DNA of 58,204 nt, counting the filler, from Circinaria calcarea (Eukaryota), in assembly GCA_051942165.1 (NCBI GenBank). It is 6 parts of 6 records of this genome, joined end to end, with 100 filler letters (N's around TTAATTAATTAA, not from the genome) between each part and the next. Parts side by side here need not be neighbours in the genome. Positions count along the whole stretch, not along the records: positions 19,459 to 29,075 come from JAVECS010000904.1; 5 more parts are not named here. One strand, 5' to 3'. Position numbers and translations under genes: made by a program. Positions 1 to 58,204 of the stretch are shown here, piece after piece. How positions within the stretch are numbered: position 1 is the stretch's first letter; every line of letters starts with the position of its first letter. The notes under the pieces are model-generated. The model was not told the DNA's origin. It made no database searches and worked only from the letters and a program-made list of their open reading frames with translations.

Positions 1-627
1 GGTAAAGAGGGAGAGGGAGAGAAAGCTGGTGGGGAGGCGCATGTCGGTGTGGGGAGTGTGGTAGTGATATGGGTGATTCGCAGTTGGGTTGATGGGAACA
101 GTCGCGCTGGTTATTCTCGGTATACGTTTATCGTGGAGGCCTGGCGGTACCTTATATCACTTATTTCCTCCTTTGAGTAATGGAAGGCTCCCGCTACCAA
201 GAAGTCGAGTGCATGAGAGAATTGACCGACGGGTACAACTCTGGAATGTCAGACAGCAGCAATCGCTTGTACTTGTTACACCTGATAGGCGCCGAAGCGT
301 GGCTTGTGGGGACCAAGAAAGGGTCGGAGTACTTGAATAAAGCCGCGAGGGTTTCGTCTATTCGCGCCCAGTGATCCGCTGATTATACACAAAACGAAAT
401 AGCGCCATTTGAATTTGGTAGAGATTGGGAGTGTAAACAGGAAATTGAAGGGTTATATCCAGAAATACACTAACACGACTCAAAACGAGTTATCAAATCC
501 TCCTCGGTTGCCAGCATGATTGCTTGGCGCAGCCGTACTCATATCATGCGATATCGTACGGGAAAACACCGAGAATTGATTTGAACTACAAGCCTTCTTA
601 CCCCAAATGAGAAGATCAGCAAAGAGA

Positions 628-2080
628 CTAAGCATACATCTCAATAAAACACATCAAGCCCAGTATCATGACCAGCAAGACCATAGCATCCACGGTACGA
701 TCCCGTTTATTTGCAGCACCCGTAAAGGGTGTGAGAGAACTGGCAGTAGGAACCGCGGAAACAGTCACCGAGGAATCAGGAGTCGGGACCACTCCGCTTA
801 CCTGACCAACGCCAGACTTTATCTGCCCCGGAAGGCCGTCTTCCGTAGGGGCTGCAGGATTGACAAATGTTTCGGCCTTGCTACCGACGATCAAGGCGGA
901 ACTACCGAGGGAAACGACAATGACATCGACCGTAAGAGGTGAGCAGTTAATGAGCAGTTTAGTAGAGCTCGGAGCTATGTTGTCGGAATTGACGGTTACC
1001 AAGTTCGTACCATTGTTTAATAGGTCGTTTACAGTTTTCACCATGGGATTGCTGGCTGCTCCGTTGGGGTAGCTTCCAGTGGGGATGGCGACACCATCAG
1101 TTGAAAGTGATGAGCCGTCAATGCCCGGTACGGTACGGCTGGAAATAAAACGGTTGGGGGTGGCGCTGAATGTGCTTGTGCCAACAGTGAATGGGTGATC
1201 CGTGCTTTTGGTGACTGGATCGCCGTCTCCAGTCATGGGAACATTGAAAGACTGCTCTGACACTACAGTTCAGAAGGTTGAATGTGTCTTGTATGTGAAG
1301 GGAAGACTGCGCGATTCAGGTTTACGGTTGATGTACCAATTAGCGTTGTAGAAGGGTTGTGTAGGACTTGATCTGACGAGTCCGTCTTAACTACAACAGT
1401 ATTGATTAAGCTAGATGCTTGATTCGAAGATTCTGTAGGTATTCGGACGGTCGGTTTGGTTGTACCATCATTAGACATAGGATATGAAGGAACCATGGTT
1501 GCTGAGCTGAGTTAAGTATCTGTTGTAGACTTGGGATTGCCTGTAGGTTTAGTAGTGGCTTTCGGTACTCCCGCAGGAAGTGCTCTCGTAGTAGCTGGTG
1601 TGGTTTCTGTGTGATTGGGAATAGAAGCTTGATGCCTAGGCCATTAAGTACGGTAGCTCTAGTCAGAGCGAACGGCAGATCACTAAGGATACCCCCGATA
1701 GTGGCACATGCTATCCATGCACTGTGGAAGCCATGCAGACGATCTGCCCGGTACTCTAATGATGGAAAACAGGGATCATAGGGTTTGCCAAAAGAATTAG
1801 TAGTGAAATACTGGAGACCGCCGGCCAAAAGGGCCTCGGATGAACAGGAATGCAGATCTGCGAAATTTTAGGGCTTCGTTGTCCCGTCACGTCCGAGAGT
1901 TTGGACATCCCGTTCATCGAAGGCGAGAGTCGCGTTGGGTATAACGGTGCCAGCAAAGCAGGTCGCACGCAAAGTTTCATATGCAATATATACCGAGGGA
2001 GAAGTATTAGCGAATTTAGTAGAGTCATCTAGACAGAGACAGCTGGAGCCATGCATACTATGTATATCCACTAGGACCAA
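628..2080 (-). pseudogene. Degraded Ser/Thr-rich, probably GPI-anchored cell-wall protein
   Basis: Consecutive minus-strand ORF pieces. 1868-2080 and 1406-1828 share a frame and are split by a TAA; 1263-1496 and 628-1263 lie in other frames. Together they give a Cys-containing N-terminal part, a long S/T/P-rich region and a hydrophobic tail (FTGAANKR...LLVMILGLMCF). The 5' end is uncertain. Confidence 0.55.
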
Positions 2081-2528
2081 CCAAAGTCGAAATGTTAAGC
2101 CGAGGTGCCGGTGTTGGTCAATTGATCATACGGCCTCTATTCGCTTTAAATCTCATAGTTGTAACATCATGGTGGGGCAAACACGGGCGTATAAGTTTGA
2201 TAATCTGTCTTAGTTGAATTGTATATGGAGGATACGGCGGTAAAGATGTTGCCCAAGAAGGGGGCGGAATTGCCTTCTCGTATAAAAGTGGTAGTCAGTG
2301 TCGAGGTATTCGTTGGTTTGACACTATAGTAGCGCTCAATCTAAACAGAAAGACAGTAGCTAGAAAGATTTGCCGGAGCATTGTTGAAGAAGTCACCAAG
2401 GCTGCGTATAACCGATAAGTCGACTGTTCCCAAGGACGTTGATGATAATAATGCTCTACTAGTCATCGTCCCTGTGTCATGTTCCTTCCTGATTATGTTT
2501 GATACTTCTGCAATAAACATGGTGTCAG

Positions 2529-5203
2529 TCACACTATTAGCTCCACACTCGCAGCGTCATTGGTGGCCAATACGGGCGATTCTGGAGCGGTGTCGCCCGG
2601 TGGGGGACGTAACGGATTGGTATATTCTTTCAGCGTCTTGTCGAGCAACTCTTCGTCTGTCTCTCGAGGCTCACGTTTTGGTCTACGAGGCAGACTATCA
2701 TCCTCGCTATCTTCTGACGAGACTGATATATCGAATTCTTCGAAAAGTTCCTGGACAGCGCTGAGCTGGCCTTGGTCTGGTCGTTTGGTCTCTTCGCGGA
2801 CGGGATAGCCAGGGGGATAATGCCCTTGTGCAGGACTTGTTAGCGAGTCGCTGGAGCGGTAGGATTCATCTGGCAAGCATTACATGATTAGCCACAAGTA
2901 TTAATGAGGGTTGAAGGTATACTTACCTGTACCAGTTCTGCGAATTGGCCTGGGACTGCCGAATCGGCTCCGTGAACGTCTAGGACTGGAAGGTCTATGA
3001 TCTGGAGCCGAGCTAGTGCCGTACAGCGCGTCGTCATGATTGGATTTGGGTCTCAAGTCTGAATAGCCCGGGTAGTCAGGGTAGGGAGATAGTGAAATCG
3101 GATAGGCAGTCTGGGGTCCAGACGGCGGTGGATTGCCTGAATGAGGCGCTGGATGTCGTACATATGAGTACCCAGCTGGTAGGACTGAGGGTCCCGCGAA
3201 AGACACCGATTTTGGCAAATGCCCCCGGCCTGGGCCATAGTAGATGCGGTCGACTTCGGGTTCTTGATGCGTAGAACTGTAGCGTTCCTCTCGACGACTT
3301 CTACTTCCCGAGGGTTCTGTCTTCCCTGAATATACTTGACTGTGGCGGGGCTTGTAACCACTGTTGCTGGATCTGCACCACGGAGCAGAGTCATATGTAC
3401 TGTGCCGAGATATAGATCTACGAGAACTACGAGGTTCGTAGTAGTCCTCAATATGGCGAGGCAAGACGTAGTCCTCGCGCTCTGCACTGCGGTCTCTAGG
3501 CTTCTTATTCTGTTTCAAGACAACGTAAACACCCACGACTTCTTCACGGCTACCTCGGTCAAACATGCCGCGACGATGCTTTTCGAACATGCATTCCAAG
3601 TGTAACAAAACCCACGTAACACCATTTAGGCCAGAATCGAGTTTATTATTCATATATCGGAAGATCGCATGTCGATAATCATTAGGCAATTGCGAGAACT
3701 CCTTCCAGATAGAGTTGACTTTCTTTGGGTCGTGTGCAACCGCTTCTTGCCTCTTGACTAATAATTGCAAAAGCCATTGATCTGGTATTTCAATGTTGAA
3801 ATTCTCAACAATAGGCGGCACTTCTAAAGATCGCTGGAAATAGCTGGCTTGCAAAGGAGCAATTCCTCCTTCTGCGGTTGGATCATTGAGGATATCTGGA
3901 ACGAATGTCCTGCGTGATTCATTTATAAGCGTGCTTGATGCAGAGGATTGCTGGCCCCAGCTCGATTTGCTGTCTAGGAATTAATAGATAGCTAAAAAGA
4001 AAGTTTAGGAACATACTTCCTTGCCCAGATCGACCACCGATGAGAAGATGTAGCTTTTGCTGGGCCATCGCCAGACGCAACACTTAAGGATTTGTCGCTA
4101 GCCGGGGTTAGATTCAATAAGTGTAAGTCATTGTTAACCCGCTCCTGAGGATGCAATGGTTGATGATGTCCTCGATTTGCTGAGGAGCAACCCGCTGTTT
4201 TGTCAGCTCTGCTCGCAGAGAAGATCGCTCATCCTCAATTCTTTGTCGATGAACTTCCACCTCACGTAGTTGTTGTTCCTTCCAGTTTTTTACTGCTTCC
4301 TCTTGAATGACCTTCCTCTTCACTTCTTCAGAGACTTTACTTACTTCCTCCTCCGCCTTCCATGTCTCGAAGTCACTTAGGACATCATCCATGTTTTTAT
4401 AGATCACAGGGTCATCATCATCTAGGCCCGAACTACGCTCATCATCACTGAGGCTAGTACCTGGCACATACACTCGATAAGGCACACCACTATCATCGTA
4501 CCTCCAATCAGGCTCAGGCGGTACATCGTTGGGCGACACCTGCACCGAAGGTCTGGGCCGTGATTTTCTTTGACGACTAGAGACTTGTCTTCGACGATGT
4601 TCCTTGGCCTCGCGAACTTGTCGGCGGGCCAAAGCTCGGGTTCTCTGGAGCCTCGGCAGGTTATCCGTAAACTTCTTGCGTTCGACGTTGGTCCTTCCAG
4701 ATATCAGCATGACATTGGAATTTCAGTAATATCAATTCATACCCAATTTGAGTCATGTAAGACGAGTACGCAATCATAATATCCTGCTTGATCATCTGGA
4801 GCTCCCGTCGACAAACTTCCATCTGAGGCTTGATGAACGGCCACAAAGCACGCTCAAGCTTGGAGATGTCAATTTCATCTCGGTTCACCTCGTCCGATAT
4901 GACAGAAGCTGTAGACTTCTTGAGCAATTTCCTTAACTTAGTGATAATCTTTTCGCAATCTGTTACACATTTTTTAGCATTGCGAAGACCGTCCTCGCTC
5001 CATGCTTTTGTAGTTGCGTTCTTCTCGATCAATAACCCAAGGTCGTGGAGCTGGCCGAACGTAGCACCAATATCACTAACTAGGCTCGAGATGTCGTCTC
5101 CTGCATCAGAGACATCGGATATGTAGGTGTTAAGTGCTGTAGCGAGACTGAACCCGACGTGTAATACACCGACTATGGCGCTTGCTTCGCCAATCCCGGC
5201 CAT
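2529..5203 (-). CDS. Multi-exon protein with fungal HeLo-like/STAND-associated N-terminal domain, coiled coil and low-complexity C-terminus; apparent 1-bp frameshift near 4155
   Basis: N-terminus MAGIGEASAIVGVLHVGFSLATALNTYISDVSDA...LERALWPF is typical of the Helo_like_N/SesA-type domain. Introns at ~4694-4742, ~3973-4016 and ~2872-2926 link the ORFs 4661-5203, 4114-4710, 2901-3854 and 2529-2876. Confidence 0.65.
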
Positions 5204-6351
5204 CGTGTTCGGTGCTACGTGTTGGGCTCATATATACACGCGCGAGGTAAAAACGGTTCATAAACGGAATCTCAAACGCAAGAGCTATAGACGTTTGCTG
5301 GCTGGCAGAAGCCACAGAAGACGTGCATGCGGACGAAGAGCATTTCAAAAGCAACATTACAAGAAGATTTTGAGGAACGCCGAGATAAAAGAAGAAAGGC
5401 TAGGAGTAAGCTGCCAAGCTTCTCGTATGTGAGGTCAAGCTCGTGTAACGTTACAAAGCTCGGGCTGTGTCGAAAATAGGCGAATATTGTGACTGGAGCG
5501 CATACTCCGTACCATAGAGGGGAAATAAAAATTGGGCACGCTTTTCGCTCCATATATCAGCGATCCCCTCGAGTATTCTTCCACAAATCTTGCACATACT
5601 TGTTACACACGGCATATAGAGTAGATCATAGATATATAAATATTATCACATAGTATTCCAGTAGCATTTATCATACACCCTTTCCGGTTATACCATGTAC
5701 ACCACTGAAGACGTAGTGCCCTCCCTGTAATGCTCCTCCTTTCTCGTGGGAGCGCAGTCGAAATGTGGAGGGGGTATTACCAGAATTAGGTTCAAATCTC
5801 AACAGCGCTACTCTTTTGGTGGTTCCCCCATCCTGTTTTCTCCAATTTCCAGTCGAGTTATTCGTCAAGGCCGAATGCGAATATTGCTTTACTCCTTTGT
5901 GGAGCACAACACGAAAGTATCCCTTTTTATCTGCACCTTTTCTTGCTTGCAGTGTCCCCTCGCTCATACCTAAGCGGTTCATAGCCAAAATAGTTCTTTA
6001 GGCATAAATAACCGTAAAGAACCGGCGGCGACCTTTCCTATTCGCACCTACGGAGAACTTTTAGCCTACCGACTCCACAATTACAACTTACTACACCGCA
6101 ATTCATCATTCGTAAGAGAGACCCTCGATCTAATGTCGATATGTTCGGTATTTAATTATTTCTTCACTCGTACATTTCCTTCTATAGGATATTCAACGCA
6201 TTAGGAATCATGACGTAATAACTATATATAGTTTGGTCCCCATTGTTGACGTCTATCTCTGCCCACGCTATATCTTGCTCTGCTATATAGCTGCTTGGGT
6301 ATCAACTCTTGCCGTTAACTGTCTTTTCCAACTCATCTTACCAAACCATCG

Positions 6352-7539
6352 ATGGCGGCTCCCCAATTAGATGAGCTGTCCCCGACGAACCTTGTCGGAG
6401 CTTTGCTCTTTAGCGTCTATGTTACTTCGGCCATCCTCCTGACGTGGCTCATCACCTACAACCTCTATCGTACTTATCAAGCAGCCAAGGTGGCGAATTT
6501 AAAGTCGTCGGAAAAACCAGCTCCATTCGAAGGCAAGCACCTTCACTTGTTCGCCTTGCTGGCAGCGCTCAGCTTTGCCATTCTGTCATATCATATGATG
6601 CACTTCTTACTTGTGTCATACGCGGCTTGGAGTACCCAGAGACAGACCCTTCATTCGGAGAGTTTCTCGGGTGAAGGAGGTTCCACCGTCACGGGGAAAA
6701 GTCCAGGAGCTGACATACACATTTGGCATTGGCTGAGTACTTCGACACTCTTCCTCGATTTTGCCAAGATCATCTGCCAAGACAGTGCAAAGTATTGGTG
6801 GACGCAGCAAGCACTTTTGATTACGATGGCTTGCTGCTTCTTCATGAGTATAGAAGGTGCCTCACATATTCTATTCCTCATTCTTGACTGTATTATACAT
6901 ATGGCTCTCAGAAAATGAACTTACTAAGACGTTTTATACTCCAAATCAGGGAGAAGACGACACATCCCTTATCTCTAGGCGTATCTGACCATCAGCCAAA
7001 TCCTTCCTATCTCGTTCGCGCAGAATCTCTTCTCCGTTGCAATGCTCTTACACCCTGTGCCTGGTCCCGACCATAAGCAAGGGATCCCTCGTCAATTATG
7101 GCAGATCCTGCCTCTGGCAATCTATTATATCAATCTTGTCCTTCTCCCACGCACCGTGGGCACACGGGCATTTATACCAATAATACTCGGGACACGCATT
7201 CTTCTCATCTGTCCACTACTAATATCAGAGTTCTCCAAACAAACCCCTCAAGCGATGACAAAAAGTACAGTAGAAGCCCATCGCGCGTATAGGGCAGCAT
7301 ATTGGTGCATCATCTCTTGTTCATTTGTCCTCTTTATCGGACAAACAATCATTGCGCTGAAGGACGGTACTGAAACCAGTCGAGTGGTTGCCGCGATTAA
7401 CGATCAACCGGCTGTCAGCGCCTTAGGTTGGGATTTCCTTATTAGCCTAGTTAGTTTAACCACTTGGCTCACTACCCGTGGTACTGATCTACTCTCATTT
7501 TACACCGGCCAGGCGGCAGCAAGAACCAAGGAACTATAG
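6352..7539 (+). pseudogene. Multi-pass membrane protein (conserved fungal hypothetical) with an in-frame TAG at 6976-6978
   Basis: Exon 1 6352-6856, intron 6857-6949, then exon 2 reads GRRRHIPYL*AYLTISQILPISFAQNLF and continues in frame into ORF 7042-7539. Several hydrophobic helices. Confidence 0.65.
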
Positions 7540-8746
7540 TGACAGTGTTAAGGATGTCATAGCGTCTCCAAATTAGCCTGGCAGTACGAGATCATCTTTT
7601 TCTTTTGCTTGCAGGACTAGCGATCAATTACAATGAGTGACCTTCCGTGAGCATTAAAGAAATTCTGTGGCTTGGGGACGAACATTGTGGCAACTTCAAG
7701 GAAGTGGAGTATAGAGTAGTTAAGAATCATCTCCGGAGAAACCTACCTTGTAAAGATCATGGGAGTCCTTCTTCCGCCATACAACTTGGGTGTGACCAGT
7801 AACTAGTCCAGACCTAATGTTGATCTCTCCATCGATTATGCCATTCCCCACGACCGGGCATACTACCTAAGGGTCGAGCCAAGTTCCTTCACCTTTTTAT
7901 GGTGTCTATACCTCTGCTTTTCTCATCTGCTTCTGCAAATTGATTCCAAGAGCATATCCAAGTCCTCGCTACGTTGACATGTTTTCAGGTCCAAAGGTCT
8001 CAATGTGTGCGTAGTAATGCGGCCCGTAGCTGCTCATGTTCTCTCGAAAAACGAACTCTTGGTAGAACCCGGAGAGGGAAGATACGTGGGTGTGATGGGA
8101 AATGACCTCTGGGCTGAGAGTTTAATCTGGCGAAAACCCCTTGGGAATTTGTTGTGATTGTATTGGGATTCGGAGGGCTGGCGCAAGACGATTAGGTATG
8201 GCAGGATTGCCAAGAGAAATTTTAGTGCGTTCTGAGTGGCTTAGGTATTTATCTACTCCGGATGCCTTTCACACACATTCATGGCAGCTGCAAACTCATA
8301 CTTTATCGCAGCCTTCCCCAGCTATGCCTCACCGAACAAAGTCTGATACCGGGATGGAGGGGCGGTGCTATGAAAAGCTACTCCCATGAGGCGCTCCAAT
8401 CGCAACAAGGAAAAGCTGGCACACCCCGCAGCTTACAGCCTTGATCCGCGTTGATACGCCTGCCAGTACGGAGGATTTCTCTATCAGATCTCGGGCCAGG
8501 CACCCTGTTCTCGTGAACAAGGCTCTCTTGGACGCTTCAGGTGCGGGCAGAGCCCGAATAGCCTTGCTGGTTGAGACATATATCATAAGCTGTCCACCTT
8601 CCCTCTGTACTTGAAATCCCTGACTATGGACCTCTGCTGTTGGGCATTTGTGACACCCAATTAAGGTTTCAAGCTCGAATACGTCCTTTATCAAGTACTT
8701 CTTCATCCGGCTGCGGCTTCACCCTATTAATTGTGGCTCAACATCA

Positions 8747-9629
8747 ATGGACCAGTGGGCCGTCCTCAGATATGGTTCTAGTATCGTTGTGCTAGTTAAT
8801 ATCGCCGTACGCCTACATCAATTTGGAGGCAGCGCTTGTGGCACGAACGGTAAACAATCTACCCCGGAGACAGAGCGCTATGAAAAGTTTCTTAGCGTTG
8901 CCGAGAGGGTTATCCTCTGGCCGGACTCCGATATTCTCCAGGTGCCCCAGGATCTTCGGACTGGTTTGCTAGTTGATATAGAAGCCGCCGAGCTCAATGG
9001 TCTAGATGCCCGTGGGTTCCCTGGAGGAAAAGAAGAAGCAAGGCAACAAAGGAACTACAATTTGTACTACAGGCTGTTACGCCGCTACCCCCACGATGAA
9101 CTTCTCCGAGATAGTCTGCAGCATTTGGGCTTCAATCTTTTACTTTTGAGGTTCTTAGAAGGCAGCATCGCACTGTTGGTAGCTGTCCTTTCTCCCATGT
9201 CTGAACATTAACATCAGGCATAGGTTGCAGATCCATAGGCTTGCCCCCAAACGTACTCAAGTGATGAAGGACATGTCTGAGCTGCACAAAGCACCGAAAC
9301 TAAATTCCACATTACCGCCAGCTACTGCTATCTTACCAGCTCAATATCAAACAAAGTATTCTGGTGATAGCAATCTCAATATTATACCTTCGACAAACCA
9401 AACTCTGCACTTGAACCCACAAGCTACTTCAGCAGGAGTTTTAGCGACTCGGGGTATGGATCAGTCAGACTGCGGGGGCTGTGTCTGCACATGCCGCTGT
9501 CATCTTATGGGAAAGGGCAATGCCCGTGGTATACTTTCTATCTTCTATAAATGTGACGTGCCCAGTTGCGAACGTCGGAAATACTTACTCGCTTTCAGCA
9601 TTGGATGGTATAAATTAAGGAGTTGGTGG
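8747..9629 (+). CDS. Hypothetical or degraded protein, truncated by the gap
   Basis: ORFs 8747-9211 and 9225-gap; the second has a CVCTCRCH...CDVPSC Cys motif. The joining of the two pieces is uncertain. Confidence 0.3.
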
Positions 9630-9729
9630 NNNNNNNNNNNNNNNNNNNNNNNNNNNNNNNNNNNNNNNNNNNNTTAATTAATTAANNNNNNNNNNNNNNN
9701 NNNNNNNNNNNNNNNNNNNNNNNNNNNNN
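9630..9729. other. Assembly gap with artificial TTAATTAATTAA linker
   Basis: 100-nt N-TTAATTAATTAA-N block, with stops in all six frames. Confidence 0.97.
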
Positions 9730-10078
9730 AAGACCTTTCCGGGAAGGCATCAGAGAGAACCGCGGTATGTACTGGGGTCTTATTCTAGTGTCCGGAGTCG
9801 CTTTCTCGTGCTCCACGGAATTCATACCGGAGATCAATGAGAAGATGAGGCTTGTCAAGTTCTCCAGCGCTTTCAAGATGACTATGACAACAGTCATGAT
9901 TCTGGATTATGTTGGATGTTACGTCATTGAAAAGGGACTCAAGTATGCTTTTAGCGATTACCGGCCAAAGGACATTGCTGTACGGAGGCCTGATCAAATC
10001 AAAGCGGAAGAAGCGAGAAAAGCTCTAGAGCTATCAGATGCTCAAAAAGAGAAGGAGGTGGCTAATGGCAAAGCATAG
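9730..10078 (+). CDS. SPF1: C-terminus of ER P5A-type ATPase Spf1/ATP13A1 (5' part lost in the gap)
   Basis: RPFREGIRENRGMYWGLILVSGVAFSCSTEFIPEINEKMRLVKF...DYVGCYVIEKGLKYAFSDYRPKDIA matches the recognisable Spf1 C-terminus. Confidence 0.88.
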
Positions 10079-10627
10079 CATAGACTTTCCTGTAATATAG
10101 ACGTACTGATCATGATCAATCTGGTTTGGCATAGATAGTCTGCGGACTACTCTTAAACATAGTATTTTATCAAGCTACGCTGGCATGGTCCTCTGTTGGC
10201 TGTCGCCCTTCGATCGTCGTGATAATATCACGGCACGACGTACCGACTACAAAAACCTGTTTAATGTCCCGGTTCATTGCTTGAACCTATCATATCAATA
10301 AGCTTGCTTTATCTTTTCTAATTCTACGTACAATGGATTTCACTGTAAGTTCCGGTATACTTGATATATTTATAACGGTTTCAACACGAATCGTCATCTC
10401 GATAATGCTTTTCAGCTGGTTTGTCGTTTGAGCCCATATTAGCAAGCATCGATTCGATTTCATCGGACCTTCGGCAGAAGAAGAGACTTTTTGATGGATC
10501 TTGTAACCGTTTAGTCGCTTAACAACTGACGAAGAGGATAAAGAGAAATACGGAAGAATAGCATTCCTTCAGATGGGAAGGTTTTTTATTAAAAATAGCT
10601 ATTTAGCAATTTCTATATTCAAGCTGC

Positions 10628-12868
10628 TTATCTTACACACCATTGCTGATTTACAGCTATACTTTGCGCAGTAATCCAGATGAAGTCTTTTCCAGCTAAT
10701 AACTCAGAGGGACGAGGTCTGATATAGCCTCTTTGTAAATACTGACAGAATAGAGTTCCTTCAGTTTCCCTGAGAACTGCAACGAGCACAACTTCGGACC
10801 TGTCAGAAGTATTTATAATAATTGCTGGTCGGTCTGTCTGGAAAACGAGATTTGCAAATTTCTCCATGCCTTGTGATTGCTTATACACGGCTTGTGCGGC
10901 GACTTCAGTGGCGTAACTCGTATGATAATCACTTTCTCCTAAATATGGCCAAAGGTGTTGAACTTGCCGGTTGTTTTCGGGGTCCTCGAAATAGATTCCA
11001 CGGCTTGCATCGGCCAAATGTTTTTCGGTAGATAGGTAAAACCCAGGAAATCTTACATGGAGACCTTGGCTATTGTGAATCGCAGGGGGAGCGTGTCTGC
11101 GTCTGAGTACAGTTTGACTTTTGCATGAGCTTAGAAAGGATATGGGTGCCCATCGGTAGCCATCTATTTCCAAACTCCGTCCCTTATGGAATAAGATCTC
11201 AGATGGAATTTCTTCTAGAAAAGAATAAAAAGCTTGCATTCTCTGCTCCGCTGACGACAGATCGACCAATCTCTTCACGTTTCCACCTAGAATAGATAAC
11301 AAGCACAAAGGCTCATCCATTAGGCGGCTTGTTTTACGGTATTCTAATGAGCTGGTAAGTCTGCCCAAGTTTGTGGTCATGTTTTCGGATTGCGGTATGC
11401 GGGAGAACAAGGCTCCAAGAGCTTTCTCGGAGTGGGACAGGGTCAGAATATCAGACCTCAGAAGACTATTAAAAGCAATAGGCCCATCCCGAAACTGGAG
11501 GTACAACTTCTCGCAATTGGGTCTGTTGTCGGTCAATACTGCTTCCTGTAATGTCCACAGTCTTCGCATCCAGCTGCAACAGAGGATGCGTGTTGCAAGC
11601 TCAGTGCGGCTAGCTGTACTCAAGGCCTGCTGGAGTTCCAAGTCTAGGACCAGCACTTGGTCTGCCTTCTTGTATGTCTCTGCCATCTTGGCAATAGCCA
11701 ACCTCCTATACTTCTTGAGATTCTTTGCAACTGGAACGCATAAGGTGTCGATCCAAATCATTGGCTGAGCACACCGACCAGTTGACTGAGATAGTTTGGC
11801 GACCAAATCAGTCAAGTGTTGTATCTGACAGCGTGGAAGAGAATTGGTCTTGACATTGCCTAGGCCATGCCCCCAGACATGTGAGAACGCTGTATATGCT
11901 GATGATTCAACAACTTCCAGCATGAGGCGTCCATCTTCAATGTTACAAGATGTTAATGATATCACTGGTATCTTGTCACCATTTTCGAGAATGGATGAAA
12001 CTTTCTGATCATCAACAAATACAAATGGGCAGCTAGAGAGATCCAAGCACTCTCGCGTATGCTTGGTCTTATAAGTTTGGTAGTCGACTTGATATGCGTT
12101 GCAGTCTTGTGAGGTGCATCCTGAATGGAGCTGTTCATTTGACAAACTCGGCCGCTTGAGTAAACTTGCAATGTATAAGCCAGTAGTGTCAACTAGATCC
12201 TCTAGCATAGCCACTTCGTTCAAGCACCATCCCGCTCTGTTGAAGTAATGCTTGAGTGGGTTCTGTCGGCGAAACAGCCCTACTGAAATTAGAGGAGATG
12301 ATAATAATTGCCGTAGCGGGAAGCGCCAGATCAGCATTGCTGCATTTTTCAATGTCTCTGCCATTATCAATATAGATAATAGTACCTCCATAGGTAAGGT
12401 CACCTTCCACTTTTCAGGCAATACAGAATCATGAAAATGCATAAGAAATGAATCAACTCTGATTAGTATCGCAGCTACGTGAGCCTGCTTTTCTCGGCGA
12501 CTAGTCAAGTCCTGACCTCGCTCACGATTGGCCCAGTTGTTTAGATATTGCCGCAAACGGGAAGTTGTAACAATGCGATGGTTCCCAGAGTCTCTCACAA
12601 AATCTTTAAATTCAATCTCCACCTCAGATATCCGAAACACCTCGTGTAGCATTCCAAAGAAAAGCCATGCCTGCACGAACGCTGTGATTTTCTCAGGAGA
12701 CTTATGTTCTTCATCACTCCGTACTAGTCCTCGGAGCTTGTCAATCTTCCAGCCGTTGCGCTGCGGAAAATCTAAAAAACCTCCCCGGTCATAATCATTG
12801 GTTTCGCAGAGACAGGGGACTTCCAATGGCGGGAAGGCTGAGGCTTCGATTTTTGGTAGGTGATCCAT
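10628..12868 (-). CDS. HET-domain (heterokaryon incompatibility) protein
   Basis: Intronless ORF from ATG 12868 (MDHLPK). Motifs QAWLFFGMLHE, GWC, YTAFSHVWGHGLGN, IWIDTLCVP, MAETYKKADQVLVLD, WMRRLWTLQEA, GYRWAPISFL; ends QQWCVR. Confidence 0.9.
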   Translation of the reverse strand: MDHLPKIEASAFPPLEVPCLCETNDYDRGGFLDFPQRNGWKIDKLRGLVRSDEEHKSPEKITAFVQAWLFFGMLHEVFRISEVEIEFKDFVRDSGNHRIVTTSRLRQYLNNWANRERGQDLTSRREKQAHVAAILIRVDSFLMHFHDSVLPEKWKVTLPMEVLLSILIMAETLKNAAMLIWRFPLRQLLSSPLISVGLFRRQNPLKHYFNRAGWCLNEVAMLEDLVDTTGLYIASLLKRPSLSNEQLHSGCTSQDCNAYQVDYQTYKTKHTRECLDLSSCPFVFVDDQKVSSILENGDKIPVISLTSCNIEDGRLMLEVVESSAYTAFSHVWGHGLGNVKTNSLPRCQIQHLTDLVAKLSQSTGRCAQPMIWIDTLCVPVAKNLKKYRRLAIAKMAETYKKADQVLVLDLELQQALSTASRTELATRILCCSWMRRLWTLQEAVLTDNRPNCEKLYLQFRDGPIAFNSLLRSDILTLSHSEKALGALFSRIPQSENMTTNLGRLTSSLEYRKTSRLMDEPLCLLSILGGNVKRLVDLSSAEQRMQAFYSFLEEIPSEILFHKGRSLEIDGYRWAPISFLSSCKSQTVLRRRHAPPAIHNSQGLHVRFPGFYLSTEKHLADASRGIYFEDPENNRQVQHLWPYLGESDYHTSYATEVAAQAVYKQSQGMEKFANLVFQTDRPAIIINTSDRSEVVLVAVLRETEGTLFCQYLQRGYIRPRPSELLAGKDFIWITAQSIAVNQQWCVR

Positions 12869-12994
12869 GACGTTACTGATAAGTGCACGCCTGGATTCAT
12901 AAAGTAAGTATTCTGCTATAGAAAAACTATAATAGAATAAGTGACTGCTGCGTATATGTGGTATGGAGTAAAGTGCGAAGAACTGAGAGAACGA

Positions 12995-13050
12995 TCGGGG
13001 GATCGCTGAGATATGGAGTGAAAAGCGCGCCCGATTAGCGCTGTTTTCCC
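12995..13050. repeat. 56-bp non-coding element, copy 1 (upstream of the HET gene)
   Basis: 48/56 identical, ungapped, to 17413-17468. Confidence 0.8.
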
Positions 13051-13502
13051 GCTTCCTTCTGTAATAATTATCGTCCATTGATTGGTATATTCCTAGGCAG
13101 CACGAGGCTGAGCCAGGCAACAGTACTAACAAACAATAAAGATGAGCAGCTATAGCTGGGCACGAGGCAGCCAATTCAGGTTCCATGCACTCCGCCCCTG
13201 AAAACCGGCTGTGCCGCAAGCGACGAAAACAAGCGAATATCTCGGGCATCCCCTCGAATTTCTTCCACAATACTCCATAGGTCCTACATACATATACTTG
13301 CTGCCATATTGTGCGTTTACTGTTTGAAACGTAGTACTCCCTGGTAATACTCCTCTCTTCTTAGATTTAAGAGTACTTACGATGCCTCTAGTGTTAATTG
13401 GGAATACCATAGCGCGAAGCCTTCTCGGGGTGGGGAAATCCCAGCACGCATCCAAACTTCTCTATATCCATAGCTCTTGCAGGTCGATGACCATTTGGAG
13501 AA

Positions 13503-15054
13503 ATGATAGATACCGTCCAAAGCACTTCTAGCGATATCATCAGATCTCAATGGAGCAACCCAAGCGGCGTCGTCGACCTCCTTTTGCTTGTCGGCGGTGA
13601 TGTGATCCAAACCAGCCTCGCCCAGCTTACTGGCGATCGCGTCCCTGCGCCAGTCGTCTTCTCTTTTGGGTGGGTGGCCTATGCCTTCATTGCAATCGCA
13701 GCAGTCGTGGGAGATAACCGCCTCCTCCGCAAAAGCGACACATCAGCCCTGCTGATTAACGGAAGCAATGGTTTTACGCGGTCCAATAAATCATGGATTA
13801 TTGGTCGTATTCTACGGGATTTCGAAACCGGGCATTGGATGGGCGAATCTACGCGGAAAGCAGTACAAGAGCTTTTAAAGAAATCTAATGACACCCCAAA
13901 AACTGGTCTTTGTGTATCCTTCTTCGAGTCTCGTGCAGGTCCGAGGTGGCAGGAGACTCCTGCAGAAGCAAGACGCTTCAGCCACGGCGGTGTACCGTCT
14001 ATAGAGCCCGTCCGTGATTTCATCTGGAAATGTGGTGTTGAACTTTACGAGGTCTGTAGCTGCTCGATAAAGTCGTGTTGATTTGGGCGCTGTGTTACGT
14101 CTTTAATTACGTAGTCACAATGCAGTAAGTGAGGCAGTTCATGTAGTATTCGAATCTATTATCGAGTATGAAAAGTCTATGGAATAAGTGCTAGAAAACA
14201 ACGCTTTTTGTGTGTGTGTGATCACGCTAGTGACTCGCGTAAACGGCCACGTAAACACGTGCTTCTGCGTGTACGTCTCTAGTTCGACATGTGGCTATGT
14301 CGTTATGCTTGTGCAACTGGTTATTGCCGCAATACCTTGGATAAAGTGGCAGGAATGGGGTATTTTCGTAATCACAGCCAGTGGATCACTTCTTGCGGTG
14401 ATATACGGAAGCTTACAAATCTGGCGGGATGAACGCTGGGCGGCACGAATACTTAGCAAGGAGAAAAGTGTGATTCTCACGGGTGGAAACGGCGCACAAC
14501 ATGCGTTGGTTATATTCTGCAGAGAGGGTAGTCTTGATCTGGAAGATCTGTCAACGTCCGATGATCGGATAAAAGTCTCACTATTCGTCAAAGTCGTTAC
14601 TGTTGCAATGCTGATGGGATGGTTCGTATTGCTCTTATCGGTAATCTCGCTAGAGAAACACTTATGGTTTCTCGTTGCCATAGGTCTATTGGGTATGCTC
14701 TATTGTATTGCTGCCGCCGGCGCTCCACAAAAACCACAGAGCTATGGCATTGATCTGGTCCCCTTTAGACCGCAACCTGTTATTGCTAATCGGAAAGTCA
14801 TGCCGGCGCTTTTCGCTACCGAGACAGCATTTCCAGCCATTGGAAGGTCTATGCTCAAGACATTCTTTCCTGGTGATATCTCGCTTCCAGAAGAGGAATT
14901 CTGGACAAAAGCGCAAAGTTTGTCGAGAATTAAATGGCCTCTGCCCTTGTCATCAGCAGTGGACGGCGAGGCAGTCCGCTGGACGACGGAAATTCAGAAG
15001 AAGATTCAGGACATACAAGACCAAATTGGCTCTACCGGAATAAATGGGATTTAA
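13503..15054 (+). pseudogene. Multi-TM fungal hypothetical protein disrupted by a solo-LTR insertion
   Basis: Removing 14036-14289 plus one TGTGG copy restores one frame, ...RDFIWKCGYVVMLVQLVIAAIPW..., joining ORF 13503 to ORF 14188. Confidence 0.85.
14036..14289. mobile_element. Solo LTR (254 bp) of an LTR retrotransposon
   Basis: Starts TGTTGAACT and ends AGTTCGACA (TG...CA, 8/9 inverted match). Flanked by a perfect 5-bp TSD, TGTGG (14031-14035 and 14290-14294). Confidence 0.85.
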
Positions 15055-16311
15055 AAGTTCAAGCCACCCAAATCAGCTGCCAATCAAATCCTTCAGCAGG
15101 TCGAGATTTATACTCTGGACCTTTCAAGAAACTTGTTTAGCCAAGAGCCTTACCGCTCTCTCTTTCAGCTCCTCGACAATATTGTCAGCATTCATGAGAT
15201 AGCGTTAGGAAAGTCTGGGCAAAAACAACCCATGATATTTATTACTCGTTTCAAATACCAGTGTCAGGCTCTACGTTTAGGGGGTGGCGATACCTCATTT
15301 AATTAGCGTCTTGGCGCATAGTGAAAACCTTTCACTAATACACATCTTTTCTGTAATGATTAATTCTCGCACATACTGCGTATAGCCATCGTATTTGTAA
15401 GGATCCTGTACGAATAGAATAATGATCTTACAATTAAGGGTCGGTAAATTGTGTGATAATGTGCTTAATTGATTCGCATAGCGTATGAATTATTATTCTG
15501 GTGTAACGCTGCGCGAGGAGAACCTTTCTGGCTAAGCTAATACCCGTGACCTCGGTAAATAGTTCACCCGTAGGGTTCGTAGGGGTTCTCGGGTAGAGAC
15601 CCTTACATTATATTTTTTTTAATAATAATAATTTATATATTCGGGCGTGATTAAACAATTAGATTTATAAAAACCAAATTAATTAAGGCTATATTAATGG
15701 AGTAATAATTTTTGAAATAACAATTAGAATGCGGGGAAAATACGGTATCGGGCCGGGTGCGGCATCGTTTAGGGATATCTGGTAATGCCTCGCCTAAGAA
15801 TCACAGACACAATAGCCAAGCCCTAGCCGAAACAGAGCGCATTTTGAAACGGAAAATGCTCTTTTCCTCCTTAGTTCTCACCACCACGCGAAACGGAATA
15901 ATGCTTATAAGCAGAGTTCTGTCATAGCGCATAGATTGCTTCAAGCTCTTTGTACCGCAGAATGCTCACATGGCATGTTCTGTCAGCGCAAATGTATCAG
16001 GATTCTCGATCTACATGCAGTCTTTACTGTTTTCAGTTATTGCTCCTGTTAAAAGCATTACGCTTCCATGATGACCTAGGTGGCGGTCTTGCTAACAAGC
16101 TAGAAGCAAGTTATCGCCGTTGAGGAAAGCAGCAACAAGGTGGGTCGACAGCAAATCTATAAAGACCTCCTCCAATCCCTCTTATTCACCCTCATCCATC
16201 ACAGCACTTCCAGCTCCAACAGCAGATCAGCCTTCAAGACAAGACTCTAGCCTTCTAGGAAACTCTTTCCAAATAGCAAAGAGTCGTTCACTTACTCCAC
16301 CAGCCACAAAA

Positions 16312-16883
16312 TTGAAGACCACCACCTTCCTCGCCTTGCTTACTGGCCTCGCTACCACCTACGCTGCACCAGCTCCGGCTCCGGCTAACAGCTACCCCGA
16401 AGGTACCCTCATAACCGAATACCCGGACGGTCTTCCCGCTGAACTCATCCCAAGAGCTATGGGTCTCGAGAAGCGTAATACGGCGAGCGTTTTTCTCTGT
16501 AACGATAGGAACTTTTCCGGCTATTGCGGGCATATCGTTGCGCCTCTGTATCAGTGTGGTGAGTGGCTGCTTCCCTTGGGGAGGAATACGTGATGCGAAG
16601 AGTGAACATGATGTGGATATGTAGGTGGAATAGTGAACCTAGGCGGCGACCTCAATGACCAAGTCAGCTCTGTGAGACCCGATAGTCCTCGCTATTGCTT
16701 TTTCTTCCCGTAACATCTCCTGCACCCATGCGGAACTTTGAAATTGCTTACTCGATTTTGTACAGCGCGACCAACTGCTAAGACTCGGAGGGTCACTTTG
16801 GGACCTTCGCCCCTGGATATCCTGACTTGGGCGCCATAGGCTGGAATGACAAGATCAGCAGCTACTGCTGCAACCCAAGCTAG
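16312..16883 (+). pseudogene. Small secreted Cys-rich beta/gamma-crystallin-like protein; start codon lost and internal TAA
   Basis: Signal peptide (L)KTTTFLALLTGLATTYA, propeptide ending EKR, then VFLCNDRNFSGYC...C|VNLGGDLNDQVSSVRPD...|ATNC*DSEG...PGYPDLGAIGWNDKISSYCC. Introns 16559-16633 and 16710-16765; TAA at 16779; start reads ATTGAAG. Confidence 0.75.
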
Positions 16884-17412
16884 ATGCATTAAGAACTCAG
16901 AACTACCCCATTATAAGGAGAAGGAGCCAATGGGTCTGGATAGTTTTGTGGGTGACTTGGAAGGTATAGAAAAGGTGCGGGGGTAGGGTTGGCTAGTACC
17001 GGGGGAAAAGGAAGAGGACGATTGAATACAAAATCTTTTATCTTCGAGATAAACAGTCTTTTATTTTTCGAAACTACACGCAAACTAGATGGTATTTGAT
17101 TTTGTTCTCTTTTCCACTAAATCTCTAGTCTCCAATCTTCCTATAACGGAAATTACAATGAAGATATAACACAACCCATAATTGGCGCTTTCCTTTCGTC
17201 GGTAATTTTCTCATTGATCGTTCATTTTTGGAAACCAACCTCCAAACCGTTTCCCTTTTTAAAAAAAGTGTATTACAGGGAGAACGCTACGTTTTCAATA
17301 GGCTGCACGGTGTAACCGGAACGTATATATGGATGAAGGCTGCTGAAACACTACGGTAATAATATGGTAATACTATGGAATACTCTGTGTGTGTGTGGAG
17401 AGAGGAGAATGC

Positions 17413-17468
17413 TCGGGGGATTGCTGAGATATGGAGCGAAAGGCGCGCCCAATTGCCGCTGTCTCCCC
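17413..17468. repeat. 56-bp non-coding element, copy 2
   Basis: 48/56 identical, ungapped, to 12995-13050, same orientation. Confidence 0.8.
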
Positions 17469-17893
17469 ACCATCTTCTCCATGCGCTCCAATCATAACAT
17501 TCGCTTGTTTTTGGCTGGTTGGGCAACCACGATTTTCAAGAACCTCCGGACCCTTGCCAGCGTGCCCTGTAAGTGTGCCAGTCTAGTGATCAATGCCCGC
17601 TATCTCTGCAATGATAAGAGCCCACAGTAGAAATTATACTGTCGATATATACTATCCTGAGTCGCTCCGTGCTAGTCCGGGGAGGCAATTAACCTGGCAT
17701 ATCACCTACGCTTTAAGCAGAAAGAGCGTCGCTAATCTACTAGAGCTTTGGAGGATATACTACTTGGCACGAGAAATGTTTGTTCTGATCTTACTTACTT
17801 AAAGCCTTCACGAGTACTTAATCTATCGGCTATATCTTCACTTTCTATTCTCAGTCTGTAAGGAAACCATTTTCCGGCTTTCTCATCTTATCC

Positions 17894-19358
17894 TTATCCA
17901 ACGCACCATTTCTGCTTGTTATTTCTACTCTCTGCTCGTGTTTCAATAGACCAATCAAGCCGATTCGGTATATACACGCCGCCTTGGATTGCCTCCGTCG
18001 CTATCTTCTCTAGTCGAATGAGCTCCTGTCTTTCGTTCAGATCTTTTACACCTTCGTTGTCCAGGCTCTCGATCTTGATATTGCATATATATGTACAATG
18101 CAAAACCCCATTCTTTTCTCCTTGTATCGTGACAAGTATGCCATTGCTGCCAATTCTTTGCCAAGCTCTGTTAGGTTGAAACACTAGATCTTCCAAGATG
18201 ACGCCCATTCGCGCGTTTGGAAGGCTGTATTCAATCTGCGATAGTACTGGCACTCTCCGATAATTCAATATATACCAGCGGTCTTCTCTAATATCGAGAA
18301 AAAAGAAATAGGTCATCGCGGGGGTCCTAGCACAGAATAAAACAAATCCAGGCCCCTCTACTGATAGCCCAGTCTCGTCCCGGATGCATGGTGTCCTGTC
18401 AGTAAAATTTCTTACGGGTGTTGTAAAAGTTTCTCGCATCGAGGCAGGAGCCCATCGATAGCCCTTTTCCCGCATCCTTGCTCCATCATGAAAGAGTAAG
18501 CCCCGTGGTATGATTCTTTGCAGTGAAAGGAAAGCCTTCATCCTATCCTGTACAGGGACGTCAAACAGCGTCTTGGTATTTAAACCTAGTATTGTTGCGA
18601 GGCAGATCATATCATCACCCGCTCTACTTGTCGAGCGCCACGCAAAATGGCTCCACGCGAAAATTACTCTCCCTACGTCCCTTGAGTCGGCAACTTGCTT
18701 AAGGCCCATGTAGAAGATTGACGCTTCTAAATAGACCATGCGAAATGCTGAGAGATCAAAGGACAACTTTTCAAGCGCGATCACCGCTTCTCGAACGTCA
18801 AGGGCACCGTCTGCGAATTGAACATATAGGCTCTTGGCGAGAACTGCTTCTTGTAGCGTCCAAACCTATGATATGTGAGAGATGGTCTAGGCAAAGCGCT
18901 GATAACTTACTCGTCTTAACCAGTTCGAGCAAGATATTCGCATTAGAGATTCCTCGTGTGTAAAGCGGGCCACGTTCTGGATTTCAGCATCTAAGACGAG
19001 TACTTTATGTGCTATTTTATAGGTTTCGTACATCCGAGAAATCGCCAACTTTCTGTACTGTTTCTCCAGAGGTACACATAACGTATCCATCCAAAAGAGA
19101 ACGGGCCAGTCTGTCACGAAGTTTAAACTGCGAAGTACGTACCTCCAATTCAGCATGTCTGCAACATTAATTGCTTTTGGCAGACTCGCAATCATGGTTT
19201 GGAGTTTATGAAGCTGGCATATAGGTAAAGAATTGTTCGTCACATTGCCTAAACCATCAGACCAAACATGGGATATAGCAGTATATTGAATGCCAGCACG
19301 ATACGCAACAGCATCGACAAGAAGATGTTCCGAATGATCCGAAATAGATAGGGATATC
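17894..19358 (-). CDS. Second HET-domain protein (5' truncated by the gap), paralog of 10628-12868
   Basis: Motifs YTAISHVWSDGLGN, FWMDTLCVP, MYETYKIAHKVLVLD and NWLRR|VWTLQEA across the intron at ~18866-18910; GYRWAP; ends QKWCVG. Confidence 0.88.
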
Positions 19359-19458
19359 NNNNNNNNNNNNNNNNNNNNNNNNNNNNNNNNNNNNNNNNNN
19401 NNTTAATTAATTAANNNNNNNNNNNNNNNNNNNNNNNNNNNNNNNNNNNNNNNNNNNN
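19359..19458. other. Assembly gap with linker
   Basis: N-TTAATTAATTAA-N. Confidence 0.97.
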
Positions 19459-19577
19459 GTATATTATTTGCTAAATAATTTTTATTTTAATAATAAAGTT
19501 TTTATATAAATATAGTTTTTATTAAAATATATTTTTTATTACTATTTAATTACGATTTAAAATATATAATCGATATT

Positions 19578-19968
19578 ATATTTTTTAAAAACCTTTTTAT
19601 CGTATTGCTAATTTTCGCTATTGTTATCTCGGCCGCAGTAATTCCTAGTGAGAATGAACACCCCACAAGAACTACTCGAGATAAGACTGATCTTTGTACC
19701 AATCGGTATCGCGCCGCGTGGGGAGCTAGCGGCCGACGGTCATCAGAGTTATATTAAACGCGGCGAATAAAAAGTAAATGGCCACCAAAGCTACATCAAA
19801 CATGGGGAACTAAAGGCCGACGGTTATCAAAGTTATATCAAGCGTGGCGAACAAGAAATAAACGGCCACCAAAGCTACATCAAACGTGGGGAATTAGAGG
19901 CCGACGGTCATTAGAGTTACATTAAGAGGGGATAGCTGGAATTCGATGGGCACCAAAGTTGTATCTGA
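19578..19968 (+). pseudogene. Kex2-processed repeat protein (KEP/RiPP-precursor-like), RIP-inactivated
   Basis: ATA (inferred former ATG)-FFKNLFIVLLIFAIVISAAVIP signal peptide; intron 19648-19702 (GTGAGA...CTGAT...CAA, acceptor mutated); then IGIAPR and six 42-bp units GE[L/Q]xx[D/N]GHQSYI separated by KR. Stops at 19768, 19912 and 19933; terminal TGA at 19966-19968. Confidence 0.8.
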
Positions 19969-20042
19969 GAACGCGGAAGTCAGCTGAGACGAAAGTAAAA
20001 TAATGGCGCAGAGTTAGATAATTCGATAGTAGTGGAAAATAA

Positions 20043-20717
20043 CGGAAATATGCAATTTCATACCCCACAACTTTAAAATATCGGAATTATGCAATTTTAA
20101 CCCCCAAAAGTATGAAATGTGCAATTTCATACCCCAAGTTGCAATTTCATACCCCACCCCCAAATTCTAGTGATTAATCTTCTGTTAGTGCAAGGTGGCT
20201 ATTATTAAGATCACTACGGAAGGTTATTGTCACTGCCGTAAAGACCCACTGTCGCAGATATCACTGTCGCCAGTGGCATTGCGATAATAGCATTGCGATA
20301 GTGGCATTGCGACACGCTGGCATTGCGATATAAATGCGAGAGCGACACAGTGCGACAGCGACCCACTGAAAACCGCGATAGTGAACTTAGCTTATTAACC
20401 TCGGGCCGGGTTCTTAGGCTAATACTAAGAAGAGCTTCGTCGGGAATAAGCAAATCATAGCTACTGTTCAATAGCTTTCTACTCCCAAAAATTTTGAGTG
20501 GAATGATTCCTAACTTTTGGGCGGGAACCCCTCGTTTAACACTACAAACGATTGAGCACCTTCCTCCGCGAGTTAGAAAACTACCCCACAATACCCTCCT
20601 GATAGTGGTGTGTTCTTCGGGGTACCCCCTGATTTTTTGGGGTGGGGTATGAAATTGCGACTTAGGGTATGGAATTGCATATTTCAAACTTGTGGGGTAT
20701 GAAATTGCATATTTCCG
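20043..20717. mobile_element. Non-autonomous TIR DNA transposon (MITE/Mutator-like), ~675 bp
   Basis: Left end CGGAAATATGCAATTTCATACCCCACAA... is the reverse complement of the right end ...TTGTGGGGTATGAAATTGCATATTTCCG. TIRs are built of TGCAATTTCATACCCC subrepeats. AATAA flanks both sides. No transposase. Confidence 0.8.
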
Positions 20718-21155
20718 AATAACTGGCCATCCAAATCTTTGAAAAGATGCAGAGGCTTGGACTTCTGGTTAGGCAGTTGATGACGGCTAGATTCGTAGTA
20801 TAGATGGGGACGATAATGATCAAGTCCGAAAGGGTTGAAGGAGTTACAGACATGAAGATAACCAGGAATGCCGTAGACTTGGTTCTAGCTGTTGCGCAAA
20901 AGGAATAATGAATTTATGGGACTGCGAGGATTGAAATGTTTTGCCATGAAATGTAAATGTGGTTTTATTGGACAAATACTCTCGTATAGCTAACTAGGCC
21001 GTCTCCCCCTTCTTCTCTTTGACTGAACCTTGATAGTAGTTCATTCCGCAAGCGTGACCTTTGGAAAGGGTTTTGGCAAGGGGTTTTGCAAGGCCTCGGA
21101 GTCGCATCCAGGGGACGGACCATGAAGGGATATAAACGAGAGATTAATCATCTAG

Positions 21156-24100
21156 CTAACAAGGTTCTCCCCACACATTCCGATCATAAAGAGCCCAGTC
21201 ATGATTTGGAAAATCGTAGCCAATTGCCCCAGTGTTCATGGTAGCATTTGAGACGGAAGAATTTTTAGGGGGGAAGGTATCCGGAAATGCCAGCGCATGA
21301 GAAGTGGCAGAGGGACCTGGCGATGTCCAATTACCTGAGAATGTATGACTGGCAGTCTCAAACTGTCTCGGTGGGACCACGTAATCATCTTGCAACTGTA
21401 AAGAGCTGATGAAGGTGTCGAAAGACGGAAGTTGCTGGCTGGAGTCCCATGGGTTTGTTGTGATTGGTGCTGACCGCCGCAGTGTGTCGTCCCAGTTGAG
21501 AGGTGAGCTGCTGGCGCTGACGTCGTTCGAGCTCATTACTTTGCCTTGAGTGCCTTCCGTCTTTCTGAGAACTCCCTCTGCGTCGTCCGACTCATCGTCC
21601 CCTAGCTCCTCGTCCCCTTGTTCTTCATCACTCTCTAGCTCATTACTCTCTAGCTCATCACTCTCTAACTCTTCATCATCTAGCTCCCCACCCTCTGAAT
21701 CTTGCTTTGGAACCCAGTAGATATTCCGGACCTTAGATATCCCGAATGTCTCTTCTTCTGAAAGCCACAAGACGTGATATTCGTAGGTGTTAATCATAGG
21801 GCCCAACGTGCTATAAAATCCCCGACGAAACTCTTCTGCATCGAATCCACACGCGGTCAAGGCTGACTCCCATGAACGCGGCGTCGATGGACTATCTGGC
21901 CATCTTCCACGCCATCTATATGCCACCTCCGACACAGTCCGACCGCTGTTATCCTTAGCATGCACATCTGCGCCTGCCTTTATTAAGTCGATCAATGTTT
22001 CGATGTCACCAACATAATTAGATAGGATATAGTGAAGACATGTCTCTTCGGTCATTAAGTTTCGAGCATTGATGTTTGTATTATGGCTAATTAGGAGATC
22101 CCAAAATCGAAAATTTGGATTCCCTCTGTGGAACTTTACTGCAGACAGGAAAGCAGTATCTCCACGGTCGTTTACGGCGTCGAGGTCAATGAATTCACGG
22201 CCCTCACCTAGAAGCAGGCGCGAGATAGCCTAGTCATGTCTGTTACTCAAACCTCGAGATAAGTTGAAACCCGATTTACCTCAGGTTCCCCACTTATTGC
22301 ACCCCACCAGGGGTTAGCGCCGAATAATTGGTCTTCGGCTGTCGGGTCTGCCCCACTTTCAAGAAGCAAACGCCGACAAGCGAGACTTGCTTCAAGCTCT
22401 TGTGCTTTAGTGTGGGACATACTTGATTCCCAGCTGCGAAGTAGTGAACTTGAAGTACAAGACATAAGTATCAGGCATATGAAAGATAGGTCCCTGCAAA
22501 TACAGACTTACACATCAAGATCATCATAGATGAAACCCCGCTCAGCACCGTTCACGTTAGCACCCTGCTCAATCAGATACTTACATATCTTGGGTGCTGG
22601 ATAAGCGCAAGCATACTGTCAGAGTCAGAATGGGTTACGGTTCTCCAAATTGGGGCCGACTACACACCTTCAGTAACGAACGGCCTTCGGGGTCACGATC
22701 TGTATACTTGGCGGCACCTTCTGCGAAGAGCCTCAAGAGATCGTCCAGAGCGTCTTTCTTTACTAAAGAGAACACTTCTGAATCCTCAGGTACGATCGCT
22801 GAGAAGAAGATCGTAGGCTTTCGGAGGTAGGAACCCTGGTAAGTTATTTTCTGCTGAAATGAGAGGGACATCATTGAGTTGCGATAATCGCTTCTGGATA
22901 GGAACGCTATAGTTCCTTCAAAAACTTCTATCAACTCATCGTGCTCGCCATTCTCATGGTCTTTGTTGCCACGGTCTAGGAGTTTTCTACTGTTCGTTTG
23001 TACTGTGAGAGTTCCCATGCTGGTATCGTACCTTCGATACATTTCTTCATGTTCATAGCATTTTCAGGGCGCTTTTGTTCGACGATGACTGTCTAGAGCA
23101 AAGGTTAGCGACAATGATGCCTTAAGATAAGATGGTATAGACCTGGCTTGTTGAGTGCTAGACACTGAGAGGCTATCAAGGATCCTCGTATTCTCCTGAT
23201 ACGGCGCTTATGCTCTAGGTCTTCCGTCTCGTCGCGTTCTGTGAGTTCCTCTACTTTTCTTTTCCTTGCGTCTGCTGAGGCTCTTTGGGCTATAGCTTTC
23301 ATAGATATTGCATTCAACAGTTGCTCCACATCATCTATGATAGATTGAGCCTCCACGGAGAATACTGTTGACTGCTTCTCCGATGCAAGATTGAAAAGGC
23401 GATCTAGGCTAGCATGGAGGCCATTTGAGTCATTATCTGAGATGGTTTCATTATGTTGTTCCTCCATCTCCACATCAATTGCGGTATCGTGAACTTGTTG
23501 CAGCTGACCAGACAACCCCTTAGTGCAGGTTCGCTTTGTGAACTGATGTTGGAGCTGCTGAGCTAGGCTCTTTAAAACGTCTTTTTGCTCTAACGAGGCG
23601 TCCCTGAGACTCTTCAAATCGTGTCCTATGTTATCGACAAGCTGGCACACGTTCGTTTCCAGAGATGATGAAGTTGCTCCAATGCCGCGTAGTGTGCTTT
23701 GCATCTGATCCAACATGCTCTTTGAGCTTGCCAGCTCATTACTACTTTGCAAGCTGAGCTGCATTTGCTGGTTCATTAGGTTATCAACGCTATGGGACTG
23801 AGTACGTAATTGCGCTTTAGATTCCTCCGAAGCTTGCAATAACGATTTCGTAACAGTATCTCTGAGGTCTCCCAAGTCGTGTACATGAGAGACACCTAAT
23901 TTACTAGTAGGCCACTGATATTTAGCGCTGACCCTTCTTCGACTATATCACTTACGTCTGGAGTATACCAAGCTGGAATCCTAACAACCCAACATGGCCT
24001 TGCAAGACATCTCGCATCTGGATCACCTCATTCCTTCGTAAGGTTATTTTGAAGCCCGTCCAAGCCTTGCTCAACTTATTGTCGAATGGTAATATCCGTA

Positions 24101-24365
24101 CTTTCCCAACCTTTATCTCAAATTTCCTTAGGTCCTTGGCGCAGTTTTGAACTAAGACTGGTAGGTCGGCATCACTCTCGAAGCCAGTTCCCAGTTTTAT
24201 TAGCTGCTGAAGGAGACTCTCTAAACTATTCAAGGTCTGCAGTGTATGCTGGACGGCGTCTTGTCCATCTTTCACGTCGGAGACCACTCGGTAAATTACC
24301 CTGATCGATTGTAAAGATAGTCCCAGAACTGTAAGAACGCTCGCAGCACTGCTTACGCCGTCCAT
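21156..24365 (-). CDS. Multi-exon HeLo-like N-terminal domain + ankyrin-repeat protein with acidic tail
   Basis: MDGVSSAASVLTVLGLSLQSIRVIYRVVSDVKDG N-terminus; ankyrin-type segments YLIEQGANVN, LLLESGADPTAED and LIKAGADVHAKDNSGRT; ELES[D/N] acidic repeats; GT-AG introns between the ORF pieces. Confidence 0.75.
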
Positions 24366-25599
24366 GTCGTCTTAAGCACCGGGCAACTAGGATAGCGAGG
24401 AGCTGTAGCCTTATGTAGTATACACAAAGATCAAAGAGCAGGGAAACACGTAGAGCAGACTTATCAATTGCTTGATCACCAGATCTCAACGAAGGCTAAC
24501 ACTCAACAATGCAAACCAGAGTGAAAGAGACAGAAGGCCAAATCGAAATACAAAAGATGTGGCAGAGGGTTTCAGGGCTGCAAAGTAAGGCTGCAAAGCT
24601 GCAGCTAGACGAGGCTGTGCCATCACATGTGCAGGATGGTGGCTTATAGCTGCACGAAATTCGTTGATCTTCACAGCCCCGTTCAAGGCTCTGATTTCCG
24701 TAAGTCATAGTGGCAACAGTAACAATTGGGGTAGGCAGTGCGAGTCACGCTATGCGGCTCTACCAGTTGGGTTTCTGCCCACAGTGCCTTTCTGCACTTC
24801 GCCGCGCATTTAATTCCTCGATTCGGCGACAATACCCCTAACGCCTAAAAGGCTCTAGTGCTGCCTTTATCAATCAATAAACTCTGAAATTAAAACCCTT
24901 CGACACTCCATTTCTACTGCGTAACTAACTTAGAATACCATTTTCCTCTCCCTCAAACCCTTCAATATCCGTTGATCAGTATAAAGACCCAGGCCTAGGA
25001 CATCCTTGGCGGCGTCGAATTCGAATGATCGGACCACCTGAACCCAAAAGTCTTCCTACCCATAACATTCCTCACAAAGCTCCTCTCTACCATTCTGCTA
25101 CTGGCATACCAGTATGGGTTCATCGATAGGCTTGACATGGAAATGGAGAAGCTATGATAGCGATCTCCTGGGAAATTGGAGGATAAGGGAATGAATACGA
25201 GGAAGTAAGTGTAATGGATCATATCTGTTGAATTAGCCGTGGTATTGGACAGACTTGGGAGCTGTAGGTCGAAGCGGAGATAACGGTGCCGATGGGGAGA
25301 GAGTGTTGGAGAGCTGAAGTGGGTAGTGAGCTAAAGCGAATATTGAGCACGTTACGGGAAACACAAACGTGATACGGTGATGCACATGTTTTAGTGATTG
25401 CGATAATACTCTTCTGGATCATCAGCCACTATTGAGTTCTAGATACACTTGAGCATGAGAACTCTAGGCTCCAGAATCAATGTTCAAAACTGAGTTGGTT
25501 CGACTGCCTCATTACATGTTCCGATATCTAGTCTACTCTAGAGAGTTCCCATGTTTCCTCAATGTAAAATACATGCAACTAATAGGACGTAAGACCGTC

Positions 25600-27839
25600 C
25601 TACAGCGTAGCACTCGTGACTAAGTTCCGAAGGATCTTATGCCCATCCTCCAGCTTCCCGATCCTGTCTTTCAAGAACTCGCGGTGTCTCTTGGCCGATG
25701 CTGGTTCGGATGCAATCGCCTCCGACTCAACGTCTGACAAGTTAGCAATGGCGACAGGTGAAAAGATCTTTTCGATGCCGCGGACGATGTGTCGTTCGAT
25801 AACTTGGGTTGTGATATTTTGTACGAACGTCTTTTGACAGACCTGGGTAAAAAGAAGCTGGTTCAGTATCATTTACCGGTTAGGGATAGGGGTTGTCTGA
25901 CCTTGTAGATGGAGAACAGGCAGTCAAGTGCCTCCTCGCAACTGTGCTTTTCCATGTCCGGATCGACACGCTGGCGATACTCCTCTGCAGCTTGGGCAAC
26001 GCCGATTATTGAGGAGGTGTGGTCATCGTCGGAAAATTCCTCGCCTGTGCAGCTTCTCCCCTCAATAGTTTCCGCAAGAGACTTCCTCCCTCTTGCTTGA
26101 CGCCGCTTTTTGATTGTGTCGGTGTAATAGTGATTGTAGTTGATGGGATAACTCTTGACATCCTCCATGATCAACTCAAGTTCCCGTATTGAAGCATCCT
26201 TCCTGATCTTCAAAGTATCTTGGATCTGAGACGACCATAACCGAGAGTACATATCTTTGGGGCATTTTTCACGAAGTAAGTTTTCAAGGAACTGACTGCA
26301 TACCTGCGATACCCTCTCCATGTGGTCCGCGGCTATTTGGTACCATCTAAAAGATTGCTCCCAGAAGAGTTCACCAATCAGGAGTGGGTTAAAGTTGCCA
26401 GCGAGCTCTTTCCCGCGGGTTCTCATAAGAGCTTGGTTAACCCACTGAAGCGCTTGTGAGTTGGATAGTTTCGTTGGTTTCCCAGATTCTACAATGGGCG
26501 GTGAAGAGATCCACTCGGGCTTTTCTGACATTTCAAAGTGATACTTGTGGCCATTCGTACGAAGGTTGTTGGAAAACTCGGTATTCATGAACTGGACGAC
26601 GGCGCGAAGCCTACGGACTGAGGCTGGAGAGGTAGGCGAGAAGACCTTGTCGGTGACACTGTTAAAGTAATCTCCTTCGTAGTATCCCTGGGCTGCGGCT
26701 TTACAAACCTCATAATAGTCAAGGCTAAGCTGCGACAGATAAGATTTGCACTCTTGTGGAGTTGCTCGACAATCGCCCATCTCCCCTAGTTGGCCTTTGT
26801 AGCCCACTAATGCTGCATCAAGATCTTCTCTTAGCTTTGGGAGTTCCAATTTAACATGGCAGAAAAGCAGCTGGCTCAGGCGACCTCGTAAAGACTCGAT
26901 TCCAACATAGTACTTGGGAAGAATTTTGAAAGTGGACTTTCGAAAGTAATTCGCCTCGGAGTCGTTGCGTTCACTAAACGTCATCGAGCCTTCCTCGAAG
27001 CTACGGTTCTTGAGCACATGCCATCCTAATTTAAAGAAGATGTCCTGGTTACGTGCCAAGTTCAAAAAAGCTGTCTCCATTCCCGATCCTGACGGCAGTC
27101 GATCGGGTTTTGTGATGATGCCAAGAGTCCGTTCGCCCTTTGGATCAACTTTCCTTACCTTGGTCAATATTCCTTGATTAGCATAATCGTTGGCAGCTGA
27201 GACAACTGCCAGACATATTGTGCGAGGCTGTGAGATGTAGTGATCGGTGATTTCTGCTACAAGTTCGACATCTGCCTTCGTCACGCCTTTTGATTCGGTC
27301 TGGATGAGCCCAGGAAGATCAACTACTGTAAGCTGTGGCCTCAAAGGGCCTTCGATCTCGATGCTAAGCACGTCCTTGGCAAAAGCATGGGAATTCGCAC
27401 TTGGAGTCGAGCTGTTGTCTATACCCATGAGAACCATAGCCTTGTCCATAAGGCCGGGGAGCTCGTCAAGATTCGTGATGGATTCTTTGAAGGCTTTGAT
27501 GGACTCCTGCTCTTGACTATTGCGTTCTGTGTCTGGGATCACCCTGATTGTAAGTGAATTGGTCGTGGCACGGCGCAGGATGATCTCCGTGGCAAACCGG
27601 GTGCAGAGATTGTCATTCCTTGGAAAGGGGATTTCTGTAAGCGCCTCAAGGACAGAACTCTTGCCAGCCGATTGGTCTCCGCAAACGACAAGCTGTGGAA
27701 GTGATAAGATGCTCTCCAGGCCACATTTGCGAATCTGGGCAATCGTGTCAAGAACTAGCCGTTGCTCATTGGTTTGAAGATCCTCAAGAGAAGAAGTGAT
27801 GTCAAGCTCCACGGCAGGAGCATCGCCTGAAGAATCCAT
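25600..27839 (-). CDS. Mx-like dynamin-family GTPase
   Basis: G1 LPQLVVCGDQSAGKSSVLE, G2 CTRFATE, G3 DLPG, G4 TKPD. Intron ~25846-25901 precedes a GED-like C-terminal exon (KTFVQNITTQVIERHIV). Confidence 0.92.
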
Positions 27840-29075
27840 GGTGTCGACTAAGGTATGAACATGTGAGTAGAAAATAGTAGAACGTTCTAGAGTTCTTTAC
27901 CTTTAGCTGATGTCAATTATCGAGATTTGGTAACCTAGTTGACGGAACAGCAACGGAGAGGTATTTGCTAAGGTGAAGTGAATCGTATCCAATTTCGTGG
28001 TTACGTGGAGACAGCGGATAAGAGCGAAGAAGTATCGAAAGTAAATAGGTTTTATCCACTAACTAGGCTGAGTTACCGTGGCAAACAATACCGAGTTGAT
28101 AAAAAGAGAATCCACAGGCAGCAACAAACATTCGCGTCGGATAGATGTCGGCTACCGGCCTCAGCCTTGCAAACGGAAGCACAGCCTCATTCTCTTATTT
28201 TCACCGCATGTCTCGGCAGTCCGTGACTCAAAGCTGCAATCCTGAGAGCCCCAATGAAAACCAATAGAATACGCCAATGTCTTGCATCCTCATAGGCTGA
28301 AAGCGGAAGACGGGAACTCGCATGCTAGGCTCTCGATTAGTTCTTCCATGACGTGGGAAGCCGAAAGCCTTGTAACTCTGAGCTGGAAGCAAAGAAACAG
28401 GACCGGGAGGCGGGAGGACGAGGAAGTAGGAAGACAAAGGAGAACAATAGAGGATATACATCTACGGAAATTTACCAGAATCTTCTCAAAGAGTGACCGT
28501 GCCTCTTTTGCCACCGGTCACACCTAAAGAATGAGGAAATCCAGAGTTGTAAGGGATTGCGAGTATCCCCATTGTTCAGCCACTACGGAAGTCAGTTCGC
28601 AGGCCTTTTTTGGCAACATTAGTCAGGCGCCACAAGCTTCCCGAACTATCTCGGATTCCGTTATGTTATAGACTGCAGGTATGAAAGGCAACAGGAAGCA
28701 TGGATAGGACTGCGGAACAAGACGGCCAATTCGGTCGGCATTGTGGTTTTGAAATCTTTCATGGCATGAGTCCAGGTGGTTCGGTGGAGCACACAGTAGT
28801 GATTGATAGAGCTCGAAACCATTCAGGGTCGTTCGTATGCTACTTCTGAACGGGATTCGGTAATGCAGTAATCGACTTGTCAGTGACTCGTGAGGCTTAA
28901 TGCAGAGGGTCAAGATTGATTACAAAATGTTATTGTGCTTCCCATCAGATCAAATGCTTAGATCTATTTGGTACGTCAGTCAAGGTTAAGGTCACTGCTG
29001 GCCAACACGTACCTAAAATACGCCCTCAAGTATACAACCTGCCAGGCCCCCAGTCCGACCAACATTCCCATCGTC

Positions 29076-29175
29076 NNNNNNNNNNNNNNNNNNNNNNNNN
29101 NNNNNNNNNNNNNNNNNNNTTAATTAATTAANNNNNNNNNNNNNNNNNNNNNNNNNNNNNNNNNNNNNNNNNNNN
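29076..29175. other. Assembly gap with linker
   Basis: N-TTAATTAATTAA-N. Confidence 0.97.
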
Positions 29176-29563
29176 GGGTTGGGGAGGGGAATAGGGAGGG
29201 GAAAGAGGGCGCCGAGATGGGGATGCAGCAGAAAGCGGTTGTGCAGGCTGGGGCTGAAGTCGAGCAGGCCAAGGGGAAGACGGTGATGGAATTGAGTCGG
29301 CTGTGGATGTATCTAGGCGGTGCAGCGCCGGAGAGTTAAAAAGGTCTAAATTGTCGAGCGAGAAGAAAGGGGCCGGGGTTTGTTATTTTTAGTCTGCGGG
29401 ACGGTTATCAGTTTTGACGGTTTACTCTTTTCCTATCCAATTACAACCAAAAAGTGGTTTCAAAGCTGTATTGTTTTCCACAATTCAATGTGTCTATTCC
29501 CACATGACACTTCTGCTTTCAGCTACTTTCATCCATTCATTCCATTCCAACCACGCAATCTGA

Positions 29564-30677
29564 TCATACGTCATCCTCCCATAACATTCGACGTTCGCTC
29601 GCAAGCGGGGAGCCTGACCTCTTTCGGCGGACTGGCAGCGCCGAGAGTTTAGCGGACAGGGGAGGGGCTGGCGGTGATGATGTAGAGGCGGTGTCGGTAG
29701 CTAACTGGGACATGGCCGTCGAGAGGTCATTGAGCTCCTCATTGTCCATGGCATTCTGCTGTGCGGAGGCCTGCAGCTGCTGCGATGTCGTTACATCGGC
29801 CGGGTCAACGGCCATGGACGCCAGTGCTCGAGTCAACGAGATGATCGCCTGGGTCGGAGGCTGCTGCTCAGGTCCGGGGGCGCTATACTGGGTAAAATAC
29901 TCGAATTCGTCACCCCAGTGTTCTTGTGACGCGGGACCGTTGGCCTAGCGGGTGGTGAATCATTGGTCAGTTAGCTGATCTCCAAGGAAAAGAACCCCCT
30001 TTGAGATGTATATATCAACAAAGAAAGGCTGCTCACCTGCGTCAGCGCCTTCTCCTTCTCCCCCTCCCCTGCCATGCAAAACACATTCAGCACCAGCCCC
30101 GCCCACAGATATCCCGCCTTCTCGCAGTTCCACCACGTCCTCCGCCGCGCCAACCTCGCGTTCAGCAGCGGAAACCACTCCAGCATGTCGGCGTACCTCA
30201 TCTGCGAGAGGGCCAAGTGGCTAAACACGGGGGTTTTGACAAACTGCCCGTGGGCGTTGCGCATGCTCTGGAGGTTGTTGTCTTGGTCGGCCCAGCGCTG
30301 CTGCCGCAGGTGCAGGTAGAAGATCTCTCGGTCGTTGGGGATGCGAGAGAGAGTGGCGCGGAGGTGAGAGCGGAAGTGGTAATAGGCGGCTGGGGAGTTG
30401 GTCTGTGGGGAGTTAGCGGTTGGAACTGGGGAGGTAGATCTGGCGGGGTGTGGGGTTGTTGACGGACCTGAGCTTTGAGGTGTTGAACGCCGGTAGGGAA
30501 GTGGCTGTTATCCGGGAGGATGCTGTCGACTTCGAGATTCCATTGGGCTTCGATTTGGGCTTGGATGGCTTGGCGGTCAAGGGTTTTCTGGCATTCTTTG
30601 ATGTATTGGATGAATGATAGGCCGTTGGCGAAGTCGGCGTAGGTGACCGATGGCCATGCGAGGGTGGGTGCGGCCAT
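29564..30677 (-). CDS. Hypothetical protein, 3 exons
   Basis: ATG 30677 (MAAPTLAW). Introns ~30403-30467 (GTCCGT...GCTAAC...CAG) and ~29945-30036 (GTGAGC...CTAACTGAC...TAG) join ORF pieces 30198, 29971 and 29564 in frame. GC-rich coding bias. Confidence 0.65.
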
Positions 30678-33600
30678 AATTTTGCTTGAGCGAGGATGGA
30701 TGTGGAGCAACGATGCAAATAGAATTCAAGGCTGGAGTTGTTGAATGTGGATGGTAGAGAAGTGCGGAAAACAATCTAGCATCCACGGTAGAACCGGCAA
30801 CCTAGTGAAAGCAGCCGCAAGTGTATCTGTAGGATGCGGCTGTGTAAATGCGTAACAGCGTTGTTATCGGAGCTGGTTCAAGTAGGTCAACGGCTAGGGG
30901 TAGAGCAGTTAGACGGTAAGACGTGTTGAAGACACATCGAGACCACACCGTCGAATGAGGAACAAGACGTGAAGCATTATAGAAGGGTTCTGTATTCCTG
31001 AATTGGGAGATGTTTGAAGAAGCTTAGCTAATGGAAGCGTGCAAACTGATAGCTATAGCTGGGAGTGAAATTCCGAATGGCGAGGCTATGTTGACGGGGA
31101 CATGAGGATGTACGAACGACTGCTGACGAGGGGTAATAATAACACAACAAGGGGATAAATGTGCCACAAAGCTTTCACGAAAGGAGTCGATGGGTTGTGA
31201 TGAAGCAAATAATGAAATGACGTCCCTACACAGCGAGGTCGACATCTAGCTCTACAGAGACTTACCTGAATACAGCTATGTCTCTGTCCACGGCAGATTG
31301 TCACGAAAGCACATATACGTAAAGGAGATGTTTTTGTTATTTGTTTCAATTACCGTTAGCCTAATAACATGGCTAGGCTTTGAGGAAGACCGTAGGCGCA
31401 ATAGGGAAGGTACTCCTCAATAACTCTTCCAAGTCAATAATACCCACGCTATGATACCCATTGATATCGTTGATATTGCATTTGACCTCACACTGTGGAG
31501 GGACATATTTGAGTAATCCTGGTATCTTGATCATACTCGGTGAACTCTATAAATGTGAACCATATCATTTTCGAAAGCCATATCTGAGTCTGTGCATTCA
31601 GACGAATCGTGTGTTTCGGTCTTTGCTGGTGCCTCCTGAACTGCTGACGCCTGCCTCTTTAATCTCTCCTTATGTTCCGTCTCATTGCTATTTTCTGATG
31701 AATTTGGAGCCTCAATCCTCTCCCTCTTGTCATAATAGATAGGTTTCTCATGCAGATTGCTTGACTTGGTTCCATATTAGCTGACGTGGTCGCATGCTGT
31801 TACAGCTAGAAGGTGCTAGCTTTAAGTGACTCTCCGCCCGAGGGGTACTTTCGAGGCACAACCTATTTGTTCTATCCTAGGAGCGAGGTGAAGGTTTGGT
31901 AGCTTCACATAGGCCAATTACAGCCACAAGAGTGGCAGTATTGGTTTCTTCAGCATCCTTTGTCACATCAGAATTGCTCTGTGTACGGACTGGACTACCG
32001 TGGTTGCTAGAGACCATACACGGAGATTTTGGCCCTTTAGAGTTGACGACCTGTTTGAAATGATGTATGGGCTTCGGTAGGACTGGCGTAGATTTTGGGG
32101 TAAATCCGTCAAAGCGAACGAATTTTCGTCGCCGTACACTGGCACAAACGCGTTATTCGTCTAACATTGTAAGTCTAGGCAGGTAAACTGATAGAGTAGT
32201 ATACTTGATTGATTATTCCTAGCTTGTTCCGGTCACATTCAAAGTAAAATACGATGAAAGCAAGACCCGCTCAGATGTTGTAAGCCATTTCGGAGTCAGG
32301 GATGTAGAAGTGCTGTTAATCAACACCAGTTCAACGACTTCTAGGTACCTCATATATAAGACCTCACGCAGTCCGAATACCGTGTTTGATATGAATATGG
32401 TAACCGTTCCTTATAGAACCGTGTCATTTCTAAGCTCGTACTGGTTCCGTTTTAGACGTTGGAAGAATAATTCAATATGCCGTGGAGATTTTCTTTTCGC
32501 GCTGGGGTCTTCTGTCTTCGATAAACAAGTAATGCTGGACATCTGGAGAGGACCTCAGTACGCAGGGGTCATTAGACTAACAGTACCACGTAAGCTTTCT
32601 CGGACTGGAGATACAAACCTGTTCAGAATTCTCAGGGCGCCACTTATTATAGCGTTTGTTTGCACTTTTCACAAACTTGTACTCGACTTGAGTTCGTGTT
32701 GCCGCTAGCTGTTCATGTATGCTGCGTTTTCAAAGCAGCTTCTTGCATCATTTTGATGGGCGGCACGTGCCAATCAGGGAAGGCGAGCAATTGTATACCT
32801 GATATATCATGAGACCTTAAGTCACCTGCCTGTTGCCAGAGTATGCTGTTAGGGCTAGGTTATCATAAATATCACACGATCTCTTAATATCTCCCTTCCA
32901 TGCATTGTAGTAGTCTATTACTATCATCATGCTCCTCCTGATCCCATAACGAAGACTCTCACACTCCGCCGTCTTCCGCTTGATCTTCCGAGAAGACATA
33001 GCTGCTATATCCGAGTAGATGTAGACTCGTGCCTTTCCTCGAAGTCAACGGCTATACATCTTATGCCGGGTATCCTGCGATATTCTCTCTACTCACTTTC
33101 CAATTCTTCATACTCATTGGCCACGACTCAATTGTACCGAATATCAGGTGAAGCATGTTATATACACCGGCTTTCGGCAGTATAGTAGAGTTGCATTTAC
33201 TTTGTGGAAACTTTCAGATAGAGAATTATTGTATGCAAAATCCCTATCTGTGGGCTTGAGTTTCTGTATGTGGGAGGCTTGACATTAAAATGCTGGGAAT
33301 AATTACTGGTAGCAAGAGTACTGTGGGGTGCATATATTAGCACGCTACTGTGCTGCCTTATTTATGCGTTCCAATTTGGAGCTTAGAACTTCACCCATTC
33401 CATGACGGCAACAATCCTCTTTTCAGTACGGGCCCCGGAGTACGGATTATGGTGTTTCCGTTCGCTCTCCAATACACACTCATTAATATTCACCCTTTAT
33501 AGTGAATGTGGATGGATACAGTTTCCGGTCATCCACAGTCTTTTCTGACATCGAGAAGCCTAGTAGATGACAATCATCTCCACGAATAACATAATATTCA

Positions 33601-34975
33601 ATTCCTTCGTTGAGATTCTACCTAAACAATGTTACGTCCGTTGTCTCCTCTACCGACCTTTTCCGTTGCTGGAAGTTCCAACGGACTGAAGGAGCCACCC
33701 TCCAGATTTTTGCGGGAGCAGAATCTTGATATATATATGATTCAAAGGTATCCGGAACTACGGAGGGTTTTGCATCGCTACCTAGGCAAAGACTTATGAT
33801 GGTATTGGATTACATGTGCTGGGGATAACTTTCCAATGATACAGGCTGCATCCCAGGAGGAAGACGAAGGAGAATCCGATGAAGAGGCTCCCGTTTTCAG
33901 GGTGGTAAACGACGCCTTGCTGGAAACAAGTTCTCACGCTGAATCGATAGAGAACTCTCCCGAGAGGCCGGCTGCTAAATACGAAAGGTTGATGGGGCTT
34001 CCCAAAGTCCATTCTAGGCTGCATCTGGCAGATGTGGCAAGGAAATACGCCACGATCATGAACAAGTATCTCAAGCTGAAAACACGAAGCGACTGAGTTG
34101 TTATAATAGCCATCACCAAGACACACTCTCAGCTGATAGGCTCGCCGTTTCAGCCGCACATTCAATGTTACGACTTATATATGGTACGACCGCCATGCAA
34201 AGACGGTGATTTTGTCGCAACTCGTCATCGAAGATCTAAAAAGAATAGGGGAATGGAGATAATGCAGTGGCCGAATATGCATGGCACGTCGATTAGTATG
34301 GTAGTGCTACTATCGACCTTGAAATAGATGGCCAATTATTCCAGATATCAAACCGACTACTCACTCGGACGCGAACGCACCATACTATGTCCATTTAACC
34401 ACAAAGATGAAGATACTTATATACGGCTGCAAGCAAATCCCAGATAAATATAAGGCCCGATTCTGGAGCGACGACTTCATTTATAATATAGGGCTATCTG
34501 TAAGAACCAGGGCATCAAAAAGGAATCAAAAACCGCCGGGTCACCTCAGGGGAAGAGGGATAATGATATGGTTCCAGTAGAAGAAAGAAGTGAGTACAGG
34601 TAAAGATCGAGGACGTTTAGATATGGTGTGGGGCGGACGTCTCCTCTTAAGCCTGCTCTGGCAGCGGCCTATTAAGCTCGACAAACTGGTGGCGATTGCG
34701 ACGTGTAAGTTTTTATCAAGGCCGAATCAATTCTCAGAGGCGAGCCACTGCCACGGTCGATTAACGGCGAATAATAGTGGAAAATGATTGCTCCTCATAT
34801 TATTAATATTATCGCTTTTTCAACTATCGTCGACGGCTAATTTTAAGCAGGTTAGTATTATTACTCGGGCTGTTATCTCGTATAATAAATTTATTTTCGT
34901 CCTTATTACAGAGCAGCCGTTGAGAATAAGCAAATACAGATTAATATCAACGAATTAGAAAACGGCGAAAACCGC

Positions 34976-36221
34976 ATGATCTGTGGCGCTATTAACGATG
35001 ATGATTGTACTACACAGCACGAGAGCGACCAGGTATCGTGTGAATAGCCAGGACCTAAAGAATTCTCTTCATCCCAGGCTATTATGAAGAAATATATAGA
35101 ATCACACGCTTATTACCGAGTGTAATATCCGAGTCGTGGATGCAGCTTTTTCGCTGGAGATCCGCAGACAATAACTGAGCACATTACAAAGTGCCACCCA
35201 TCGTTTACAGCCTTAGCCAACCACTACCGCATAAATGCACTATTACTGGACGACATACGGCAATTATATAAAAGAGCACTGGATATCAAGTGTAAGCATT
35301 GCGGCGAGCTTATAAGGTGGAGTCTATACGACATAAAAGCAAAAGGAACAGCTCGCGAGTTTTTCCAGGCAAAGGGGATGTATCCCTAAAATCGGGAGGA
35401 GAGCGGTGAATACAGAACATCCGATTTTTGGAAACCACGAAACAAGTACAACGCGTATGGTACGACAAGGAATGGTTGTCAGCATACATTACGAAAGTCT
35501 TAGGCTTATTAGATCCTTTTTATATATTTCGAAGCCGACCCATATTTCGATAAATTTAACACTAACACGATATTACCAAAACACGTATTGCACATTTGCC
35601 ATTAGCCCCCTTGTCTGACTTTTCCGGATCTTGAATTGGTTTTGCCGTATTATAATAACGACCGCACCGAATGCAAGAACAACGTTAGGCAATATACTGG
35701 CGGTTGTTTTGCCGAGGATTCGATGCACCGAGAACGGCCATGCTTTGGCCCAAACGTGTTGTTGGCCCTGCCTTTCAGTCTTTACCGGAGGGAATGATAA
35801 CTTCTTCGAGAAGATTTACCACCAAGCTAACAGGATCTGGGATGGCCGTAAGTAATGAGATAAGATTATTAAACGTGGCTGGCAATCCGGTCGCTCTTCT
35901 AGGCCGGATACGAAAGCGGGACAGATGCCGAGCTTGAGCCAGCCAAGGCGCCTGGTGCTATAAAGGAGTTGAAATAACCCGCTGAAGGAACGAGAAAATG
36001 TTCACGAGTGTCCGGAAAACGTAACGCCCCGGCAAATGAAGACTGATGAGGATGAGGAGGATGAGGCAAAGGAGAAGATATCGACGAAGAAGAAGTTCAA
36101 GACCTCGGAAGGGTCCTTTGACTTCACCGGTAATGATAACTTTCATGGTCTCAATACTGCTGTACTCCAAGACAGTATTCCCGTCGGCGGTTACAATGGA
36201 CACGTTGATACCCTTCCCTAG
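34976..36221 (+). pseudogene. RIP-degraded coding relic with Cys/His zinc-finger-like motifs
   Basis: Broken frames read GCSFFAGDPQTITEHITKCHP, KCKHCGE and CTENGH...CCWPC, with an acidic/basic tail; many TAA/TAG and ATA codons. Confidence 0.35.
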
Positions 36222-36763
36222 CCCAGCAATTACGCAAGCAAAACGACCTCACATCATCGCCGAAGATTGCTTTAGGAAAAGAACTCATTCCGAATACCGG
36301 CACCCATTCCAATATTACAGCTCCTATCTTGCAACCTATCGCAATTACTCGTATCAATGTTGTCGCAGCTAGCTCGTCCATTAATTCTAATAACAGCCGC
36401 ATCACGTGCCGCCACCGCGGCTGCACCAGAAACTTCGCCCGCCCCGGTAAAATCGCGATCGTTATATGCTAACATACTTTTCACTGCAGCACAATTGCCC
36501 GGTTAACGGATATAACCGCAAGGGAAACAAGGCATTTTATCGCCTCGATAAGCTTCATGACCACCAGCGCCAGAAGCATAAGATGACGGTTTAGGTGAAA
36601 AGTGAAGGGGGGAAATCAAAAAAAGGTAGAAAGGCAAAATTATCAAACGGGGGAAGGAAGGACAGATATTCTATATGGTTAGCAGCATCCGTGGTCTTAA
36701 TGACTATAATCTACCAAGAATGGCTAAACCTATGCATGCATTGTGGATGTTGACTGTGAAGTA

Positions 36764-38334
36764 TTATTGCATCGACCTTCCGTTTGCGAACCTCCGGAGA
36801 AGCCAAGCGCTTCCATGCTCTTGGTACTCTTGTCTTGTCACCATTATTTCTTTCAAAGCTGTCTTGTCTGACGCAAGGCGTGAGCCACCGAGCCATGTCG
36901 ATCTGATCGGGCTTGAGGACATTAGCGCACTTTCGATTAGTGATATTACTGATACTTACTCCGGCGCTTTTACGACTCTCACAATGCACTCCGCTGGAGC
37001 AAGCTGTCGAAGCTCTGAGCATCTTTTCGTCAAGGGAGTTAGCTGGCGACAAGGCTATCAGGAATAGGTACATACAGTCTTTCAGTAAAACCTTCCATGT
37101 TGGCATTGCCCCCAACGACCAAGACGTTGGACAACATCGCCGGCCACAAACCTGGCGGAAGTCCATAGAGGCTATGCATGACGGTTTCAGGTAATCCGGC
37201 TTCTTCATCCCAGCATCGCTGGGATTGAAGAGCAGCTCTGGAACTGCGAACCGCTCGTTACCGAGTGTCATGATGTGTTCCATGACACCGTCAGGACCCA
37301 ATACCGCACCATACTTGTTTCGCTTCGCTACTAATGATGGATCATGAGGTCGAGCAAAACCTTTCATGTGAGTAATGTAATCGGGTAGAACGTAGTCCAG
37401 GGCTAGTCCTTTATCGCCATGGCTCTTTCGACCCGGTCCAGAAGTCTCGTTCCATGTCCGTTCTAAGTCCATCTTGAAATCATGACTGACGTAGCAAACG
37501 TCTTCTTTGATTTGGTTCATCAGATAGGTCTCCGCAGTCATGTCCATATGACGAATAGAGACGATTTCTTTCATGTAATTGGTCAAGAACTTGCCACCGA
37601 TATCTAGCCGGCGAATCGCCTGATGTATCGGTCGACCATTGTATAAAGGTGTTACGGTGCTGTGGGAGAAACCCGAGTCAATGACAAGTAGACACTCGAC
37701 AGGTAGAGCGCCGACACCAGTCTTGTAGGGATGATCTCCAACGAGACTGGCAATGTCATTGTAAGCATTGAGAGATGCACCTACCTTTCCCATCAGCAAG
37801 TCGCACTACCAACGCCGACCCGAGCGTGTGGCACAGGAACACTGACCTATACATCGATTGTAGGCAGTAAATTCGAACTCTTCGAAAATAATTTGATCAC
37901 AGTTGGCTTGGAGAGCCGCAGGGCAGTTTGGGGACTCGGTGAGGAGAAGATTGGTTTCATGTGGGTCGCACTACTAGTAGTCAAAATCTAGCTTGAAGAG
38001 TTCTTGAGGAAATATCACAGACCTTTACTACAGCTTGACTATCGAAGAAGCTGTCATACCATATCTCTTTCTCGGCCTCCCAATTAACCATGTACCCTTT
38101 TTCCACAGGCCGTCGAAATGCCATTTCTCCAAAGTCCTGACATTTCTCCAATTGGGCTCCTATCCAGATTCGTTTATCTCGGCTCTTCGCTATGCAGTTT
38201 GGGATTACGTGGCAGTCAGTCTCTATATTAGATAATGGTGTGGCAAAGCCGGCTTTCATAGTATCAGCACCATTATCAACGATGAGCGTCCGCTCGGGTA
38301 GCGCTTGTTCCGCTGTCTTCAACTGACGAGGCAT
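36764..38334 (-). CDS. ARP6: Actin-related protein 6 (SWR1 complex); apparent 1-bp frameshift at ~37204
   Basis: TLIVDNGADTMKAGF, FRRPVEKGYMVNWEAEKEIW, LVIDSGFSHS, TLGNERFAVPELLFNPSD, then in the shifted frame EAGLPETVM...NVLVVGGNANMEGF and DPIRSTWLGG...VTRQEYQEHG. Four introns. Confidence 0.92.
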
Positions 38335-38790
38335 TGCTGGTCACACGTCAAGCACTTAGATCATTAGTGAAAGCTGCTTGTACAGCTCATCCAACTTCTC
38401 ACATCAATACAAGCAGTAATGAAGACGATTGTTGAAGTCTTTAAACCACTCGACGTCTATCCATATACAGTATGTTGACAAGCGCCAACACAACTGTGTG
38501 TAAAAGTGACACCTCCTATCCGAACAGTAGCGTGGCAAGGGATTTTATCCGATTTCACCCTCGTTGTATATAATCTATGGCCGCGCTAGATGCTATGTAT
38601 ATATGCGTGCCTGCATCTTGAACTCCTCATTCTCCATAACTAAAGCTCAAACTCATGAAAGGCGGAATAACAAATCAATTCAATCCAAGAGCCAAAATGC
38701 CACCGGTCTCACCCTCAACGACCCTTCAACAAACTCTCCAAACCACAAAATGCCTCCTCCACACCTTCACAACCGCCCTCAACTCCCCCA

Positions 38791-38890
38791 NNNNNNNNNN
38801 NNNNNNNNNNNNNNNNNNNNNNNNNNNNNNNNNNTTAATTAATTAANNNNNNNNNNNNNNNNNNNNNNNNNNNNNNNNNNNNNNNNNNNN
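38791..38890. other. Assembly gap with linker
   Basis: N-TTAATTAATTAA-N. Confidence 0.97.
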
Positions 38891-39620
38891 GCTTTGCTTC
38901 GCTGTAGATTTTGTGCTGGGAAGAGGGGAAGAGAGGAAGAGAGGTAAAGGGGAGAGGGGAAATGAACAGCACTAGAGAGATCGGGATGGATTTGGGTGGT
39001 TTCCTTGAAGCGGTGGGATGCTTGCGGTTTGTGCGATGGTGAGGGTGAATGGAAACGTAGGTGATTTCGCTATTCGTGGGCTGTTATACACAAAGGGGGG
39101 AAGACGGGAAGGGAAGGGAAGGAGGAAAAGAAGGAGGGTTCTCCGCATGATGCGTTTCAAGGAGTGTGGGGCCCGAGGTGACCCTAGGGAAAGGCGTGAT
39201 TGGGTGTTAACCGAGTCAACAACACCATACAGAAGATCCATAACTTCAATTACATCCACGATCAAGAAACACACGTGTCCAAGGGGTGACTTGGGATAAT
39301 TGATTCCAACGTAAACCTCATTCCATTACGTACAAAGTCTCGCTAAACTACCGATTCCCTCCCCTTGCTTCCCCACAAGACTGACATTGGGTATTCGTGC
39401 AATTAACAAAACGGCCATGAGAAACGTGAACAAAAAGTATGTGAATGAAGGGTATCTCTGCTTCGGCTTGCTGTAACGCTTCAATCTATACTCGCATTGC
39501 ACAGACGCGCGCAAAGTATTAACAGTTTTGATCCAAGTAGTTCTTTTGGACTCGGAGAAAGAAAAACGATATCAATAGCTAAGCTTAGCATTCCGGGGCG
39601 ATCTCATGGCGAGAGATCGT

Positions 39621-40749
39621 TCACAGGAAAGCAAGAGCTGCAAGACCAGCAAGCCCTCCGAAAGCTGGCACAGTGAAATGGTGAGCAGCAAAGGCAGTGC
39701 TTGATGTAGTAGAGGCTGCTGGTGCGGTACCACTACCGGATGATTGCTCAGACTGAATATCGGTATTAGCCCAAGTATGATAAAATAGATTACAGACATC
39801 AAATATATGGAATACTTACGCCAGTTGCAGTACTTGTGATGGTTGCTCCGGCACTGTCAGTGGTAGTCACTACGGCACCGCTAGAGATGCTTCCAGACTC
39901 GGTGGTGGTGATAGTTGATCCAGCGCTGTCAGTGGTGGTAATGACGTTACCGCCACCAATAACGCCTCCGGTAGCGGTGCTGTTACCGATGAGGGTCTGG
40001 AGGGATGTCACGCCAGAGGAGATGATGGTGATGACGGTCGCACTCTCGTTGGATGCGCCAGTTACAGTGCTGATGACCGAAGCACCGGTTGCGGTCGCGG
40101 TAATGACAGATCCGTTGCTATCAGTTGTGGTAAGGAGGACAACCACGCCGGTAGCCACAGAGCTAGATGATTCCGTGTTGGCGGTTTCATTGCTACCAAC
40201 GGTAGAGGTGACAGTGGTAGCCGCACCACCTGCATCGAGTGTCGTGGTAAATGGACCCCCGGTTGAATCGGTACCCGTACTGATGACCACAGTGCTTGTA
40301 CTTGCCGATTGAGTCGCGGTCACGGTAGCAACACTAGTCGAAGCGGATGCGAGAGCGGCTAAAGAGCAAGTTGGTTTAGTTCCCACCCTATCACCTGTCG
40401 CGATGCAAGATCATGCCTACCTTGGCAGATCGAGCTCCCAAAATTGATCACCGTGGCCCTGTCGTTTTCCGGGCAAGACTCGTTGACGCAGTCGCGAATG
40501 CCGAAGCCGAAGTTGACATTCTGGCACAAGCAGACCACATCGGCTGCGTTGGGGCATCCGAGTTGTGAAGCCTGTCCGAGAAGGTTGCTGATGCAAACGT
40601 TCTGCAACGAAGGTCAACCAGTGAATCTCGTTGATTGCCAGGCAAATGCAAAGCCAATGGGTACTTACACCGCAAGGTGGCAACTGGCTGAGGTCTTGGG
40701 CGACACTCAGGCCAGCAAAGAGCGCAACAACTGCAACGAAGCTTTTCAT
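39621..40749 (-). CDS. CFEM-domain GPI-anchored cell-wall protein
   Basis: Signal peptide MKSFVAVVALFAGLSVA; 8-Cys CFEM pattern (LPPCG|..C..GC..CLC..IRDC...C..C); S/T-rich stalk with TTTDSxG repeats; hydrophobic tail GGLAGLAALAFL*; three introns. Confidence 0.9.
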
Positions 40750-42901
40750 CTTGATCGTTGAGGGACGTTGATCGAGTGATGGAGAAGGCGGAAATGCTTT
40801 GAGGCGTCCGACTTAGGTGGTGAGGAGGGTCGAGTGAAGGTGAAGGAGATGGATACGGGTAAAGGTTGACTTGATGTTGAAACGAAGGAGAGGATGAAGG
40901 GTGAAGGTGAAGGTGAAGAAGAGGAACAAGAAGAAGAAGAAGAAGACGAGGCCGGCGGGTCTTGTTTGTGATTAGCGTGGCAGTAGTGAAATTGGCAACT
41001 GCAAACAAGCCCTCTTAATCCCAAGCTTCACCGGGGCAGCTTCACCATTACGTGCTTGCCCTAATGATAGCAACCATGACGGAATACGGGGGGGCAAGTC
41101 GAGCTTGGGGAAAGAGGAAAAAGTTGGCAAGTTGTCCCGCAAATTCCCCATTCCCACTTTCCAGGTTTCTCCCCAGAGAGCCCCCAGCCCCCCCCCAAAC
41201 AATACGATCTCAGCTCCCTATACTCTATATCTCGAGGGGGTGTGGAGAAGAGCGAGCCGAATGCGCATCTGGTCGCGTAGCACCCGACTGCAGAGGGCAG
41301 GTAGTCTGCATGTCTCTAGCACACTAAGGCCGGTGCCGCCAATGGTAGTGCCTGCTCTGGCACGCTAGTACCTGAATCCAGTGCAATTTCCCCATCAGTC
41401 GCCCACGGTGTGACTGTCTCGTCGCCAGATTTTAGCTCGTTGCCGGTCCTACGGAGGACGGGGCCGGCGGATATCTATGGCAAACCTATCGTGCGTATAT
41501 ACCTTGGCAGGTACACAATGATAATGATCAATGTATTCTTATTAGTAGACATGATGACTCGGCAGCTTTTGTGATGGATTTCCATGAGTTTACGTGTCTC
41601 CCAGCTCTCTGTTCAGTACTGCTCGCCGTATCTCTCTCATCTCGACTCCCAATCTCCGCGCGCAATCAGACTGCGTGCGACATGACGTCGTCCTCCTGTT
41701 CCAGACCGCGGTCCTCTGGCGCGACCAATAGGAGAGTCAATCTGCTCCATTTACATGGGACATCGCTGCCCAGGGGAACAACCACAACCACAAGAACAAC
41801 TTCCGGTCAATCACGTAAAGACGCCAGACACAGAAAGAAGTAAATATTGTATCGACAACACAGTAAAACGTAGTCCTCATAATCTCTTCACCACTTCAAG
41901 ACACCCTACTGCCGTCGCATCTCGACCGCAGATGATCGGACCAACGCGAGTCGGGCCTTCTCCGCAATCGGTCATTATGCAGACTCCGCAGATTTGGCAG
42001 GGATTTCCACCTTTCGCCTGGACCAATCCTTCCATAAGCACCTTAATTTGTCTCCCAGACTCAGACGGCGATAATGTGACCGAATAGATATAATAAGGTT
42101 ACTGCCTGCGATCCTACCAATCGTCATGGTACTTTCGTGCATAGTGCTTTTATATATCATCTATCTTCGACTTCTAAATGTGCCAAAAGAGCTGGACGTG
42201 AGACTTTATCATTATAGCGGCACCAAATCTATTTCAATTTTTCATCTCTTCACAAAGTATACAAAACAAATTACCAAGTAGGGTCGCGATATCTTGTATT
42301 TTCTATCCAGAGCTACCACAACTAAGCTCTAGATATTCCAACCCACTGAGTTGAGATGTCGCTCATCTTCTTATCTACGGAGCTATACCATTGCCATTAA
42401 AAGAACTCTGCGCAGATAGACTTATAAGAGAGTCTCTTTCTAGAGATAGTTTGCGTAGCTGCTTCAGTGGTTTTATTCCCACCCGCTACGTTGCAGATTT
42501 GTTCACTTTGTTAATCCATCCAACTGCCGCTCAAGTGGAACAATGGAGTAATTGCTAGCAGACTGGAGATTAATGTGCAGCAATCAAACTCAGCTTCACA
42601 TTTGTCTCAATTTCACACTACGTGCATTTATCGGCAGTCCGTCTTTTCAAGCCACTGTCCTCAATCTTCAGATCCGGAATAAGTCACCCTCTTTCATCCA
42701 CCAGCTATAAGGTGTTGTGACTGGTAGGTACTGATCCGAGTCTTCTTTTTAACGTGCTGCCATGATCTAAAGCAAAAGATGTAGCGAGCTCGGACAGCAC
42801 GCACTTACGATCACTCGCCCCGCATATCCTTGCCCGGACTTGGACTCTTCTGCGGTAATTCACGCTCATTTTCAACAGACAACGCCACTTTGTCCCGCAT
42901 C

Positions 42902-44218
42902 ATGGTGGTCATTGACGACGTCGAGTTTTACATTGTCTCGACGGGCACTGGTAGCAAGTTTCATGAGTACGACAATCCGGAGCGTGATCAAACCGCGAAC
43001 GAAAATGAGGTTGAGAAATACATCGAAGCAGAGACTAATGTCGAGTTTGGCATTGTGGCCGTTCTCAAGGCTGGATTCAACTATCACAATGCTGACGGGG
43101 TCAATCTCCGCATCGAAATAGATGGAACTCGTCGAGCAGTATACTATCCGAAAAATATGGTAAATATCGAAGCCGAGCGCTTGATCGAGGAAGTCAAATT
43201 GGAACGGAAAACAATGCGCATTATGCATCAAGGAAGCTGTTATACAACGCGCTTCTCGTTCGCATCAGTGACAGTTGGTATGTGAATCACAAACCATAAA
43301 TGTCTAAAGACTCAGATTCTGGTGCTTCTACAGATGAAAACCTTCATACAGACACAAAGACCTTGGGGGAACAGATAAAGACGCTTGGCTCCATCACGGT
43401 AGCGGTACAACGTGTATATAGCAAACGCCTGGAAGAGCCTCAATCATGGGATAGGAGGTTGAAGCACGACGTAGAGGGTCTGGACAAGAAGCTTCTTGTT
43501 AAAAACATAAGTCACTGCTTCCAGTAAGACGGCAAGTTTTTCCTTGAGATATTGCTCCATAGCACTAAGGGAATGGCAGGCCGGTGATGGAAACTAAGCT
43601 CTCGGCACCGCCCGTTGTAAAAAGGACCGAAACGCCCATGGAGGGCCGACACGGCCAACGAAATGGAGTTGTTTATCGATACCGATCTCATTGTAAGCTC
43701 CTGATCGTACCAACAACATGTTTGGCCTTAACTAAGGATGTAAGTGGCCTTACAGTACCTAGGCTGTATTCCAACCACCCCTCCGCCAGCACCAATTTCG
43801 GAACGAGGCCCTGCTGAAATGACAGATGAAGAGAAAGTGAGCGAAATCATTCGAATGCGTGTAAGGTTGCCAACCTTTGAACGTGCTATAGTGGCTAGCT
43901 GACAAATTGACTTAGACAGAGATCTTATCCCAGAGGGAGGAGATTCTACAACTGAAACGAGCCAACCAAAAGCTCAATAGGGAGGCTGATGAAGCCAACC
44001 AGATCAAGGAGAGAATGACCGTCCTGCAAGCGGCTCTGGGTGGCTTGAGTGCCGTAACAATGCCAACTACAGTACCATCGTCCGCAGTGACACCCACCGC
44101 AAGGACTTCTAGTATCAAGAGAGAACGCGTTAAGGTGGAAGGTCAGGACGATGCTGTCGCATTCAAAGATCACCGGGCGAAGAGACCAAAGCCGGTGTAT
44201 GTGGAGTTGGACGATTGA
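42902..44218 (+). CDS. Conserved fungal hypothetical protein (multi-exon, C-terminal coiled coil)
   Basis: FHEYDNP...EKYIEAETNVEFGI...LRIEIDG N-terminal motif, LGSITVAV, YRYRS, ending KRPKPVYVELDD; GT-AG introns link the ORF pieces. Confidence 0.65.
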
Positions 44219-44943
44219 AGCTGGGGCTTCTACATGTGGATATCACAGATTAGCATTCTGGGAGGAATGGTTAAGCGCATGAGCTTTAGCATATGCTACT
44301 GGCACGTGGTGCCTACTAGATTGATTCATATATTTCGGCCTCTTCTCTAACCGCAGTCGGTGAATGATTAAATGCTCACCAAAGGTACCTCGAACACATA
44401 CCCGACTGTGCCTCAACCGCCCCACACCAAAAGACTCCTCCAGAGGAGACCGTACCCCCTTGTTAGCATCCAGCCATCACATCCTGGCCATATATGTCAC
44501 GGGAGTGCACGCATCTGATCATGTGAATAGAATTGATTAAATTCTATCTGTTGCCCCGAAGGCAGGCTTTAAGGCCCAGAGGTCCTTGTGGTGAGCTATC
44601 TAACCAGCTCCTGCTCCTTCGCATGACATATATACCAGACTCTAACGTCTTACTGGGGAGCCTCGATGGGAATACGTCTCCCAAGCTTATACCATCAGAA
44701 CGTACCACAGCAAAACTTATCGGAACCATCTCGCCCTTCTCATGGGAAATCGGTGATCAAATTGCAGAAGTCAGATCCGGAAGATTCTCGCCAAGCTTGC
44801 GCACTAGAGCGGAAGCAAAGGTCCTAATAGCTCTAGAGGATGACTCCGACGTTAAAGTTGATGAGGATTCCAAGGAGTTTTGGTGAGGGGAGGATTCTTG
44901 GTGAAGCCGTTGCAGCGCCAGTAACCACTAGACTACCAAAAGC

Positions 44944-45014
44944 AGCGCCATTAGGATTCGAACCTAATCCTGGTGATTACCCCTCGCCTCATTATGTTTT
45001 TCGCGCGCGGCGCT
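44944..45014 (-). other. Degenerate tRNA-like element / Pol III B-box
   Basis: T-arm TTAGG-TTCGAAT-CCTAA followed by TGGCGCT, which pairs with AGCGCCG 71 nt away. D and anticodon arms are not canonical. Confidence 0.35.
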
Positions 45015-45538
45015 TTCACCTCTTACTGTGGTCGCAGGCATGTTAGCGTGGGTCTCGACCAACTTGGAATACTTAATAAAGGCCGTATAAATTCTTAGAG
45101 AAAGGAGGTGTAATGTAGAGGGTATCTTCCGGTTTATCTTCCAGCTTTCTATACTATGATAAAATCACACTGTCGTTTGGGCTTTTTATGATCATTGAAA
45201 GAGAACTACGCTAACATCTGATATCGTGGTACAGCGCCGCATTCGAAAGGAGGCGCATCGGAGTGCCGGCGCGGGGTTCCGACGTTGCTGGATCAGAGAT
45301 GAAAGGAGGGGTTGGTAGTAATATGGGCACTGGGCTGTAGCCTTTCCCGGACTCGAGTCGTTTCCTCGAGAGCCAAGGTCCATGGTCGACGCTCGCCAAG
45401 GAGATGGAGTGCTCACCCGTCGGCTAAAGTCCTATACTCCATAGATGGCTATACGAATAGTCGATGGTCGCTCGTCCGTTAGGACTGAGTATTTAATAGA
45501 TCCTGAGAGAAATCCCACTGTCATCAATCCCACTTTTC

Positions 45539-45592
45539 TCTGTCTCTCTCTCTCTCTCTCACTCTCTCACTCTCTCACTCTCTCACTCTCTC
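45539..45592. repeat. (CT)n/(CTCTCA)n microsatellite upstream of FDH
   Basis: tctgtctctctctctctctctcactctctcactctctcactctctcactctctct. Confidence 0.9.
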
Positions 45593-45802
45593 TGCTATTT
45601 TTAAGCTCCAATCAAAAGAATTCTGGGGTGAGATGGAACAGCTACCCGACAATTACGTAGCTACCGGGATCGAATGAAGCAGTTCTGCTGTGAATTGACC
45701 CCTCTCCCCCGCCAAGGGCTCTTTATTGGGGGCTCATCGCCGTCCCTCCTTTGCCAATTGAACTTGGGATAAAACACTCCGTTATATCAGCTGCTCCCCA
45801 TC

Positions 45803-47337
45803 ATGGTATTCTCTGCCCGTTCTCTGTCGCGCTTGTCGCGTTCTGCTTCATCTCTGCTTTCTGCCAAACCCGCCACTACCCCGTTACCCCGCCGAACTCG
45901 GCTAAGCGGGGCTCGCTATCTGTCGGCAACATCGTCTCTCCAGGTTCAGCCATATCTACTATCCATTGCGACGCAAACAGCACTGACTTTTTTGACTCTC
46001 AACAGTCCAAAGTCCTTTTGGTTCTCTACGATGGTGGGAAGCATGCCGAGGAAGTCCCAGAACTTCTCGGGACAACCGAAAACGAGCTGGGGATTCGAAA
46101 ATGGCTCGAGGACCAAGGTCATACCTTGGTGACAACCTCCGATAAGGACGGCGAGAACTCCAAATTCGATCAAGAGCTGGTTGACGCCGAGGTTATCATT
46201 ACCACGCCGTGAGTGCCTACTTAATCACTCCTCAATGGGTCCTCCTAGTCGAAGGACTTTGCCTCGCATCTACGGTATCATGGCCAATTGACTGACTGAA
46301 GGTATGCTCTAGCTTTCACCCTGGCTACTTGACAGCAGAACGTCTTGAAAAGGCAAAGAAGCTTAAGATCGCCATCACCGCCGGTATCGGATCTGACCAT
46401 GTTGACCTCGATGCTGCAAACAAGACCAATGGCGGTATCACCGTGGCCGAAGTCACCGGCTCCAACGTTGTCTCCGTTGCTGAACATGTCATCATGACCA
46501 TCTTAACCCTCGTCCGTAACTTTGTGCCGGCACACGAGCAAATCGAAGCTGGAGACTGGAATGTCGCAGCTGTTGCCAAGAACGAATACGATCTCGAGAA
46601 TAAAGTCGTCGGTACCGTTGCTGTCGGGCGGATCGGTGAGCGTGTACTGCGAAGACTCAAGCCGTTCGACTGCAAAGAGCTGTTGTACTTTGACTACCAG
46701 CCCTTGAAGCCAGAGATTGAAAAGGAAATCGGCTGCCGGCGAGTAGATTCATTAGAGGAGATGCTGGGCCAATGCGATGTTGTGACCATCAATTGCCCGC
46801 TCCATGAGAAGACTCGGGGCCTTTTCAACAAGGACTTGATCGCCAAGATGAAGCCAGGTATAACATCGACCTCCCATTTCTTCTACACCTTCACGATCTT
46901 CCTGGTGTTTGCATCACTACTAACTCCTTTTTCCCTTAGGATCCTGGCTCGTCAACACCGCCCGTGGCGCCATCGTCGCCAAGCAAGATGTTGCAGACGC
47001 TCTCGCATCTGGCCAGCTCCGCGGCTACGGCGGTGACGTGTGGTTCCCTCAACCAGCACCACAAGACCATCCCCTCCGCTACGCCAAGAACCCCTTTGGC
47101 GGCGGAAACGCCATGGTCCCGCACATGTCGGGAACGAGCATCGATGCCCAGAAGCGGTACGCGGCCGGCACCAAGGCCATCCTCGAAAGCTACTTTAGCG
47201 GAAAGGAAGACTATCGACAGGAGGATCTGATTGTGCACAAGGGCGACTATGCCACCAAAGCGTACGGACAGAGGGCTGGCGGCCAGGCCGGGAACAAGCC
47301 GAAGCCTACGGACGCCAAGGCCGCGCAAATGGACTGA
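45803..47337 (+). CDS. FDH1: NAD-dependent formate dehydrogenase with N-terminal presequence
   Basis: [84 protein letters not shown]. Introns 45944-46005, ~46209-46311 and ~46858-46939. Confidence 0.95.
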
Positions 47338-47719
47338 TGATGTTTTGGGAGAGTATTTAAAAATAATTCTCCGTAGTTCTCCCATTGGGGGAGATAGATA
47401 GGACGACAACATAGTAGGATACATGTAACCAAAGAAATATATGATTGGCATATTGTATGGATATGGATGGGAAACCAAGAGAAATCAATGCCGCATAAAC
47501 TATCATGGTGAATTGGGGGGGTTTTTCTTTCTCTCTCTCACTCTCATGCTCGTACTCGTGTAGCCTAGAAATATCATACAAGGCCTCACTAGCTTCACTA
47601 GCTATGAATTTATTCATTGGTAAGATCCATCTTACTTCTAATCGTACAAGTAAGTATAAAAAGCTATGAATAGAATAATTTGCTCGGTTCAAAACACACC
47701 CCTAAAATTTCCCTCCCCT

Positions 47720-48170
47720 CCTATCCAGCCATGCATGCATGCATGTATGCCCGAGCAGGAAAGGAAAGCGAAAACTAGAAATTAGAAACTAGAATCTAGG
47801 TCGCTCTTCTCAATACCTAAATCTAGACGTAGACGCGGACCCAGATCCGGACGCAGGTAGGTGGCGCCGGGGGAAGATTTCAAAGATTTTCAAGGAAAAA
47901 GGAAAGAAAGGGAAACCTTCCTTTCACAGGGGCTGGTTTCCGTTCGTCTGTCTGTGGTAGTTTTTTAAAAAAACCCGACAGGCATGAATTGGCTAGCTGT
48001 GCTCAGTGTCCGTTGGTCCGATGCTGGGGGCTTCTACCGACCGGCCGGGACGAATCTGATTCTATTCTTCCGACCGACCGACCGAGCGATAGATAGATAG
48101 ATACCAAGGGGATCGAAATGGCTTGAGTCGAATGGATACGGATATGGATATGAATATGGATATGGGGACT
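47720..48170. repeat. Cluster of simple repeats: (CATG)n, (CCGA)n, (GATA)n, (GGATAT)n
   Basis: Directly visible short tandem arrays. Confidence 0.7.
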
Positions 48171-48502
48171 GAATGCAGAAATCGGGGAATTAGGGATACT
48201 GCGTTTTCCGTCCCTGGCGCCTTTTGCGTCTCCCCGGTTGGTAAGATAGAGATAGGTGCCCGTGCGTGCATGCGCTCTCTGCCCTTGGGAAGTTCCAGTC
48301 CCGGATGGCAATGACGAAGTCGGCTCTGGCTGCCGATATCCCCGCCCTTTATCTAGCTTCCACTCCACTCCCGGAATTTCTTTCCCAAAAAGTACCCTAT
48401 CCTCATCTCGGTCTGGGTCCATTGGGTAACCCTGGCTTTCCTCTTCTTAGACTGTCAGACTGCCCGCTTCCGTCAGTATTCCTAGGCGCATATGCCCCTC
48501 CG

Positions 48503-48602
48503 NNNNNNNNNNNNNNNNNNNNNNNNNNNNNNNNNNNNNNNNNNNNTTAATTAATTAANNNNNNNNNNNNNNNNNNNNNNNNNNNNNNNNNNNNNNNNNN
48601 NN
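48503..48602. other. Assembly gap with linker
   Basis: N-TTAATTAATTAA-N. Confidence 0.97.
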
Positions 48603-49381
48603 GGCATAGGGGATAGGGAATAAGGGAGGAGAGGTCTGACGTAGTGGATAAGGAAGTTTATAGACGGGTAAAGCTACAGCTATGGAAAGGTAGACGGAAT
48701 GCGGCAGGAACTTACTCGGTTCTAGGATGAGAGTGGTGATGAACCATGTTTACTGAGACGGAGCGGGGGCGGGGATTGTGTAAGATCCGTGGTAGGGGCT
48801 TTGGTTGGGGGATGGTTGCGCTAGGTAGGATTGCGTGGATGTAGTATACTGCTTTACATGGAAGCGTTCGAAGGTTAAAGCGGTCGTGGATGTTCTACCA
48901 TGGTTTGGAATCCAATAACTTAGCGTACCAAGACGAGAGTGTGGAGAAACCCATACCGCGAGGGAAGAATGTGAACACCAGGAAAGAATTTACCTGTAAC
49001 AGATTTAAGGTTTGCGAGAACAGAGTCGAAAGAAGGAAAGACTGAATAGGAACGTGGAACAATGTATGAGATCAGGTTAGATTGCGAGTTTCCTGGTTAT
49101 CGCTTTGACTCCATGCGCGTAGATTTAGATATCGCCTACTAGATGGGAGGTCGAAAAGGACCATGGTAGTACGGACAACACGTGAAATAGAGCATAATGA
49201 AGAAAGTTGAAGAAGAGCGTAGTTGCCTCTTCTCCACCGTCAGTCGTGAGGGTGCAATTTCTGTTCAAGTACAGTCCGCTGGTCCAGCCTGTATAGACCC
49301 TCCTTCGAACCCTTCATAGTCCTGATTCCCTTCTTCAAGAACACTTGCGGCGCCCATACCTCTAATCAACTATCCATCACA

Positions 49382-50314
49382 ATGGAAAAAATTCAGACAC
49401 GAGATTTCGCAACAAAAGACTCAATGGAAGACGTATCCCCAACAACCACAGCCGCACCCGAAATTTGCTGGACCTCCTCCTACCAAAGCGATCCCTTCGA
49501 ACCACCCGATAACTCCAAGCAATTCAAAGTAACCTTTGACATACCTCGCTCCGACTCTATCGCCAGCTGGTTTCCAGCGCTAGTGGACTCCAATGAAAGC
49601 CGATCCCACTCCATCGCCAGCACCGCGAGTACGAGTACGAGTACAGCTCCCACGAGTAGAGACAGCTGGAGCTCTCAAGCAGGTGAAAGTAAACAGCTGG
49701 GAGCGATCCGGATAGATACCTATACCGAAAGTCACTATTCGCCCATATCCAGCCGGGCGCAGTCTTTCGCTATAATCCCGAACTCGCCCGCTCCATTTTC
49801 CGGGTACTCGGCGCCAATGAAAGAAGGGCAACCACTGCATGGAATCCTTAAGAAACCGCAGGCCTTCTCGCACGAGTCACTTTCCCCAAAGATTTCGCCT
49901 TCTTTTCTTAATGCCAGCTCGGACCCTGATCATGTCCAATCAGAAACCAGCAAAGGCAAGCAGCCTATGCGGGAATCTGGGGACGACCTCCCAGAGAATG
50001 AGTCGCCCGTCCCGAATCTCTGGGAAATCCCAATCGACAACACATGGGGCCCCGGCTTCCGGCTTGTAAGCCTGCAACTGGGAAGTCTCCTCTGGGAAGC
50101 CCGATTTCACCATCCCAAATTCGGTCACTTTTATGCCGGAGACAATGCGAATCCGCTTCAGAACCCAGAAGTGTTGGCTATTTTGCTGGACCAGAGAGAT
50201 ATACACATGTGGCGGAAGGTGGACCCGCAGATTCGACATCTTTGTCAGGTTTACTGGAAAAATGCGCCTCCGATTAGATATTGGGTGAAGGGCACCACGG
50301 CGTCGAGGGATTAG
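49382..50314 (+). CDS. Hypothetical protein (S/P-rich N-terminus, Trp-rich C-terminal domain)
   Basis: 310-aa ORF with a CACAATG start context; no family recognised. Confidence 0.6.
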   Translation: MEKIQTRDFATKDSMEDVSPTTTAAPEICWTSSYQSDPFEPPDNSKQFKVTFDIPRSDSIASWFPALVDSNESRSHSIASTASTSTSTAPTSRDSWSSQAGESKQLGAIRIDTYTESHYSPISSRAQSFAIIPNSPAPFSGYSAPMKEGQPLHGILKKPQAFSHESLSPKISPSFLNASSDPDHVQSETSKGKQPMRESGDDLPENESPVPNLWEIPIDNTWGPGFRLVSLQLGSLLWEARFHHPKFGHFYAGDNANPLQNPEVLAILLDQRDIHMWRKVDPQIRHLCQVYWKNAPPIRYWVKGTTASRD

Positions 50315-50793
50315 TAGTGCTTATTTCTTTGCGGTTAGCCTTTGTGAAAATACTCAAGAAAATGGATCGGATATCAAGTAACGAGAAGCAGCAAGTAGGA
50401 CTCGTGTCGGGGGTGTTTTGCTGGCTGATAGGGATAGCTTTCAATATCAATATAATCATCTTGTACACAGCAAGTTGAAATGTATTGCCATTATGACTCG
50501 CAAGTCGCAGTGGTAGAGGTAGTAGATGCTCAACTTTAAGCTTTCTTCGGACTCTTGTAAGATGCCGGGAGTGATGCATGCCGGAGTGAGATGTCCTACC
50601 AGTGTGATGGTAAGAGCTGATCCAAAGTTGTCAATGTCGCACTGAAGTAAATACTTCCACTACGCAGTCAGTGTTGAAACTGTCAGCAATTATAGAGCGT
50701 GTACATACCAAATTATGATGGTGCTGTTGGTCTAATGACCTTTGTCCCCACAGCAAAGTAACTTGACTTAAGTTTCTTTGTATTTTCTCTTTA

Positions 50794-53700
50794 TCAAATT
50801 TGCAGTGCCCGAATAACCGCCTCTTGGAGGTACCTCTCGAGCCGTCCTTCTTCGTCCATCATACGCACGTTAGCACCCATTTGCACTAGTAGCTCTGCTA
50901 CAGCTGCGTGGCCGTTAGAGGCTGCTTTTTGTAAGGCCGTCTCTCCATTAAAACCAACTGCTTCAATGTTCGCCCCCTTTTCGACTAGTAGCCATACTAC
51001 TTTTTCGTGGCCTTTTGCTGCTGCTATATGCAAAGGTGTGCGCTTATGACCATCAACTGCTTCAGTTTTCGCCCCCTTTTCCACCAGCAGCCGTACTACT
51101 TTTTCGTGGCCTTTTGCTGCTGCTATATGCAAAGGTGTGCGCTTATGACCATCAACTGCTTCAATATTCGCCCCCTTTTCCACCAGCAGCCATACAGTAG
51201 CTTCTTGATCAAAGATTGCTGCTCTATGTAAGGGTGTGTTCTTATGAACATCGACTGCTTCAATATTGGCTCCATGTTCCAATAGTAACCGTGCGATGGC
51301 TTTATGGCCGCACGATGCTAATTCGTGTAAGGGCGTGCTCTCCTTGTCATCAAGTGGTTCAACATTGGCTCCATGTTCCAATAGTAACCGTACAATGGTT
51401 TCATGGCCGCCCGCTGATGCGATATAAAGGGATGTGCGTTTATAAACACCAACTGCTTCAAGGTTCGCCCCCTTTTCCACTAGGAGCTGTACAACGTCTT
51501 CGTGGCCACTCGCTGCTGCTGTATGCAAAGGTGTGCTCTTATGATCATCAACTGCTTCAATATCCGCCTCTTTTTGAACCAGCAGCCGTACCACAGCTTC
51601 ATGGCCGAAGAGTGCTGCTTTATGTAAGGGTGTGCTCTCATCAATATAAACTGCTTCAACGTTCGCTCCCTTTTCCAATAATAGCTGTACAACGTCTTCG
51701 TGGCCTCTCGCTGCTGCTGTATGCAAAGGTGTGCTCTTATGAACACCAACTGCTTCAATGTTCGCTCCCTTTTCCAATAGTAGCTGTACAACGTCTTCGT
51801 GGCCACTCGCTGCTGCTGTATGCAAAGGTGTGCTCTTATGACCATCGACTGCTTCAATGTTTGCCCCTTTTTGGATTAGCAGCCGTACAATAGCTTCATG
51901 GCCGTTCCTTGCTGCTTTATGTAAGGGTGTGCTCTCATCTATATCAACTGCTTCAATGTTCGCTCCTTTTTGGAGTAGCAGCCATACAACCGCTTCATGG
52001 CCGTTCGCTGCTGCTTTATCTAAGGCCGTGACTCCCCCGTGAGGATCTACTGCTTCAATCTTGGCTCCACGTCTCAAGAGGAGCTGTACGGTTGCTGCTT
52101 CACCATTGGCTGCTGCTCCATAAAGGCAAGCATCTTGAAGTAGCTGCACTACGTTGATGTACTCGTTTAAAGCTGCTAGCACTAGCGTTGTGTTTCTATT
52201 TCCATCACGAGCATCAATTAAAGCACCTTTCTTAAGTAGTAGCTTTATCGCCGATTCGTGCCCGTTCAAAACAGCTAGATCAAGCGCTGTTTCTCCTTCC
52301 ACATTCTCTGAGTCCAGGGAAGCCGTTCTTTCAATTAGCAACTGTGTTGTTGAAGCATGTTCATTGGAGCCTGCGATATGTAAAGATTGATTTTCCAATG
52401 CTATTTTCGCGTTAAGATCGAGGTTGGGTACCTGATTAATCAGGTACTGTAGTGTAGTTGTGTGGCCATGCTTAGCAGCCCAGAAAATTATTTCGGCTGT
52501 CGGTACAGGCCCCTCGAGTCCCCATTTGTGTAGTAGCTGAACCATTGCCACATGGTTGTTCTTCATTGCTTTTATTAAGGCTATGCCTCCATCCCTTATC
52601 CGTAGACCGTGGAGACTGCTCAAGGGCATGTGCTCTAACATGTATTGTATTACCACATTATGGCCATTCTTGGCTGCTTTTGATAATAGCTCTGAATCTC
52701 CCAGAAGAGACTTATCAGCAGCTATCAAAAGTTTTATGACTCGCAGATGACCATGACTAAATGCACTGGATATAGCTTCAGGGTTGTGATCCTTAGCATA
52801 GCGATAATAGGCCGGCAGAGGTAGCCCAGTTGTTGGTCTCAGGAGTAAAGCTAGAAGAGGTTCATGACCTGCTTCGACAGCCCAAAGAAAGAGTGTCATG
52901 TATGGTAGGGATGGTGGTCCCAGGTTGGCGCCCCAGCTTCGAAAATTAAATGTCATTGTCTTATTCAGAGCGAGATGTTTGAACATCAACCACATGCCTA
53001 CTTTCGGGGACTCCGGATAAGACAAGCCGGACGTATGCCAAGTCCAATGCCTAATGGCATAACTGAGGAAAGTGTATTTGCTGTCTAACACCGGTGTAGG
53101 TATTTTCTTTTTGGCTTTGGACACGAGTACTGAATAGTCAAGGTCAGGTAAGCTCTGCTTATCGTCTCCACGCCATAGCCAGTGCAGTGCGTCATAGAGT
53201 CGTGTTCCAGCCCCCAACACGGTAGCAATCTGTCCTACCCCCGTCGGTGCAAGGATCCCGGTTGGTTGCAGTACGCGATTAGGCGGCAACGCTGTAATCT
53301 GAGTCTCAAAGTCTGAGAAAGAAAGATAGGTCACACAGACACCTGCAGCATAGAGGTCAACCTCTGAAAGTTCAAAACGGAAGTCAGGCGATGAGCCAGT
53401 CTGTTGTTCCGAGAGCAGGTATTGTTGAACGCTGTGATGGATAAAGTGAACAGCGCCATCTTCAATGTCCAAAACTACTAAATTTCCGCAAGATTGTATA
53501 AGGTGTTGCCCATTAGGATCTGTCGATATCTTTCCAATATCCCACGTCTCATCCCCGGGATCAACTGCAATGGCCTCTTTCAGTTCGCCAATCAACAAGG
53601 GGCGCCTCGCGCAGAGAACCCATTTCAGAATCCTTTGTACCATTTTTATGTTTCGTGAATTTTTCTGCCCTATCTTCGTCAATATCCGCTGATATGTTGC

Positions 53701-55512
53701 TATTAAACCTTCCGGTAGATGTCGAAGGGTTTCCCGAATTCCGGCATCTGATTGCGTTGCATCACATATGTCCTCTAATTGGAGGAATACCCACAGAAAC
53801 CTAGCAGTGTGAGTGGAAATTATAGCAGATGCTCATTCGAAAGGGATACAAACATTCCATGTGCCTTAGCAACCAGTTCCGAGACTATTTCTTGTTTCAG
53901 CGCAGGATCGCGAAGTACCAAATCTCCCTTGTCTATCTTTGAATTAACAGTTTCTTCGACAAATATAGTGATATCTCCTGTAAGCTGTGACTCGTGTATA
54001 TTTACTTGAGGATAGTTTCCCAAAGTCGTTGAGATATGTGTGTCTTTGCGACTTGAGATGTAGATCTTGACAGCCACTCGATCTGATGCCATCAGATATG
54101 TCACCATGGACAGGACCTCGCCTTGCACCTCTCGCCCGCATTCATCCAGGCCGTCGATCACCAAAAATGCGCCCTGATAATTTGAGACCAGGATCGAGCA
54201 TAGGATTTCAACCAGCTCATCTTTGTCAGGGACTTTGGTACCGAATCCGTAAGCTTCACGCAAAAGAGAGCCTACTGCATCTGGTATGGTAGGGCGCCTT
54301 GAAAGTAACTGCTTTATGACTGTTCCCAAGATAGTTGAGGTTTCCAGTGTCTTCTTGTCTGAATAATCACAATAATGAAAGGTAACCGCTTCCTCGTGAT
54401 GAACCTCGTTCAACAGAGTATCAATTACGTTCGAACTAAGGGCATAGTACATAGTTAAATTCGGGAAATCTCGTAAAATTGGTTCCGCAGACTTACGCCA
54501 GAATTGTTTTTCCAGATCCAGCTGGTATCAAGTACTTATTAGCAATGGCCATGACATGGAATATTCATTGGGTGGAAATACGTATCCCATAGCAGCATAA
54601 GCATGCAGATCCCCGACTATCTCTCCAAAATCGAAATTCAGCCGTTTCCGTCAGCCAAGCCCCAGTCTGTTGATGTCTAAGCCTCCTCATCTTCTGATGC
54701 TTTATCTCATACTGAACAGATGATAACATAGATAGAAATTGAATCCGATCGTCCTCTTTCACACGTATAGATCAGCAAAGACGCTCTGTTTAATATTACG
54801 AGCGATATCTGAGCAAACCTTTTCTCTCCTTCTCCAACTGTGCCCTATTCCAGACCTCGAGGTCTCGAGCTTCTTTCGCTTCTATCATATGTGCTATGCC
54901 TGCTTCTTTTTCGACGTTTTTCCGATGTTCCCGGAAATTGTCCATGACCTTCCCAAATTGCTGGTTGAAGGGCTTCCATAATAGCTTGAAATGAATACTG
55001 AAAGTTGATGTAGATGGTCGTTTCCCTTTCCGAAAGACAGCCTTGGCGTCTGTACAGAACTCCAAGATATCTACGTAGACTTTTGAAAGGGCCTGCACCA
55101 AGCGTTCGTGGCTGGCAAACAGCTTTTCATATACCCTAAACTGCGGGAGAACATCGCCAATCCGTACGAACATATCCACGAGCCTCTCAAAGTACTTGTG
55201 AAACTCGCTCGCAAGGTGGAGAACGACCCTCAAACTACCCCATAGTGGAACTAAGACAAGGGACGACACATTCGCATAGACATCAAGTGCTTTACCATAT
55301 TGATCGATGGCAGCAACGAGAGGCTGGAGTTTGGTCCCTAAACGACGGGTTGTGCTTTGAGCTTGATGCGCTTTCTGCATCGCGCTGGCGCTGTAAAAGA
55401 CATTCTCCAACGAGGCATTGTCAAATATCTCTCGCTCGCTCTCGGTAAGGTCGTCGGTGTATCGGCGACGAGCGCGAGCCCAAGCATCTTCAGAAATCAC
55501 AAGGCTGGCCAT
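50794..55512 (-). CDS. Fungal NLR-like protein: helical N-terminal domain, NACHT, winged helix, ankyrin repeats
   Basis: Spliced P-loop YGIP|GSGKTILA, Walker B FLVIDGLDEC, KAHGMF|LWV, ARRPLLIGELKEAIA, VHFIHHSVQQYL, FLSYAIRHW and more than 12 ankyrin repeats. Confidence 0.92.
50870..52120 (-). repeat. Tandem 99-bp ankyrin repeats with high internal conservation
   Basis: About 12 units of TPLHxAAxxGHExVVxLLxEKGANIEAV, some nearly identical at DNA level. Confidence 0.92.
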
Positions 55513-56899
55513 TGCGGGAAAGCACAACGAGTAACAGTACCACGGAAATTGGAGAGGCTTGGAAATAAGAGGATCGTAGCCTGGAGGCGTAATCCATGTA
55601 TATGGGAGAGCTCATAAACATGAGGATGCGGTCACAGATGGGGCTGTGCGAAGTCCGCCTCGGGGTTTGCCCCGAGACTGCACCATGCCGGCAGTGCAGC
55701 GACAGTATAGATCCGACTTTGATTGGAGTAGCCTGCGCCGAAGTGGTGGAGTCCACGGTGTACGTATCATTGAGCTGCACGCTGGTCAGGCAGTTCGCCA
55801 CTCAAGCATTAGCGTAAAAGCAGCTAGTGGGAAAAACCCCCTCCACACCTCGGTGGTCCGGAGTCGGGAACACTTTGCAGCGCGGTAAAAGAGAGATTGG
55901 TGACTATGCGTATCTACAGTATATTCAAGGCAAGCTGACCCTTTCCAACTGGGTCGTACGAATGGCAGTCACACAGCTACCTAAGTATGGTGAGCTCTGA
56001 TTGGCTACTATGTCTTAACTGAGCTCGGCCAGTCAACGCAGATCAGGCAGGACCATTTTGAATTGATGGTTTATATGACCACTATCAAGCTAGTAAGGTA
56101 TTCACAGTGGAAGAAGCTTCTCTCATATGACGTTGATCTTCCTTATCTTTTAGTGCTAGAAGCTGTTACTACAACGGGCTATAACAGGGTCGAAATGGAA
56201 ATAGATACCAAGCAGAAGCATGCTCCCAACTCCAAACCCAAAGCCAAAGCAGAAATTCAGACTCGAGCACTCCAGGGAACTAATCCTACTAAACGCCGGA
56301 GAAATTCAACTTGAACTCCCGCCCATTCTCACCAGGATTTTGGCGTCTGGCTGCCCAGGGCTACTCAGAACAGTGTCAAACGAGGAAAGAGAGCAACCCT
56401 TAAGATTCTTCCTGATAGCTTTCCTGAGAGCTCCTGCCATTTGTGCCTGGCCTTCCTTCTTAGGTTGAAAAGATCGAAGCACCGAGCCATCAAGGATTCC
56501 CCGCCGTTGGAATAAAGGCCGGAATCTCGGTCAGCGGTTCTCAGGGAAATGGAGAGTTGCCGGCGTTGGTAAAGGGGTTGAAACTGACAAACCAACTGTT
56601 GACTCGCTGTGTGAAAGTATCATCACTGAGAGCGAAGATGATAGTTACCAACCTACCTCGAACATGCCCTCACTCTATTCACCTACCTCCGTTCAGGATT
56701 CTCCGTAAACCATGAACTTTTCACGGCGAACACCATGCATTCTACCAGCTCCAGCAGAATAGATGCGGTCACTTTGCGTTTGCACCACGGCTGATAGCAA
56801 CTAGTGCAACATGTTTATTCCTTGCCTTGATCTTTGTTTTCTTATTCGAAGTTGACCTCCGCAGTGCGCGTTCAGGCGTACGTACGGCGCCCGACGCCT

Positions 56900-57788
56900 C
56901 CAAAAGAGCCCCAGATATTAGCTTCGATCTGACAACCTCATACCGAACAGCAGCAATACGCCATCAAAATAGATCATTAACAAACGTTAGGAAAGTTTCT
57001 AGTGATGAAGCCTATCAGAAGATGATGCGAAGGTTCTCGCTGCCTTCATCAAGGCGTAGATGGTAACCGGCACTATCAACTCCTACCAACAAAGTTGACC
57101 TTTTCTAGTCCCCCATACCGAGACATAGGAGAATCCTTCCGTCTCGAGTATACCTGGAGAAACTTCTGAAAGCGGCTAGGACTTCCTGCAACCTCGAAGA
57201 GAAAGAATTGCCCTATGAGCAGACCCTTACCGTTTTATATACGCAGACCTCCATGATCGTGGTCTTGTATCCCATGACGACAGCCTACATGTACTACGAG
57301 CCTAAAGATACCTATTTGATCGATCATAGGGCCGGACTAGGGTCCTTGGCCAACTATCCAGACAATCCAGGTGCTTACTGGGATCGTGTACGTCTTAGGC
57401 TGATTGAGCTTCCACTTGAAGACTGGACGAAACGGCATATCACCAGGGTTCTGCTCCTTGGAGAAAGTGCTCTCGACAAGGAATTCCTACAAGTGGTTGA
57501 GGATGCCATGCGCAGACTACAGGGTGATATACCTACAATCCGTCAATCCGATCCGCTCTAGATAGCCGCCAAAGGTGCCGCCGAATTCGTCAAGCGAGCG
57601 CAGGAAGATCGAACGCAATGGGCACGTTACGAGAATAAAGAAGTATAAGAATTCGTACCAAGCACCACGTACCTCCCCGCAATGTTACTTTCATTAGTAA
57701 GGATTTGTGGATACGACCATCTATTTGAAAGAAACGCCAACCCCCTACCTGTCGCGGTGTCTTTGCTCGACCCTAAGCCACAGTAGTC
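56900..57788 (+). pseudogene. Degraded fungal hypothetical protein of possible actin/Hsp70-like fold
   Basis: ISFDLTTSYRTAAI...AYQKMMRRFSL, RVLLLGESALDKEF and DPL*IAAKGAAEF, with an in-frame TAG at 57559 and other breaks. Confidence 0.5.
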
Positions 57789-58204
57789 ATCCCCAATCTC
57801 CTGATTTATCGTCAAAGCTCGGCAGCGATCAGAAAAGGGAGGACAGAAGACCTGAAATTCACTTAACCCAGAGCAATCGCAACAGCAACATCGACGAATC
57901 CAATCCCTCAACCAGCGAGACCCAACAGCCATCTATCTACCTTAGCATGCAATACAGATTAAACCATCGATATCTCAAACAACAATTCCCCCCCGGGCAT
58001 TCTCCTTCCCATATTTCCACACCGCCACACCACCCATCCCCATTCCTCAAATCCCCTTTACCCTATCTTATCCTTCCAAACGAACCCGATGACGCACAAA
58101 CATATACCAATAGTGTAATCGCATCACCGCAACCCAACCCCAATATCCCCTCCCTCCTCGGACTCTCGGACTCCTCCCACCCTTTTGCGTAAAATATTTC
58201 TATT

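Follow-up and report, generated by a model that had tools for sequence, protein, structure and literature searches.

A decayed gene, probably for a Kex2-processed repeat protein with a GHQSYI core, at a contig edge of Circinaria calcarea

The window, which is the whole 58,204-nucleotide stretch of Circinaria calcarea DNA analysed here, contains on its plus strand a tandem array of six 42-bp units (positions 19717-19971, five good and one degenerate), encoding in a single frame the motif GExxx[DN]GHQSYI-KR. The copy in the window is probably a pseudogene, derived from a small gene whose product was a Kex2-processed repeat protein (KEP) of a type not described before. The basis for this reading is observed, and includes the repeat structure, past purifying selection on the peptide, the lesions, and relatives that are intact. 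Fungal pheromones, toxins such as ustiloxins, and many other peptides derive from KEPs. The locus is composed of the following features:

19459..19577 (no strand): contig start, AT-rich (8% GC), with RIP-like dinucleotide profile and no ATG
19578..19646 (+): signal-peptide-like hydrophobic stretch IFFKNLFIVLLIFAIVISAAVIP, in the frame from 19578, starting with ATA, not ATG
19647..19719 (+): linker or pro-region, where a +1 frame change is needed; Pro-Arg directly before unit 1
19720..19761 (+): unit 1, GELAADGHQSYI-KR, intact; 13 of 14 residues identical to unit 1 of the relative P0032
19762..19803 (+): unit 2, GE*KVNGHQSYI-KH; TAA at 19768-19770, CAA in unit 4 (CpA>TpA); KH replaces KR
19804..19845 (+): unit 3, GELKADGYQSYI-KR; Tyr replaces His, as in unit 2 of the Nemania protein
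19846..19887 (+): unit 4, GEQEINGHQSYI-KR, intact
19888..19929 (+): unit 5, GELEADGH*SYI-KR; TAG at 19912-19914, CAG or CAA in the other units (CpA>TpA)
19930..19968 (+): unit 6, G*LEFDGHQSCI*; Cys replaces Tyr
19933-19935 (+): stop in unit 6, TAG, GAG or GAA in the other units; G>T, not RIP-type
19966-19968 (+): end of unit 6, TGA at the KR position, possibly the natural stop

The frame from 19579 reads R-GELAADGHQSYIKR-GE*KVNGHQSYIKH-GELKADGYQSYIKR-GEQEINGHQSYIKR-GELEADGH*SYIKR-G*LEFDGHQSCI*, which matches exactly the six units and the translation given in an earlier preliminary description of this DNA. The region was said there to be missing from the ORF track, and no ORF of at least 60 aa lies over it. 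Tandem Repeats Finder reports the array at 19717-19926 with period 84 (2.5 copies, 83% matches, score 304) and with period 42 (4.9 copies, 62% matches), and a second repeat search recovered the same array family. A degenerate DNA pattern for G-H-Q-S-Y-I has six matches in the 58-kb window, all within the array; shuffling gives an expectation of 0.53, and none of 100 shuffles had six.

The array is organised as three A-B dimers of 84 bp each. A-type and B-type units encode G-H-Q-S-Y-I by different synonymous codons, GGT CAT CAR AGT TAY ATT in the odd units and GGC CAC CAA AGC TAC ATC in the even units. Private changes that can be polarised are concentrated in the third dimer, units 5 and 6 (19 of 30), unit 6 being the most degenerate.

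KEPs have been defined by a SignalP-positive ER signal and at least three tandem repeats of at least 8 aa between KR, KK, RK or RR sites, none exceeding 100 aa (PMC7329392). If each stop is taken as X, the array contains four KR sites, which bound segments of 12, 26, 12, and 12 residues, and it has the three or more tandem repeats of sufficient length between Kex2 sites.

The variation among units is that of a coding sequence. All 14 columns at codon position 3 vary among the six units, as do nine of 14 at position 1 and six of 14 at position 2, and pairwise differences at positions 3, 1, and 2 number 122, 62, and 40, respectively. In units 1-5, the nine core codons have a pN/pS ratio (Nei-Gojobori-style) of 0.08 and the five spacer codons one of 0.29; across the array it is 0.08-0.13 in the repeat frame, as opposed to 1.19 and 1.21 when either other frame is read, the ratios being rough due to saturation of synonymous differences and the contrast between frames clear. 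The array frame was formerly coding, and during divergence of the units purifying selection acted on the peptide, chiefly on [DN]GHQSYI-KR. The codon-position bias and pN/pS thus bear out the earlier claim of a former coding sequence with KR-delimited repeats. It is scarcely credible, and largely refuted, that the array is a non-coding minisatellite or a part of a transposable element with an accidental peptide reading. This alternative could draw on the MITE-like inverted repeat beginning 113 bp past the TGA at 19966-19968, and on the location in an AT-rich region without open frame. However, the strong third-position bias and the low pN/pS, seen exclusively in the repeat frame, lead to the rejection of a minisatellite, the same core occurs in open frames of six other 90% clusters, and the arms of the inverted repeat do not include the array.

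Intact homologues with the same core, for which a check had been proposed, exist in other assemblies: the [DN]G[HY]Q[SA]Y repeats stand in open frames in ten proteins, which fall into six 90% clusters. A phmmer search, exhaustive over 1.84 billion representatives (cut-off E<=0.001), returned 41 proteins, and a script run over all of them found the motif in two, P0015 and P0032. Word-based searches provided the further relatives P0002, P0168, P0169, and P0170, whereas P0044-P0047 are members of the P0032 cluster, P0044 being found on 42 contigs. P0015 has four PEPDGHQSYIKR units, and the P0032 group has two, the first of which is the one that differs from window unit 1 in a single residue of 14. 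P0169 is KAI1128410.1, an annotated protein of Nemania abortiva (Xylariales) with a Met-initiated hydrophobic N-terminus and four PEPDGHQAYTAR units of the pattern PEPDG[HY]QAYTAR. The repeats are thus found in a lichen-forming fungus, in environmental assemblies and in a Xylariales genome.

D-G-H-Q-S/A-Y is what stays invariant in the family, while spacer, period (13-20 residues) and delimiter vary. Processing by Kex2 at dibasic sites is not uniform in the family, since the units of the Nemania protein are delimited by Ala-Arg, which is not dibasic, and P0002 has Arg-Pro at one unit boundary. The His-to-Tyr change in window unit 3 may be tolerated variation and not damage, because the same change is present in unit 2 of the Nemania protein. 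Metagenome-derived relatives are ORFs called without recognisable signal peptide, an observation that fits a family whose leader lies on a separate exon. The 44-aa relatives (P0032/P0044) end after ...KRADEV, and the 70-aa forms (P0046/P0002) have Trp there, followed by a conserved Cys-containing tail; the two forms differ through a stop/Trp polymorphism or else because of read-through into an intron.

Several other search hits were rejected. The long phmmer hits P0003-P0010, P0013, and P0014 match only unrelated Pfam families and do not contain the motif, and six of them, inspected residue by residue, have unrelated periodic repeats. In a scan of metagenome contigs, 44 stretches matched the peptide patterns and one, the metagenome locus L001, passed the tblastn check; it was rejected because its only DGHQSY is a chance occurrence in non-repetitive sequence that lacks any tandem repeat.

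Upstream of the array, the hydrophobic stretch IFFKNLFIVLLIFAIVISAAVIP (23 residues) is one frame off the repeats. Its best 15-aa mean hydropathy is 3.34, a value reached in 21 of 2000 simulations matched to the composition of 19459-19716 and in 0 of 2000 matched to that of 19578-19716, and the stretch is unlikely to result from composition alone. There is no ATG on the plus strand from the contig start to 19653, and the ATA at the start of the leader presumably arose from ATG. The ATG at 19654 is in the repeat frame, inside an ORF at 19648-19770, and a start there gives an ORF without signal peptide. The candidate signal peptide, lying in another frame and having no ATG, is the weakest link of the KEP reading. 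The leader that follows an internal Met in CEJ90001.1 (P0011), a KEP-like protein, resembles the window leader by eye, but BLASTP gives no alignment of P0011 to the window leader region.

A phase-1 intron had been proposed between the leader and the repeats, and this proposal is not supported in the form given. Nine GT/GC-AG pairs would restore the frame between them. The only one with a good donor (GTGAGA, 19648) leaves an intron of 22 nt, which was rejected as too short for splicing, and the other eight donors are weak. The frame change is due either to a 1-bp indel or to an intron decayed beyond recognition.

The locus is not an intact gene, having three premature in-frame stops in the array (starting at 19768, 19912, and 19933), the +1 frame change and ATA at the start position. 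The window copy cannot make the protein, because of the three internal stops and because the signal-like stretch has neither an ATG nor the frame of the repeats. A living gene, whose stops, absent ATG and shifted frame would all be errors of the consensus or of the assembly near the poor-quality end of a metagenome-assembled contig, is improbable. The locus does lie 120-510 bp from the contig end, and the annotated protein best matching the contig comes from an assembly labelled as a metagenome-assembled genome. Against such errors, five independent lesions would be needed within approximately 400 bp, two of the stops are of the transition type expected beside a RIP-like stretch, and a 675-aa dynamin-family frame elsewhere on the contig is open and without breaks.

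In RIP-affected DNA, TpA/ApT is raised and (CpA+TpG)/(ApC+GpT) lowered compared with the genome. These indices are 1.08 and 0.20, respectively, for the contig start (19459-19577), 1.08 and 0.63 for 19459-19716, 1.00 and 1.00 for the array, and 0.78 and 1.21 for the remaining contig, so that the contig start has the RIP-type dinucleotide profile relative to the contig remainder. The gradient of the second index (0.20, 1.00, 1.21) fits leakage of RIP from a repeat past the contig edge. The three 84-bp dimers differ by 30 changes that can be polarised, and among these, C>T/G>A changes (10, four of them in CpA/TpG context) show no excess over the reverse transitions T>C/A>G (10). The view that most lesions are RIP-type therefore stands for two of the three internal stops, which are CpA>TpA, and fails for the third, a G>T change, and for the array as a whole with its 10 vs 10 transitions. 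RIP-type damage is local, not global, and RIP is the presumed cause of the lesions. As judged by listing, RIP in lichen-forming fungi is a subject of the literature. What the window copy chiefly illustrates is the decay of a gene next to AT-rich, RIP-like DNA.

A sequence of events can be proposed for the family and for this copy. In intact relatives, an N-terminal signal peptide would most likely direct the precursor into the ER, the Golgi protease Kex2 would cut after every Lys-Arg, and a Kex1-type carboxypeptidase would remove the Lys-Arg. The secreted product would be several copies of a 12-14-residue peptide, each with an N-terminal spacer that is variable and mostly acidic and a C-terminal core, [DN]G[HY]Q[SA]Y(I), that is invariant. 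C>T damage would then have reached the gene in the window, plausibly leaking from the 8%-GC RIP-like stretch at the contig edge.

The surroundings of the locus are delimited by the construction of the window. Five N44-TTAATTAATTAA-N44 linkers split it into pieces of 9629, 9629, 9617, 9615, 9612, and at least 9602 bp, which look like size-sorted contigs joined artificially with a six-frame stop linker. As the pieces are separate contigs, adjacency across linkers is meaningless. The contig of the peptide locus is the 9617-bp piece (19459-29075); the preceding linker ends at 19458, and the true context of the locus is downstream only, approximately 9 kb. The features of this context, and the linkers, are as follows:

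9630-9729, 19359-19458, 29076-29175, 38791-38890, and 48503-48602: linkers
20081-20164 and 20635-20718: arms of a MITE-like inverted repeat (87% complementary, 84 nt, with ATGCAATTTCATACCCC sub-repeats)
21159-24371 (-): ORFs with ankyrin and PigL_N matches, downstream of the array
25872-27896 (-): dynamin-family ORF, 675 aa, open

The left end of the MITE-like element (20081-20718) is ambiguous due to a partial arm copy at approximately 20043-20075; its distance from the end of the peptide array is 113 bp, or 75 bp if the partial copy is included. Inside the element, at 20271-20328, are four tandem 14-bp units (CAGTGGCATTGCGA). The ORFs at 21159-24371 may together make up, as exons, a single STAND/NLR-type gene. 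The dynamin ORF shares 96% identity with KAL9118920.1, a Circinaria calcarea protein (from a metagenome-assembled genome according to NCBI), and its further matches include other lichen-forming and related Pezizomycotina fungi.

Other contigs of the window have features of their own. The preceding contig carries two HET-domain ORFs, 10631-13360 (-) and 17897-19357 (-), the second of which reaches the contig end and was rejected as an upstream neighbour of the peptide locus, being on another contig. The same contig has a 74-nt direct repeat (81%) at 12987-13060 and 17405-17478. At 50797-55611 (-) is an NLR-like gene, in which NPHP3_N and DUF7708 ORFs precede a 1012-aa ORF whose ankyrin repeats correspond to 11 tandem copies of a 99-bp DNA unit.

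The earlier statement that no known core or family matches is upheld by Pfam, by the supplements of KEP surveys and by full-text literature, all of which lack the motif. A Pfam scan of seven family members gave no match above the curated cut-off. Among the conserved KEP motifs given in PMC6339444, [DN]G[HY]Q[SA]Y does not appear, and the motif strings searched do not occur in the supplements of PMC7329392, PMC6339444, and PMC12048977. CEJ90001, Nemania and Circinaria are absent from Table S2 of PMC7329392, which lists accessions and no sequences, and absence of motif strings from it accordingly means little; the table includes eight KEPs of T. hemipterigena, CEJ90001.1 not being among them. 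GHQSYI does not occur in the full-text literature searched, and six shorter variants of it occur in 10 papers, none of them on fungi as judged by listing. A protein language-model search provided leads only, all scores being <=0.86. Relative to the literature searched, the [DN]G[HY]Q[SA]Y repeats appear to be a new KEP type, which is not surprising, as 838 types and 2560 singletons are already listed (PMC7329392).

Repeat-peptide genes of lichen fungi are poorly charted, as judged from a survey of lichen RiPP clusters in which two dikaritin-like clans have no repeated precursor (PMC12048977). Part of this poor charting is that short repeat-peptide genes escape annotation.

KEPs as described in two surveys (Le Marquer et al., 2019, PMC6339444; Umemura, 2020, PMC7329392) resemble the window family in the signal-like leader, in at least three KR-bounded tandem peptides and in the combination of a conserved core with a variable spacer. 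The window copy differs from them in being untranslatable.

Dikaritin precursors of the UstA/PhomA type share with the window family the KR-delimited repeats and the Tyr in the core, as well as secretion, which for the window family is predicted. It is possible, at rather long odds, that the proteins of this family are matured into a post-translationally modified peptide (dikaritin-like or another RiPP, e.g., with a Tyr or His-Tyr cross-link), the window copy being a dead version of such a precursor. The signal-like leader, the KR-delimited repeats and the invariant Tyr-containing core would suit such a precursor. According to PMC7329392, 22% of KEPs overall, and 30.1% of those from Ascomycota, have a DUF3328 gene no more than 15 genes away, which for the Ascomycota lies on average 3.09 genes off, and Tyr is commoner in the repeats of DUF3328-associated KEPs (65.6% vs 38.2%); on account of this frequency and of the Tyr enrichment, the prior for a RiPP is not negligible. 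However, none of the 76 ORFs of the contig 19459-29075 (eight of at least 100 aa and 68 of 50-99 aa) matches DUF3328/UstYa, tyrosinase, P450, methyltransferase, peptidase, or transporter, and no DUF3328/UstYa gene such as accompanies dikaritin precursors is present on the visible side, approximately 9 kb downstream. In addition, the window core Q-S-Y-I-K has Tyr followed directly by Ile and no acidic pair before Tyr, and is not of the EDYxI type found in ustiloxin and phomopsin precursors (PMC6339444). The RiPP status of the family, as put forward in the preliminary description, is unsupported.

A related proposal, and one to be regarded as still more doubtful, is that the [DN]G[HY]Q[SA]Y family might be a new bioactive class of fungal peptides with a chemically special core, the window copy being a RIP-silenced relic. 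The core could be that of a His/Tyr cross-linked RiPP, or that of a copper-binding peptide with Asp-Gly-His (X-X-His) at a free N-terminus, since N-terminal trimming would expose Asp-Gly-His. The one argument for this proposal is the conservation of the core across distant taxa. Occurrence of the core both on a lichen mycobiont contig and in a Xylariales genome suggests a constrained target.

Alpha-type pheromone precursors are, like the products envisaged for the window family, cut by Kex2 into repeated short linear peptides, but they carry the STE13 signature XA or XP and class-typical motifs (PMC6339444). It is very unlikely that the family is a precursor of an alpha-type mating pheromone, and this reading fares worse than that of a RiPP. 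Apart from the same general architecture, what speaks for it is the proximity of P0169 (0.81) and P0015 (0.77) to an MF_alpha-domain cluster in the language-model search, which is a lead only. On the other side, every KR and the one KH in the array are followed by a Gly codon (GE, or G-stop at unit 6), so that Gly-Glu stands in place of XA or XP and no Kex2 site of the window array has the STE13 signature. None of the units contains two conserved Cys or PYGxPxG, the motifs reported for the Pezizomycotina classes in PMC6339444, and there is no MF_alpha Pfam match. Sharing of the core by a Xylariales genome and a lichen-fungus contig would also be unusual conservation for a pheromone.

The probable KEP pseudogene of the window can finally be compared with two annotated proteins. 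CEJ90001.1 of Torrubiella hemipterigena is KEP-like, having 14-aa GEQQTDGFGNPN-KR units and a long N-terminus that is apparently mis-annotated. It has the 14-aa period and the KR-GEQQxDG spacer in common with the window (phmmer E 2.2e-9), but its core is DGFGNPN, and the phmmer score may come from repeat periodicity alone. KAI1128410.1 is like the window in its four repeats with DGHQAY or DGYQAY cores, and like P0015 in the PEP before the core; it differs from the window in its Ala where the window has Ser, in TAR at the place of IKR and in a period of 13 aa, and in that its repeats stand in an open frame of an annotated genome.
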